Shown one piece after another: positions 1-32,000 of a stretch of 32,000 nt of DNA. The stretch lies in the NCBI RefSeq assembly GCF_000008645.1, contig NC_000916.1, positions 1,080,001 to 1,112,000 on the forward strand. Reading direction: 5' to 3'. Source of the DNA: Methanothermobacter thermautotrophicus str. Delta H (GTDB lineage Archaea > Methanobacteriota > Methanobacteria > Methanobacteriales > Methanothermobacteraceae). The translations under genes and the position numbers were made by a program. The notes beneath the pieces are model-generated. The model had not been told where the DNA came from, ran no database searches, and was given only the letters and a program-made list of their open reading frames with translations. Within the stretch, counting starts at the first letter, position 1; each line of letters starts with the position of its first letter.

Positions 1-50
1 CGGTTTCTCCCTCCTTCAGTGGTGCTCCATCATTCTCTTTCATGTCAATT

Positions 51-146
51 CAGCCCCATTTAGCATTAGCTCATCAACCATTAACTTGATCTGGGAGGTT
101 GAGTTTAGTCAGCCAGCCCCATATTTAGCATTAGCTCATCAACCAT
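51..146. repeat. Direct repeat: 31 nt (51-81) versus 33 nt (114-146), identical apart from a 2-nt indel. Copy B encodes the C-terminus of the 105..1001 gene; copy A lies downstream of its stop.
   Basis: Read directly: cagccccatttagcattagctcatcaaccat versus cagccccatatttagcattagctcatcaaccat. The flanks (82-113 versus 147-180) look weakly similar, suggesting a decayed ~63-nt tandem duplication. Confidence 0.85.
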
Positions 147-1001
147 CCCCCTAAATAGCTTTTTAAGGTGGGGATTGAAGATCACTGCGGGTAATCCGTT
201 GACCAGAGCATCTGTAAATGCCAAATCATAGGGTATTATTCCCATGATGGGTATCTCATTTCTATCTGCAAGATCTTCTATCTCAGCTGCGATCTCATGA
301 TTTAAATCATATTTATTGATTATTATGGAGTGTGGGATCCCAAAATGACTTACAAGTTCTATTGCACGTTTAGAGTCATTTATAGCTGCCTTTGTAGGTT
401 CCGTTACTATAATGGCCCGGTCACATCCCTTAACTGATGATACCACAGGGCAGCCAATACCGGCTGCTGAATCCAGGAGAGCCAGATCCATGCCCTCCGC
501 TCTTCCAATTTCAGAGACCTTTCTCCTCAGAGAATCCACAATCTTTCCTGAGCCTCTCTCACCAATTTTAAGATGGCCGGATACCACAGGGAAACCGTAA
601 TCAGACTTAAAATAGCAAATCTTTCCTGTATCCACTTCTTTGATGTCTATCGCTCTATCAGGGCATATATATGCACATGCTCCGCATCCTTCACAGAGAA
701 ATTCATTTATTTCAGGTTTTGAGTTCTTTGCACTCCATTTTATTGCATTGAATCTGCATACCCTCACACATTTCTTTCTTGATTTGCATTTTTCAGCCAT
801 TAAGAATGCCTTTTCAGAGGCCCTTATGGTTTCGCACTCCACATCCCCTGAAGATCCCATGATGAGTGCCAGATTGGGTGTGTCCACATCGCAGTCTCCA
901 AGGATTATTTCTGCTCTATCAGCAAGTAGAACAGCCATTGAAGCCACTATGCTGCTCTTTCCAGCCCCACCCTTTCCTGAGAGGATGCATACCTCCTTCA
1001 C
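105..1001 (-). CDS. MinD/ParA-superfamily P-loop ATPase with an inserted 4Fe-4S ferredoxin domain
   Basis: ORF 105..1022. Deviant Walker A SGKGGAGKSS lies near the N-terminus. Ferredoxin motif CEGCGACAYICP plus a second Cys group (CKSRKKCVRVC). The start is probably GTG at 1001, which has AGAGGTG 5 nt upstream and sits 1 nt after the upstream stop, rather than TTG at 1022. Confidence 0.8.
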   Translation of the reverse strand: MKEVCILSGKGGAGKSSIVASMAVLLADRAEIILGDCDVDTPNLALIMGSSGDVECETIRASEKAFLMAEKCKSRKKCVRVCRFNAIKWSAKNSKPEINEFLCEGCGACAYICPDRAIDIKEVDTGKICYFKSDYGFPVVSGHLKIGERGSGKIVDSLRRKVSEIGRAEGMDLALLDSAAGIGCPVVSSVKGCDRAIIVTEPTKAAINDSKRAIELVSHFGIPHSIIINKYDLNHEIAAEIEDLADRNEIPIMGIIPYDLAFTDALVNGLPAVIFNPHLKKLFRGMVDELMLNMGLAD

Positions 1002-1002
1002 A

Positions 1003-1878
1003 TTAACACCTCTGCATCTCAAGTAACCCTGCGACAGTATCTATTCCTGGAACATTAAGGGGTTCACCCCCTGAATAGGCCTCCATTAAATCCTTAGAAT
1101 ATTCTATTTCAGCCACAATGGGCCTCCCTGTTTCTCTGGAAACCTCGAGTACCGGGTCTGCGTTACCGATTCCTGCACGGTTGAGGATAATACTTGAAGT
1201 TACATCCAGCCTCTCAAGTAGCTCAAGTATCAGCTTCAGGTCATGACTCCCAAAGGGTGTTGGCTCTGTAACAGCAAAGGCAAGGTTAGCATCCATGATG
1301 GCATGTATAACATTACAGTGGACTCCTGCTGCTGTGTCAATGATTATGAAGTCCATATCATGGTTCTCTCTCGCATTTTTCATGAGTGAGTCCACCAATC
1401 GTGCGCTTGATTCTATATTCACAGTTGTTTCCCCGGAAAGTAACCTGAAATTTCTTCTAATTTTCTCATCATAATTTTCAGGGAGTTTGCCATCATAAAG
1501 GAATCCTGCGACCATATCCTCATCCTTTATTGCATTATTTCTGCATGAAAGACTGCATGTCCCACAGCCACTGCATCTATCCCTGACAAGAATTGGGTGC
1601 CTGCCCTCCACAAATACGATTGCATTTTTCCTGCACACCTCTGAACATTTACCACACATGGAGCAAGCTGAAAAATCAAAGGAGGGTATCTGAAGAGTTA
1701 CTTCATCTGTTTTTCTTCTCTGCACGGACAGGATTATGTGGTCATCTGGACACTCAACATCTGTGTCCACCAGGAGCACCCTGAATTTATCGGCGAGGGC
1801 TATGGCGAGAGAACATGCTATGGTTGATTTTCCTGTTCCTCCCTTTCCCCCGGTTATTGCTACCATTAAGGGCTTCAT
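1003..1878 (-). CDS. MinD/ParA-superfamily P-loop ATPase with an inserted 2x[4Fe-4S] ferredoxin domain (paralog of 105..1001)
   Basis: N-terminal Walker A TGGKGGTGKST. Two CxxCxxCxxxC motifs (CSMCGKCSEVC, CSGCGTCSLSC). GGTG SD before the ATG at 1878. Confidence 0.8.
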   Translation of the reverse strand: MKPLMVAITGGKGGTGKSTIACSLAIALADKFRVLLVDTDVECPDDHIILSVQRRKTDEVTLQIPSFDFSACSMCGKCSEVCRKNAIVFVEGRHPILVRDRCSGCGTCSLSCRNNAIKDEDMVAGFLYDGKLPENYDEKIRRNFRLLSGETTVNIESSARLVDSLMKNARENHDMDFIIIDTAAGVHCNVIHAIMDANLAFAVTEPTPFGSHDLKLILELLERLDVTSSIILNRAGIGNADPVLEVSRETGRPIVAEIEYSKDLMEAYSGGEPLNVPGIDTVAGLLEMQRC

Positions 1879-1908
1879 CGAAACACCGGCTCATCATGGA
1901 TTTAGTGT

Positions 1909-2283
1909 CTATCTTCTTCTCCTGCCACGGCCACTGCCTGGTGATCGTATCTCCTCAAGATTTCCCTCTGTGAAGAGCTTGAGATTCTCCTCAACTGATG
2001 TGCCGGTTGCCCGGTAAATTTTTATGCCCAGTTCATTCAGAACCTCAAATGCGTTTGGACCTGGTGAAGAAGCTATAACTGCCTTCACGCCATTATTTGC
2101 AATTATCTGGGCTGTCCTTATACCTGCTCCTCCTGAAGCTGATGCTGAAGGGTTCTCGATGACTTCGGAGGATTCTATATTACCCTTCTTCATTTCAACA
2201 ATCATGAAATAGGGAGCTCTGCCAAAAAATCTACTGACCTCTGATCCCAGATCGGTTCCAGAGGACGCTATTGCTATCTTCAT
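1909..2283 (-). CDS. Stand-alone NifX/NifB-C-terminal-type (dinitrogenase FeMo-cofactor-binding family) domain protein
   Basis: 124 aa. MKIAIASSG...SRFFGRAPYFMIVE...GGAGIRTAQIIANNGVKAVI is typical of the family and matches my memory of MTH1175. Its ATG overlaps the upstream stop by 1 nt (TAATG). Confidence 0.8.
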   Translation of the reverse strand: MKIAIASSGTDLGSEVSRFFGRAPYFMIVEMKKGNIESSEVIENPSASASGGAGIRTAQIIANNGVKAVIASSPGPNAFEVLNELGIKIYRATGTSVEENLKLFTEGNLEEIRSPGSGRGRRRR

Positions 2284-3101
2284 TAATTAGCACCACCATC
2301 TTTAAGGTATTTCGCCAGTTTATTGAAGATCTTCACCATCTCATTGTTGATGTATGAACTGGCTGATGATTCATTATCCCCGGATATCCCTGTTTCAAAG
2401 GGGATTTCACCCAGAAACTGGAGATCAAATTTGTCTGCAAGATATTTTCCACCATCTTTACCGAATAGAAATACCTTTTTGCCGCATTCTGGACACTGGA
2501 GATATGACATGTTCTCTATGATTCCCAGGACTGGAATCTTCAGGTGATTAACCATGTTGATACATTTTTCAACATCATGGATTGAAACTTCCTGAGGGGT
2601 TGTGACTATGACCACACCGTCAATGCCAGGAATGGACTGGAGAACCGTCAGTGGCTCATCCCCTGTTCCCGGAGGGTTATCCACAATTAAAACGTCGATT
2701 CCTTCCCAGTTAACATCTGCAAGTAGCTGTCTGATGGCTCCTGTCTTTTTTGGTCCCCTCCATATGACCGGTGTGTCCTCTGATGGTAAGAAAAACTCTA
2801 TGGACATTACAGTTGCACCCACTGGTGTGGGTATGGGGTTTATAAGATTTCCTGTCAGGGTGATCTCCGGTTCCCTGACACGCATCATCTTCGGGATATC
2901 AGGGCCGTGGACATCTGCATCAAGTACACATACACTGTAACCATTCCTGCTAAACTCTTCAGCAAGTTTTACTGTTACTGTGGACTTCCCAACACCTCCC
3001 TTTCCGCTCATAACAACGATTTTATGTTTTATTTTGGACAGGGCCCTCACGATTTTCACGTCCTGTTCCATTATGGCCAGTTTTTGAGCATCTTCAGTCA
3101 T
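2283..3101 (-). CDS. mrp: Mrp/NBP35/ApbC-family Fe-S cluster carrier ATPase
   Basis: Walker A SGKGGVGKST. Conserved CPECG (CxxC) motif. Family-typical blocks (VDNPPGTGDE, GIIENMSY). The ATG at 3101 with GAGGTG SD is preferred over the TTG at 3113. Confidence 0.85.
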   Translation of the reverse strand: MTEDAQKLAIMEQDVKIVRALSKIKHKIVVMSGKGGVGKSTVTVKLAEEFSRNGYSVCVLDADVHGPDIPKMMRVREPEITLTGNLINPIPTPVGATVMSIEFFLPSEDTPVIWRGPKKTGAIRQLLADVNWEGIDVLIVDNPPGTGDEPLTVLQSIPGIDGVVIVTTPQEVSIHDVEKCINMVNHLKIPVLGIIENMSYLQCPECGKKVFLFGKDGGKYLADKFDLQFLGEIPFETGISGDNESSASSYINNEMVKIFNKLAKYLKDGGAN

Positions 3102-3109
3102 GATGCACC

Positions 3110-3460
3110 TCAATGACGTCCGTTGCAGGGATCTGCATCTTCTCTGAGCTCACCCTTCTTGAGGAGGTTGAGTGTCTCAGCCACTGTTCCCCTGGCACCC
3201 ATCAGAACATCAACTCCATGGGTTCTGAGAAGGTTAATGGCCTTTGAACCCATATTTGTGCATATGAGGAGATCTGCATCGGAATTTACCACAATCTCTG
3301 CGGGTGTTAGTCTTCCTCCGGTGTGTCTTCCCTCTATTTTTATTATTTCCAGTTCATTTACTTCGTCATCATAAAAAGCGAATAGGGGCGTTTTTCCAAA
3401 GTGTTCTGAAACCTTTGAATCCATGCCCCTTTCTTCCATGACGGGAATACATATTTTCAT
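3110..3460 (-). CDS. Second NifX-like (FeMo-cofactor-binding family) domain protein
   Basis: The tracked ORF 3110..3637 overlaps the upstream gene. The internal ATG at 3460 (MKICIPVMEERG...SEHFGKTPLFAFYD) has a GGAGGA SD and sits 17 nt after the DUF134 stop. Family-typical N-terminus. Confidence 0.7.
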   Translation of the reverse strand: MKICIPVMEERGMDSKVSEHFGKTPLFAFYDDEVNELEIIKIEGRHTGGRLTPAEIVVNSDADLLICTNMGSKAINLLRTHGVDVLMGARGTVAETLNLLKKGELREDADPCNGRH

Positions 3461-3476
3461 TTTATGGTCCTCCTGT

Positions 3477-4046
3477 TCAGTCGGCGCCGCACATTGGTGC
3501 TCCGCACTTAGGACACTTCTCTGTTCTGCAGGGTACGCCTGGTGTTTTAGGTGCCTCGTATCCACATTCAATGCATTTGCAGACACGTGGAGCTCCTCGT
3601 CCAGCACCAAAGCCCCTTCCGTATCCGCCTCTGCCAAACCTTGGTATTGTTTCGGCTGATACGACGTTTATGTTCTCTGAACCGCAGTCCGGACATTTTT
3701 TGTATTCCTTTTCAGGTGAGATCCATTCGAACTGGCAGTCCATGCATTTGTATCTTCTTCTGTCTGTGATGTAATCACCTCCCTTCAGTATTATTGGTCT
3801 GCCCTCGACCAGAGCCGCTGCTATTTTACCCCGTGCTGATGTCAGGGTTCTGTGGAATGTTGGCTGTGATATTCCCATTATCTCAGCGGCCTTTTTCTGT
3901 TTGATGTCATGGTAGTCCCTCAGCCTTATTGCCTCAAATTCATCGAGGGTTATCTCAACCCCTGTCTCCTCGTCACTGGCTTCCGGAGAAAATGTGACCA
4001 CACGGGGTTCTCCAAGAATTCTTCTGAATCTTCTCGGTCTAGGCAT
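3477..4046 (-). CDS. DUF134-family predicted DNA-binding protein with a C-terminal extension carrying two CxxC...CxxC zinc ribbons and a Gly/Arg-rich linker
   Basis: MPRPRRFRR...F.P start and HTH-like segment KQKKAAEIMGISQPTFHRTLTSARGKIA are typical of DUF134. The C-terminus has CMDC..CPDC and CIECG..CPKCG separated by RFGRGGYGRGFGAGRG. Confidence 0.75.
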   Translation of the reverse strand: MPRPRRFRRILGEPRVVTFSPEASDEETGVEITLDEFEAIRLRDYHDIKQKKAAEIMGISQPTFHRTLTSARGKIAAALVEGRPIILKGGDYITDRRRYKCMDCQFEWISPEKEYKKCPDCGSENINVVSAETIPRFGRGGYGRGFGAGRGAPRVCKCIECGYEAPKTPGVPCRTEKCPKCGAPMCGAD

Positions 4047-4068
4047 GTTTTGAATATATATTCAAAAC
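4047..4068. promoter_or_regulatory. Perfect 22-bp palindrome GTTTTGAATATATATTCAAAAC abutting the ATG of the DUF134 gene; candidate operator
   Basis: All 11 base pairs of symmetry checked by hand. It lies between a TATA-like box (4071-4080) and the start codon (4044-4046). Confidence 0.6.
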
Positions 4069-4070
4069 TT

Positions 4071-4080
4071 GTATATATAG
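4071..4080 (-). promoter_or_regulatory. Candidate TATA box (CTATATATAC on the minus strand) with an A-rich BRE-like flank (GCAAAAA)
   Basis: Centred ~29 nt upstream of the ATG at 4046, with no SD in between. This implies a leaderless or near-leaderless transcript for the six-gene operon. Confidence 0.45.
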
Positions 4081-4153
4081 TTTTTGCACCAGCACCATGC
4101 AATCAGCTGAAAAGCCAGACCCCTCCCTAAATGGCTGTCCCACAAGCCCCTCA

Positions 4154-5188
4154 TCATATCTCCTTAAAAGGGACCAGGTCAATAACCGTTATCTCACAGG
4201 ATGATCCGAGACGTACAGGTGGACCCCATGTACCTGTGCCCTCCGAAACATAGAGGAACCCCCCTGAATCAGAATAAAGTCCCCTCAGAAATGGGAACAT
4301 CAGTCCCACGATGATGTTGAAGGGGTAGAACTGTCCGCCGTGGGTGTGACCAGAAAGCTGAAGGTCAACACCACGCTCCCTGGCATCCTCCCAGTCCACC
4401 GGCAGATGATGGAGGAGCAACACTGGCCTATCCTCATCAAATTCAAGTAAGTCGAGTATGGCCGGGAGCGAATGCCTCTCCATAGAATAACCAACACCTA
4501 TTATCTGTATACCCTCAAATTCGATGACAGACTGATCAATACACATTATGCCTGCATCAGAAACAGTTGATCTGAAGTCACCCGAATAGGTATCATGATT
4601 ACCCGAAACAAAAAATATCGGTGCTCCTGTTTCAAGGGATGATATAATGCTGGAATCCACAGGCCTTGAACCATCCAGAAGGTCCCCTGTTATTAAAACC
4701 GCTGCCGCTTCAACCCTCCTGACAGCCTCGGATACCTCTTTAAGGAAACCAGCAGATCGTACCGTTCCCAGGTGAATGTCTGATAGCTGGACGAACCTCA
4801 AGCTCTCCTCAACAGGAAAGGGAATCTCAACACGCTTAACCTCAATTTTTCTGGCCCTGAATACACCATATGAGACACTGAGTGCAGCCAATGATACAGC
4901 CAGGATCTTCAAGCATGGAAGATCCAGGAAGAACCATATAAACTGAACTAGGGCCCAGCCCGTGAGGAGATAGATCAGAAAGACCAGCCACAGCATTGAA
5001 AAAATGTAGGTGACCCTGGAAATGGGGTTCGGTCTCTCCCTCTCAAAAAGGATTGATGCCGGGAGAAGGATGGTCAGGGGGATGCTGATAAACCCCAACC
5101 CAAGAAATTCCAGAGCAAGGCTGTTTAGAAGGTAATAGGCAAGTGTGATGAAGGTGAGGAAAACAGAGACCTGGATCTCCCTCTTCAT
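4154..5188 (-). CDS. Membrane-anchored metallophosphoesterase (calcineurin-like, COG1408-type)
   Basis: About 4 N-terminal hydrophobic helices, then phosphoesterase motifs LSDIHLG, TGDLLD, SGNHD, GHTHGG. Confidence 0.8.
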   Translation of the reverse strand: MKREIQVSVFLTFITLAYYLLNSLALEFLGLGFISIPLTILLPASILFERERPNPISRVTYIFSMLWLVFLIYLLTGWALVQFIWFFLDLPCLKILAVSLAALSVSYGVFRARKIEVKRVEIPFPVEESLRFVQLSDIHLGTVRSAGFLKEVSEAVRRVEAAAVLITGDLLDGSRPVDSSIISSLETGAPIFFVSGNHDTYSGDFRSTVSDAGIMCIDQSVIEFEGIQIIGVGYSMERHSLPAILDLLEFDEDRPVLLLHHLPVDWEDARERGVDLQLSGHTHGGQFYPFNIIVGLMFPFLRGLYSDSGGFLYVSEGTGTWGPPVRLGSSCEITVIDLVPFKEI

Positions 5189-5235
5189 GGAATCACTGAA
5201 CCATTGAAACCATGGCTGAATCGCCCGGTATTCAT

Positions 5236-5271
5236 TGAATCACTGAATCACTGAATCACTGAATCACTGAA
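5236..5271. repeat. Tandem 8-nt repeat (TGAATCAC) x4 plus a partial fifth unit
   Basis: Perfect units at 5236-5243, 5244-5251, 5252-5259 and 5260-5267. Related copies at 5190-5200 (gaatcactgaa) and 5217-5224 (tgaatcgc). The stop codon of the 5256..6173 gene lies inside the array. Confidence 0.9.
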
Positions 5272-6173
5272 CTCTCAGGGAGGAGCTTCACCAGGATGTA
5301 GTCATACATCATGGACTTCCTGATCTCGGAGATATCCCCCAGCCGGTAATCAGATACCCTCACGTCGGCTATCTCCTCATGGTAGCGGTCATAGTTGAGT
5401 TTGACACGGACACCATCAAGCTGACTGGTGACAGGTGTCGGTGAGTACACCTCCTTTATGGCAGGTACCTGGTTCTCTATCTCGCTCTTCACAAGTATGG
5501 ATGGGACCAGAGGTGGATCAGCAGCCATATCGCGACTTCTCTTATCAAGGAGTCCCTCAACAACCTCCACAAGCTTCCTTAACGCTCGTATATCCTCTCC
5601 CCTCTTCAGCCTCCTGGGTATTCTTCCAAGTCCTCCAACGTAGGCGTCTGCACCTGGAAGATCCCTGAGGTCAATCTCGTCGGGGGAGCCGGTGACAACC
5701 ACCGGGATCTTTATGTCACTGAAGAGGTGGACCTTATCCTTTATGCACTGCTCAAAACTCCCCAGGGCGAACACTGCGAGGTCATGCTCCTCTATGAGCC
5801 TCTTCTCATCCTCAGATATTCTTGAAATGCCCTTACCCGCGCCACGGGCGAGTCCTATCATGTTATCCTTGGCACCGTACCTCCTGAGGTACTCTGATAT
5901 GTCACATGCAGAGTGGGGAAGGTGGTGCCTTGCCAGGGTCGGGGAGACAATGGCTATCTCGGTACCTGCCATGGGGGCCACCTTGATCTTCCCCAGGAGC
6001 TCCCTGGCCTTCTCCCTGACCTTATCCACATCATCTATTGGTACCGCCAGGGTGAGTATCAGGTCCATCTGAAGCATGTTCTCCTGGAGCACAAAGCCCC
6101 CCAGGTCCTCAATAAGTTCCTTCATCTCCTCATGGCGATGCACACCGCCCTGATACGTTAAGGTTTCATACAT
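5256..6173 (-). CDS. mmp7: Methanogenesis marker protein 7-like (McrC paralog)
   Basis: 305 aa. The block [24 protein letters not shown] resembles, from memory, the McrC block AMSPGRRHITKPVCEIT. Size and adjacency to a ~180-aa partner fit Mmp7. Needs HMM confirmation. Confidence 0.6.
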
Positions 6174-6688
6174 AGTTTCCTCTCCAGATACCTGTACCTG
6201 AATAGAGCCCTCTTAACAGGGTCCAGGGGGAGGTTCCTGTGTGAGGGCACCCTTATATAGTCAAGTTCCATGTAGTCAGGACATACAGTGAAGTCAGCAT
6301 CCCCATCAACCACGCTGAAGCCCATGTCCTCCACGATCTCCCTTAAGAAATTTGAATAAACCCTTACTTTTATTTTGCTGTTCCTCTCCCTGAGCCGTGA
6401 GGGGTCATGCCACCATGGAGAGCAGACCTCAAAGTCAATCTCACTGGTTGATGAATACTTGAGACTCTCAGGGTCCCTTTCATGGATTGTCTTAAAGACA
6501 GTGCCCACCGCCTCCCTTATCTGGGGGAATGTGTTGAGTTTAAGTTTAATGGCCCCCTCCAGGGGTGTCTCAGAGAGTACGAAGGCAACATCTGCATCCT
6601 CGTCCTCAGGGTTCCTGCTAACCCGGTATCCCCTGACACCTGCAATCCTCAGTATCCCCTCACACATGGGTGTTGTGACGATCCTCAT
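6158..6688 (-). CDS. Conserved methanogen protein, possibly methanogenesis marker protein 17
   Basis: Its 3' end overlaps the start of the mmp7-like gene by 16 nt, suggesting translational coupling. The call rests on size and synteny only. The start is ATG 6688 (GGGTGA SD-like upstream) or GTG 6700. Confidence 0.4.
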
Positions 6689-6776
6689 GAATTCACCCAC
6701 AAGCCTATATATCTCATCAATAAATTTCTCTATAATTATTATTTATAAGGTGTGCTGATGAACTGAAGGTGTGGCA

Positions 6777-7451
6777 ATGAGAATAAGGCTAAGCTTTGAA
6801 AGACCGGAAGGCAGTGGACTGTGCATAATGGTGGATCTCCTCAGGGCAAGTGCAACCATCACAGCAGCCCTTGACCGGTTCAGGGAGGTGATCCCTGTCG
6901 CTGACATTGAAGAGGCCATGGAGTACTCAAGGAAGGGCTACCTCGTTGCCGGTGAACGTGGAGGTGAGACGCTCCCAGGATTCATAGCAAATTCCCCCCT
7001 TGAAGTTAAGAATTACAGGGGAGATGTGCTGGTGCTAACCACCAGTAACGGCACAAGGATCCTTGAATCCGTTAAGTCAGATGCCCTTGTGGGGTGCCTC
7101 AACAACCTCGATGCGGTAGCTGAGGCTGCAAGGGAACTTTCAGATGAAGTAGAGGTGGTTATGGCCGGTGTTAATGGGAGATTTGCCATAGAGGATTTCC
7201 TCTGCGCCGGTGAAATAATAGCAGCCATCGATGGTGAAATGGACGAGTATGCAGAGGCCTCGGTGCTTGCAGTTCAGGACAGATCACTGGTTGATGATGC
7301 CATCCGCAGATCCAGATCGGCTGAAAGGCTGGGAGGCCTTGGATTCATGGATGACGTTGAGTACTGCATCAAGAGGAACATAACAGGGAACGTTCCAGTC
7401 TACCGTGATGGGAGAATAGAACTCATGGAGGAAATCCGGAGGCTGCATTGA
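6777..7451 (+). CDS. comB: 2-phosphosulfolactate phosphatase (coenzyme M biosynthesis)
   Basis: Family-typical blocks VDLLRASATITAAL, GERGG, LTTSNGT. The ATG at 6777 is preceded by GAAGGTG; an alternative GTG lies at 6771. Confidence 0.8.
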   Translation: MRIRLSFERPEGSGLCIMVDLLRASATITAALDRFREVIPVADIEEAMEYSRKGYLVAGERGGETLPGFIANSPLEVKNYRGDVLVLTTSNGTRILESVKSDALVGCLNNLDAVAEAARELSDEVEVVMAGVNGRFAIEDFLCAGEIIAAIDGEMDEYAEASVLAVQDRSLVDDAIRRSRSAERLGGLGFMDDVEYCIKRNITGNVPVYRDGRIELMEEIRRLH

Positions 7452-8152
7452 AGATGAAGGAACTCAGGATCATAGGAACCGCGCATGTATCAAGTGAAAG
7501 TATAGATGAGGTCAGAAGGACCATCCTTGAGATGGAACCAGACGTCGTTGCAGTTGAACTGGACCCTGAGAGATACCGCAGACTCATGGATGAAAAACTC
7601 GGGGTTCAGAGGGATGAACCATCCCTTCGGGAAGCTCTGCGCCATGGTAACATTGGAGTGATCCTTGCGGGCTGGTTTTTAACCTACTTCCAGCGGAAGG
7701 TTGGTGAGGACCTGGGCGTACAACCAGGCTCAGAGATGCTGGCAGCCATAGAGGCCGCCCATGAGGTGGGGGCGGGCCTTGCACTCATCGACCGTGACAT
7801 CGGACTGACCATGCAGAGGTCCATTAAATCCATGGGGAGGATGGAAAAACTCAGGTTCTTCGCAGGGATAATAAGATCATTCCTCTGGAAGGATGACCCG
7901 AAGGACATCGAGGACCTCAAAAGTGATGACACCCTCCTTGAGGTTATGGAGGAGTTCAGGAAGATCTCCCCGGCAGCCTACCGCGTCCTCGTTGAGGAGA
8001 GGGATGCCTTCATGGCCCACAGACTGCTCTCAATCGAGGAGGACAGGGTGGTGGCTGTTGTGGGCGCGGGTCACCGCAGGGGTATAGAGGAGTACCTCCA
8101 GAACCCCCAGGAACTACCACCCCTCGATGAACTCATGAAGATACCCCGCTGA
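7448..8152 (+). CDS. TraB/PrgY-family protein
   Basis: N-terminal LRIIGTAHVSSESIDEVRRTI..PDVVAVELD and C-terminal VVGAGHRRGI are typical of the family. The TTG at 7448 has GGAGG 5 nt upstream and overlaps the comB stop. An alternative ATG lies at 7454. Confidence 0.7.
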   Translation: MKMKELRIIGTAHVSSESIDEVRRTILEMEPDVVAVELDPERYRRLMDEKLGVQRDEPSLREALRHGNIGVILAGWFLTYFQRKVGEDLGVQPGSEMLAAIEAAHEVGAGLALIDRDIGLTMQRSIKSMGRMEKLRFFAGIIRSFLWKDDPKDIEDLKSDDTLLEVMEEFRKISPAAYRVLVEERDAFMAHRLLSIEEDRVVAVVGAGHRRGIEEYLQNPQELPPLDELMKIPR

Positions 8153-8196
8153 CATATACTCAAATGCACAGTAGAGGATCATGGCTGAAGGAAAAA

Positions 8197-8212
8197 ATCA
8201 TTAATTAATGAT
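8197..8212. promoter_or_regulatory. Perfect 16-bp palindrome ATCATTAATTAATGAT in the promoter region of the 8251 operon
   Basis: Symmetry checked by hand. A third half-site GGATCAT (8176-8182) is inverted relative to ATGATCC (8208-8214). Confidence 0.5.
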
Positions 8213-8250
8213 CCCCCATAAATGTAAACAAGAAGCTGCAGTGTGATAGG

Positions 8251-8466
8251 ATGTACATAATATTCAGATGCGACTGTGGAAGGGCCCTCTACTCAAGGGA
8301 GGGTGCGAAGACCCGGAAATGCGTCTGTGGGAGAACCGTGAATGTCAAAGATAGGCGCATATTTGGAAGGGCCGATGACTTCGAGGAAGCATCAGAACTG
8401 GTAAGAAAACTGCAGGAAGAGAAATATGGCTCCTGCCATTTCACAAATCCATCAAAAAGGGAATAG
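8251..8466 (+). CDS. Small zinc-ribbon protein (DUF1922-like)
   Basis: 71 aa. CDCG...CVCG four-Cys ribbon at the N-terminus with an acidic helical tail. GTGAT SD upstream. Position matches my memory of MTH1184. Confidence 0.55.
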
Positions 8467-8476
8467 ATTCAGAGAT

Positions 8477-10066
8477 ATGATAGAAGACCTCAGATCATTC
8501 ACATCCCCTGGCGAGAGAAGGAACATAGAATTCAAGAAGGCCCTCTCAGCCAGGTATCACCTGAAGATGGACCGTAAGAAGGGCCTCATATCCCAGATGA
8601 AGTACCGTATGGAACGGGGTGACGGTAGGGCAGTGTACCTGCTGGGTGTGGAGGACAGCGGTGAACCGGTTGGCCTCCCTGCTGATAAACTGGATGAGTC
8701 AGTTGAGGTCCTCAGAACCCTCAGCAGTGAGATAGGTGCTGTTGTGGAGGAGGTTAACCTCCATGAGGGTACAGAGGGTATGGTGGCGGAGGTCATAATC
8801 TCAAGGAAGACGAAGACAGCGAGGGAGCACCTCCTCGTGGGGGTCGCCGGCCACGTGGACCACGGTAAGAGCACACTCCTCGGGACCCTCACAACAGGCA
8901 CCCCTGATGATGGGAGCGGTAAGACGAGGATATTCCTTGATGTCCAGAAGCATGAAATAGAGAGGGGTCTATCGGCTGATCTGTCCTTTGCAATCTACGG
9001 CTTCAGGGACGGCAGGCCTATGAGGCTCAAAAACCCCCTTGACAGGAAGGAGAAATCACGTCTCATGGACGAGGCTGACAGGGTCATATCCTTCGTTGAC
9101 ACCGTCGGCCATGAACCCTGGCTTCGAACAACCATAAGGGGGATTGTGGGTCAGAAACTCGACTACGGACTCCTCACAGTGGCAGCCGATGAGGGGCCTA
9201 CACACATAACAAGGGAGCACCTCGGTATAATGATCGCAATGGAGCTCCCGGTGATCGTGGTCCTCACAAAGTGTGATATGGCAGCCGATGAGAACAGGAG
9301 GGGTGTGAGGGAGAAGATATCCGAACTGCTTAAACTGGTTGGCAGGATCCCCTTCCATGTTAAGAGCCTGGACGCTGCAGCCGGGATAGCAGGTAAGATG
9401 AACCAGCACATAGTCCCCATAATCGAGACCTCCTCGGTTACAGGGGAGGGCCTTGAAATCCTCGATGAGCTCTTCCTCAACCTCAGGGTCCGGCGCGATG
9501 TTAACGGGGATGAAGAACCATTCCTCATGTACATAGACAAGATATATTCCATCAGGGGTGTTGGTACCGTTGTCAGCGGGACAATTCAGCAGGGACTTGT
9601 CAGGAAGGGTGACACCCTCCTCCTGGGGCCCCTCAAGACCGGTAAATTCAGGGAGGTCACCGTCAAATCAATAGAGATGCACCACTACAGGATAGGCTGT
9701 GCAGAACCAGGCCACATCGTCGGCATATCCATATCCGGGGCCTCGCCGGATGAGATAGAGAGGGGTATGATACTGGCACACCCTGACTATGATCCCGAAG
9801 CTGTGAGGGAATTCGAGGCAGAGGTTGCCATACTGGTGCATCCAACAACCATAAAGGCGGGCTATGAGAGTGTGACCCACATTGAAACCATAGCCGAGAC
9901 AACCGTTCTTGAACCCCTTGACTCTGATTTCATGTCTGCAGGTGACAGGGGCAGGGTGAGGATGAGGTTCAAGTACAGGCCCCACCATGTGAGGGAGGGT
10001 CAGAAGATAATCTTCCGTGAGGGAAGGAGCAAGGGCATAGGTTCGGTGACAAGGATCCTGGGATAA
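8477..10066 (+). CDS. GTPBP1-like translational-type GTPase (EF-1alpha-related)
   Basis: G1 [10 protein letters not shown]3 DTVGHE, G4 TKCD, followed by EF-Tu-like beta-barrel domains. ATG 8477 is chosen because ORF start 8426 overlaps the preceding gene. Confidence 0.8.
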
Positions 10067-10142
10067 CCCCCACGCGACACAGCAGAGTACCACACTGATA
10101 GAATAAATCAGAAAACACGCGGCACAATAACATGCGCTTTAA

Positions 10143-10979
10143 TCAGCTTTTTATGAGTTCCAGGAACTCGCAGGCCTTACACTTATCCCCTGATGAAGGT
10201 TCCCCGCACCTCAGGCACTCCCTGAGGCCCTCGGTTTCACTGAGGGGCAGGAAGGTCCTGCTGAGTGATTCCATCACCCTTAACTTTACACCCTGTTTTT
10301 CTGATTCAAGATGGTTGAGGAAGTCCCTTATCCTTGACCTCATGGAGAGGTCAGAGTAGGGACAGGAGTCAAGGTGGACCTTCACATCATTGAGAACAGC
10401 CCACAGCCTCACCTCACTCTCAGGCGTGCTCCAGAGGGGTTTTATGCGCGGCACCATTGCCGGGTGTATCCTCTGAAGTTCTGGACCGAATTTTGAGAAT
10501 TTCCGCACATCACCCCTTGCGAGGCTCATGATGAAGGACTGGATCTCATCATCCATGTTGTGGCCCGTTGCAATCTTTGAGGCACCTATCTCACGTGCCG
10601 TCCTGTTGAGTATCCATCGCCTGAAGACACCGCAGGGTATGCAGGGGCTGCTGAATCTATCAGTGACACTGTCCAGTTCAAAATTGAATTCGTCCCTGAA
10701 TGACCTCTCTATGAGTTCAACTCCAAGGAGTTCTGCGTTCTCCCTTGCCACCATAACACCCTCACTTCGGTAGCCCCCTATCCCCTCGTCGACGGTTATG
10801 GCTGTGAGCTCAAAATCAAGGTCACTCCTGAGATCTGAGAGGGCGTGCAGTGTCAGTACACTGTCCTTTCCGCCTGAGAGTGCTACTGCAATATGTTCAC
10901 CGGGTTTTATGAGTTCATGACCCTCTATAAGTCCCCTGATCCTTCCCATGATTCTGTGATTGAATTCCTGAACATCCAT
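10143..10979 (-). CDS. PP-loop ATPase of the TtuA/Ncs6 (tRNA 2-thiolation) family
   Basis: PP-loop SGGKDS. Candidate Fe-S ligands CIPCG and SCPYS. C-terminal zinc ribbon CLRCG...CKAC. Confidence 0.7.
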   Translation of the reverse strand: MDVQEFNHRIMGRIRGLIEGHELIKPGEHIAVALSGGKDSVLTLHALSDLRSDLDFELTAITVDEGIGGYRSEGVMVARENAELLGVELIERSFRDEFNFELDSVTDRFSSPCIPCGVFRRWILNRTAREIGASKIATGHNMDDEIQSFIMSLARGDVRKFSKFGPELQRIHPAMVPRIKPLWSTPESEVRLWAVLNDVKVHLDSCPYSDLSMRSRIRDFLNHLESEKQGVKLRVMESLSRTFLPLSETEGLRECLRCGEPSSGDKCKACEFLELIKS

Positions 10980-10986
10980 GAAACCC

Positions 10987-11016
10987 TATATATAAATGGG
11001 GGGACATATAATTAAT
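10987..11016. promoter_or_regulatory. Two TATA-like boxes (tatatataaa 10987-10996; ttaattatat on the minus strand at 11007-11016) within a 38-bp divergent intergenic region
   Basis: Each box is ~26-31 nt from the ATG on the far side (11018 and 10979). Neither gene has a convincing SD. Confidence 0.4.
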
Positions 11017-11017
11017 C

Positions 11018-11317
11018 ATGATTACCGCAGAACTCACCGTGATACCCCTGGGTACATGCAGCACCTCCCTCAGCAGCTATGTGGCAGCTGCCGTCGAAGC
11101 CCTCAAGAAGCTGAATGTGAGGTATGAGATCTCAGGAATGGGGACACTGCTTGAGGCTGAAGACCTTGATGAACTCATGGAGGCTGTCAAGGCCGCACAT
11201 GAGGCAGTCCTCCAGGCGGGTTCAGATAGGGTCTACACAACCCTCAAGATCGATGATAGAAGGGATGCCGACAGGGGTTTAAGGGATAAGGTTGAATCTG
11301 TGAAGGAAAAGATTTAG
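11018..11317 (+). CDS. MTH1187/YkoF-like (UPF0045) small ferredoxin-fold protein
   Basis: 99 aa. The start MITAELTVIPLGT...S.YVA..... and overall pattern are typical of this family. Matches my memory of MTH1187. Confidence 0.7.
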   Translation: MITAELTVIPLGTCSTSLSSYVAAAVEALKKLNVRYEISGMGTLLEAEDLDELMEAVKAAHEAVLQAGSDRVYTTLKIDDRRDADRGLRDKVESVKEKI

Positions 11318-11337
11318 GGCCCCGGACATATCACAGG

Positions 11338-11343
11338 TTTTTT
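11338..11343 (+). terminator. Oligo-T tract (T6) 21 nt after the 11317 stop
   Basis: Archaeal termination commonly uses T-runs. Seen directly in the sequence. Confidence 0.4.
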
Positions 11344-11482
11344 ATATAAGGCCCATAAGATTGTGCCAGCATTGCTCCATCAACATGATGCCCTTTCAGA
11401 GGTATCCAGCGCCCTAATCTGAGAACGGGAATTTCCTGGAAGCAAATCTTACCCATTCCAGGAGCTGATACTGACCTTGAAT

Positions 11483-11500
11483 AAAAAATTTTTGTGTTTT
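11483..11500. terminator. A6T5...T4 tract, a possible bidirectional oligo-T terminator
   Basis: aaaaaatttttgtgtttt reads as T-runs on both strands. It lies ~55 nt downstream of the minus-strand degT-type gene. Confidence 0.35.
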
Positions 11501-11554
11501 ACTCAATCCAGCCCACAGCGGCATGAAGGAATTAAAGTAACTCAGGGCCACGGT

Positions 11555-12637
11555 TTACTCAAAAAATTCCCTGACCGTGCCTGCGACCCTCTCAAGCTCC
11601 TCACCGGTTAGGGCAGGGTGTACCGGTATTGAGAGGACCTCCGCTGCAGCCGCCTCACTCACCGGGCATCTGGCATCAAAGCCCAGTCTCTGGTACAGTT
11701 CCTGCCTGTAGATTGGTCTGGGATAGTGGATGCCTGTACCCACACCCCTCTCATTGAGGAAGCCCATGAGTTCATCCCTTGAGCCTGGAACCCGCAGGGT
11801 GTACTGGTGAAAGACGTGCCTGACCCCAGCTGCAATGTGGGGTGTTGATACTCCCTCAAGGTCCCCCAGCTGGGATGTGAGGTAAGCTGCATTTTCAATT
11901 CGCCTGCTGTTGAACTCCTCGAGTTTTCCGAGCTGGGCTATCCCGATGGCGGCTGAGATGTCAGTCATGCGGAAGTTGTATCCCAGGTATGTGTGCCTGT
12001 AGCGTTCTGTCTCCCCATGGGCCCTGAGTATACGTGCCATCTCAGCTATCTCATCGTCATCAGTTGTTATGATTCCGCCCTCACCTGTTGTGATGTTCTT
12101 TGTGGGGTAGAAGCTGAAACAGGCGGCATCGCCCATGGAACCGACTTTCCTTCCATGATACTCTGCTCCGTGGGCCTGTGCAGCATCCTCAATGACCAGG
12201 ATGTCATGGTCAGCTGCAAGGTCCATTATGGGGTCCATGTCTGCGGGCTGGCCATAGAGGTGGACCGGTATTATCGCCCTTGTGCTGGGTGTTATGAGTT
12301 CCTCTATCCTCTCAGGATCTATATTATATGTCAGGGGGTCTATATCTGCGAATACTGGTGTGGCTCCGACGTAGAGGGCTGCGTTTGCTGTTGCAGCGAA
12401 ACTGAAGGGGGTTGTTATTACCTCATCCCCCTTTCCAACTCCAGCGGCGAGGAGGGCCAGATGAAGGGCTGTTGTCCCTGAACTCGTTGCAACTGCATGC
12501 TCTGTTCCCACATAGGCCGCAAATTTCTCCTCGAATTCAGCCACCCTGGGTCCCTGCGCGATAAAACCCGATTTAAGTACCTTTATGACTTCCTGAATTT
12601 CCTCTTCATCGATTATTGGAGTAGCAACCGGTATCAT
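11555..12637 (-). CDS. DegT/DnrJ/EryC1/StrS-family PLP-dependent sugar aminotransferase
   Basis: Family-typical blocks [18 protein letters not shown], and [15 protein letters not shown] containing the PLP lysine. Confidence 0.85.
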
Positions 12638-12795
12638 TTGAACACCCGAATGAAAGTTAACTGGTTTAACTATATCGTGCTGGCACTTAAAAATTGATGC
12701 CCGTCCCCCCGTGCAGAAAAATCAATAAACTTGAGGTGGGAGAGATGCCGGCCTTTAATGTTCCATGAAGGGATGTTGCCGGCTTTAACAGTGAA

Positions 12796-13686
12796 TCACC
12801 GGAATATCCTGCCTAAATCCTGGTATCGGCCCCTGAAGAGTATTAGGACAAGGATTGCTGAAGCCAGGAGGAGGGTCAGGGGAGCTGTGTAGGGATCTGA
12901 TGGGCTCACCATGAGGGATGGGAGGTTCCCCAGACCGGCGTCAGGGGAGCTGTGTATGACGCTCACATAGAGATTGTTTGCAATGTGGACACCCATGGCC
13001 ATCTCCACACCATCATCTGCCAGCGTCACCAGTGCAAGCACAAGTCCTATGATGAAGGTGCTGACAGTTATTGAAAGGCTCATGCTAAGTGTCGCGCCGT
13101 TCCACCAGTGAAGGACCGAGAATATCGCTGAATTGATGATTATGAGCGGCACCGGCCTCTTTATGACAGACCAGATACCCTGCATCAGGTAGCCCCTGAA
13201 GAATATCTCCTCAAAGGATGCCTGGACCGGGAAGGCCAGTATGGAGAGGATTAGCAGCCACCAGAACCCTGAACCAAAATTGAATCTGACCCCTGATGGG
13301 TCAGCAAGGACCGATACCAGATCAAGCACACCAACTATGAGGAACCATGTGCCCGCGCCCCTCAGGATCCTCCGCCAGTCAAGGTATCCCCTCGAATTAA
13401 CTGCAGATATGAAATCCCTCTGGTGAATGAACTTCAGTCCAACATAGAGGAAGAACATTGAAGCTGAAAACCCTATGGCCACCATTATGAGGAGGGTGGG
13501 GCCGCTGAAGGATGACAGGTCCCCCAGCGCCCCCACACCACCCTTAAGTAGCAGGACGGCTGCGATGATGACACCCAGTATGAGGCCGGCTCCAACATTG
13601 GATGCCACGAAGCTCATAAATACTGTCATCACATATCTCCATGCATCATTCCTTCCCAGGTATACGTTGTTCAGAAAATCCTCCAT
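12796..13686 (-). CDS. CPBP-family intramembrane glutamic endopeptidase (CAAX protease-like)
   Basis: Polytopic membrane protein with the motifs EEIFFRGYL and FSVLHW. Confidence 0.75.
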   Translation of the reverse strand: MEDFLNNVYLGRNDAWRYVMTVFMSFVASNVGAGLILGVIIAAVLLLKGGVGALGDLSSFSGPTLLIMVAIGFSASMFFLYVGLKFIHQRDFISAVNSRGYLDWRRILRGAGTWFLIVGVLDLVSVLADPSGVRFNFGSGFWWLLILSILAFPVQASFEEIFFRGYLMQGIWSVIKRPVPLIIINSAIFSVLHWWNGATLSMSLSITVSTFIIGLVLALVTLADDGVEMAMGVHIANNLYVSVIHSSPDAGLGNLPSLMVSPSDPYTAPLTLLLASAILVLILFRGRYQDLGRIFR

Positions 13687-13803
13687 CCATCACCAGCTCC
13701 GATACTTACCTGATGACCATGAGTTTTTTTTAATAAATTACCGGTCATGTATCACACTAATCATCCGGCATTAATAAATATTTTGAAGTGGGAGTGTTGA
13801 ATT

Positions 13804-14946
13804 ATGATAACGGTAAATGAGGGTTCAGTCACCATAAGGGTCCCTGATTTCAGTAAGGTCTCGGCCAGGGCACCTGTATTCTACAACCCTGCCATGGAGT
13901 TCAACAGGGATGTGTCAGTGGTCGCGCTCCAGGTTTTCCAGAGACTCCTCGGTGGGGAGATTAGCGTTGCAGACACCTTCTCAGGAAGCGGTATAAGGGC
14001 CATAAGGTATCTGGTTGAGGTTGAAGGAGTCTCTGAGGCCTTTGCAAATGACATAAACCCGCTTGCAGTTGAATGCATAAAAAATAACTCAGTGATAAAC
14101 TCGGTGTCCCCTGAGGTCAGCAGAGAGGACGCCAGCATCTTCCTCAGGAGTAACCATGGCCGCTTTGATGTTATAGACATCGACCCCTTCGGGACCCCTG
14201 CACCCTTCATGGACTCTGCGGCGGCTTCTGCAAGGAACAATTCACTCCTTGCTGTTACAGCCACCGACACCTCAAGCCTCTGCGGCACCTACATAAAGCC
14301 CTGTCTGAGGAAGTACTCCTCAAGGCCCCTTAAAACAGAGTACTGCCATGAGACGGGACTGAGGATACTCGCAGGCTTCACAGCCATGAACCTTGCAAGG
14401 TACAGGAAGGCGGCCTCGGTACTCCTCTCCCACAGCAGCCAGCACTACATGAGGCTATACATCCGCGTGAGGAGGGGTGCAAGAAGGGCCGATGAATCCA
14501 TCAGGAATATCGGATTCATGCTTCACTGCTTCAGATGCCTTCACCATGAACACGTGAATGGATTTGCGCCCCTGAAACGTGAGTGCCCCCACTGCGGTGC
14601 CGAAATGGATGTGGCCGGCCCCCTCTGGGTCGGTGATATCCAGGACAGTAAATTCATCGGTGAGATGATAGGGGAGGTTGAGAACAAGGAACTCAACACG
14701 GCCGGAGATGTCCTTAAACTTCTGAAGGGATGTCTTGATGAAGCAGGGATGCCCCCTGGATTCTATGATATCCATGAGGTCTGCAGTAAGCTTGGAAGGA
14801 GTGCACCACCTCTGAGGGATGTTATGGATGGTCTTGAGGCGGCCGGTTTCAGGGTTTCAAGGACCCATATAAGGCCGACGGGTATAAGGACCGACGCCGG
14901 TATAGGGGAGATTGAGGAGGTCCTGGCAGGACTCATGCCGGAATAG
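13804..14946 (+). CDS. trm1: tRNA (guanine26-N2)-dimethyltransferase
   Basis: FYNPAMEFNRDVSV, DIDPFGTP, and a Cys4 insertion (CFRC...CPHCG) are typical of archaeal Trm1. Confidence 0.85.
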   Translation: MITVNEGSVTIRVPDFSKVSARAPVFYNPAMEFNRDVSVVALQVFQRLLGGEISVADTFSGSGIRAIRYLVEVEGVSEAFANDINPLAVECIKNNSVINSVSPEVSREDASIFLRSNHGRFDVIDIDPFGTPAPFMDSAAASARNNSLLAVTATDTSSLCGTYIKPCLRKYSSRPLKTEYCHETGLRILAGFTAMNLARYRKAASVLLSHSSQHYMRLYIRVRRGARRADESIRNIGFMLHCFRCLHHEHVNGFAPLKRECPHCGAEMDVAGPLWVGDIQDSKFIGEMIGEVENKELNTAGDVLKLLKGCLDEAGMPPGFYDIHEVCSKLGRSAPPLRDVMDGLEAAGFRVSRTHIRPTGIRTDAGIGEIEEVLAGLMPE

Positions 14947-14987
14947 AAGTTGGGGGAGTTGAAGCAGTACTCACCCCCGGCTCTCGA

Positions 14988-15674
14988 TCATTCATAGTTG
15001 AGCATGTTATGGGTGTAGTAATACTGCAGTGACCTTGCATTCCTGATCTCAAAGTTCCTGTAGGGGTTGTTGAGGTAGGGAAAGATCATTCCCTTCAAGC
15101 AGTAGAGGTATGCTCCAATGGGGCCATACTCATTCCTGGCAATTTTATAGTAGAGGGGGAATCCACAGCCCTGGTTTATGAATATCTCACCCTGCCTGAC
15201 CGTGCCGTGGTATACGAGGGGTATGGGCCCCTCCTGACCGTGCTCAGCCGCCCTCTCCTTTATGTATGCAAGGGCCTCGTCCAGTGTTCCGAATTCCCTT
15301 CCATCTGAACGGTAGGTCCACTTATCGTCAGGTATGCCGTATATTCCCTCCTGCCATACCTCTGTCCAGTTTATGCCCGGCGTGTACTGCTTCTTTTCAA
15401 CGTAGGCGAGTTCAAGGATGTAAACGTCGCCCTCCATGTAGCAGCGGTAATTGGAGCTTCCGCCGTAATGGACCACCAGAATGCACTTCGATCCCCTTTC
15501 ACGGGCATAGTCTGCCAGTAGTTTTGAGTGTATATGACCTGGGTACATATCTGGATTTGCAATTTTAACAAATGCAAGCCTTCCCAGGGGCTCAAAGTCC
15601 CCCTGTGTCCCTGTAAAGTAAAGGTAACCCCCTCCGATTACCAGTAAAGCTATGATGAGTATCCCCTTCTTCAT
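14988..15674 (-). CDS. Hypothetical protein with an N-terminal signal/anchor helix and a Tyr-rich extracytoplasmic domain
   Basis: MKKGILIIALLVIGGGYLYF hydrophobic start. No family recognised by eye. Confidence 0.5.
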   Translation of the reverse strand: MKKGILIIALLVIGGGYLYFTGTQGDFEPLGRLAFVKIANPDMYPGHIHSKLLADYARERGSKCILVVHYGGSSNYRCYMEGDVYILELAYVEKKQYTPGINWTEVWQEGIYGIPDDKWTYRSDGREFGTLDEALAYIKERAAEHGQEGPIPLVYHGTVRQGEIFINQGCGFPLYYKIARNEYGPIGAYLYCLKGMIFPYLNNPYRNFEIRNARSLQYYYTHNMLNYE

Positions 15675-15801
15675 CAGTTCACCTGCTCGAGATATTATTA
15701 ACTTTGTAGCGATTTATATCTTTCTCTAAACAGATTAGGCAGTTTTATATGTGACTATTTATATAGTTTTACCTGCGGGAATCCGCGGAGGTGTGAAAGA
15801 T

Positions 15802-16479
15802 ATGGATATAGGTGAAATTGTAAATGATGCCATAAGGTACCCCTCCAGTGACTGGAAGAAGGTCATAATACTGGGTGTCCTTATAATAGCCAGTATTCTA
15901 ATTCTACCCGTCTTCCTGGTCATGGGGTACGGTTTCAGGGCGCTGAAGGCCTCAATAGCTGGCTTCGATGAACTGCCTGAATTCGATGAATGGGGAGAAA
16001 TGTTCGTCGATGGGCTCAAGGTATTCGTTGTTCAGATAGCATACATGATAGTTCCACTGATAATTATATTCGCAGGTGTTCTTGGTTCCTTTACTATGGT
16101 TTCACCAGACACAGGTGTTATCACAAACCCCACAGCATTCACAGGCCTCGTAGGAGGTACAACGATAATAGGCATAATACTCGCAATTATCCTTGGACTC
16201 ATAGAGACAATAGCCATCGCACACATGGCCTACAATGACAGCGAACTCGGTGCAGCCTTCAGGTTCAGTGAGATACTTGACGTGATATCCCAGATCGGAT
16301 GGCTGGACTACATAATCTGGTACATCGTTGTGGGTCTGATCTCAGCGGTGATGGCATTCATTGCAAGTTTCCTGAATGTGATACCGGTTCTGGGTACCCT
16401 GATCGCGGTCCTCATAATATACCCCTACATCCAGCTCTTCTGGAACAGGGCCCTTGCACTCAGATACGCCTACGAATAA
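15802..16479 (+). CDS. DUF4013-like polytopic membrane protein
   Basis: The MDIGEIVNDAIRYPSSDWKK start followed by several TM segments is typical of DUF4013. ATG 15802 with GGAGGTG SD is preferred over GTG 15751. Confidence 0.6.
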   Translation: MDIGEIVNDAIRYPSSDWKKVIILGVLIIASILILPVFLVMGYGFRALKASIAGFDELPEFDEWGEMFVDGLKVFVVQIAYMIVPLIIIFAGVLGSFTMVSPDTGVITNPTAFTGLVGGTTIIGIILAIILGLIETIAIAHMAYNDSELGAAFRFSEILDVISQIGWLDYIIWYIVVGLISAVMAFIASFLNVIPVLGTLIAVLIIYPYIQLFWNRALALRYAYE

Positions 16480-16491
16480 TAATTACCCTCC

Positions 16492-16502
16492 TTTTTTATT
16501 TT
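16492..16502 (+). terminator. Oligo-T tract (T6 A T4) 13 nt after the 16479 stop
   Basis: ccttttttattttccc read directly. Confidence 0.5.
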
Positions 16503-16590
16503 CCCATCTTCAGATAAACATTTATAAGGGAACATCCCCTATCTTATAAAAGTTGATGACTTCTTCTAAACTTATATTCACTTAAAAAAC

Positions 16591-16600
16591 TTTATAATAT
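16591..16600 (+). promoter_or_regulatory. Candidate TATA box tttataatat for the Lrp-family gene
   Basis: About 40 nt upstream of the ATG at 16638, with an A-rich BRE-like flank (aaaaaac). It is one of four TATA-like elements between 16521 and 16600. Confidence 0.4.
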
Positions 16601-16637
16601 AACTTTCATAGGCATACATTGTTTAGTGGTGATTTGT

Positions 16638-17111
16638 ATGGATGATGATCTGGTCAAAATCGATGATATTGACAGAAAGATAATAGACCTCCTGAATGAG
16701 GACGGACGCATGTCCTACAGGAACATATCAAGGATACTCGACGTTTCAGTGGGTACCGTCCACAACCGTGTTGAAAAACTTGTTAAAAAGGGGGTTATAA
16801 AGAAATTTGTGCCCATAATCGACCACTCCAAGCTCGGATACAAGCTGACAGCCATCATAGGTGTGAAGGTCAAGGGAGGGGTCCTGAGGAACTGGGAGAC
16901 AAGGACCGCCTACCATAAGAACGTCCTGGCAGTGTATGACGTTACAGGAGAATTCGACGCCATACTCATAGGTAAGTTCCGGGACACCGGTGAACTTGAC
17001 AGCTTCATAAAGGGCCTCCTCAGTGAGGGGGATGTGCAGAGGACATACACACAGACCGTCCTAAACATCGTCAAGGAGGATATGACCTCCACCAAGATGA
17101 TCGGAGATTAA
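16638..17111 (+). CDS. Lrp/AsnC-family transcriptional regulator
   Basis: HTH segment DRKIIDLLNEDGRMSYRNISRILDVSVGTVHNRVEKL plus a C-terminal RAM/ACT-like domain. GGTGAT SD before the ATG at 16638. Confidence 0.85.
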   Translation: MDDDLVKIDDIDRKIIDLLNEDGRMSYRNISRILDVSVGTVHNRVEKLVKKGVIKKFVPIIDHSKLGYKLTAIIGVKVKGGVLRNWETRTAYHKNVLAVYDVTGEFDAILIGKFRDTGELDSFIKGLLSEGDVQRTYTQTVLNIVKEDMTSTKMIGD

Positions 17112-17135
17112 ATTATTTATCCCCTGAATCAGAAA

Positions 17136-17157
17136 ATGATAACCATATGGTTATCAT
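17136..17157. promoter_or_regulatory. Perfect 22-bp palindrome ATGATAACCATATGGTTATCAT centred on the start codon of the HDAC-family gene
   Basis: All 11 pairs checked by hand. ATG 17147-17149 opens the right arm. A TATA-like aaattatttat (~17110-17121) lies ~27 nt upstream, and there is no SD. Confidence 0.6.
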
Positions 17158-18142
17158 CCACTCCCCATCCTATGACCTGCACAATCATGAGGGTCACGTT
17201 GAAAATAGTGGCAGGACCAGGGCCATCCTTAGGGCCATAGAATCCTCAGATCTCTCCCCAAGGTTCGTGGAACCCGGGATGGCTGGAATCGATGATATCC
17301 TCATGGTACACAGCAGTACTCATGTGGAGTACCTTGAGGTCTTCGCAGGGAGGGGTGGCGGATGGCTTGACTATGACACCTACATGACCCCCGAGAGCTT
17401 CAGTGTCGCGAGGCTCTCAGCAGGTGGAGCCATGCTGGCTGCCGAGGAGGCCCTCAGGGATGGCTGGTCCTACTCACTTGGAAGGCCCCCGGGCCACCAT
17501 GCCACCTATGACCGCTCCATGGGTTTCTGCATATTCAACAACATAGCCATAGCCATTGAGCATGCCCGCAGGAACCTCGGGGTCTCAAGGCCTCTGGTAC
17601 TTGATTTCGACGTCCACCACGGGAACGGTACATCCAGCATATTCTACAGGGACAGGGATGTGATGTACATATCCATACACCAGGACCCACGGACCCTCTT
17701 CCCTGGAACCGGGTTCATTGATGAGACCGGCTCCGGTGAGGGGGAGGGCTTCAACCTCAACATCCCCATGCCCAGGGGCTCGGGTAACCGTGAGTACCTC
17801 TGGATACTCGGGATGATACTCCCGGCGGTCCTGGAAGGATTCCGACCGGATATGATCTTTGTATCGGCAGGCTTTGATGCCCACAGAAGGGATCCCCTTG
17901 CAGAGATCATGGTTGATGAGGAGTTCTTCTCATGGATCGGGTGGTTCATCCATCAGACAGGACTCCCCTGCACCGCGGTTCTGGAGGGTGGCTATGACCC
18001 TGAGGCCCTTGGGAGATCAAACATCGCATTCATGAGGGGTCTTGATGGTGAGGAATACGAACCTGAAACAGCGGCGCCCGGGGGTGTCTCTGAAATATTC
18101 AGTCAGCTGAGTGACAGGTTTTCAGCATACTTCAACTTCTGA
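17147..18142 (+). CDS. Histone deacetylase-family amidohydrolase (AcuC / acetylpolyamine amidohydrolase-like)
   Basis: Catalytic blocks RPPGHHA, DFDVHHGNGT, SAGFDAH and EGGY. Confidence 0.8.
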   Translation: MVIIHSPSYDLHNHEGHVENSGRTRAILRAIESSDLSPRFVEPGMAGIDDILMVHSSTHVEYLEVFAGRGGGWLDYDTYMTPESFSVARLSAGGAMLAAEEALRDGWSYSLGRPPGHHATYDRSMGFCIFNNIAIAIEHARRNLGVSRPLVLDFDVHHGNGTSSIFYRDRDVMYISIHQDPRTLFPGTGFIDETGSGEGEGFNLNIPMPRGSGNREYLWILGMILPAVLEGFRPDMIFVSAGFDAHRRDPLAEIMVDEEFFSWIGWFIHQTGLPCTAVLEGGYDPEALGRSNIAFMRGLDGEEYEPETAAPGGVSEIFSQLSDRFSAYFNF

Positions 18143-18154
18143 GAGGGTATTGAA

Positions 18155-18823
18155 ATGGATAGGATCAGATTCGAACAGGCAGAGAAGCTTATAAGAAAGT
18201 CATGCATTAACCTCAAGAGGGAACAGGGATTCAGGGATGCCAGTGATGGTGTCATCGACACCGGGAAGCTTCAGGAGGCCATGATGGAACTCATCGATGC
18301 CGAGGAGTACCTTTACACAAGCCTCCCAACCCATGAACTTGGAGGTGAGGATGCTTCAGAGTTCTGCAGGAAGCTGATAGCCGCCAGGGAGGCCATTGAC
18401 CATATACTCGCAGACTTCGGTGTCCTTGAAAGGCAGGACCCATCCGAGAGGATAAGGGAGGCTGCAAGGGGTAAACTCATAATTGTGAACAATTCCTCAG
18501 TCAAAAAACTCCTTGTGAAGGCGGGGGTAGAAGCTCAGAATATCCTGGTTGCAGGAGCACCCCTCTCAGTTGATGATATGAGGGAGATAAACCCAAAAAT
18601 CCCTGAAAGTGCCCTCAGGGGTATAGAGAAGAAGATAGAGCACCTCCGGAACGACATTGAGAGGAAGCTTGATGCCCTGGAGGATGTTCTGGTTGTGGGA
18701 GAACCCGATAAGAGTACAGTTCTACTCGCAGCAAGGGCGGAAGAACTCTATGGTGCCGATTCAAGGTTAATGGAGAACATAAAGGATCTGAACTCTGAGG
18801 ATATTCTGGAGTTACTCTCCTGA
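18155..18823 (+). CDS. Conserved hypothetical protein, probably co-transcribed with the deacetylase
   Basis: 222 aa, starting 12 nt after the HDAC stop with GAGAGGG upstream. Helical N-terminus, then a short Rossmann-like stretch [19 protein letters not shown]. Family not recognised with confidence. Confidence 0.5.
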
Positions 18824-19050
18824 TTCCTGATTTTCCATCTGCTCTGAGGTGGTCTGAACTATCAACTGAATTTTCTGCATCCAACCACTAATGAACTGTT
18901 ATGAGATATCCCTCATCACTGATTTTCCCTGCACTAACCTGAAGGACAGCCAACTGATCAAATCAGTAATACTTCACCGGACAAGTATATAAGCAAAGTT
19001 CTCATACTATAGTTAAAACCTAGGTAACCATTACTCATGGGGTGTAAAAT

Positions 19051-20007
19051 TTGGGTTTAGTTTGTTTTCCAGATACACAGGACAAGATTCCTAGCATCCC
19101 CGTCCACCTCACAAGGGTGGGTGTTACAGGTGTTAAGAAGCTTCTGAAGATAGAGCGGGAGGGCAGAAGGCCCATAATCCTGCTTCCAACATTTGATGCC
19201 TTCGTGGATCTTCCGAGCAAACAGAGGGGGATCCACATGTCAAGGAACCCCGAGGCCATAAGTGACGTCCTCGAGGAGGTTGTTGAGAACAACGCACTTG
19301 AACTCGAATCCCTCTGCGCAGAGATAGTTAATGAACTCCTCAAGAAGCACAGGTACGCCCGGAGGGCCGAGGTAAGTATGAACAGCGACTTCATGTTCAT
19401 GAAAAGGTCGCCGGTGACCCGGAGGAAGAGTCAGGAGATGACAAAGATAATGGCAGACGCCATCGGTTACCGGGACGATGATGGGATAGTCATACGGAAG
19501 ATGATAGGGGCAGAGGTTGTGGGTATGACCGTGTGTCCCTGTGCACAGGAATCTGTCAGGGAAGCCTCACGCCAGAAGCTCCTTGAATTTCTTGACGATG
19601 AGACCGTCGAGAGAGTCCTTGACTGTGTATCCTTCGCCTCCCACAACCAGAGTGGGCGTGGCATGATAATGATAGAGGTCCCTGAGGACCAGACCATAAG
19701 GGCTGAGAAGCTCATAGACATCATAGAGAGCTCCATGAGTTCACCTGTCTATGAACTCCTCAAGAGACCCGACGAGAACGCGGTGGTGATGAGTGCCCAT
19801 GAAAATCCCATGTTCGTTGAGGACTGTGTCCGTAACATGGTCCACAGGATAGTCAGTGAGTACCCCCACCTGCCGGATGACACCATCGTTACCGTAAGGC
19901 AGATAAACGAGGAGAGCATACACAGACACAACGCCTTCGCAGAGAAGGTTGCGACCATGGGAGAACTCAGATACGAGATAGAAGAACTTAACGGTGCCGG
20001 GAGTTGA
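19051..20007 (+). CDS. mptA: GTP cyclohydrolase MptA (FolE2/type IV family, methanopterin pathway)
   Basis: The N-terminus FPDTQDKIPSIPVHLTRVGVTGVKK and the blocks RGIHMSR and CPCAQE are typical of the family. There is a TTG start at 19051 with GGGGTG 6 nt upstream and no in-frame ATG nearby. Confidence 0.75.
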   Translation: MGLVCFPDTQDKIPSIPVHLTRVGVTGVKKLLKIEREGRRPIILLPTFDAFVDLPSKQRGIHMSRNPEAISDVLEEVVENNALELESLCAEIVNELLKKHRYARRAEVSMNSDFMFMKRSPVTRRKSQEMTKIMADAIGYRDDDGIVIRKMIGAEVVGMTVCPCAQESVREASRQKLLEFLDDETVERVLDCVSFASHNQSGRGMIMIEVPEDQTIRAEKLIDIIESSMSSPVYELLKRPDENAVVMSAHENPMFVEDCVRNMVHRIVSEYPHLPDDTIVTVRQINEESIHRHNAFAEKVATMGELRYEIEELNGAGS

Positions 20008-20015
20008 TATGATTG

Positions 20016-20453
20016 ATGAAACTGCACAGGATAGCCGGAGAAATCATGGGTTTCTTTGAAGCATTTGAGGGTTCCAGACCCGCACTTGACTCCCGGGAAA
20101 TTCTCATAGTGAGGGGGATGTCCAGGAAGAGGATGAATGCGGATGACATGTCCCGGGAACTTGATAGTTTGATTGAACACCTTGGAGCCGCGGAACTGGA
20201 TTTACTCTCAGAGGAGGGCGCTGCCCTCATAGGTGTGATGGATGAACAGATAAGGTCATGTGTGGAGGTTGGAACCGAAACCGATATAGGAGGAATACAC
20301 CGTCTGAAGGAATCCCTTGAGGATATGAACTTCAGTGTTGAGTACCGCCTCTGCATGGCCGACGAGACAGGCCTCTTTGTTGTTCTCTACAGGGACCGGA
20401 GCGGAGTCGGACCCTGCTTTGTTGAGGCTGTTGTCTCTGACCTATCTGAATAA
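20016..20453 (+). CDS. Hypothetical acidic protein (about 145 aa)
   Basis: An ORF squeezed between mptA (8 nt gap) and cofG (21 nt gap). No family recognised. Confidence 0.45.
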   Translation: MKLHRIAGEIMGFFEAFEGSRPALDSREILIVRGMSRKRMNADDMSRELDSLIEHLGAAELDLLSEEGAALIGVMDEQIRSCVEVGTETDIGGIHRLKESLEDMNFSVEYRLCMADETGLFVVLYRDRSGVGPCFVEAVVSDLSE

Positions 20454-20474
20454 TCTAATTTTAACGGTGCTCCC

Positions 20475-21554
20475 ATGCTCCACTCAAAGGACGAAGTACT
20501 CGAAGTCCTCCTCATGAAGGGGCCGGATATACTGGACCTCATGAAGAGGGCCTGTGAAACTGGAAGCGTGACCTACTCAAGGAACATATTCATACCCCTC
20601 ACAAGGGCCTGCCGGAACCGCTGCGGATACTGCACCTTCAGGTCAGACACCCCCGAGCCCCCCCTACTCGAACCTGAAGACGTTATGGGTGAGGTGAGGA
20701 GAGCCCTCTCCCTCGGCTGTACCGAGGCCCTCTTCACCTTCGGTGAGGATGCCCATGAGTTCCCAGGGGTTCGGGACAAGCTTGAATCCCTTGGCTTTGG
20801 AGATATGACTGATTACACATATCACCTCTGTGAGCTGACACTTGATGCTGGACTCCTGCCACACACCAACATGGGTGTGATAGGCTACCGCGAACTGAGG
20901 ATGCTGAAGGAGGTAAACGCATCCATGGGGCTCATGCTCGAATCAGCGAGTCCCAGGCTCATGGAAACAGAGGCCCACCGTGAAAGCCCTGGTAAGAACC
21001 CCAGATTGAGGATAAAAATGATAGAGGACGCTGGGAGACTCAGGATACCATTCACCACTGGCTTGCTCATAGGTATAGGTGAAACCATCGAGGAGAGGGC
21101 CGAGTCCCTCCTTGAGCTTAGGAGAATACAGGACAGGTACGGGCATATACAGGAGATAATAATCCAGAACTTCCGCTCAAAACCTGGAATCCCCATGGAG
21201 AACCAGCGGGAACCCTCCCTCCTTGAAATGGTGAAGATGGTTGCGGCTGCAAAGATAATGTTCCCTGATGTGAGCATACAGGTCCCTCCGAACCTGAACA
21301 GGGAAACCGGTGAGATATTCCTCCTGGCCGGTGCAGATGACTGGGGTGGTGTATCACCCATCAGCCGGGACTATGTGAATCCCGAGGCGCCATGGCCAGA
21401 GATAGATGAACTTAAAAGGATCACCGAATCTGCTGGATTTGCTCTTGAGGAGAGGCTCCCTGTATACAGAAAATTCATCTCCAGGGAGTTTCTGAGCCCC
21501 CGTGTGATGGAACGGATAGAAGAGCTTTATCCCCGGTTCATCGAGACTCTGTGA
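20475..21554 (+). CDS. cofG: FO synthase subunit 1 (radical SAM; F420 chromophore biosynthesis)
   Basis: Radical-SAM motif CRNRCGYCTF near the N-terminus. Length ~360 aa with blocks typical of CofG rather than CofH. Confidence 0.75.
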   Translation: MLHSKDEVLEVLLMKGPDILDLMKRACETGSVTYSRNIFIPLTRACRNRCGYCTFRSDTPEPPLLEPEDVMGEVRRALSLGCTEALFTFGEDAHEFPGVRDKLESLGFGDMTDYTYHLCELTLDAGLLPHTNMGVIGYRELRMLKEVNASMGLMLESASPRLMETEAHRESPGKNPRLRIKMIEDAGRLRIPFTTGLLIGIGETIEERAESLLELRRIQDRYGHIQEIIIQNFRSKPGIPMENQREPSLLEMVKMVAAAKIMFPDVSIQVPPNLNRETGEIFLLAGADDWGGVSPISRDYVNPEAPWPEIDELKRITESAGFALEERLPVYRKFISREFLSPRVMERIEELYPRFIETL

Positions 21555-21586
21555 GTCCCGGACACCTGCTCCCATGACACTGAATC

Positions 21587-22135
21587 CTACAATTCCACGC
21601 CAGGGGATGGTAGAATTATTGTGCCCTCCACCGGATCTCCCAGTTCGATGAAGTCTCCCCTGCAGTAGAGGATGGCGACTGCTCCGGCTATGAGGGCGTC
21701 CCTCTGGTGTACACTCATCTCCAGATCTTCAATTCCCAGTTTTCTGCTCATCCATCCCGAGAGACCTGCCACTGAATCTGCAGTTCTCGGGTGGGTTTCA
21801 ATTACCTTCACCCCCATGGATCCCAGTATCTCGGCTATCTTCATGCCCCTCATGGTGAGCTCCCTCATACCCCTCCATGTGAGGGGAAGGACGGAACCAT
21901 ACCGCCTCAGCTCCAGGTCGGCCCTTCTGAAGTGGCCATATCTGCTGCAGCTGCAGTCATGTTCAAGGCAGCAGCGCCCGGCCGGGAGGGATAGGGGTGC
22001 GTCGACTGCCACCACATCTGCAGACTTAACTGCATCTATTATCTCCCGGAGGGAGAAGGCACTCAATAGTTCATAGGTGTCGCCCTCCAGGATAAAAATA
22101 CCGCTTTCCCTTCCATCTGCTGCCGCCGGATCCAC
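21587..22135 (-). CDS. DUF429-like predicted RNase H-fold nuclease; start uncertain
   Basis: VVAVDAPLSLP, ETHPR and QRDALIAGAVA resemble DUF429/COG2410. The only canonical start is GTG at 22135, but the frame stays open 14 codons further upstream (see findings). Confidence 0.5.
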   Translation of the reverse strand: MDPAAADGRESGIFILEGDTYELLSAFSLREIIDAVKSADVVAVDAPLSLPAGRCCLEHDCSCSRYGHFRRADLELRRYGSVLPLTWRGMRELTMRGMKIAEILGSMGVKVIETHPRTADSVAGLSGWMSRKLGIEDLEMSVHQRDALIAGAVAILYCRGDFIELGDPVEGTIILPSPGVEL

Positions 22136-22298
22136 ACCCGCAACCTTAGGTACCAGAATATCACCTTCTAAATCTATGAATAGCCCCAGCGGTTACATAC
22201 CATGGAGTTATTTCTATGAATGCTTCAAACCCATATTCATATACGATGAATTCCATTTACTCCACCTGTATCATGGCACCCCCAGTTCCTGCCTGCAG

Positions 22299-23024
22299 CT
22301 AGTGTATCCTGACATCCAGCACGACATGCCAGACCCCGGGGGAGTACTTCTTTATAACGCGCTTATCAAGCAGTGAGACCCTCCTTGGATGCGCCGCCCT
22401 CTCAATCCGCCTGAGGGGTCTTGAGAATCTTATGGCCTCCGGTGCGGTTTCATGGTAATGTATAACGCCTCCATCCCTGACACACTCCATTGCGGCGTCA
22501 AGGAAGTGGTGTGTCCTTCCAACGTAACCCATTATAACCCTATCAGCATCAAGTTCCGGGGCTACCTCACGGCAGTCCCCCAGGATGGGTTCTATTATCC
22601 CTTCAACCCTGTTGAGGGTTATGTTGGATTTGAGGAGTTCAAATGAGTCCGGGTTTAACTCCACTGAGTAAACCCTGCCTGGATCTGAATGGACAGCCAC
22701 CGGTATGGAGAAGTACCCTATACCCGCGAACATGTCGACAACGGTCTCACCCTCCTCCACAAGTGACGGTATCCGGGCCCTCTCGTTTATGTTACCCCGT
22801 GACCACATGACCCTTGAGAGGTCTATCCTGAAGAGGCAGCCGTTCTCTTTGTGAACCGTTTCTGTGCCGCTGCCTGCAAGTACCCTGACCCTCGGCCTTC
22901 TGAGGGGACCATGTATACCCTCCACCCGGATTACACTCCTGACCCCCTCCATCTCAAGTAAAGCCTCTGGATCATCCGCTTCCCTGTTGAGGACTATAAT
23001 ATCTCCTATCCTTGCCCATTTCAT
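22299..23024 (-). CDS. taw2: Trm5/TYW2-family SAM-dependent enzyme, probably Taw2 (wyosine-derivative aminocarboxypropyl transferase)
   Basis: SAM-binding block VVDMFAGIGYFSIPVA. The ~240 aa size fits Taw2 rather than full-length Trm5. ATG 23024 with AGGTGA SD is preferred over GTG 23033. Confidence 0.55.
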   Translation of the reverse strand: MKWARIGDIIVLNREADDPEALLEMEGVRSVIRVEGIHGPLRRPRVRVLAGSGTETVHKENGCLFRIDLSRVMWSRGNINERARIPSLVEEGETVVDMFAGIGYFSIPVAVHSDPGRVYSVELNPDSFELLKSNITLNRVEGIIEPILGDCREVAPELDADRVIMGYVGRTHHFLDAAMECVRDGGVIHYHETAPEAIRFSRPLRRIERAAHPRRVSLLDKRVIKKYSPGVWHVVLDVRIH

Positions 23025-23170
23025 GGTTTTCACTGTTTAGGGGAGTGTTTAAAAAAATAAATCCATAAGTGTTCTTTTTTCCTCCAAGTATTTAATGGCT
23101 TTTACGGAAGACAAAAAAGATAATTATCATGAAATTAAACCACTTATATATAAATCCAAGGGGTTTTTTT

Positions 23171-24262
23171 ATGAGTAAGGTAAACCGTGATGAGATACTC
23201 GACATCCTTGAAGGATACAGCAGGGAAGATATAACAGTAGCAACCCTGGGCAGCCACACATCACTGCACATACTGAACGGTGCAAAGCAGGAGGGCTTCA
23301 AGACCGCAGTTGTCTGTGAGAAGGGTCGTGAAGTTCCATATCAGCGGTTCAGAGTTGCAGATGAATTCATAATGGTTGATAAATTCAGTGATATAGTGAA
23401 TGATGATGTTCAGGACGAACTGAGGTCAATGAACAGCATAATAGTCCCTCACGGCTCCTTTGTGGCCTATGCAGGTCTTGATCACATTGAAAACGACTTC
23501 TATGTCCCCATGTTCGGTAACAGGGATATACTGAGATGGGAATCCGAACGTGACCTTGAGAGGAAGCTCATGGAGGAGGCAGGTATAAGGATACCCTTCA
23601 AGTACACTGACCCTGAGGAAATAGACAGGACAGTCATGGTCAAGTTCCCTGGTGCCAGGGGTGGTCGTGGATACTTCGTGGCTTCAAGTACAGAGGAGTT
23701 CAATGAAAAGATCGACTCCATGCTGGAGAGGGGCTGGATAACTGAGGATGATGTCAAAGATGCCCACATCGAGGAATACATAGCAGGTACCAACTTCTGC
23801 ATCCACTACTTCTACTCAATCATGAACGATGAGGTCGAACTCATGGGTATGGACAGCAGATTCGAGTCAAACATCGACGGCCTCGTAAGGATACCCGCAA
23901 GGGACCAGCTTGATATAAACCTTGACCCCTCCTACGTGATAACCGGTAACCACCCGGTTGCCATGAGGGAATCCCTTCTCCCACAGGCCTTTGATATGGG
24001 AGACCGGATGGTGGAAGCAGCGAGCAAGATTGTTCCCCCTGGCATGAACGGTCCCTTCTGTCTCCAGACCATGTGCACAGATAACCTTGAGATTGTGACA
24101 TTTGAGATGAGCGCACGCACAGATGGGGGTACAAACACCTTCATGCACGGTTCAACCTACAGTTACCTCCTCCATGGTGAGGGCATGAGCATGGGCCGTC
24201 GCGTTGCAAGGGAGATCAGGGTGGCCGCAGAGCAGGACCGCCTCCCAGAAATCATAACCTGA
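23171..24262 (+). CDS. purP: FAICAR synthetase (5-formaminoimidazole-4-carboxamide ribotide synthetase)
   Basis: The N-terminus [30 protein letters not shown] and an ATP-grasp body are typical of PurP. ATG 23171 is preferred over 23129. Confidence 0.85.
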
Positions 24263-24498
24263 TACTCCCACCTCATTCCTTTTAATGACCGGATAACCGT
24301 TCTTCAACCCCTCAGGAAGCCCCATCTATTATAAAAAAATCGCAAAGTTTAATAAGGACCTCCTGTTATATATTGGTACAGAACTTTTATGTCCATGGGG
24401 ACAGCCCTTTGCAGGGTTAAATGAAAACCCTTTATATACCATAAAAACACAATGGGATCCAGGACTGGTTTTTTATTATTTTTATTAGAGGTGTATCT

Positions 24499-25131
24499 AT
24501 GAACGATAAAAACACGCTGAAAGGCACCACAACTGTTGGCATAACATGCAAGGATGGAGTTGTTTTTGCCACAGAGAGAAGGGCCAGTATGGGCAACCTC
24601 ATAGCCCATAAGGCTACAGACAAGATTTTTAAAATAGATGAACACATAGCCGCGACCATTGCAGGTTCAGTGGCGGATGCCCAGAGCCTCATGAAGTACC
24701 TCAAGGCTGAGGCTGCACTTTACCGCATGAGAAACTCAGAAAAGATAAGCATAGAGGCCGCTGCTGCACTCGCAGCTAATATACTACACTCATCACGTTT
24801 CTATCCATTCATAGTACAGACACTCCTTGGAGGCGTCGACGAGAACGGTGCAAAGATCTACTCCCTTGACCCGTCAGGGGGGATGATACCAGACAAGTTC
24901 GTCTCAACGGGTTCCGGTTCACCGGTTGCCTACGGGGTCCTTGAGGACAGATACAGTGATGAACTGTACGTGGACGAGGCAGTGGATGTGGCCATAAGGG
25001 CCATAAAATCCGCCATGGAGAGGGACACCTACTCAGGTAACGGAATCCTTGTGGCGACCGTCACAGAGGAGGAAGGTTTCAGGATGCTTAGTGAAGAGGA
25101 AATCCAGAAAAGGATTGAAAACCTCAACTGA
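24499..25131 (+). CDS. psmB: Proteasome subunit beta
   Basis: A short propeptide then TTTVGITCKDGVVFATE, with the active-site Thr following Gly. Confidence 0.9.
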   Translation: MNDKNTLKGTTTVGITCKDGVVFATERRASMGNLIAHKATDKIFKIDEHIAATIAGSVADAQSLMKYLKAEAALYRMRNSEKISIEAAAALAANILHSSRFYPFIVQTLLGGVDENGAKIYSLDPSGGMIPDKFVSTGSGSPVAYGVLEDRYSDELYVDEAVDVAIRAIKSAMERDTYSGNGILVATVTEEEGFRMLSEEEIQKRIENLN

Positions 25132-25188
25132 TTTTTCTCCTATTTTTAATTGCAGTAAACACCTGTTTACTGATATTCCCTGTTTTTT
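25132..25188 (+). terminator. Oligo-T tracts (T5 25132-25136, T5 25143-25147, T6 25183-25188) flanking an 8-bp hairpin (25153-25160 / 25165-25172)
   Basis: Read directly: CAGTAAAC acct GTTTACTG. Located between psmB and the aCPSF1/FttA gene. Confidence 0.45.
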
Positions 25189-25200
25189 AGAAGTGATCTT

Positions 25201-27111
25201 ATGGTTTCAGAGATGCTTGAAGAAATCAAAAGGACAATAATGCAGAGACTTCCCGAGAGGGTCCAGGTTGCGAAGGTGGAATTCGAGGGGCCCGAGGTGG
25301 TAATATACACCAAGAATCCGGAGATAATAACCGAGAACGGCAACCTCATAAGGGACATTGCAAAGGATATCCGGAAGAGGATAATTATAAGATCCGACAG
25401 GTCCGTCCTCATGGACCCTGAGAAGGCCATAAGGAAGATACATGAGATAGTGCCCGAGGAGGCCAAGATAACCAACATATCCTTTGATGATGTCACCTGT
25501 GAGGTGATAATTGAGGCCCGGAAACCAGGACTTGTGATAGGCAAGTACGGATCCACGTCAAGGGAAATAGTCAAGAACACTGGCTGGGCGCCCAAGATAC
25601 TGAGAACACCACCAATATCCTCTGAGATAATAGAAAGAATACGCAGAACACTGAGGAAGAACAGCAAGGAAAGAAAGAAGATTCTGCAGCAACTTGGGAA
25701 CCGGATACATCAGAAGCCAAAGTATGACAATGACTGGGCAAGGCTCACCGCTATGGGTGGTTTCAGGGAGGTTGGAAGGTCCTGCCTCTACCTTCAGACC
25801 CCCAACAGCAGGGTCCTCCTGGACTGTGGTGTCAACGTTGCGGGTGGAGATGATAAGAACTCCTATCCCTACCTCAATGTCCCTGAATTCACCCTTGACA
25901 GCCTTGACGCAGTCATAATCACCCATGCACACCTTGACCACTCAGGTTTCCTCCCATACCTCTACCACTACGGCTACGATGGGCCCGTCTACTGCACGGC
26001 ACCAACAAGGGACCTCATGACGCTCCTGCAGCTGGACCACATCGACATTGCCCACAGGGAGGATGAACCCCTCCCATTCAATGTGAAGCACGTTAAGAAG
26101 AGCGTGAAGCACACGATAACCCTCGACTATGGTGAGGTGACAGACATAGCCCCTGATATAAGGCTGACACTCCACAACGCGGGTCACATCCTGGGGTCTG
26201 CCATGGCACACCTCCACATAGGGGACGGGCAGCACAACATGGTCTACACAGGGGACTTCAAGTATGAGCAGAGCAGACTCCTGGAGGCTGCAGCAAACAG
26301 GTTCCCCCGGATTGAAACCCTTGTGATGGAGAGCACCTACGGGGGCCATGAGGATGTCCAGCCATCAAGGAACCGTGCAGAGAAGGAACTCGTTAAGACC
26401 ATCTACTCAACCCTCAGGAGGGGTGGTAAGATACTGATACCGGTCTTCGCTGTTGGAAGGGCCCAGGAACTCATGATAGTCCTTGAGGAGTACATAAGGA
26501 CGGGCATAATCGACGAGGTACCTGTCTACATTGATGGTATGATCTGGGAGGCCAATGCAATCCACACTGCAAGGCCAGAGTACCTCAGCAAGGACCTGAG
26601 GGACCAGATATTCCACATGGGCCACAATCCCTTCATCTCAGACATCTTCCACAAGGTGAACGGTATGGATGAGCGGAGGGAAATAGTTGAGGGCGAACCA
26701 TCCATAATCCTCTCAACTTCAGGTATGCTGACCGGTGGTAACTCACTGGAGTACTTCAAGTGGCTATGTGAGGACCCTGACAATTCCCTTGTATTTGTCG
26801 GTTACCAGGCCGAGGGGTCCCTTGGTAGAAGGATCCAGAAGGGCTGGAAGGAGATCCCCCTCAAGGATGAGGATGATAAGATGAGGGTCTACAATGTCAG
26901 GATGAACATAAAGACCATTGAGGGTTTCAGCGGTCACTCAGACAGGAGGCAGCTCATGGAATACGTCAAGAGGATATCACCGAAACCCGAGAAGATACTC
27001 CTGTGTCACGGAGACAACTACAAGACCCTTGACCTGGCATCAAGTATCTACAGGACATACCGGATAGAGACCAAGACCCCCCTGAACCTGGAAACCGTGC
27101 GTATCCAGTGA
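25201..27111 (+). CDS. fttA: KH-domain beta-CASP/metallo-beta-lactamase ribonuclease aCPSF1 (archaeal transcription termination factor FttA)
   Basis: N-terminal KH motifs ([11 protein letters not shown]), HAHLDHSG (HxHxDH), and a beta-CASP region. 636 aa. The conserved psmB neighbourhood matches my memory of MTH1203. Confidence 0.9.
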
Positions 27112-27157
27112 GGCTAACTATTTAGATAACCTTAAACTATTCTTTAGTGGTGATTTA

Positions 27158-28174
27158 ATGGTAACCTATTCAGAATCTGGAGTGGATATAGACCTGGAGG
27201 AGCTCACCGTTTCCAGCTTAACTTCCAGGTTGAGTGACACCCTTAAGTACTGTGACGTTATCACCGGAGCCGGCCACTTCGCGGCCCTGGTGAGGATGGG
27301 TGATGTGGCCATCGCCATGAGCACCGATGGTGTCGGGAGCAAGATCCTTGTGGCGGAGATGATGAACCGTTACGATACCGTGGGTATAGACTGCATTGCA
27401 ATGGTGGTCAATGACATCCTCTGCGTGGGTGCAAGGCCGGCTGCCCTGGTCGACTACCTTGCAGTCGAACGTCCGGACCCTGAAGTGGCCGGGGAGATAG
27501 GAAAGGGACTTGCAATGGGTGCTGAAATGGCAAGGGTTGCCATAATAGGTGGGGAGACAGCATCCCTTCCCGGCATAATCCGGAACCTTGACCTGGCAGC
27601 CACGGGGATCGGCTTTGTTGATGTGGACAGGATCATAACCGGGGAGGATGTGTCCCCCGGCGACACTGTCATAGGACTTGAGAGCAGCGGGATACACAGC
27701 AATGGCCTCAGCCTCGCGCGCAGGGTATTCTTTGATGAACTTGAACTTTCCCCGGAGGATGAGATGCCCGGATCCAGCAGCAGCGTTGGGGACGAACTCC
27801 TCAGACCCACAAGGATATACGTGGAGCCCATCATGGAACTGATTGAATCAGATGTTGATGTCCATGGACTGGCCCACATAACCGGGGGAGGTTTTGGCAA
27901 CCTCAAGAGACTGAGAAAGGATGTCGGGTACCGCCTGGATTCCCTCCCAGAACCACAGCAGATATTTAGAGTTATCCACGAGGCAGGCGTTGACATAAGG
28001 GAGATGTACAGGGTCTTCAACATGGGAGTGGGTTTCTGTGCAGTTGTAGCTCCGGATGACGTGGATGAAGCCCTCAGCATACTCGGAGACAGGGCCCACC
28101 CCATCGGGGAGGTTACAGATAGGGGATCAGAGGTTGAACTCGAAGCCTGCACCGGTGAAACCATAAAACTTTAG
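27158..28174 (+). CDS. purM: Phosphoribosylformylglycinamidine cyclo-ligase (AIR synthetase)
   Basis: [16 protein letters not shown] and GGETA blocks. GGTGAT SD upstream. Confidence 0.9.
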
Positions 28175-28184
28175 GAGGACTTTT

Positions 28185-29210
28185 ATGAGGATAAGCCCTG
28201 AAGAGGAAGTTAAAATCATAAAGGAAATACTCACCGCCATGAATGTTCCGGAGGAGAGCTCAGATATAGTTGCAGACGTCACACTGGACGCTGACCTGAA
28301 GGGATTCAGCTCACATGGAATCGGCAGGTTCCCCCAGTACGTTGATGGGTTGAGGCATGGAACAATAAGGGCAGATGGTGACATAACCATTGAGCGGGAA
28401 ACCGAGTCAACGGCCCTCATAAATGGTAACCACATATTCGGACACGTTGTTGCCTACAGGGCCATGGAGCTTGCCATTGAGAAGGCCAGGAATACGGGTG
28501 TTGGCCTTGTCGGTGTCCATGACTCCAACCATTTCGGGGTCGCCGGCTACTACTCTGATATGGCCGTCATGAATGACATGATAGGTGTTGTTATAGCAAA
28601 CACCGAGCCGGCCGTCGCACCCATCGGGGGCAGGAAACCCATCCTTGGAACAAACCCGGTGGCCATTGGCATCCCATCAAACAGGTACTACGTCTCCGTG
28701 GACATGGCAACCTCTGCATCGGCCAGGGGAAAACTCCTGGAGGCCGCCAGGAAAGGCGAGAGCATACCTGAAAATGTGGCCCTGGATGCAGAGGGTAAAC
28801 CCACCACCGACCCTGAAATGGCCCTTAAGGGCTCCATCCTCCCCTTCGGTGGACACAAGGGATACGCCCTCTCATTCATGATAGAGATACTTGCAGGGCC
28901 CCTCGTTGGTGCTGCCTTCGGAACCGCTGTCACGGGAACAGCGAACCCTGAGGAGATGTGCACCAAGGGAGACCTCATGATGGCCATCGACCCATCAAAG
29001 ATGGTTGACCCCGATGAGTTCAGGGCCCAGGTTGATGAATTCATTGAGGAGGTTAAATCAAGCGGTGACGTCCTCATACCCGGGGACATTGAGAGCATGA
29101 ACATAAAGAGAAGGCGTGCTGAGGGTATCGAACTGGATGAAAAGCTCCTTGAGAGGATTCTTGGAATAGCCAGAGAACTTGATATAAATCTCGAAATTAA
29201 GGAGTTATGA
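28185..29210 (+). CDS. comC: L-sulfolactate dehydrogenase (Ldh2-family 2-hydroxyacid dehydrogenase)
   Basis: Ldh2-family blocks [21 protein letters not shown] and GGHKGYAL. Directly followed by comD and comE. Confidence 0.8.
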
Positions 29211-29704
29211 AAGTGGATAGCAGCGAAGCTGTTTACGCGGGTATGAAGGATGCAGGGATAGACTTCGCCGTCAGCGTCCCCTGTGTGAATCTCAGGACGG
29301 TCCTTGAAATGGTGGATGCCGACCCTGCCATCATGCACGTACCGGTTACCCGGGAGGAGGAGGGCTTCGGTGTTGCAGCCGGGGCCCACATGGCTGGAAA
29401 GACAACCGCCATACTGATGCAGAACTCAGGCCTCGGTAACTCAGTGAACGTCCTGGCCTCCCTCTACAGCCTCTACCATATCCCCATAACCATGATTGTA
29501 AGTCACCGGGGCACCGAGGGAGAGTTCATGGAGGCCCAGGTGCCCATGGGAAGGGCCACCGGGGATATATTGAGGATCCTTGAAATACCCTTCAGGACCC
29601 CCAGAAGTCCTGCTGAGGCCAGGGAATCCATAGGAGAACTTACAGATATCTCCCTGAGGACCAGTAAGGCCGTGGCAGTCCTGCTGGATGTATCCTACTG
29701 GTGA
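29207..29704 (+). CDS. comD: Sulfopyruvate decarboxylase subunit alpha
   Basis: A TPP-enzyme pyrimidine-binding half ([24 protein letters not shown]). Overlaps the comC stop by 4 nt. Confidence 0.85.
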
Positions 29705-30263
29705 TATGATGCTTGAGAGAATTGAAGCCATAGAAAGGATAACGGGTGTCCTTGAGGATGAGCTCGTCATATGTAACCTTGGGTTTCCTTCAAGGGAGCT
29801 CTACAGTATCAGGGACTCGCCAAGGCACTTCTACATGCTTGGATCCATGGGGATGGCATCTTCCATCGGGCTTGGACTCGCGCTTTCACAGGAGCGGAGG
29901 GTGGTTGTCCTGGACGGTGACGGTTCCATCCTCATGAACCTTGGAGGCCTGGTCACTGCAGCTGCACAGTCCCCTGGGAACCTCATCATAGTCCTCCTCG
30001 ACAACAGGTGCTACGCGACAACCGGCTCACAGTGCACCTACGCCGATGTGATAGACCTTGGGGCCGTTGCAGAGTCCATGGGCTTCAATGTGATCAGGTT
30101 CGCCGATGATCTGAACTTTGAACAGGCACTGGCGATGGATGGTCCTGTTTTTGCCCATGTCCCTGTGAAGCCCGGGAACGCCGATGTCCCTGTCATCGAT
30201 CTTGATGCAGAGGAGATAATAGAACGCTTCATTAAGGAGGTCCGGGGAGCCACTGAGGATTGA
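29688..30263 (+). CDS. comE: Sulfopyruvate decarboxylase subunit beta
   Basis: TPP-binding motif [12 protein letters not shown]...[12 protein letters not shown]...DN. The start is ATG 29688 (overlapping comD) or ATG 29706/29709 just after the comD stop. Confidence 0.85.
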
Positions 30264-30287
30264 AACATGTACCCTGATTTTAATTAG

Positions 30288-32000
30288 CTATCCCCTGTAG
30301 GTTGCATAGAAACCATCGGTGTCGGCATAGACCGTGTGGAACCCAAATTCCTCTGCAGTTTTTATTGTTTTCTTGATATAGTCCCTGCCCCATGCGGTTA
30401 TGGCCTCGGCGCACTCCATTGAGTACCAGCGGAACCTTGAATACCCATATACACCGTACATGGTGTTTGCAAGTCTCTTGAGGGCCTCCTGCTGCACATT
30501 GAGTATCTTCCTCTCCATGGGATCATCTGATCCCTTCATCTCCTCCTTGATCCTCACCCTCTCTGAGAGTATTTCACCTATAACCGAGGGTACGAATCCC
30601 CTCGGACTTTTGCGGAACCTGTAACCGTATTCAGGTGCCACGTAGCATTCAGATTCCTCGTCATCTGTCAGGGTGTCCGGTGAGATGTTCTTTGAGATTA
30701 TTATGCTTGGGTAGAGGCTCCTGAAGTCAAACTGGACTATGTTCTCGTGGAGACCCTTCTCTGGTTCCTTGACGTATCCGCCGACCGCCCTGCGACCCCT
30801 CCTGCTGGAGAAGTCTGACTGGGATGGCTTGTTTGGTACCAGTTCCCCGTACTGGTATGCCTTGCGGACAAGGAACCATTCCGCCTGCTGACCTGTTGCC
30901 ATGCGGGAGATGTCGAATAGTGGCTGGCCCACCAGCCGGGTGAGCTCCAGGTTGAGGGGGAGTATCTTCTCTGCTATCCTGTGGGTTGCAACAACATCAT
31001 CCAGGGAGTACCTGAAGAGTTCATCCCTCAGCTCATCCCGGTCCCAGTACTCCCAGAGCCTGTCACCGGGGAGGTCGATCTTCTCCTCGCCGAAGAGTTC
31101 CTGGTAGACCCTCTCCAGGGTGTACCTGTCAAGGTTCATGTACCTCCTCATGACCGGGTAGAGGTCCACGTGCACCGTTCCCTTTATGGCCGTGGCGTTT
31201 GCAAAGCCCCTCCTCATGGTCCTGATCTTTGAACCATCCCAGCCGAGGTCGAGTTCCGCGCCCAGGATAGCCGCCCTCCTTGTTATGTAGGGGAAGTCAA
31301 AGTTGTCTGAATTGTATCCCACCAGTATGTCCGGTTTCTTATCAATTACGATCTCTGCGAATCTCTCAAGGAGTTCCCTTTCATCCTCAACCACCTCAAC
31401 AAAGTCAAGGTGGTCGCCGGCCGTTGATATGACAGATTCGTAGCCCATGTTACCGGCGACACCAATCATCACTATCTCGTCCTTTTCAGGGTCAGGCATG
31501 CCATGGGGGTTCCTCACCTCGATGTCAAAGCTCAGGATGTCGAGTCCATGTGCCCCTGAACCTGTGCTCTGGACCCTGCCGGTTACCTCCACCGTCCTGA
31601 CATCGGTTGTCACCGATGGTGCTGAGTCCACCTCAACACCCTGGAACTCCAGCTCCTCCATGGGTACTATGGATTTATCTATTAGGTAGCGCCTGTAGAA
31701 TGGGATGTCATGTTCCCTTATATCCCTGACAGATTCCAGGTCCCTTATCCTGTCCCTGATCTTTGGCACGTCCTGGGGGTGTCTGAATTCGATTCTGATG
31801 ACCTCTGTGGGCCTTCCAAGGTCCCTCATCTCTTTGACTTCAAGTTTCTCCAGTTCCAGTTCCTCAAGCTCCCTGAGGCATTCATCGAGGTCTGTGGGGA
31901 TTGCGTATATGTAGGGTCTGAATGAGCGGTCATGGGCTATAATGGGCTCATTTCCGCCGCTTTTATCCTTACCGAAAAGTCTGATAACCGGGACCTCATC
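30288..32000 (-). CDS. polB: Family-B DNA polymerase, large N-terminal fragment (exonuclease plus palm/fingers); 5' end lies beyond the window
   Basis: Exo I LSFDIEV, Exo [12 protein letters not shown], motif [11 protein letters not shown], motif [23 protein letters not shown], motif C YADTDG, then a stop 8 codons later. I translated 31830-32000 by hand. The frame stays open (..[35 protein letters not shown]..), so the tracked Met at 31829 is internal. Confidence 0.9.

Follow-up and report, generated by a model that had tools for sequence, protein, structure and literature searches.

What could six tightly packed genes, which together encode a putative regulator, two stand-alone NifX-like proteins, an Fe-S carrier and two ferredoxin-bearing ATPases, do for a methanogen? 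The question is raised by one end of a 32,000-nucleotide stretch of the Methanothermobacter thermautotrophicus Delta H genome (the window). An earlier note on the sequence had proposed that these genes form a self-regulated machine carrying or inserting a complex Fe-S cofactor into an unknown client. Its observation is confirmed and its interpretation partly supported.

Layout and components of the operon

ORF calls and gaps agree with six minus-strand ORFs running from MTH1178 to MTH1173 (4046-105; locus tags confirmed). In gene order, the intergenic gaps are 16, 8, -1, 30 and +1 nt, the final one (MTH1174/MTH1173) becoming -20 nt if MTH1173 begins at an alternative TTG at 1022 (105-1022). 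The features are:

1..43, minus strand: 5' end of MTH1172, seventh operon gene, 407 aa, mostly beyond the window (Cation_efflux, 9e-49)
58..146, no strand: two exact 24-nt direct repeats (58-81 and 123-146) duplicating the MTH1173 3' end
105..1001, minus strand: MTH1173, second MinD-ferredoxin paralogue, 298 aa, GTG start (CbiA/MinD-type, Fer4 motifs)
1003..1878, minus strand: MTH1174, MinD-type ATPase with inserted 2x[4Fe-4S] ferredoxin domain, 291 aa (Orp3/Orp4 type)
1909..2283, minus strand: MTH1175, NifX/IssA-like, 124 aa (PF02579, E=3e-25)
2283..3101, minus strand: MTH1176, Mrp/NBP35 Fe-S carrier ATPase with CPEC, 272 aa from ATG (PF10609, 2e-89)
3110..3460, minus strand: MTH1177, single-domain NifX-like (Nitro_FeMo-Co), 116 aa from ATG (PF02579, E=1e-20)
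3477..4046, minus strand: MTH1178, DUF134 protein, 189 aa (Pfam DUF134, E=2e-43)
4048..4067, no strand: perfect 20-bp palindrome TTTTGAATATATATTCAAAA, TTATG-N10-CATAA type, candidate DUF134 operator ('DUF134-box')
4072..4079, minus strand: TATA-like box TATATATA, consensus match

On the coding strand of 1-4300, a single 8-mer reaches 7/8 or better against the archaeal TATA consensus TTTATATA, namely at 4079-4072, in line with the single TATA-like box described before. It lies 25 nt 5' of the first ATG and its centre is about 29 nt from this DUF134 start codon, from which we infer a leaderless or nearly leaderless mRNA. Internal genes are preceded by Shine-Dalgarno-like sequences (GGAGG ahead of the MTH1177 ATG) and no oligo-T run is found in any intergenic spacer of the operon. 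Packing and the single promoter thus fit the six-gene operon proposed earlier, but the unit extends past 105, with a seventh same-strand gene starting at position 43 and leaving the window. Judged from these features, MTH1178 to MTH1172 is a seven-gene operon, the first six genes of which lie inside the region. MTH1172 combines a FieF-like cation transporter and a NifX-like domain in one protein (Cation_efflux 9e-49, ZT_dimer 6e-17, Nitro_FeMo-Co 5e-11), its nearest solved relative being E. coli FieF (1e-25).

A profile-HMM check returned the domains assigned earlier: DUF134, two Nitro_FeMo-Co, Mrp and two MinD-type ATPases. Both NifX-type proteins score well over the PF02579 gathering cut-off. 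The nearest solved relatives of MTH1177 are Thermotoga 1t3v and 1o13. MTH1175, which shares 1 nt of its start codon with the Mrp stop, is 100% identical to PDB 1EO1, an apo NMR structure solved in 2000 and the only experiment on the operon's proteins found in the literature searched; the remaining tags of MTH1172-MTH1178 were not found mentioned there. MTH1175 carries a short cationic tail, GSGRGRRRR, and matches the Desulfovibrio ORP structure 2wfb at 4e-11. Ligands vary among NifX-like relatives and include FeMo-co or NifB-co, a Mo-Cu-S cluster, thioferrate and a [3Fe-4S] cluster. The Mrp protein MTH1176 matches the NCBIfam MrpORP model NF041136 with 318 bits over model positions 1-244 of 365, the N-terminal part, compared with 207 bits for ApbC, and stays under the MrpORP cut-off of 450 for lack of the fused NifX-like domain; MTH1177 and MTH1175 both match the C-terminal part of this model.

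In both CbiA/MinD-type ATPases the Walker A motif is deviant (GKGGTGKS in one, GKGGAGKS in the other) and Fer4 motifs are inserted (Pfam). As had been noted, both bear ferredoxin motifs, but while MTH1174 retains all 8 ferredoxin Cys, MTH1173 has one complete CxxCxxCxxxC and a degenerate first motif with Arg for the second Cys. The original annotation text reads 'cell division inhibitor related protein'. Across 66 paralogue pairs from the comparison described below, the signature Lys, Walker A Lys and 8 ferredoxin Cys hardly vary in either paralogue, and switch-II Cys188 of MTH1174 is kept in 58/66 first paralogues. A Cys 7 residues past the Walker B Asp (58/66 first, 64/66 second paralogues) has the spacing of NifH Cys132 in a weak ungapped alignment with a NifH sequence; in a profile comparison, the P-loop region alone aligned. 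The nearest solved relative of the ATPases is MinD.

Recurrence across archaea and bacteria

Genome neighbourhoods were compared for the best 80 of more than 550 matches to one MinD-ferredoxin profile, a non-random sample spanning DPANN, CPR, Bathyarchaeia, Asgard, Chloroflexi, Desulfobacterota and Methanosarcinales. Within these best 80 loci, 66 contain a tandem ATPase pair, mostly with a 4-nt overlap, and 71 a NifX-like gene at most 3 kb away. DUF134 is found in 30, Mrp in 24 and CDF in 21, the latter usually fused to a NifX-like domain; further recurrent neighbours are DUF5320 (31 loci), radical SAM (15), DUF59/FeS_assembly_P (9), NifU_N (6) and FeoA/FeoB (6). Gly/Arg tails of the kind that defines IssA are frequent on the NifX-like proteins of the clusters. 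The core module consists of one or two NifX-like genes and a tandem MinD-ferredoxin ATPase pair, is present in many anaerobic archaea and bacteria, and is often joined by DUF134, Mrp, DUF5320 or a CDF-NifX transporter.

Recurrence in 80 unrelated genomes, the best of more than 550 profile matches, indicates that the gene set is not a product of chance. That the genes are merely adjacent, being expressed and used independently, is accordingly most unlikely. Transcript data for the locus were not found in the literature searched and several T5-T6 runs do occur within coding regions. Yet the spacing of -1 to 30 nt, Shine-Dalgarno-like sequences and lone TATA-like box all argue for one unit, as do the co-travelling of the genes, usually with 4-nt overlaps, in the best 80 loci, the fusion of members in other lineages (Mrp-NifX, CDF-NifX, DUF134-DUF5320, NifX with a 6-Cys motif) and the joint rise of four cluster proteins in Methanococcus voltae described below.

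In Delta H the operon is flanked on one side by mmp7 and on the other by the mcr operon together with its pair of radical-SAM genes, and the mmp7-operon-mcr order is also kept in Methanobacterium (L007, L013). This setting would suit a dedicated carrier or insertase for a nitrogenase-type cluster (NifB-co or L-cluster), which is close to the earlier note's reading: the product of NifB would travel on the NifX-like proteins, its insertion would be driven by the NifH-like ATPase pair, and the clients in Methanobacteriales may be McrC/Mmp7 of the MCR activation complex. Binding of NifB-co and FeMo-co by NifX and NafY domains is established (PMC8351635), and an L-cluster-like [8Fe-9S-C] is present on McrC and Mmp7 of that complex, its insertion route being unsettled (PMC12176620). 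However, in the best 80 of more than 550 matches mmp7, mcr and radical-SAM neighbours are specific to Methanobacteriales loci, being absent from both Methanosarcinales loci (L022, L079), and the module is common in organisms lacking MCR, including CPR, DPANN, Chloroflexi and Desulfobacterota. In the related M. marburgensis, nifB is located with the other mmp genes at a separate locus (PMC12176620) and, as stated earlier, nitrogenase structural genes are absent among the ORFs tested in the window up to 27 kb. With this wide taxonomic range and with recurrent neighbours from general iron and Fe-S metabolism (FeoAB, NifU_N, DUF59) plus CDF transporters, a one-client inserter is not favoured and appears improbable, while the broader view of a module that handles Fe-S or metal-sulfide material is kept.

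The DUF134 regulator and its candidate operator

MTH1178 consists of a DUF134 HTH (residues 3-94), a Cys4 zinc ribbon, a Gly/Arg-rich linker and a 6-Cys motif of the pattern CxCxxCG...PC....CPxCG. In the AF2 model, the HTH has a pLDDT near 90 and the linker is disordered; the HTH fold resembles sigma-70 region 4, DeoR and GerE HTH domains. The Gly/Arg tail is IssA/DUF5320-like, and DUF5320-related in homologues, IssA-type tails being found fused to DUF134 regulators.

The palindrome separates the TATA box from the DUF134 start codon and overlaps the promoter. The DUF134-box pattern has 2 matches in the window against 0.03 expected. In the 80 distant loci, again the best of more than 550 matches, 19 palindromic sites were found compared with 0.81 in shuffles, all 19 falling within cluster spans (p=1.7e-8), and their presence is associated with DUF134 (odds ratio 8.8, p=3e-4). 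As the palindrome recurs beside such clusters in very distant archaea and bacteria, it is probably the operator of the DUF134 protein. Regulation of its own operon by this protein, as suggested earlier, is plausible given a conserved palindrome that overlaps the promoter.

Relation to the orp cluster and IssA, and proposed function

The operon is the archaeal version of the orp cluster (for 'orange protein complex') known from Desulfovibrio, and it overlaps the IssA iron-sulfide storage family. In D. vulgaris, Orp3/Orp4 are the MinD-ferredoxin pair, the type to which MTH1174 and MTH1173 belong, and Orp5/7/8 are NifX-like proteins, as are MTH1177 and MTH1175, whereas Orp9 (MrpORP) joins Mrp and a NifX-like domain in one chain, a fusion that MTH1176 does not have. 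A Desulfobacteraceae locus (L080) retrieved by the Methanothermobacter MinD-ferredoxin profile encodes a fused MrpORP (498 bits, over the 450 cut-off) directly upstream of its ATPase pair. Desulfovibrio Orp3, Orp4 and Orp8 co-purify and are loaded with Fe-S clusters by MrpORP, and what has been published on the make-up and behaviour of Orp3, 4, 5, 8 and 9 agrees with the MTH cluster (PMC6345978). An archaeal origin of the system has been suggested (PMC8359166). MTH1175 was assigned to the IssA (thioferrate storage) clade by Vaccaro 2017 (PMC5524996), although its tail has 11 residues compared with 70 in IssA. The earlier claim that this gene combination lacked any assigned function or study does not hold, the orp cluster and the MTH1175 structure and IssA placement being already published. 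As the orthologs have been studied but the Desulfovibrio authors themselves call the physiological role 'unclear' (PMC8359166), that work explains the cluster only halfway. New here are the seventh gene, the palindrome, the DUF134 tail and 6-Cys motif, and the Methanobacteriales-specific MCR neighbourhood.

On pyrite, the M. voltae NifX-like proteins Mvol_0689 and Mvol_0693 are up 2.3-fold and 4.3-fold and Mvol_0691 and Mvol_0692, classed at the CbiA/MinD-type level, 5.0-fold and 2.6-fold, the direction of change being taken from the article text and from the way signs are used on an adjacent sheet (PMC9431491 supplement). Pyrite-grown M. voltae accumulates thioferrate-like iron (PMC8516115). 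We are confident, if short of certain, that the operon belongs to the ORP/IssA-type Fe-S handling clusters with DUF134 autoregulation, and hypothesize, with a probability of about two in three, that it is a self-regulated iron-sulfide trafficking and homeostasis module of this type.

The Desulfovibrio group favours a MinD/ParA-like positioning system for cell division, in which the metal centres would be redox sensors only. In Desulfovibrio, OrpR loss causes morphological defects and MrpORP is found at one cell pole; MinD kinship, the original annotation and the MinD-anchor-like amphipathic helices at the C-termini of MTH1173 and Mrp point the same way. Nevertheless, iron/Fe-S genes and metal transporters, not division genes, recur beside the cluster in the best 80 of more than 550 matches, M. 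voltae expression tracks iron and sulfur source, and Min systems have no equivalent of ferredoxin inserts, NifX-like partners or the CDF fusion, making this role quite unlikely.

Formylmethanofuran dehydrogenase of methanogens needs Mo or W. Because a Mo-Cu-S cluster was found on the Desulfovibrio orange protein, the module might also handle thiomolybdate, thiotungstate or copper-sulfide, for detoxification or Mo/W supply to enzymes. The cluster on isolated ORP (Orp8), [S2MoS2CuS2MoS2], is held non-covalently, and a ModA-like binding protein adjoins an Acidithiobacillus CDF with the MTH1175 signature (PMC1874648). However, unbiased clustering of neighbour ORFs returned no recurrent Mo/W transport or cofactor families in the best 80 of more than 550 matches. 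The module is present in small-genome CPR and DPANN organisms, which would not be expected to rely on Mo/W enzymes. As the M. voltae response likewise concerned iron and sulfur source, we regard this reading as unlikely.

For the preferred iron-sulfide module, a specific mechanism of storage, mobilisation and export can be sketched only tentatively, and it is less likely than not to hold as given. A DUF134 dimer would bind the palindrome between TATA box and start codon and repress its own operon until the Gly/Arg-rich tail and 6-Cys motif sense iron-sulfide species, lifting repression. The NifX/IssA-like proteins would hold anionic inorganic iron-sulfide, or a related metal-sulfide, non-covalently, and Mrp would carry [4Fe-4S] clusters and load the ferredoxin domains. 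Using ATP and low-potential electrons, the MinD-ferredoxin heterodimer might then interconvert stored iron-sulfide and protein-bound clusters, a step likened to the coupling of ATP with electron or cluster transfer in NifH-type ATPases. Surplus divalent metal of one kind or another may be removed by the FieF-like transporter that bears the NifX-like domain; site A of its CDF reads H-D-H-D, the usual type in zinc transporters. The Acidithiobacillus CDF is encoded in an operon bearing a predicted Fur box (PMC1874648). Ahead of MTH1172, the direct repeats create a 61-nt spacer, which is absent in another strain (L001), where the MTH1173 and MTH1172 equivalents are 1 nt apart.

Layout and protein components of the operon

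Six consecutive genes on the minus strand, spanning 4046-105, could be identified from the ORF list and the reverse-strand sequence. Based on the most plausible starts, which agree with public gene calls, they are separated by intergenic distances of 16, 8, -1, 30 and +1 nt.

4046 (ATG), minus strand: MTH1178, DUF134 protein (Pfam PF02001, E=2e-43)
3460 (ATG), minus strand: MTH1177, 116-aa NifX-like protein (Pfam Nitro_FeMo-Co PF02579, E=1e-20)
3101 (ATG), minus strand: MTH1176, NUBPL/Mrp protein (E=2e-89)
2283 (ATG), minus strand: MTH1175, 124-aa NifX-like protein (Pfam Nitro_FeMo-Co PF02579, E=3e-25)
1878 (ATG), minus strand: MTH1174, MinD-ferredoxin ATPase, first paralogue
1001 (GTG) to 105, minus strand: MTH1173, MinD-ferredoxin ATPase, second paralogue
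58-81 and 123-146: two exact 24-nt direct repeats duplicating the 3' end of MTH1173, so that MVDELMLN is encoded twice

Most internal genes are preceded by a Shine-Dalgarno-like GGAGG or GAGGTG, the first gene by none. On the coding strand of positions 1-4300, a single 8-mer matches the archaeal TATA consensus in at least 7 of 8 positions (4079-4072, 25 nt 5' of the first ATG), and oligo-T runs are absent from every intergenic spacer of the six-gene unit. The starts, gaps, Shine-Dalgarno pattern, single TATA match and spacers thus bear out the layout described in the earlier note, namely six packed minus-strand genes behind one TATA-like box. Pfam and NCBIfam profile searches, run as a check, likewise confirmed every domain assignment made there, including the placement of the 124-aa and 116-aa proteins in the NifX-like family PF02579.

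The operon extends further than this unit. In public contigs carrying MTH1175, a seventh same-strand gene (MTH1172) begins at window position 43, encoding a 407-aa protein composed of Cation_efflux, ZT_dimer and C-terminal Nitro_FeMo-Co domains. Its closest solved relative is the cation diffusion facilitator (CDF) FieF/YiiP of E. coli (1e-25), with which it shares the first two domains while differing in site A (H-D-H-D, compared with D-D-H-D in YiiP) and in the additional NifX-like domain. A fusion of this CDF-NifX type has been noted once earlier: a CDF of Acidithiobacillus, encoded in an operon for which a Fur box is predicted, carries an "MTH1175" C-terminal signature (PMC1874648). In strain Delta H, 61 nt separate MTH1173 from the seventh gene, a spacer created by the duplication of the MTH1173 3' end; in another Methanothermobacter strain no spacer is present and the two counterparts lie 1 nt apart. 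No Rfam families were found in the window.

MTH1176 contains the deviant Walker A motif GKGGVGKS and a [4Fe-4S]-bridging CxxC motif (CPEC), the features defining the Mrp/NBP35/ApbC family (Cfd1-Nbp35, Ind1, ApbC). Unlike many ApbC proteins it has no N-terminal DUF59 domain and, unlike other Mrp carriers, it is set in a dedicated cluster with likely clients. MTH1174 and MTH1173 are ATPases of the CbiA/MinD type whose Walker A motifs are deviant and into which 4Fe-4S ferredoxin motifs are inserted. Both ferredoxin motifs are complete in MTH1174. In MTH1173 (105-1001) one is complete, while in the first motif an Arg replaces the second Cys, a residue kept in 64 of the 66 second paralogues of other genomes; the corresponding MTH1173 cluster may therefore be a 3-Cys or otherwise altered one. 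The Walker A lysines and all eight ferredoxin cysteines are nearly invariant in both paralogues, and a Cys located 7 residues past the Walker B Asp is also conserved. Its spacing is that of the NifH cluster ligand Cys132 and weakly suggests an equivalence, which we treat as a lead: a profile-profile comparison aligned only the first 50 residues to NifH, and local alignment of the C-terminal half to a NifH sequence scored 37, weak for a Cys132 match. Both ATPases resemble MinD more closely than NifH and contain the ferredoxin domain as an insert. Membership in the MinD cell-division family was considered and rejected: minD_arch scores are 52-68 bits against a cut-off of 202, the alignment is confined to the halves flanking the insert, and no MinC/MinE-type partners were found in the neighborhoods of the clusters.

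MTH1175 is 100% identical to PDB 1EO1, and exact look-ups returned MTH_1178 for the DUF134 protein and Delta H accessions for the remaining products, which identifies the window as Methanothermobacter thermautotrophicus Delta H and the six genes as MTH1178 to MTH1173. Solved structures gave no match to a complete MinD-ferredoxin protein or to DUF134, and no mention of MTH1172-1174 or MTH1176-1178 was found in the searched literature.

Conservation and relationship to ORP and IssA systems

Homologues of the MinD-ferredoxin ATPases were aligned to build a profile, which was used to scan one genome per species; the best 80 loci of more than 550 relatives were kept, and their ORFs were assigned to families by means of profiles derived from the proteins of the window. 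Archaeal loci within this best 80 originate from Methanobacteria, Methanosarcinales, Bathyarchaeia, Asgard and DPANN, and bacterial loci from Patescibacteria, Chloroflexi, Desulfobacterota, Bacteroidales and other groups. Further recurrent components were identified by clustering the neighboring ORFs left unclassified, followed by Pfam checks.

Gene content of the best 80 loci of more than 550 relatives
Tandem ATPase pair, mostly with a 4-nt overlap: 66/80
NifX-like gene at most 3 kb away: 71/80
DUF134: 30/80
Mrp: 24/80
CDF, usually a NifX-like fusion: 21/80

Recurrent neighbors in the 80 loci
DUF5320: 31 loci
Metallo-beta-lactamase-fold protein: 16 loci
Radical-SAM protein: 15 loci
DUF59/FeS_assembly_P, here a gene separate from Mrp: 9 loci
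NifU_N: 6 loci
FeoA/FeoB: 6 loci
TrmO_N: 6 loci

At least one of DUF134, Mrp and CDF is present in 27 of the 37 loci with sufficient flanking DNA. Components are also fused to each other in various lineages (Mrp-NifX, CDF-NifX, DUF134-DUF5320 and NifX carrying a six-Cys motif), which argues that the cluster members work together. The MinD-ferredoxin pair and its NifX-like partners are conserved over many strict anaerobes, including minimal-genome DPANN and CPR lineages.

The closest characterized counterpart is the orange protein complex (ORP) of Desulfovibrio vulgaris Hildenborough. There, Orp3 and Orp4 each contain two [4Fe-4S] ferredoxin motifs and resemble Mrp/ParA/MinD ATPases, Orp8 is the orange protein, binding a Mo-Cu-S cluster non-covalently, Orp9/MrpORP joins an Mrp to a NifX-like domain termed "Di-Nase", and Orp5 is an additional subunit (PMC6345978). 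Like Orp8, Orp5 and Orp7 belong to the NifX-like proteins. Orp3, Orp4 and Orp8 co-purify and receive Fe-S clusters from MrpORP, as reported for Desulfovibrio only (PMC6345978). The operon studied here likewise encodes a paralogous pair of MinD-like ATPases with ferredoxin motifs, several single-domain NifX-like proteins related to Orp8 and an Mrp/NBP35 carrier, and both systems are found in anaerobes only. MTH1175 matches the solved Desulfovibrio orange protein 2wfb (4e-11). MTH1176 fits the NCBIfam MrpORP model better than ApbC, scoring 318 bits against a cut-off of 450 and covering model positions 1-244 only, while MTH1177 and MTH1175 match the C-terminal third of the same model. The two parts, fused in Desulfovibrio, are thus separate genes in Methanothermobacter, the NifX-like gene overlapping the Mrp stop by 1 nt. 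A true MrpORP cluster was nonetheless retrieved by the Methanothermobacter profile: in a Desulfobacteraceae locus, a fused Mrp-NifX gene passing the MrpORP equivalog cut-off (498 bits) lies directly before the ATPase pair, which places the archaeal clusters in the same family as those of Desulfovibrio.

The two versions differ in organization and control. Desulfovibrio ORP genes form two divergent operons controlled by the sigma-54 activator OrpR and IHF, with OrpR reported in Deltaproteobacteria only (PMC8359166), whereas Methanothermobacter has one operon with an archaeal TATA box, a DUF134 helix-turn-helix (HTH) regulator and a palindromic candidate operator. The CDF-NifX gene is attached only in the latter.

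A second relative is IssA, the thioferrate store of Pyrococcus furiosus, with an IPR003731/PF02579 globular domain that is also present in MTH1175. Vaccaro et al. placed MTH1175 in the IssA clade, which they accept to include short-tailed members, and used it to model IssA (PMC5524996). IssA carries a long cationic Gly/aromatic-rich C-terminal tail, whereas MTH1175 ends in a cationic tail of 11 residues (SPGSGRGRRRR) and MTH1177 has no tail; a Gly/Arg/aromatic stretch is found in the DUF134 protein instead. Many of the NifX-like proteins encoded in the clusters bear cationic Gly/Arg tails similar to that of IssA, as do DUF134 regulators, and the DUF5320 proteins, which are Gly/Arg/aromatic-rich with one conserved Cys, match the published composition of the IssA tail (Vaccaro et al., PMC5524996). 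The cited literature treats IssA as a lone protein and does not mention a partner ATPase, Mrp or regulator.

The operon is thus an unstudied member of the described ORP cluster family and not a new kind of system. The earlier note's statement that no function had been assigned to this gene combination overlooked the Desulfovibrio ORP work and the study of Vaccaro et al., both of which cover relatives, and is wrong in that respect.

A further similarity is that to nitrogenase cofactor assembly. PF02579 is shared with NifX, NafY and the NifB C-terminal domain, which bind inorganic metal-sulfur cofactors non-covalently, and the pairing with a deviant Walker A ATPase whose Cys has the NifH Cys132 spacing recalls NifX and NifH, weak as that alignment is. 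In contrast to nitrogenase cofactor assembly, nifHDK, nifEN and nifB are absent nearby: none was found among the ORFs tested (up to 27 kb), consistent with the earlier note's statement for nitrogenase structural genes, or among the called genes of the 10-kb flank, and no nif-type family is among the recurrent neighbors in the 80 loci. The phyletic spread of the module also far exceeds that of diazotrophs.

The DUF134 regulator and its candidate operator

MTH1178 consists of a DUF134 domain, a Cys4 zinc ribbon, a Gly/Arg-rich linker and a motif of six invariant cysteines (CxCxxCG-x8-GxPC-x4-CPxCG). It shows the features of DUF134/UPF0251 proteins, PF02001 and an HTH resembling sigma-70 region 4. 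In the AlphaFold model the HTH is confident (pLDDT about 90) and the linker disordered. Foldseek matched the HTH to sigma-70 region 4, DeoR and GerE DNA-binding domains at 0.6-0.8 A rmsd, with E-values that are weak because the domain is short; the matches to SigE/SigR region 4 and the DeoR DNA-binding domain cover 40-50 residues. The six-Cys motif (CxCPxCG-x8-GxPC-x4-CPxCG after the Gly/Arg stretch) occupies the C-terminus (window 3477-3602). A search with it returned 118 representative families. The majority are free-standing and 45-110 aa in length; fusions with DUF134 or with NifX-like domains also occur, and in two cases the partner is a DUF2213 protein. Pfam covers the motif only by generic zinc ribbons. 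These results speak to modularity, not to function.

Between the TATA box and the ATG lies a perfect 20-bp palindrome, TTTTGAATATATATTCAAAA, at 4048-4067. Palindromes of the form TTATG-N10-CATAA (DUF134-box) are located directly 5' of the DUF134, DUF5320 or first NifX-like gene in distant organisms, including Methanosarcinales, Nanohaloarchaeota, Patescibacteria, Ignavibacteria, Zixibacteria and Bacteroidales. The 80 loci contain 19 such sites, compared with 0.81 in composition-preserving shuffles (maximum 5 in 100), and all 19 fall inside the cluster spans, which make up 39% of the sequence (p=1.7e-8). DUF134 is encoded in 13 of the 17 loci with a site and in 17 of the 63 without (p=3e-4); in a fourteenth site-bearing locus the DUF134 gene is frameshifted. 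Gene content, conservation, fusions and this cis element are direct observations. Judging from sequence, the palindrome at 4048-4067 is probably the DUF134 operator, and its position in Methanothermobacter would block the promoter, resulting in autorepression of a leaderless operon. No description of the DUF134-box or of DUF134/DUF5320 function was found in the searchable literature. Taken together, membership of the operon in an ORP/IssA-type Fe-S handling cluster autoregulated by DUF134 has, in our estimate, a probability of about 0.8.

Three further observations concern this element. In Methanobacterium sp. MZD130B (L013 7606-8165), the conserved palindrome precedes a DUF134 gene disrupted by frameshifts and stop codons, which is either a pseudogene or an assembly error, with the remaining cluster intact. 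In another Methanobacterium (L007 5375-5889), feoA, counted among the FeoA/FeoB neighbors of 6 loci, is divergent to DUF134 and the palindrome lies in the intergenic region common to both, so this DUF134-box might also control iron uptake. A second TTWTG-N10-CAWAA match in the window, TTATGGCTGTGAGCTCAAAA at 10796-10815, was rejected as an operator; it is probably due to chance since it lies inside an NcsA/TtuA-like tRNA-thiolation gene and its inner positions are non-palindromic.

Proposed function, rival readings and flanking genes

The ligand of the module, the direction of its reaction and its mode of sensing are what we infer here. We hypothesize that this operon encodes a module of the ORP/IssA type that deals with sulfide-complexed iron. 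The NifX-like domains would hold anionic inorganic iron-sulfide or a related metal-sulfide, Mrp would give or take [4Fe-4S] clusters, and the MinD-ferredoxin heterodimer would couple ATP and low-potential electrons to interconversion or hand-over. Surplus divalent metal would be exported by the FieF-like CDF-NifX protein, while DUF134 would sense the same class of ligand via its IssA-like tail and six-Cys motif, derepressing the operon. This specific mechanism is tentative, and we hold it to be possible but less likely than not to be correct in this form. It is consistent with data on Methanococcus voltae, in which the "IssA homologues" Mvol_0689 and Mvol_0693 are more abundant on pyrite, a condition in which the iron content of the cells is roughly doubled and EPR reveals a thioferrate-like signal (PMC8516115, PMC9431491). 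Mvol_0691 (5.0-fold change) and Mvol_0692 (2.6-fold), located between Mvol_0689 (2.3-fold) and Mvol_0693 (4.3-fold), are annotated with the old CbiA/MinD family name, and an adjacent radical-SAM protein changes 37-fold (PMC9431491 supplement). Annotation and gene order suggest that Mvol_0691 and Mvol_0692 are the orthologous ATPase pair. Desulfovibrio orp genes, for their part, are switched on only at low redox potential, via an Fe-S sensor (PMC8359166).

The cluster bound by the orange protein (PMC6345978) could instead point to thiomolybdate or copper handling, but Mo or W genes are not among the recurrent neighbors in the 80 loci and we consider this unlikely. A role in cell division, suggested by the morphology and polar localization reported for Desulfovibrio (PMC6345978, PMC8359166) as well as by amphipathic C-terminal helices, has to be set against a genomic context of iron and Fe-S metabolism and appears very unlikely.

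A further reading arises from the flanking genes. In Methanobacteriales the module sits between mmp7 (methanogenesis marker 7) and the operon for methyl-coenzyme M reductase (MCR): in Delta H, a metallophosphoesterase and mmp7 lie upstream, two convergent radical-SAM genes and then mcrBDCGA downstream.

4154-5188, minus strand: calcineurin-like metallophosphoesterase (YaeI/LpxG-like), 344 aa, N-terminal third hydrophobic
L002 13481-16017, just beyond the window edge in the stretch separating the operon from mcrB: convergent pair of radical-SAM genes, one encoding 430 aa with a B12-binding domain, the other 415 aa

The radical-SAM pair probably encodes enzymes that modify MCR, one Mmp10-like and the other a glutamine methyltransferase. 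The L-cluster-like centres on McrC and Mmp7 (PMC12176620), together with the proximity of mmp7, make it attractive to regard the operon as a dedicated complex-cluster insertase. As the function of the family this is improbable, given that the module has spread beyond methanogens, the synteny is lineage-specific and nifB is located elsewhere. In the form restricted to Methanobacteriales, the NifX-like/Mrp/MinD-ferredoxin module would carry NifB-made [8Fe-9S-C] and insert it into two components of the MCR activation complex, McrC and Mmp7, which we regard as highly improbable. Outside the Methanobacteriales loci, neither Mmp7 nor the phosphoesterase nor the radical-SAM pair was encountered; the MCR neighborhood is lineage-specific, and an MCR link was accordingly rejected as a general explanation. 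The metallophosphoesterase, which lies between mmp7 and the operon in Methanobacteriales only, was also rejected as an operon member: a 107-nt separation holds the promoter, and the gene is missing from the clusters of other lineages.

The ORP complex, the IssA store and the pyrite-responsive M. voltae "IssA homologues" have been handled separately in the literature and are joined here in one conserved cluster, to which this analysis adds the DUF134 and DUF5320 families and CDF-NifX transporters. The joined threads yield a predicted operator (TTATG-N10-CATAA), a predicted sensor (Gly/Arg tail plus six-Cys motif) and a predicted physiological trigger (iron-sulfide load). Should the iron-sulfide hypothesis hold, anaerobes would own a dedicated, regulated system for sulfide-complexed iron, distinct from the ferritin/Fur/DtxR logic of aerobes; if insertion into the MCR machinery is true, a widespread iron-sulfide system would have been co-opted to deliver complex clusters in a process other than nitrogen fixation. 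Apparently undescribed so far are the DUF134-box, the tail architecture of DUF134, the link between DUF5320 and IssA and the CDF-NifX seventh gene, which make the question of ORP function more testable.

The rest of the window encodes ComB, tRNA-modification enzymes, CofG, MptA, PurP, a proteasome subunit, aCPSF1 and similar proteins. Mmp7 matches chain H of the MCR activation complex 8S7V (3e-101). Its start is overlapped by 16 nt by an ORF of 176-180 aa (6158-6700, minus strand), found beside mmp7 in all Methanobacteriales loci and without a match in Pfam, NCBIfam or PDB; its product may be an unrecognised Mmp7 partner. A 546-aa translational-GTPase-like protein (8426-10066, plus strand) gives partial, below-cut-off matches to SelB and EF-1alpha models and has a 130-residue N-terminal extension, and in public contigs a small DUF1922 gene is called directly 5' of its gene.

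Follow-up and report, generated by a model that had tools for sequence, protein, structure and literature searches.

Two gene units in one neighbourhood beside mcr of Methanothermobacter thermautotrophicus: a core mmp7 unit and a probable accessory ORP-type Fe-S module

Two units sharing one neighbourhood, a core mmp7 unit and an accessory ORP-type Fe-S module, are the likely explanation of the genes lying between MJ0786 and the methyl-coenzyme M reductase (MCR) region, in preference to an obligatory route for an L-cluster. The window, i.e. the whole stretch of DNA analysed, comprises 32,000 nucleotides (positions 1,080,001 to 1,112,000 of NC_000916.1). A preliminary description of it had proposed that NifX-like carriers and ATPases beside mmp7 form a cofactor supply line for MCR activation. 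The route taken by the L-cluster-like cofactor to the MCR activation complex is an open question in a 2026 review (PMC13474568). The supply line fails as a required route because ∼80% of the Methanobacteria searched have no such block, the operon appears to have its own promoter and operator, its domains are of the ORP/IssA type and the block was found beside mmp7 in none of ∼40 loci from other methanogens. Thus the most obvious-looking candidate operon is removed as the required L-cluster route, and all that survives of the proposal is a different, regulatory link to atwA which is not found in this genome.

Gene content of the locus

Eight minus-strand genes lie within 105-6688 in the order first described, including the 16-nt overlap (6158-6173) and the membrane phosphoesterase. 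However, the operon described as having six genes has seven, since a CDF-NifX fusion begins at window position 43 and exits the left edge. The features are as follows.

1..43, minus strand: 5' end of a CDF transporter-NifX-like (ORP-type) fusion, 407 aa, the seventh operon gene, running past the left window edge
105..1022, minus strand: Orp3/Orp4-type P-loop ATPase of the MinD kind, 305 aa, carrying a ferredoxin insert
1003..1878, minus strand: Orp3/Orp4-type P-loop ATPase of the MinD kind, both [4Fe-4S] ferredoxin motifs complete
1909..2283, minus strand: MTH1175, 124 aa, ORP/IssA-clade PF02579 protein, identical to PDB 1EO1
2283..3101, minus strand: [4Fe-4S] carrier ATPase of the Mrp/ApbC/NBP35 kind; CPEC motif present, Walker A deviant
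3110..3460, minus strand: 116-aa PF02579 protein, nearest to Thermotoga 1T3V/1O13
3477..4046, minus strand: DUF134 helix-turn-helix protein with four CxxC pairs, putative operon regulator
4051..4064, no strand: conserved palindrome TGAATATATATTCA, putative operator
4154..5188, minus strand: calcineurin-like metallophosphoesterase, membrane-anchored
5256..6173, minus strand: Mmp7, McrC-like subunit of the MCR activation complex, 305 aa
6158..6688, minus strand: MJ0786-family protein, 176 aa, sharing 16 nt with mmp7

To the left of the fusion, outside the window, lie mgm, mmp10 and then mcrBDCGA-mtr. In most Methanobacteriales loci the phosphoesterase gene is conserved next to mmp7. RNA contigs, which can show neither transcripts nor levels, were available from two studies. 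In three runs of one study the contig covering ∼4590-6710 ends before the operon and the operon contigs start at ∼4035-4080, while in one run of the other study this gap is bridged.

Mmp7 and the MJ0786-family protein

The identification of Mmp7 was upheld, the protein scoring 525 bits to TIGR03274 (cut-off 349, model positions 1-302) and matching PDB 8S7V chain H with an E-value of 3e-101. The cluster ligands H84, C90 and C143 are all retained and occupy the same three positions as in the solved MCR activation complex. The structure referred to in the preliminary description was confirmed, with three L-cluster-like [8Fe-9S-C] clusters on McrC/Mmp7 (PMC12176620); the main text of the activation-complex paper does not mention NifX. 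In Methanosarcina, mmp7 and nifB were both resistant to deletion (bioRxiv 10.64898/2026.03.18.712670).

The partner of Mmp7 had been called Mmp17-like. It has no NCBIfam or Pfam match, and comparison with the genome's own Mmp17 gave a BLASTP E-value of 0.26 and an HHalign value of 0.4%, so that identity as Mmp17 (TIGR03291) is ruled out by all three approaches. Its homologues bear PF27336 (MJ0786_C), placing it in the MJ0786 family, in which Cys9 and His150 are invariant. Its predicted fold is a two-lobed helical-backbone metal receptor, and a PDB sequence search with the family alignment gave no match. Only one longer MJ0786 protein turned up, a fusion with a mobile radical SAM protein (not with NifB) that looks incidental.

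The true mmp17 (268 bits to TIGR03291; 8S7V chain G, E 2e-21) is at G000:1,705,735 in an mmp2-3-6-5-15-17-nifB cluster 620 kb from the window locus. In this genome mmp17, mmp3 and nifB are at 1.70 Mb, and the position of atwA is 0.93 Mb. The window locus has mmp7 in common with the mmp3-6-5-15-17-(nifB)-mmp7 operon of other methanogens, but there mmp17 or nifB precedes mmp7 whereas the mmp7 of Methanobacteria stands apart from these genes and has MJ0786 as its coupled partner.

The ATPases and PF02579 domains are of the ORP type

The ATPases described as NifH-like turned out to be one Mrp/ApbC protein (PF10609, E 2e-89) and two MinD-type proteins with ferredoxin inserts. They score only 16-17 bits to PF00142 (cut-off 25) and have no NifH cluster motifs, which rules out NifH. 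In profile searches all three PF02579 domains of the operon matched the MrpORP model only, with no score to the NifX (TIGR02663) or NifB C-terminal models at E-values up to 1. [quoted passage not shown] MTH1175 has Phe in place of this His, which is also missing from all 20 of its homologue rows with a parsed motif, while the motif is kept by the 116-aa protein (18/22 rows) and the C-terminal domain of the CDF fusion (13/17 rows). MTH1175 has been assigned to the clade of IssA, the protein which stores thioferrate in Pyrococcus furiosus (PMC5524996); its short Gly/Arg tail is ∼10 residues long whereas that of IssA has 70.

A close parallel is the Desulfovibrio ORP complex Orp3/4/5/8/9 (PMC6345978, PMC8359166), in which a single cluster likewise encodes two paralogous MinD-type ferredoxin-motif ATPases together with PF02579 proteins and an Mrp/NBP35 carrier. 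The window operon has the MinD-type pair with two [4Fe-4S] motifs each, though the first motif of the 305-aa ATPase (105..1022) has only three of its four Cys and the real start of this protein may lie a few codons further in. Also present are a stand-alone Orange-Protein-like PF02579 protein, MTH1175, which matches D. gigas ORP (2WFB, E 4e-11), and an Mrp/NBP35 protein that has a CxxC motif and a deviant Walker A. The Mrp-Di-Nase fusion (MrpORP) is absent, the two domains being encoded by separate genes (NF041136, 318 bits versus 450). Further differences are that DUF134 is the putative regulator here but sigma54/OrpR in Desulfovibrio, and that the window operon adds the CDF-NifX fusion and adjoins mcr. 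Complex formation, metal-sulfide binding and cluster transfer have been shown in Desulfovibrio only (PMC6345978). By analogy, Mrp would pass ordinary [4Fe-4S] clusters to both MinD-ferredoxin ATPases, the PF02579 proteins would bind or store simple metal-sulfide species and the CDF fusion would move metal.

Distribution of the block

A required component of MCR activation should be present in virtually every genome that has mmp7 and atwA. Among 121 Methanobacteria genomes mmp7 and atwA were each found in 119, but the MinD-ferredoxin gene in only 24, and in a second order, the Methanomassiliicoccales, the figure was 23/61 with no block found in the other 38. The MinD-ferredoxin gene is deleted in four of eight congeners, all four retaining DUF134 alone at the site, and no Mrp orthologue was found in three genomes at least 99% complete. 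The 45 loci with mmp7 and mmp10 comprised 25 with no block, 7 with DUF134 only, 6 with a partial and 7 with the full block. No block was found near mmp7 in the 37 loci examined from other methanogens. The caveat in the preliminary description that such clusters occur in non-methanogens was borne out, since the same NifX-like/MinD/MinD trio is present in 8 of 61 Micrarchaeota genomes and mcrA was not found in the five Micrarchaeota checked. Being absent from most related methanogens, the block is not a required supply line.

Where the block is present it mostly adjoins mmp7 (within 10 kb in 15 of 18 assessable genomes). The adjacency is not limited to Methanothermobacter, as the position between mmp7 and mmp10/mcr is conserved in three families, and the deepest-branching genome sampled (L168) has a block remnant beside mgm/mmp10/mcr. 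A plasmid search with the ATPase gave one weak match. The usual closeness to mmp7 and the remnant in L168 weigh against two separate units. We would still divide the locus into MJ0786-mmp7-phosphoesterase, probably part of the core methanogenesis region flanking mgm/mmp10/mcr in Methanobacteria, and the ORP-type module under its own promoter, which would have adjoined mgm/mmp10/mcr from an early stage of the class and then undergone many piecemeal losses.

The DUF134 protein and the palindrome

The 14-bp TGAATATATATTCA forms the central part of a perfect palindrome of 22 bp (4047-4068). Because it is flanked by a TATA-like box on one side and the start codon of DUF134 on the other, we infer that DUF134 binds it and regulates the operon, the palindrome being its operator. 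From its position, DUF134 would probably act as a metal- or redox-sensing autorepressor. Palindrome and DUF134 were both present in 73 of the 121 genomes and both missing in 45, leaving 3 discordant; the reversed pattern, used as a control, matched in 5/121. The exact 14-bp site is conserved across four families. This genome has one other exact site, upstream of an MntR/DtxR-like gene. DtxR/MntR was considered as the palindrome binder, but the site follows the presence of DUF134. A sigma-70 promoter scan, a model unsuited to archaea, gave no excess over shuffles. The palindrome before DUF134 is a new observation of this analysis, and neither DUF134 regulation nor atwA duplication was the subject of any study in the literature searched, coverage of which was incomplete. 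A family without described function in that literature thus gains a candidate operator and a candidate regulon including atwA.

DUF134 and atwA

DUF134 lies directly upstream of atwA, encoding component A2, in 40 of the 121 genomes, usually before a second atwA copy (30 of the 32 two-copy genomes, 1 with a single detected copy and 9 with their only copy). This position points tentatively to a regulatory connection with MCR activation, and the occurrence of DUF134 plus palindrome there is not explained by a module unrelated to MCR. It is conceivable, though we consider it unlikely, that the DUF134 regulon is conditional support for MCR reactivation, a metal or redox change calling forth extra component A2 and Fe-S storage and repair proteins, which would aid the activation complex but not be its constitutive supply. 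Both rescanned DUF134-linked AtwA copies are above the TIGR03269 cut-off and those inspected keep their Walker motifs. Two further genomes have a one-mismatch palindrome 61-80 nt upstream of their sole atwA, and in several Methanobacterium loci DUF134-atwA is directly behind mmp7. The linked copies are not monophyletic (at least 6 changes), suggesting either gene conversion or recruitment on several occasions. However, atwA of this genome has no site (best match 4 mismatches), its other exact palindrome preceding the MntR/DtxR-like gene instead, and the 45 genomes with neither regulator nor site, together with the fact that kin are not independent samples, also weigh against the idea. If true, it would bear directly on transcriptional control of MCR activation. 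Equally tentative is its extension, in which DUF134 is an undescribed archaeal metal/redox-sensing regulator coupling the ORP-type module to atwA in a conditional MCR reactivation regulon of Methanobacteria, with constitutive L-cluster hand-over by a distant NifX/NafY-type gene or by the MJ0786 protein coupled to mmp7, in which a Cys and a His are invariant.

Routes for the L-cluster

The original idea of a dedicated line, in which the NifX-like proteins and ATPases carry L-clusters from NifB to McrC/Mmp7, is now very improbable and as a required route already largely refuted. Archaeal NifB has no NifX domain, leaving open how the cluster travels (PMC13474568), and NifB here, of 288 aa, covers model positions 8-283 only; the position beside mmp7 kept in three families and the His kept in two PF02579 domains also fit. 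These points are outweighed by the absence of the block from most genomes when mmp7 and nifB resist deletion in Methanosarcina, by the ORP type of the domains and by a partner that is not Mmp17 and ATPases that are not NifH. Least probable of all is that both the mmp7 adjacency and the link to atwA arose by accident of position, at an old insertion site next to mcr gathering mobile accessory genes: the site content varies, one genome (L042) has a horizontally acquired copy with 89% DNA identity to another family's locus and with mmp7 fragments, and the distal operon genes have a G+C of 0.43-0.46 compared to 0.53 for mmp7, but the exact 14-bp site is kept across families and DUF134-atwA is retained in many genera at loci that are unlinked, also where atwA is single copy.

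On the preferred explanation of a core mmp7 unit beside an accessory module, L-clusters would probably be made by the NifB encoded beside mmp17. A distant gene at ∼G000:1,460,695-1,461,017 scores to the NifB-C, NifX and NafY models, has matches in 117 of the 121 genomes and is a better candidate L-cluster carrier than the operon domains. This gene and MJ0786 are two single genes which can be tested in genetically tractable Methanothermobacter.

Gene order and identity of the proteins beside mmp7

The window is positions 1,080,001–1,112,000 of a 1,751,377-bp chromosome. The gene calls agreed with the minus-strand order given in the preliminary description, including the 16-nt overlap with mmp7:

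6158–6688, minus strand: 176-aa gene, first in the minus-strand order
5256–6173, minus strand: 305-aa gene (mmp7), overlapping the 176-aa gene by 16 nt
then, in minus-strand order: phosphoesterase, DUF134, 116-aa PF02579 protein, Mrp, 124-aa PF02579 protein and two MinD-ferredoxin ATPases

The 124-aa PF02579 protein matches MTH1175 (PDB 1EO1) at every residue. The operon had been described as having six genes and all six are present in the window, but it continues across the left window edge with a CDF-NifX fusion, followed by mgm, mmp10 and mcrBDCGA-mtr. The seven genes from DUF134 to the fusion (the block) thus have mmp7 on one side and the mcr operon on the other, and the tie to mcr is closer than is visible from the window alone. 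The five distal genes in the window (105–3460) have a G+C of 0.43–0.46 and a GC3 of 0.39–0.44; the values for mmp7 are 0.53 and 0.63. An 8-nt unit is repeated in tandem at 5190–5267, in a short array that takes in the stop codon of mmp7 and the spacer that separates mmp7 from the phosphoesterase gene.

The naming of the 305-aa protein as Mmp7 was well founded. It scores 525 bits against TIGR03274 (cut-off 349), matches chain H of PDB 8S7V (E 3e-101) and contains H84, C90 and C143, whose counterparts bind or contact clusters II and III of the MCR activation complex (PMC12176620). The three clusters of that complex resemble the [8Fe-9S-C] L-cluster, in agreement with the preliminary description, with NifB the probable maker and the carbide still unproven (PMC12176620). 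At position 5535 in mmp7, four of four RNA runs have C where the window has A, a possible sequence error or strain difference.

The 176-aa protein had been taken for an Mmp17-like partner, which was ruled out: no family model was matched in profile searches, no alignment to the genome's own Mmp17 was obtained and the true mmp17 lies at 1,705,735 in an mmp2-3-6-5-15-17-nifB run (L003:4649-11154; mmp2-mmp3-mmp6-(123-aa gene)-mmp5-mmp15-mmp17-nifB), in which the 288-aa NifB is without a NifX domain. The protein belongs to the MJ0786 family, found at 64 of 67 Methanobacteria mmp7 loci versus 0 of 38 other mmp7 loci. Its predicted model (pLDDT 92) has a compact two-lobed metal-receptor/nitrogenase-like fold, matching TroA/ZnuA-type metal receptors best and nitrogenase-type subunits slightly less well (Z 8–10, rmsd 3.2–4.7). 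Cys9 and His150 are conserved at 99–100%, and no hydrophobic stretch was found in the protein. Some archaea carry it as a fusion to ScpB.

Nature and distribution of the block

The block matches in gene content the Orange Protein (ORP) cluster of Desulfovibrio, where the ferredoxin ATPases Orp3 and Orp4 receive Fe-S clusters from Mrp in vitro (PMC6345978) and expression varies with redox potential (PMC8359166). All three PF02579 domains of the block match the MrpORP model only, with no match to the NifX or NifB models. The cofactor-binding His of the His-Phe-Gly motif (PMC13128457, PMC8496260) is missing in MTH1175 and its homologues and retained in the other two domains; MTH1175 has been assigned to the IssA clade, separate from NifX, NafY and NifB (PMC5524996). 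The block is probably an accessory ORP-type module.

In a set of 121 Methanobacteria genomes with a completeness of 95% or more, mmp7 and atwA (the MCR activation ATPase) were each found in 119 but the MinD-ferredoxin gene in only 24. Given this mismatch and the ORP-type domains, the dedicated supply line of L-clusters to McrC/Mmp7 proposed in the preliminary description is very unlikely. Four of eight congeners keep DUF134 at the mmp7 site with the other six block genes missing there, one being G005 (chromosome 1,634,695 bp). The 45 loci with both mmp7 and mmp10 divide into 25 with no block, seven with DUF134 only, six with a partial block and seven with all seven genes, and no Mrp orthologue was found in three genomes at least 99% complete.

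Where Methanobacteria do carry the block, it lies beside mmp7 in 15 of 18 assessable genomes, indicating that the position is inherited rather than confined to one genus. At 37 loci of other methanogens mmp7 is usually preceded by mmp17 or nifB, and the flanks, some of them short, yielded no gene of the block. The ATPase occurs in 23 of 61 Methanomassiliicoccales genomes, at least 58 kb from mmp7 or on a separate contig in the five checked. The caveat that similar clusters exist in non-methanogens was justified: a NifX-like gene and two ATPases form a trio in Micrarchaeota (8 of 61 genomes), and mcrA was not found in the five tested. The genomes behind all of these counts are related to one another and do not represent independent draws.

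Some individual loci deserve mention. A whole-block copy in another genome (G010, L042:5350-12140), with broken mmp7 and phosphoesterase fragments, shares 89% DNA identity with a locus of another family (L041) and lies 970 kb from G010's own mmp7; it represents horizontal transfer or an assembly chimera. In three loci of one genus (L049, L051, L056) mrp alone directly follows mmp7, which is detached from mcr. On one Micrarchaeota contig (L097:3414-8553) the trio stands just ahead of ftsZ, with genes for a DtxR-like repressor and a C_GCAxxG_C_C protein close by.

A palindrome before DUF134 and linkage to atwA

The interest of the finding rests on a palindrome and a gene linkage of DUF134, both of which appear to be undescribed in the papers searched. 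In loci throughout the order, the core TGAATATATATTCA of the palindrome (4047–4068) separates a TATA-like box from the start of DUF134. This core was found in 74 and DUF134 in 75 of the 121 genomes (both 73, neither 45, discordant 3); the reversed pattern, used as a control, matched in five. From its placement we infer a putative autorepressor site of DUF134. In this genome the core matches exactly at two places and nowhere with a single mismatch. The other exact match (853,599; L139:6599), kept in G005, precedes an MntR/DtxR-like gene and then an AhpD-like gene.

DUF134 lies directly upstream of atwA, mostly the second copy, in 40 of the 121 genomes (L149–L167, L170, L187, L189), with the palindrome before DUF134 in nearly all cases. 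The 40 comprise 30 of the 32 genomes in which atwA is duplicated, nine in which it is single, and one in which the only copy detected sits at the end of a contig; in several Methanobacterium loci the pair is right behind mmp7. The linked copies do not form one clade and share 72–98% identity with the unlinked atwA in their own genome, and two that were rescanned were full-length and above the cut-off. Two further genomes have a one-mismatch palindrome 61–80 nt before their sole atwA. The linkage suggests that, in some members of the class, the block's regulator also bears on MCR activation, a process in which the block could then have a conditional supporting role, although no palindrome was found before this genome's own atwA.

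A distant NifX/NafY-type gene

A better candidate for an L-cluster carrier than the block, and the best we can name, may be the product of a PF02579 gene that stands alone near rps3Ae (at about 1,460,695–1,461,017; L004, orthologues L057–L076), offered only as a lead. It keeps the His of the His-Phe-Gly motif and matches the NifB C-terminal domain (E 2e-11), NifX (E 7e-10) and NafY (1P90, E 5e-10). Synteny is kept in the genera examined, and a search with the G005 orthologue gave matches in 117 of 121 genomes; of the four in which it was not found, one is single-contig. Near codon 9 the gene lacks one base in this genome's sequence, possibly through a sequencing error.
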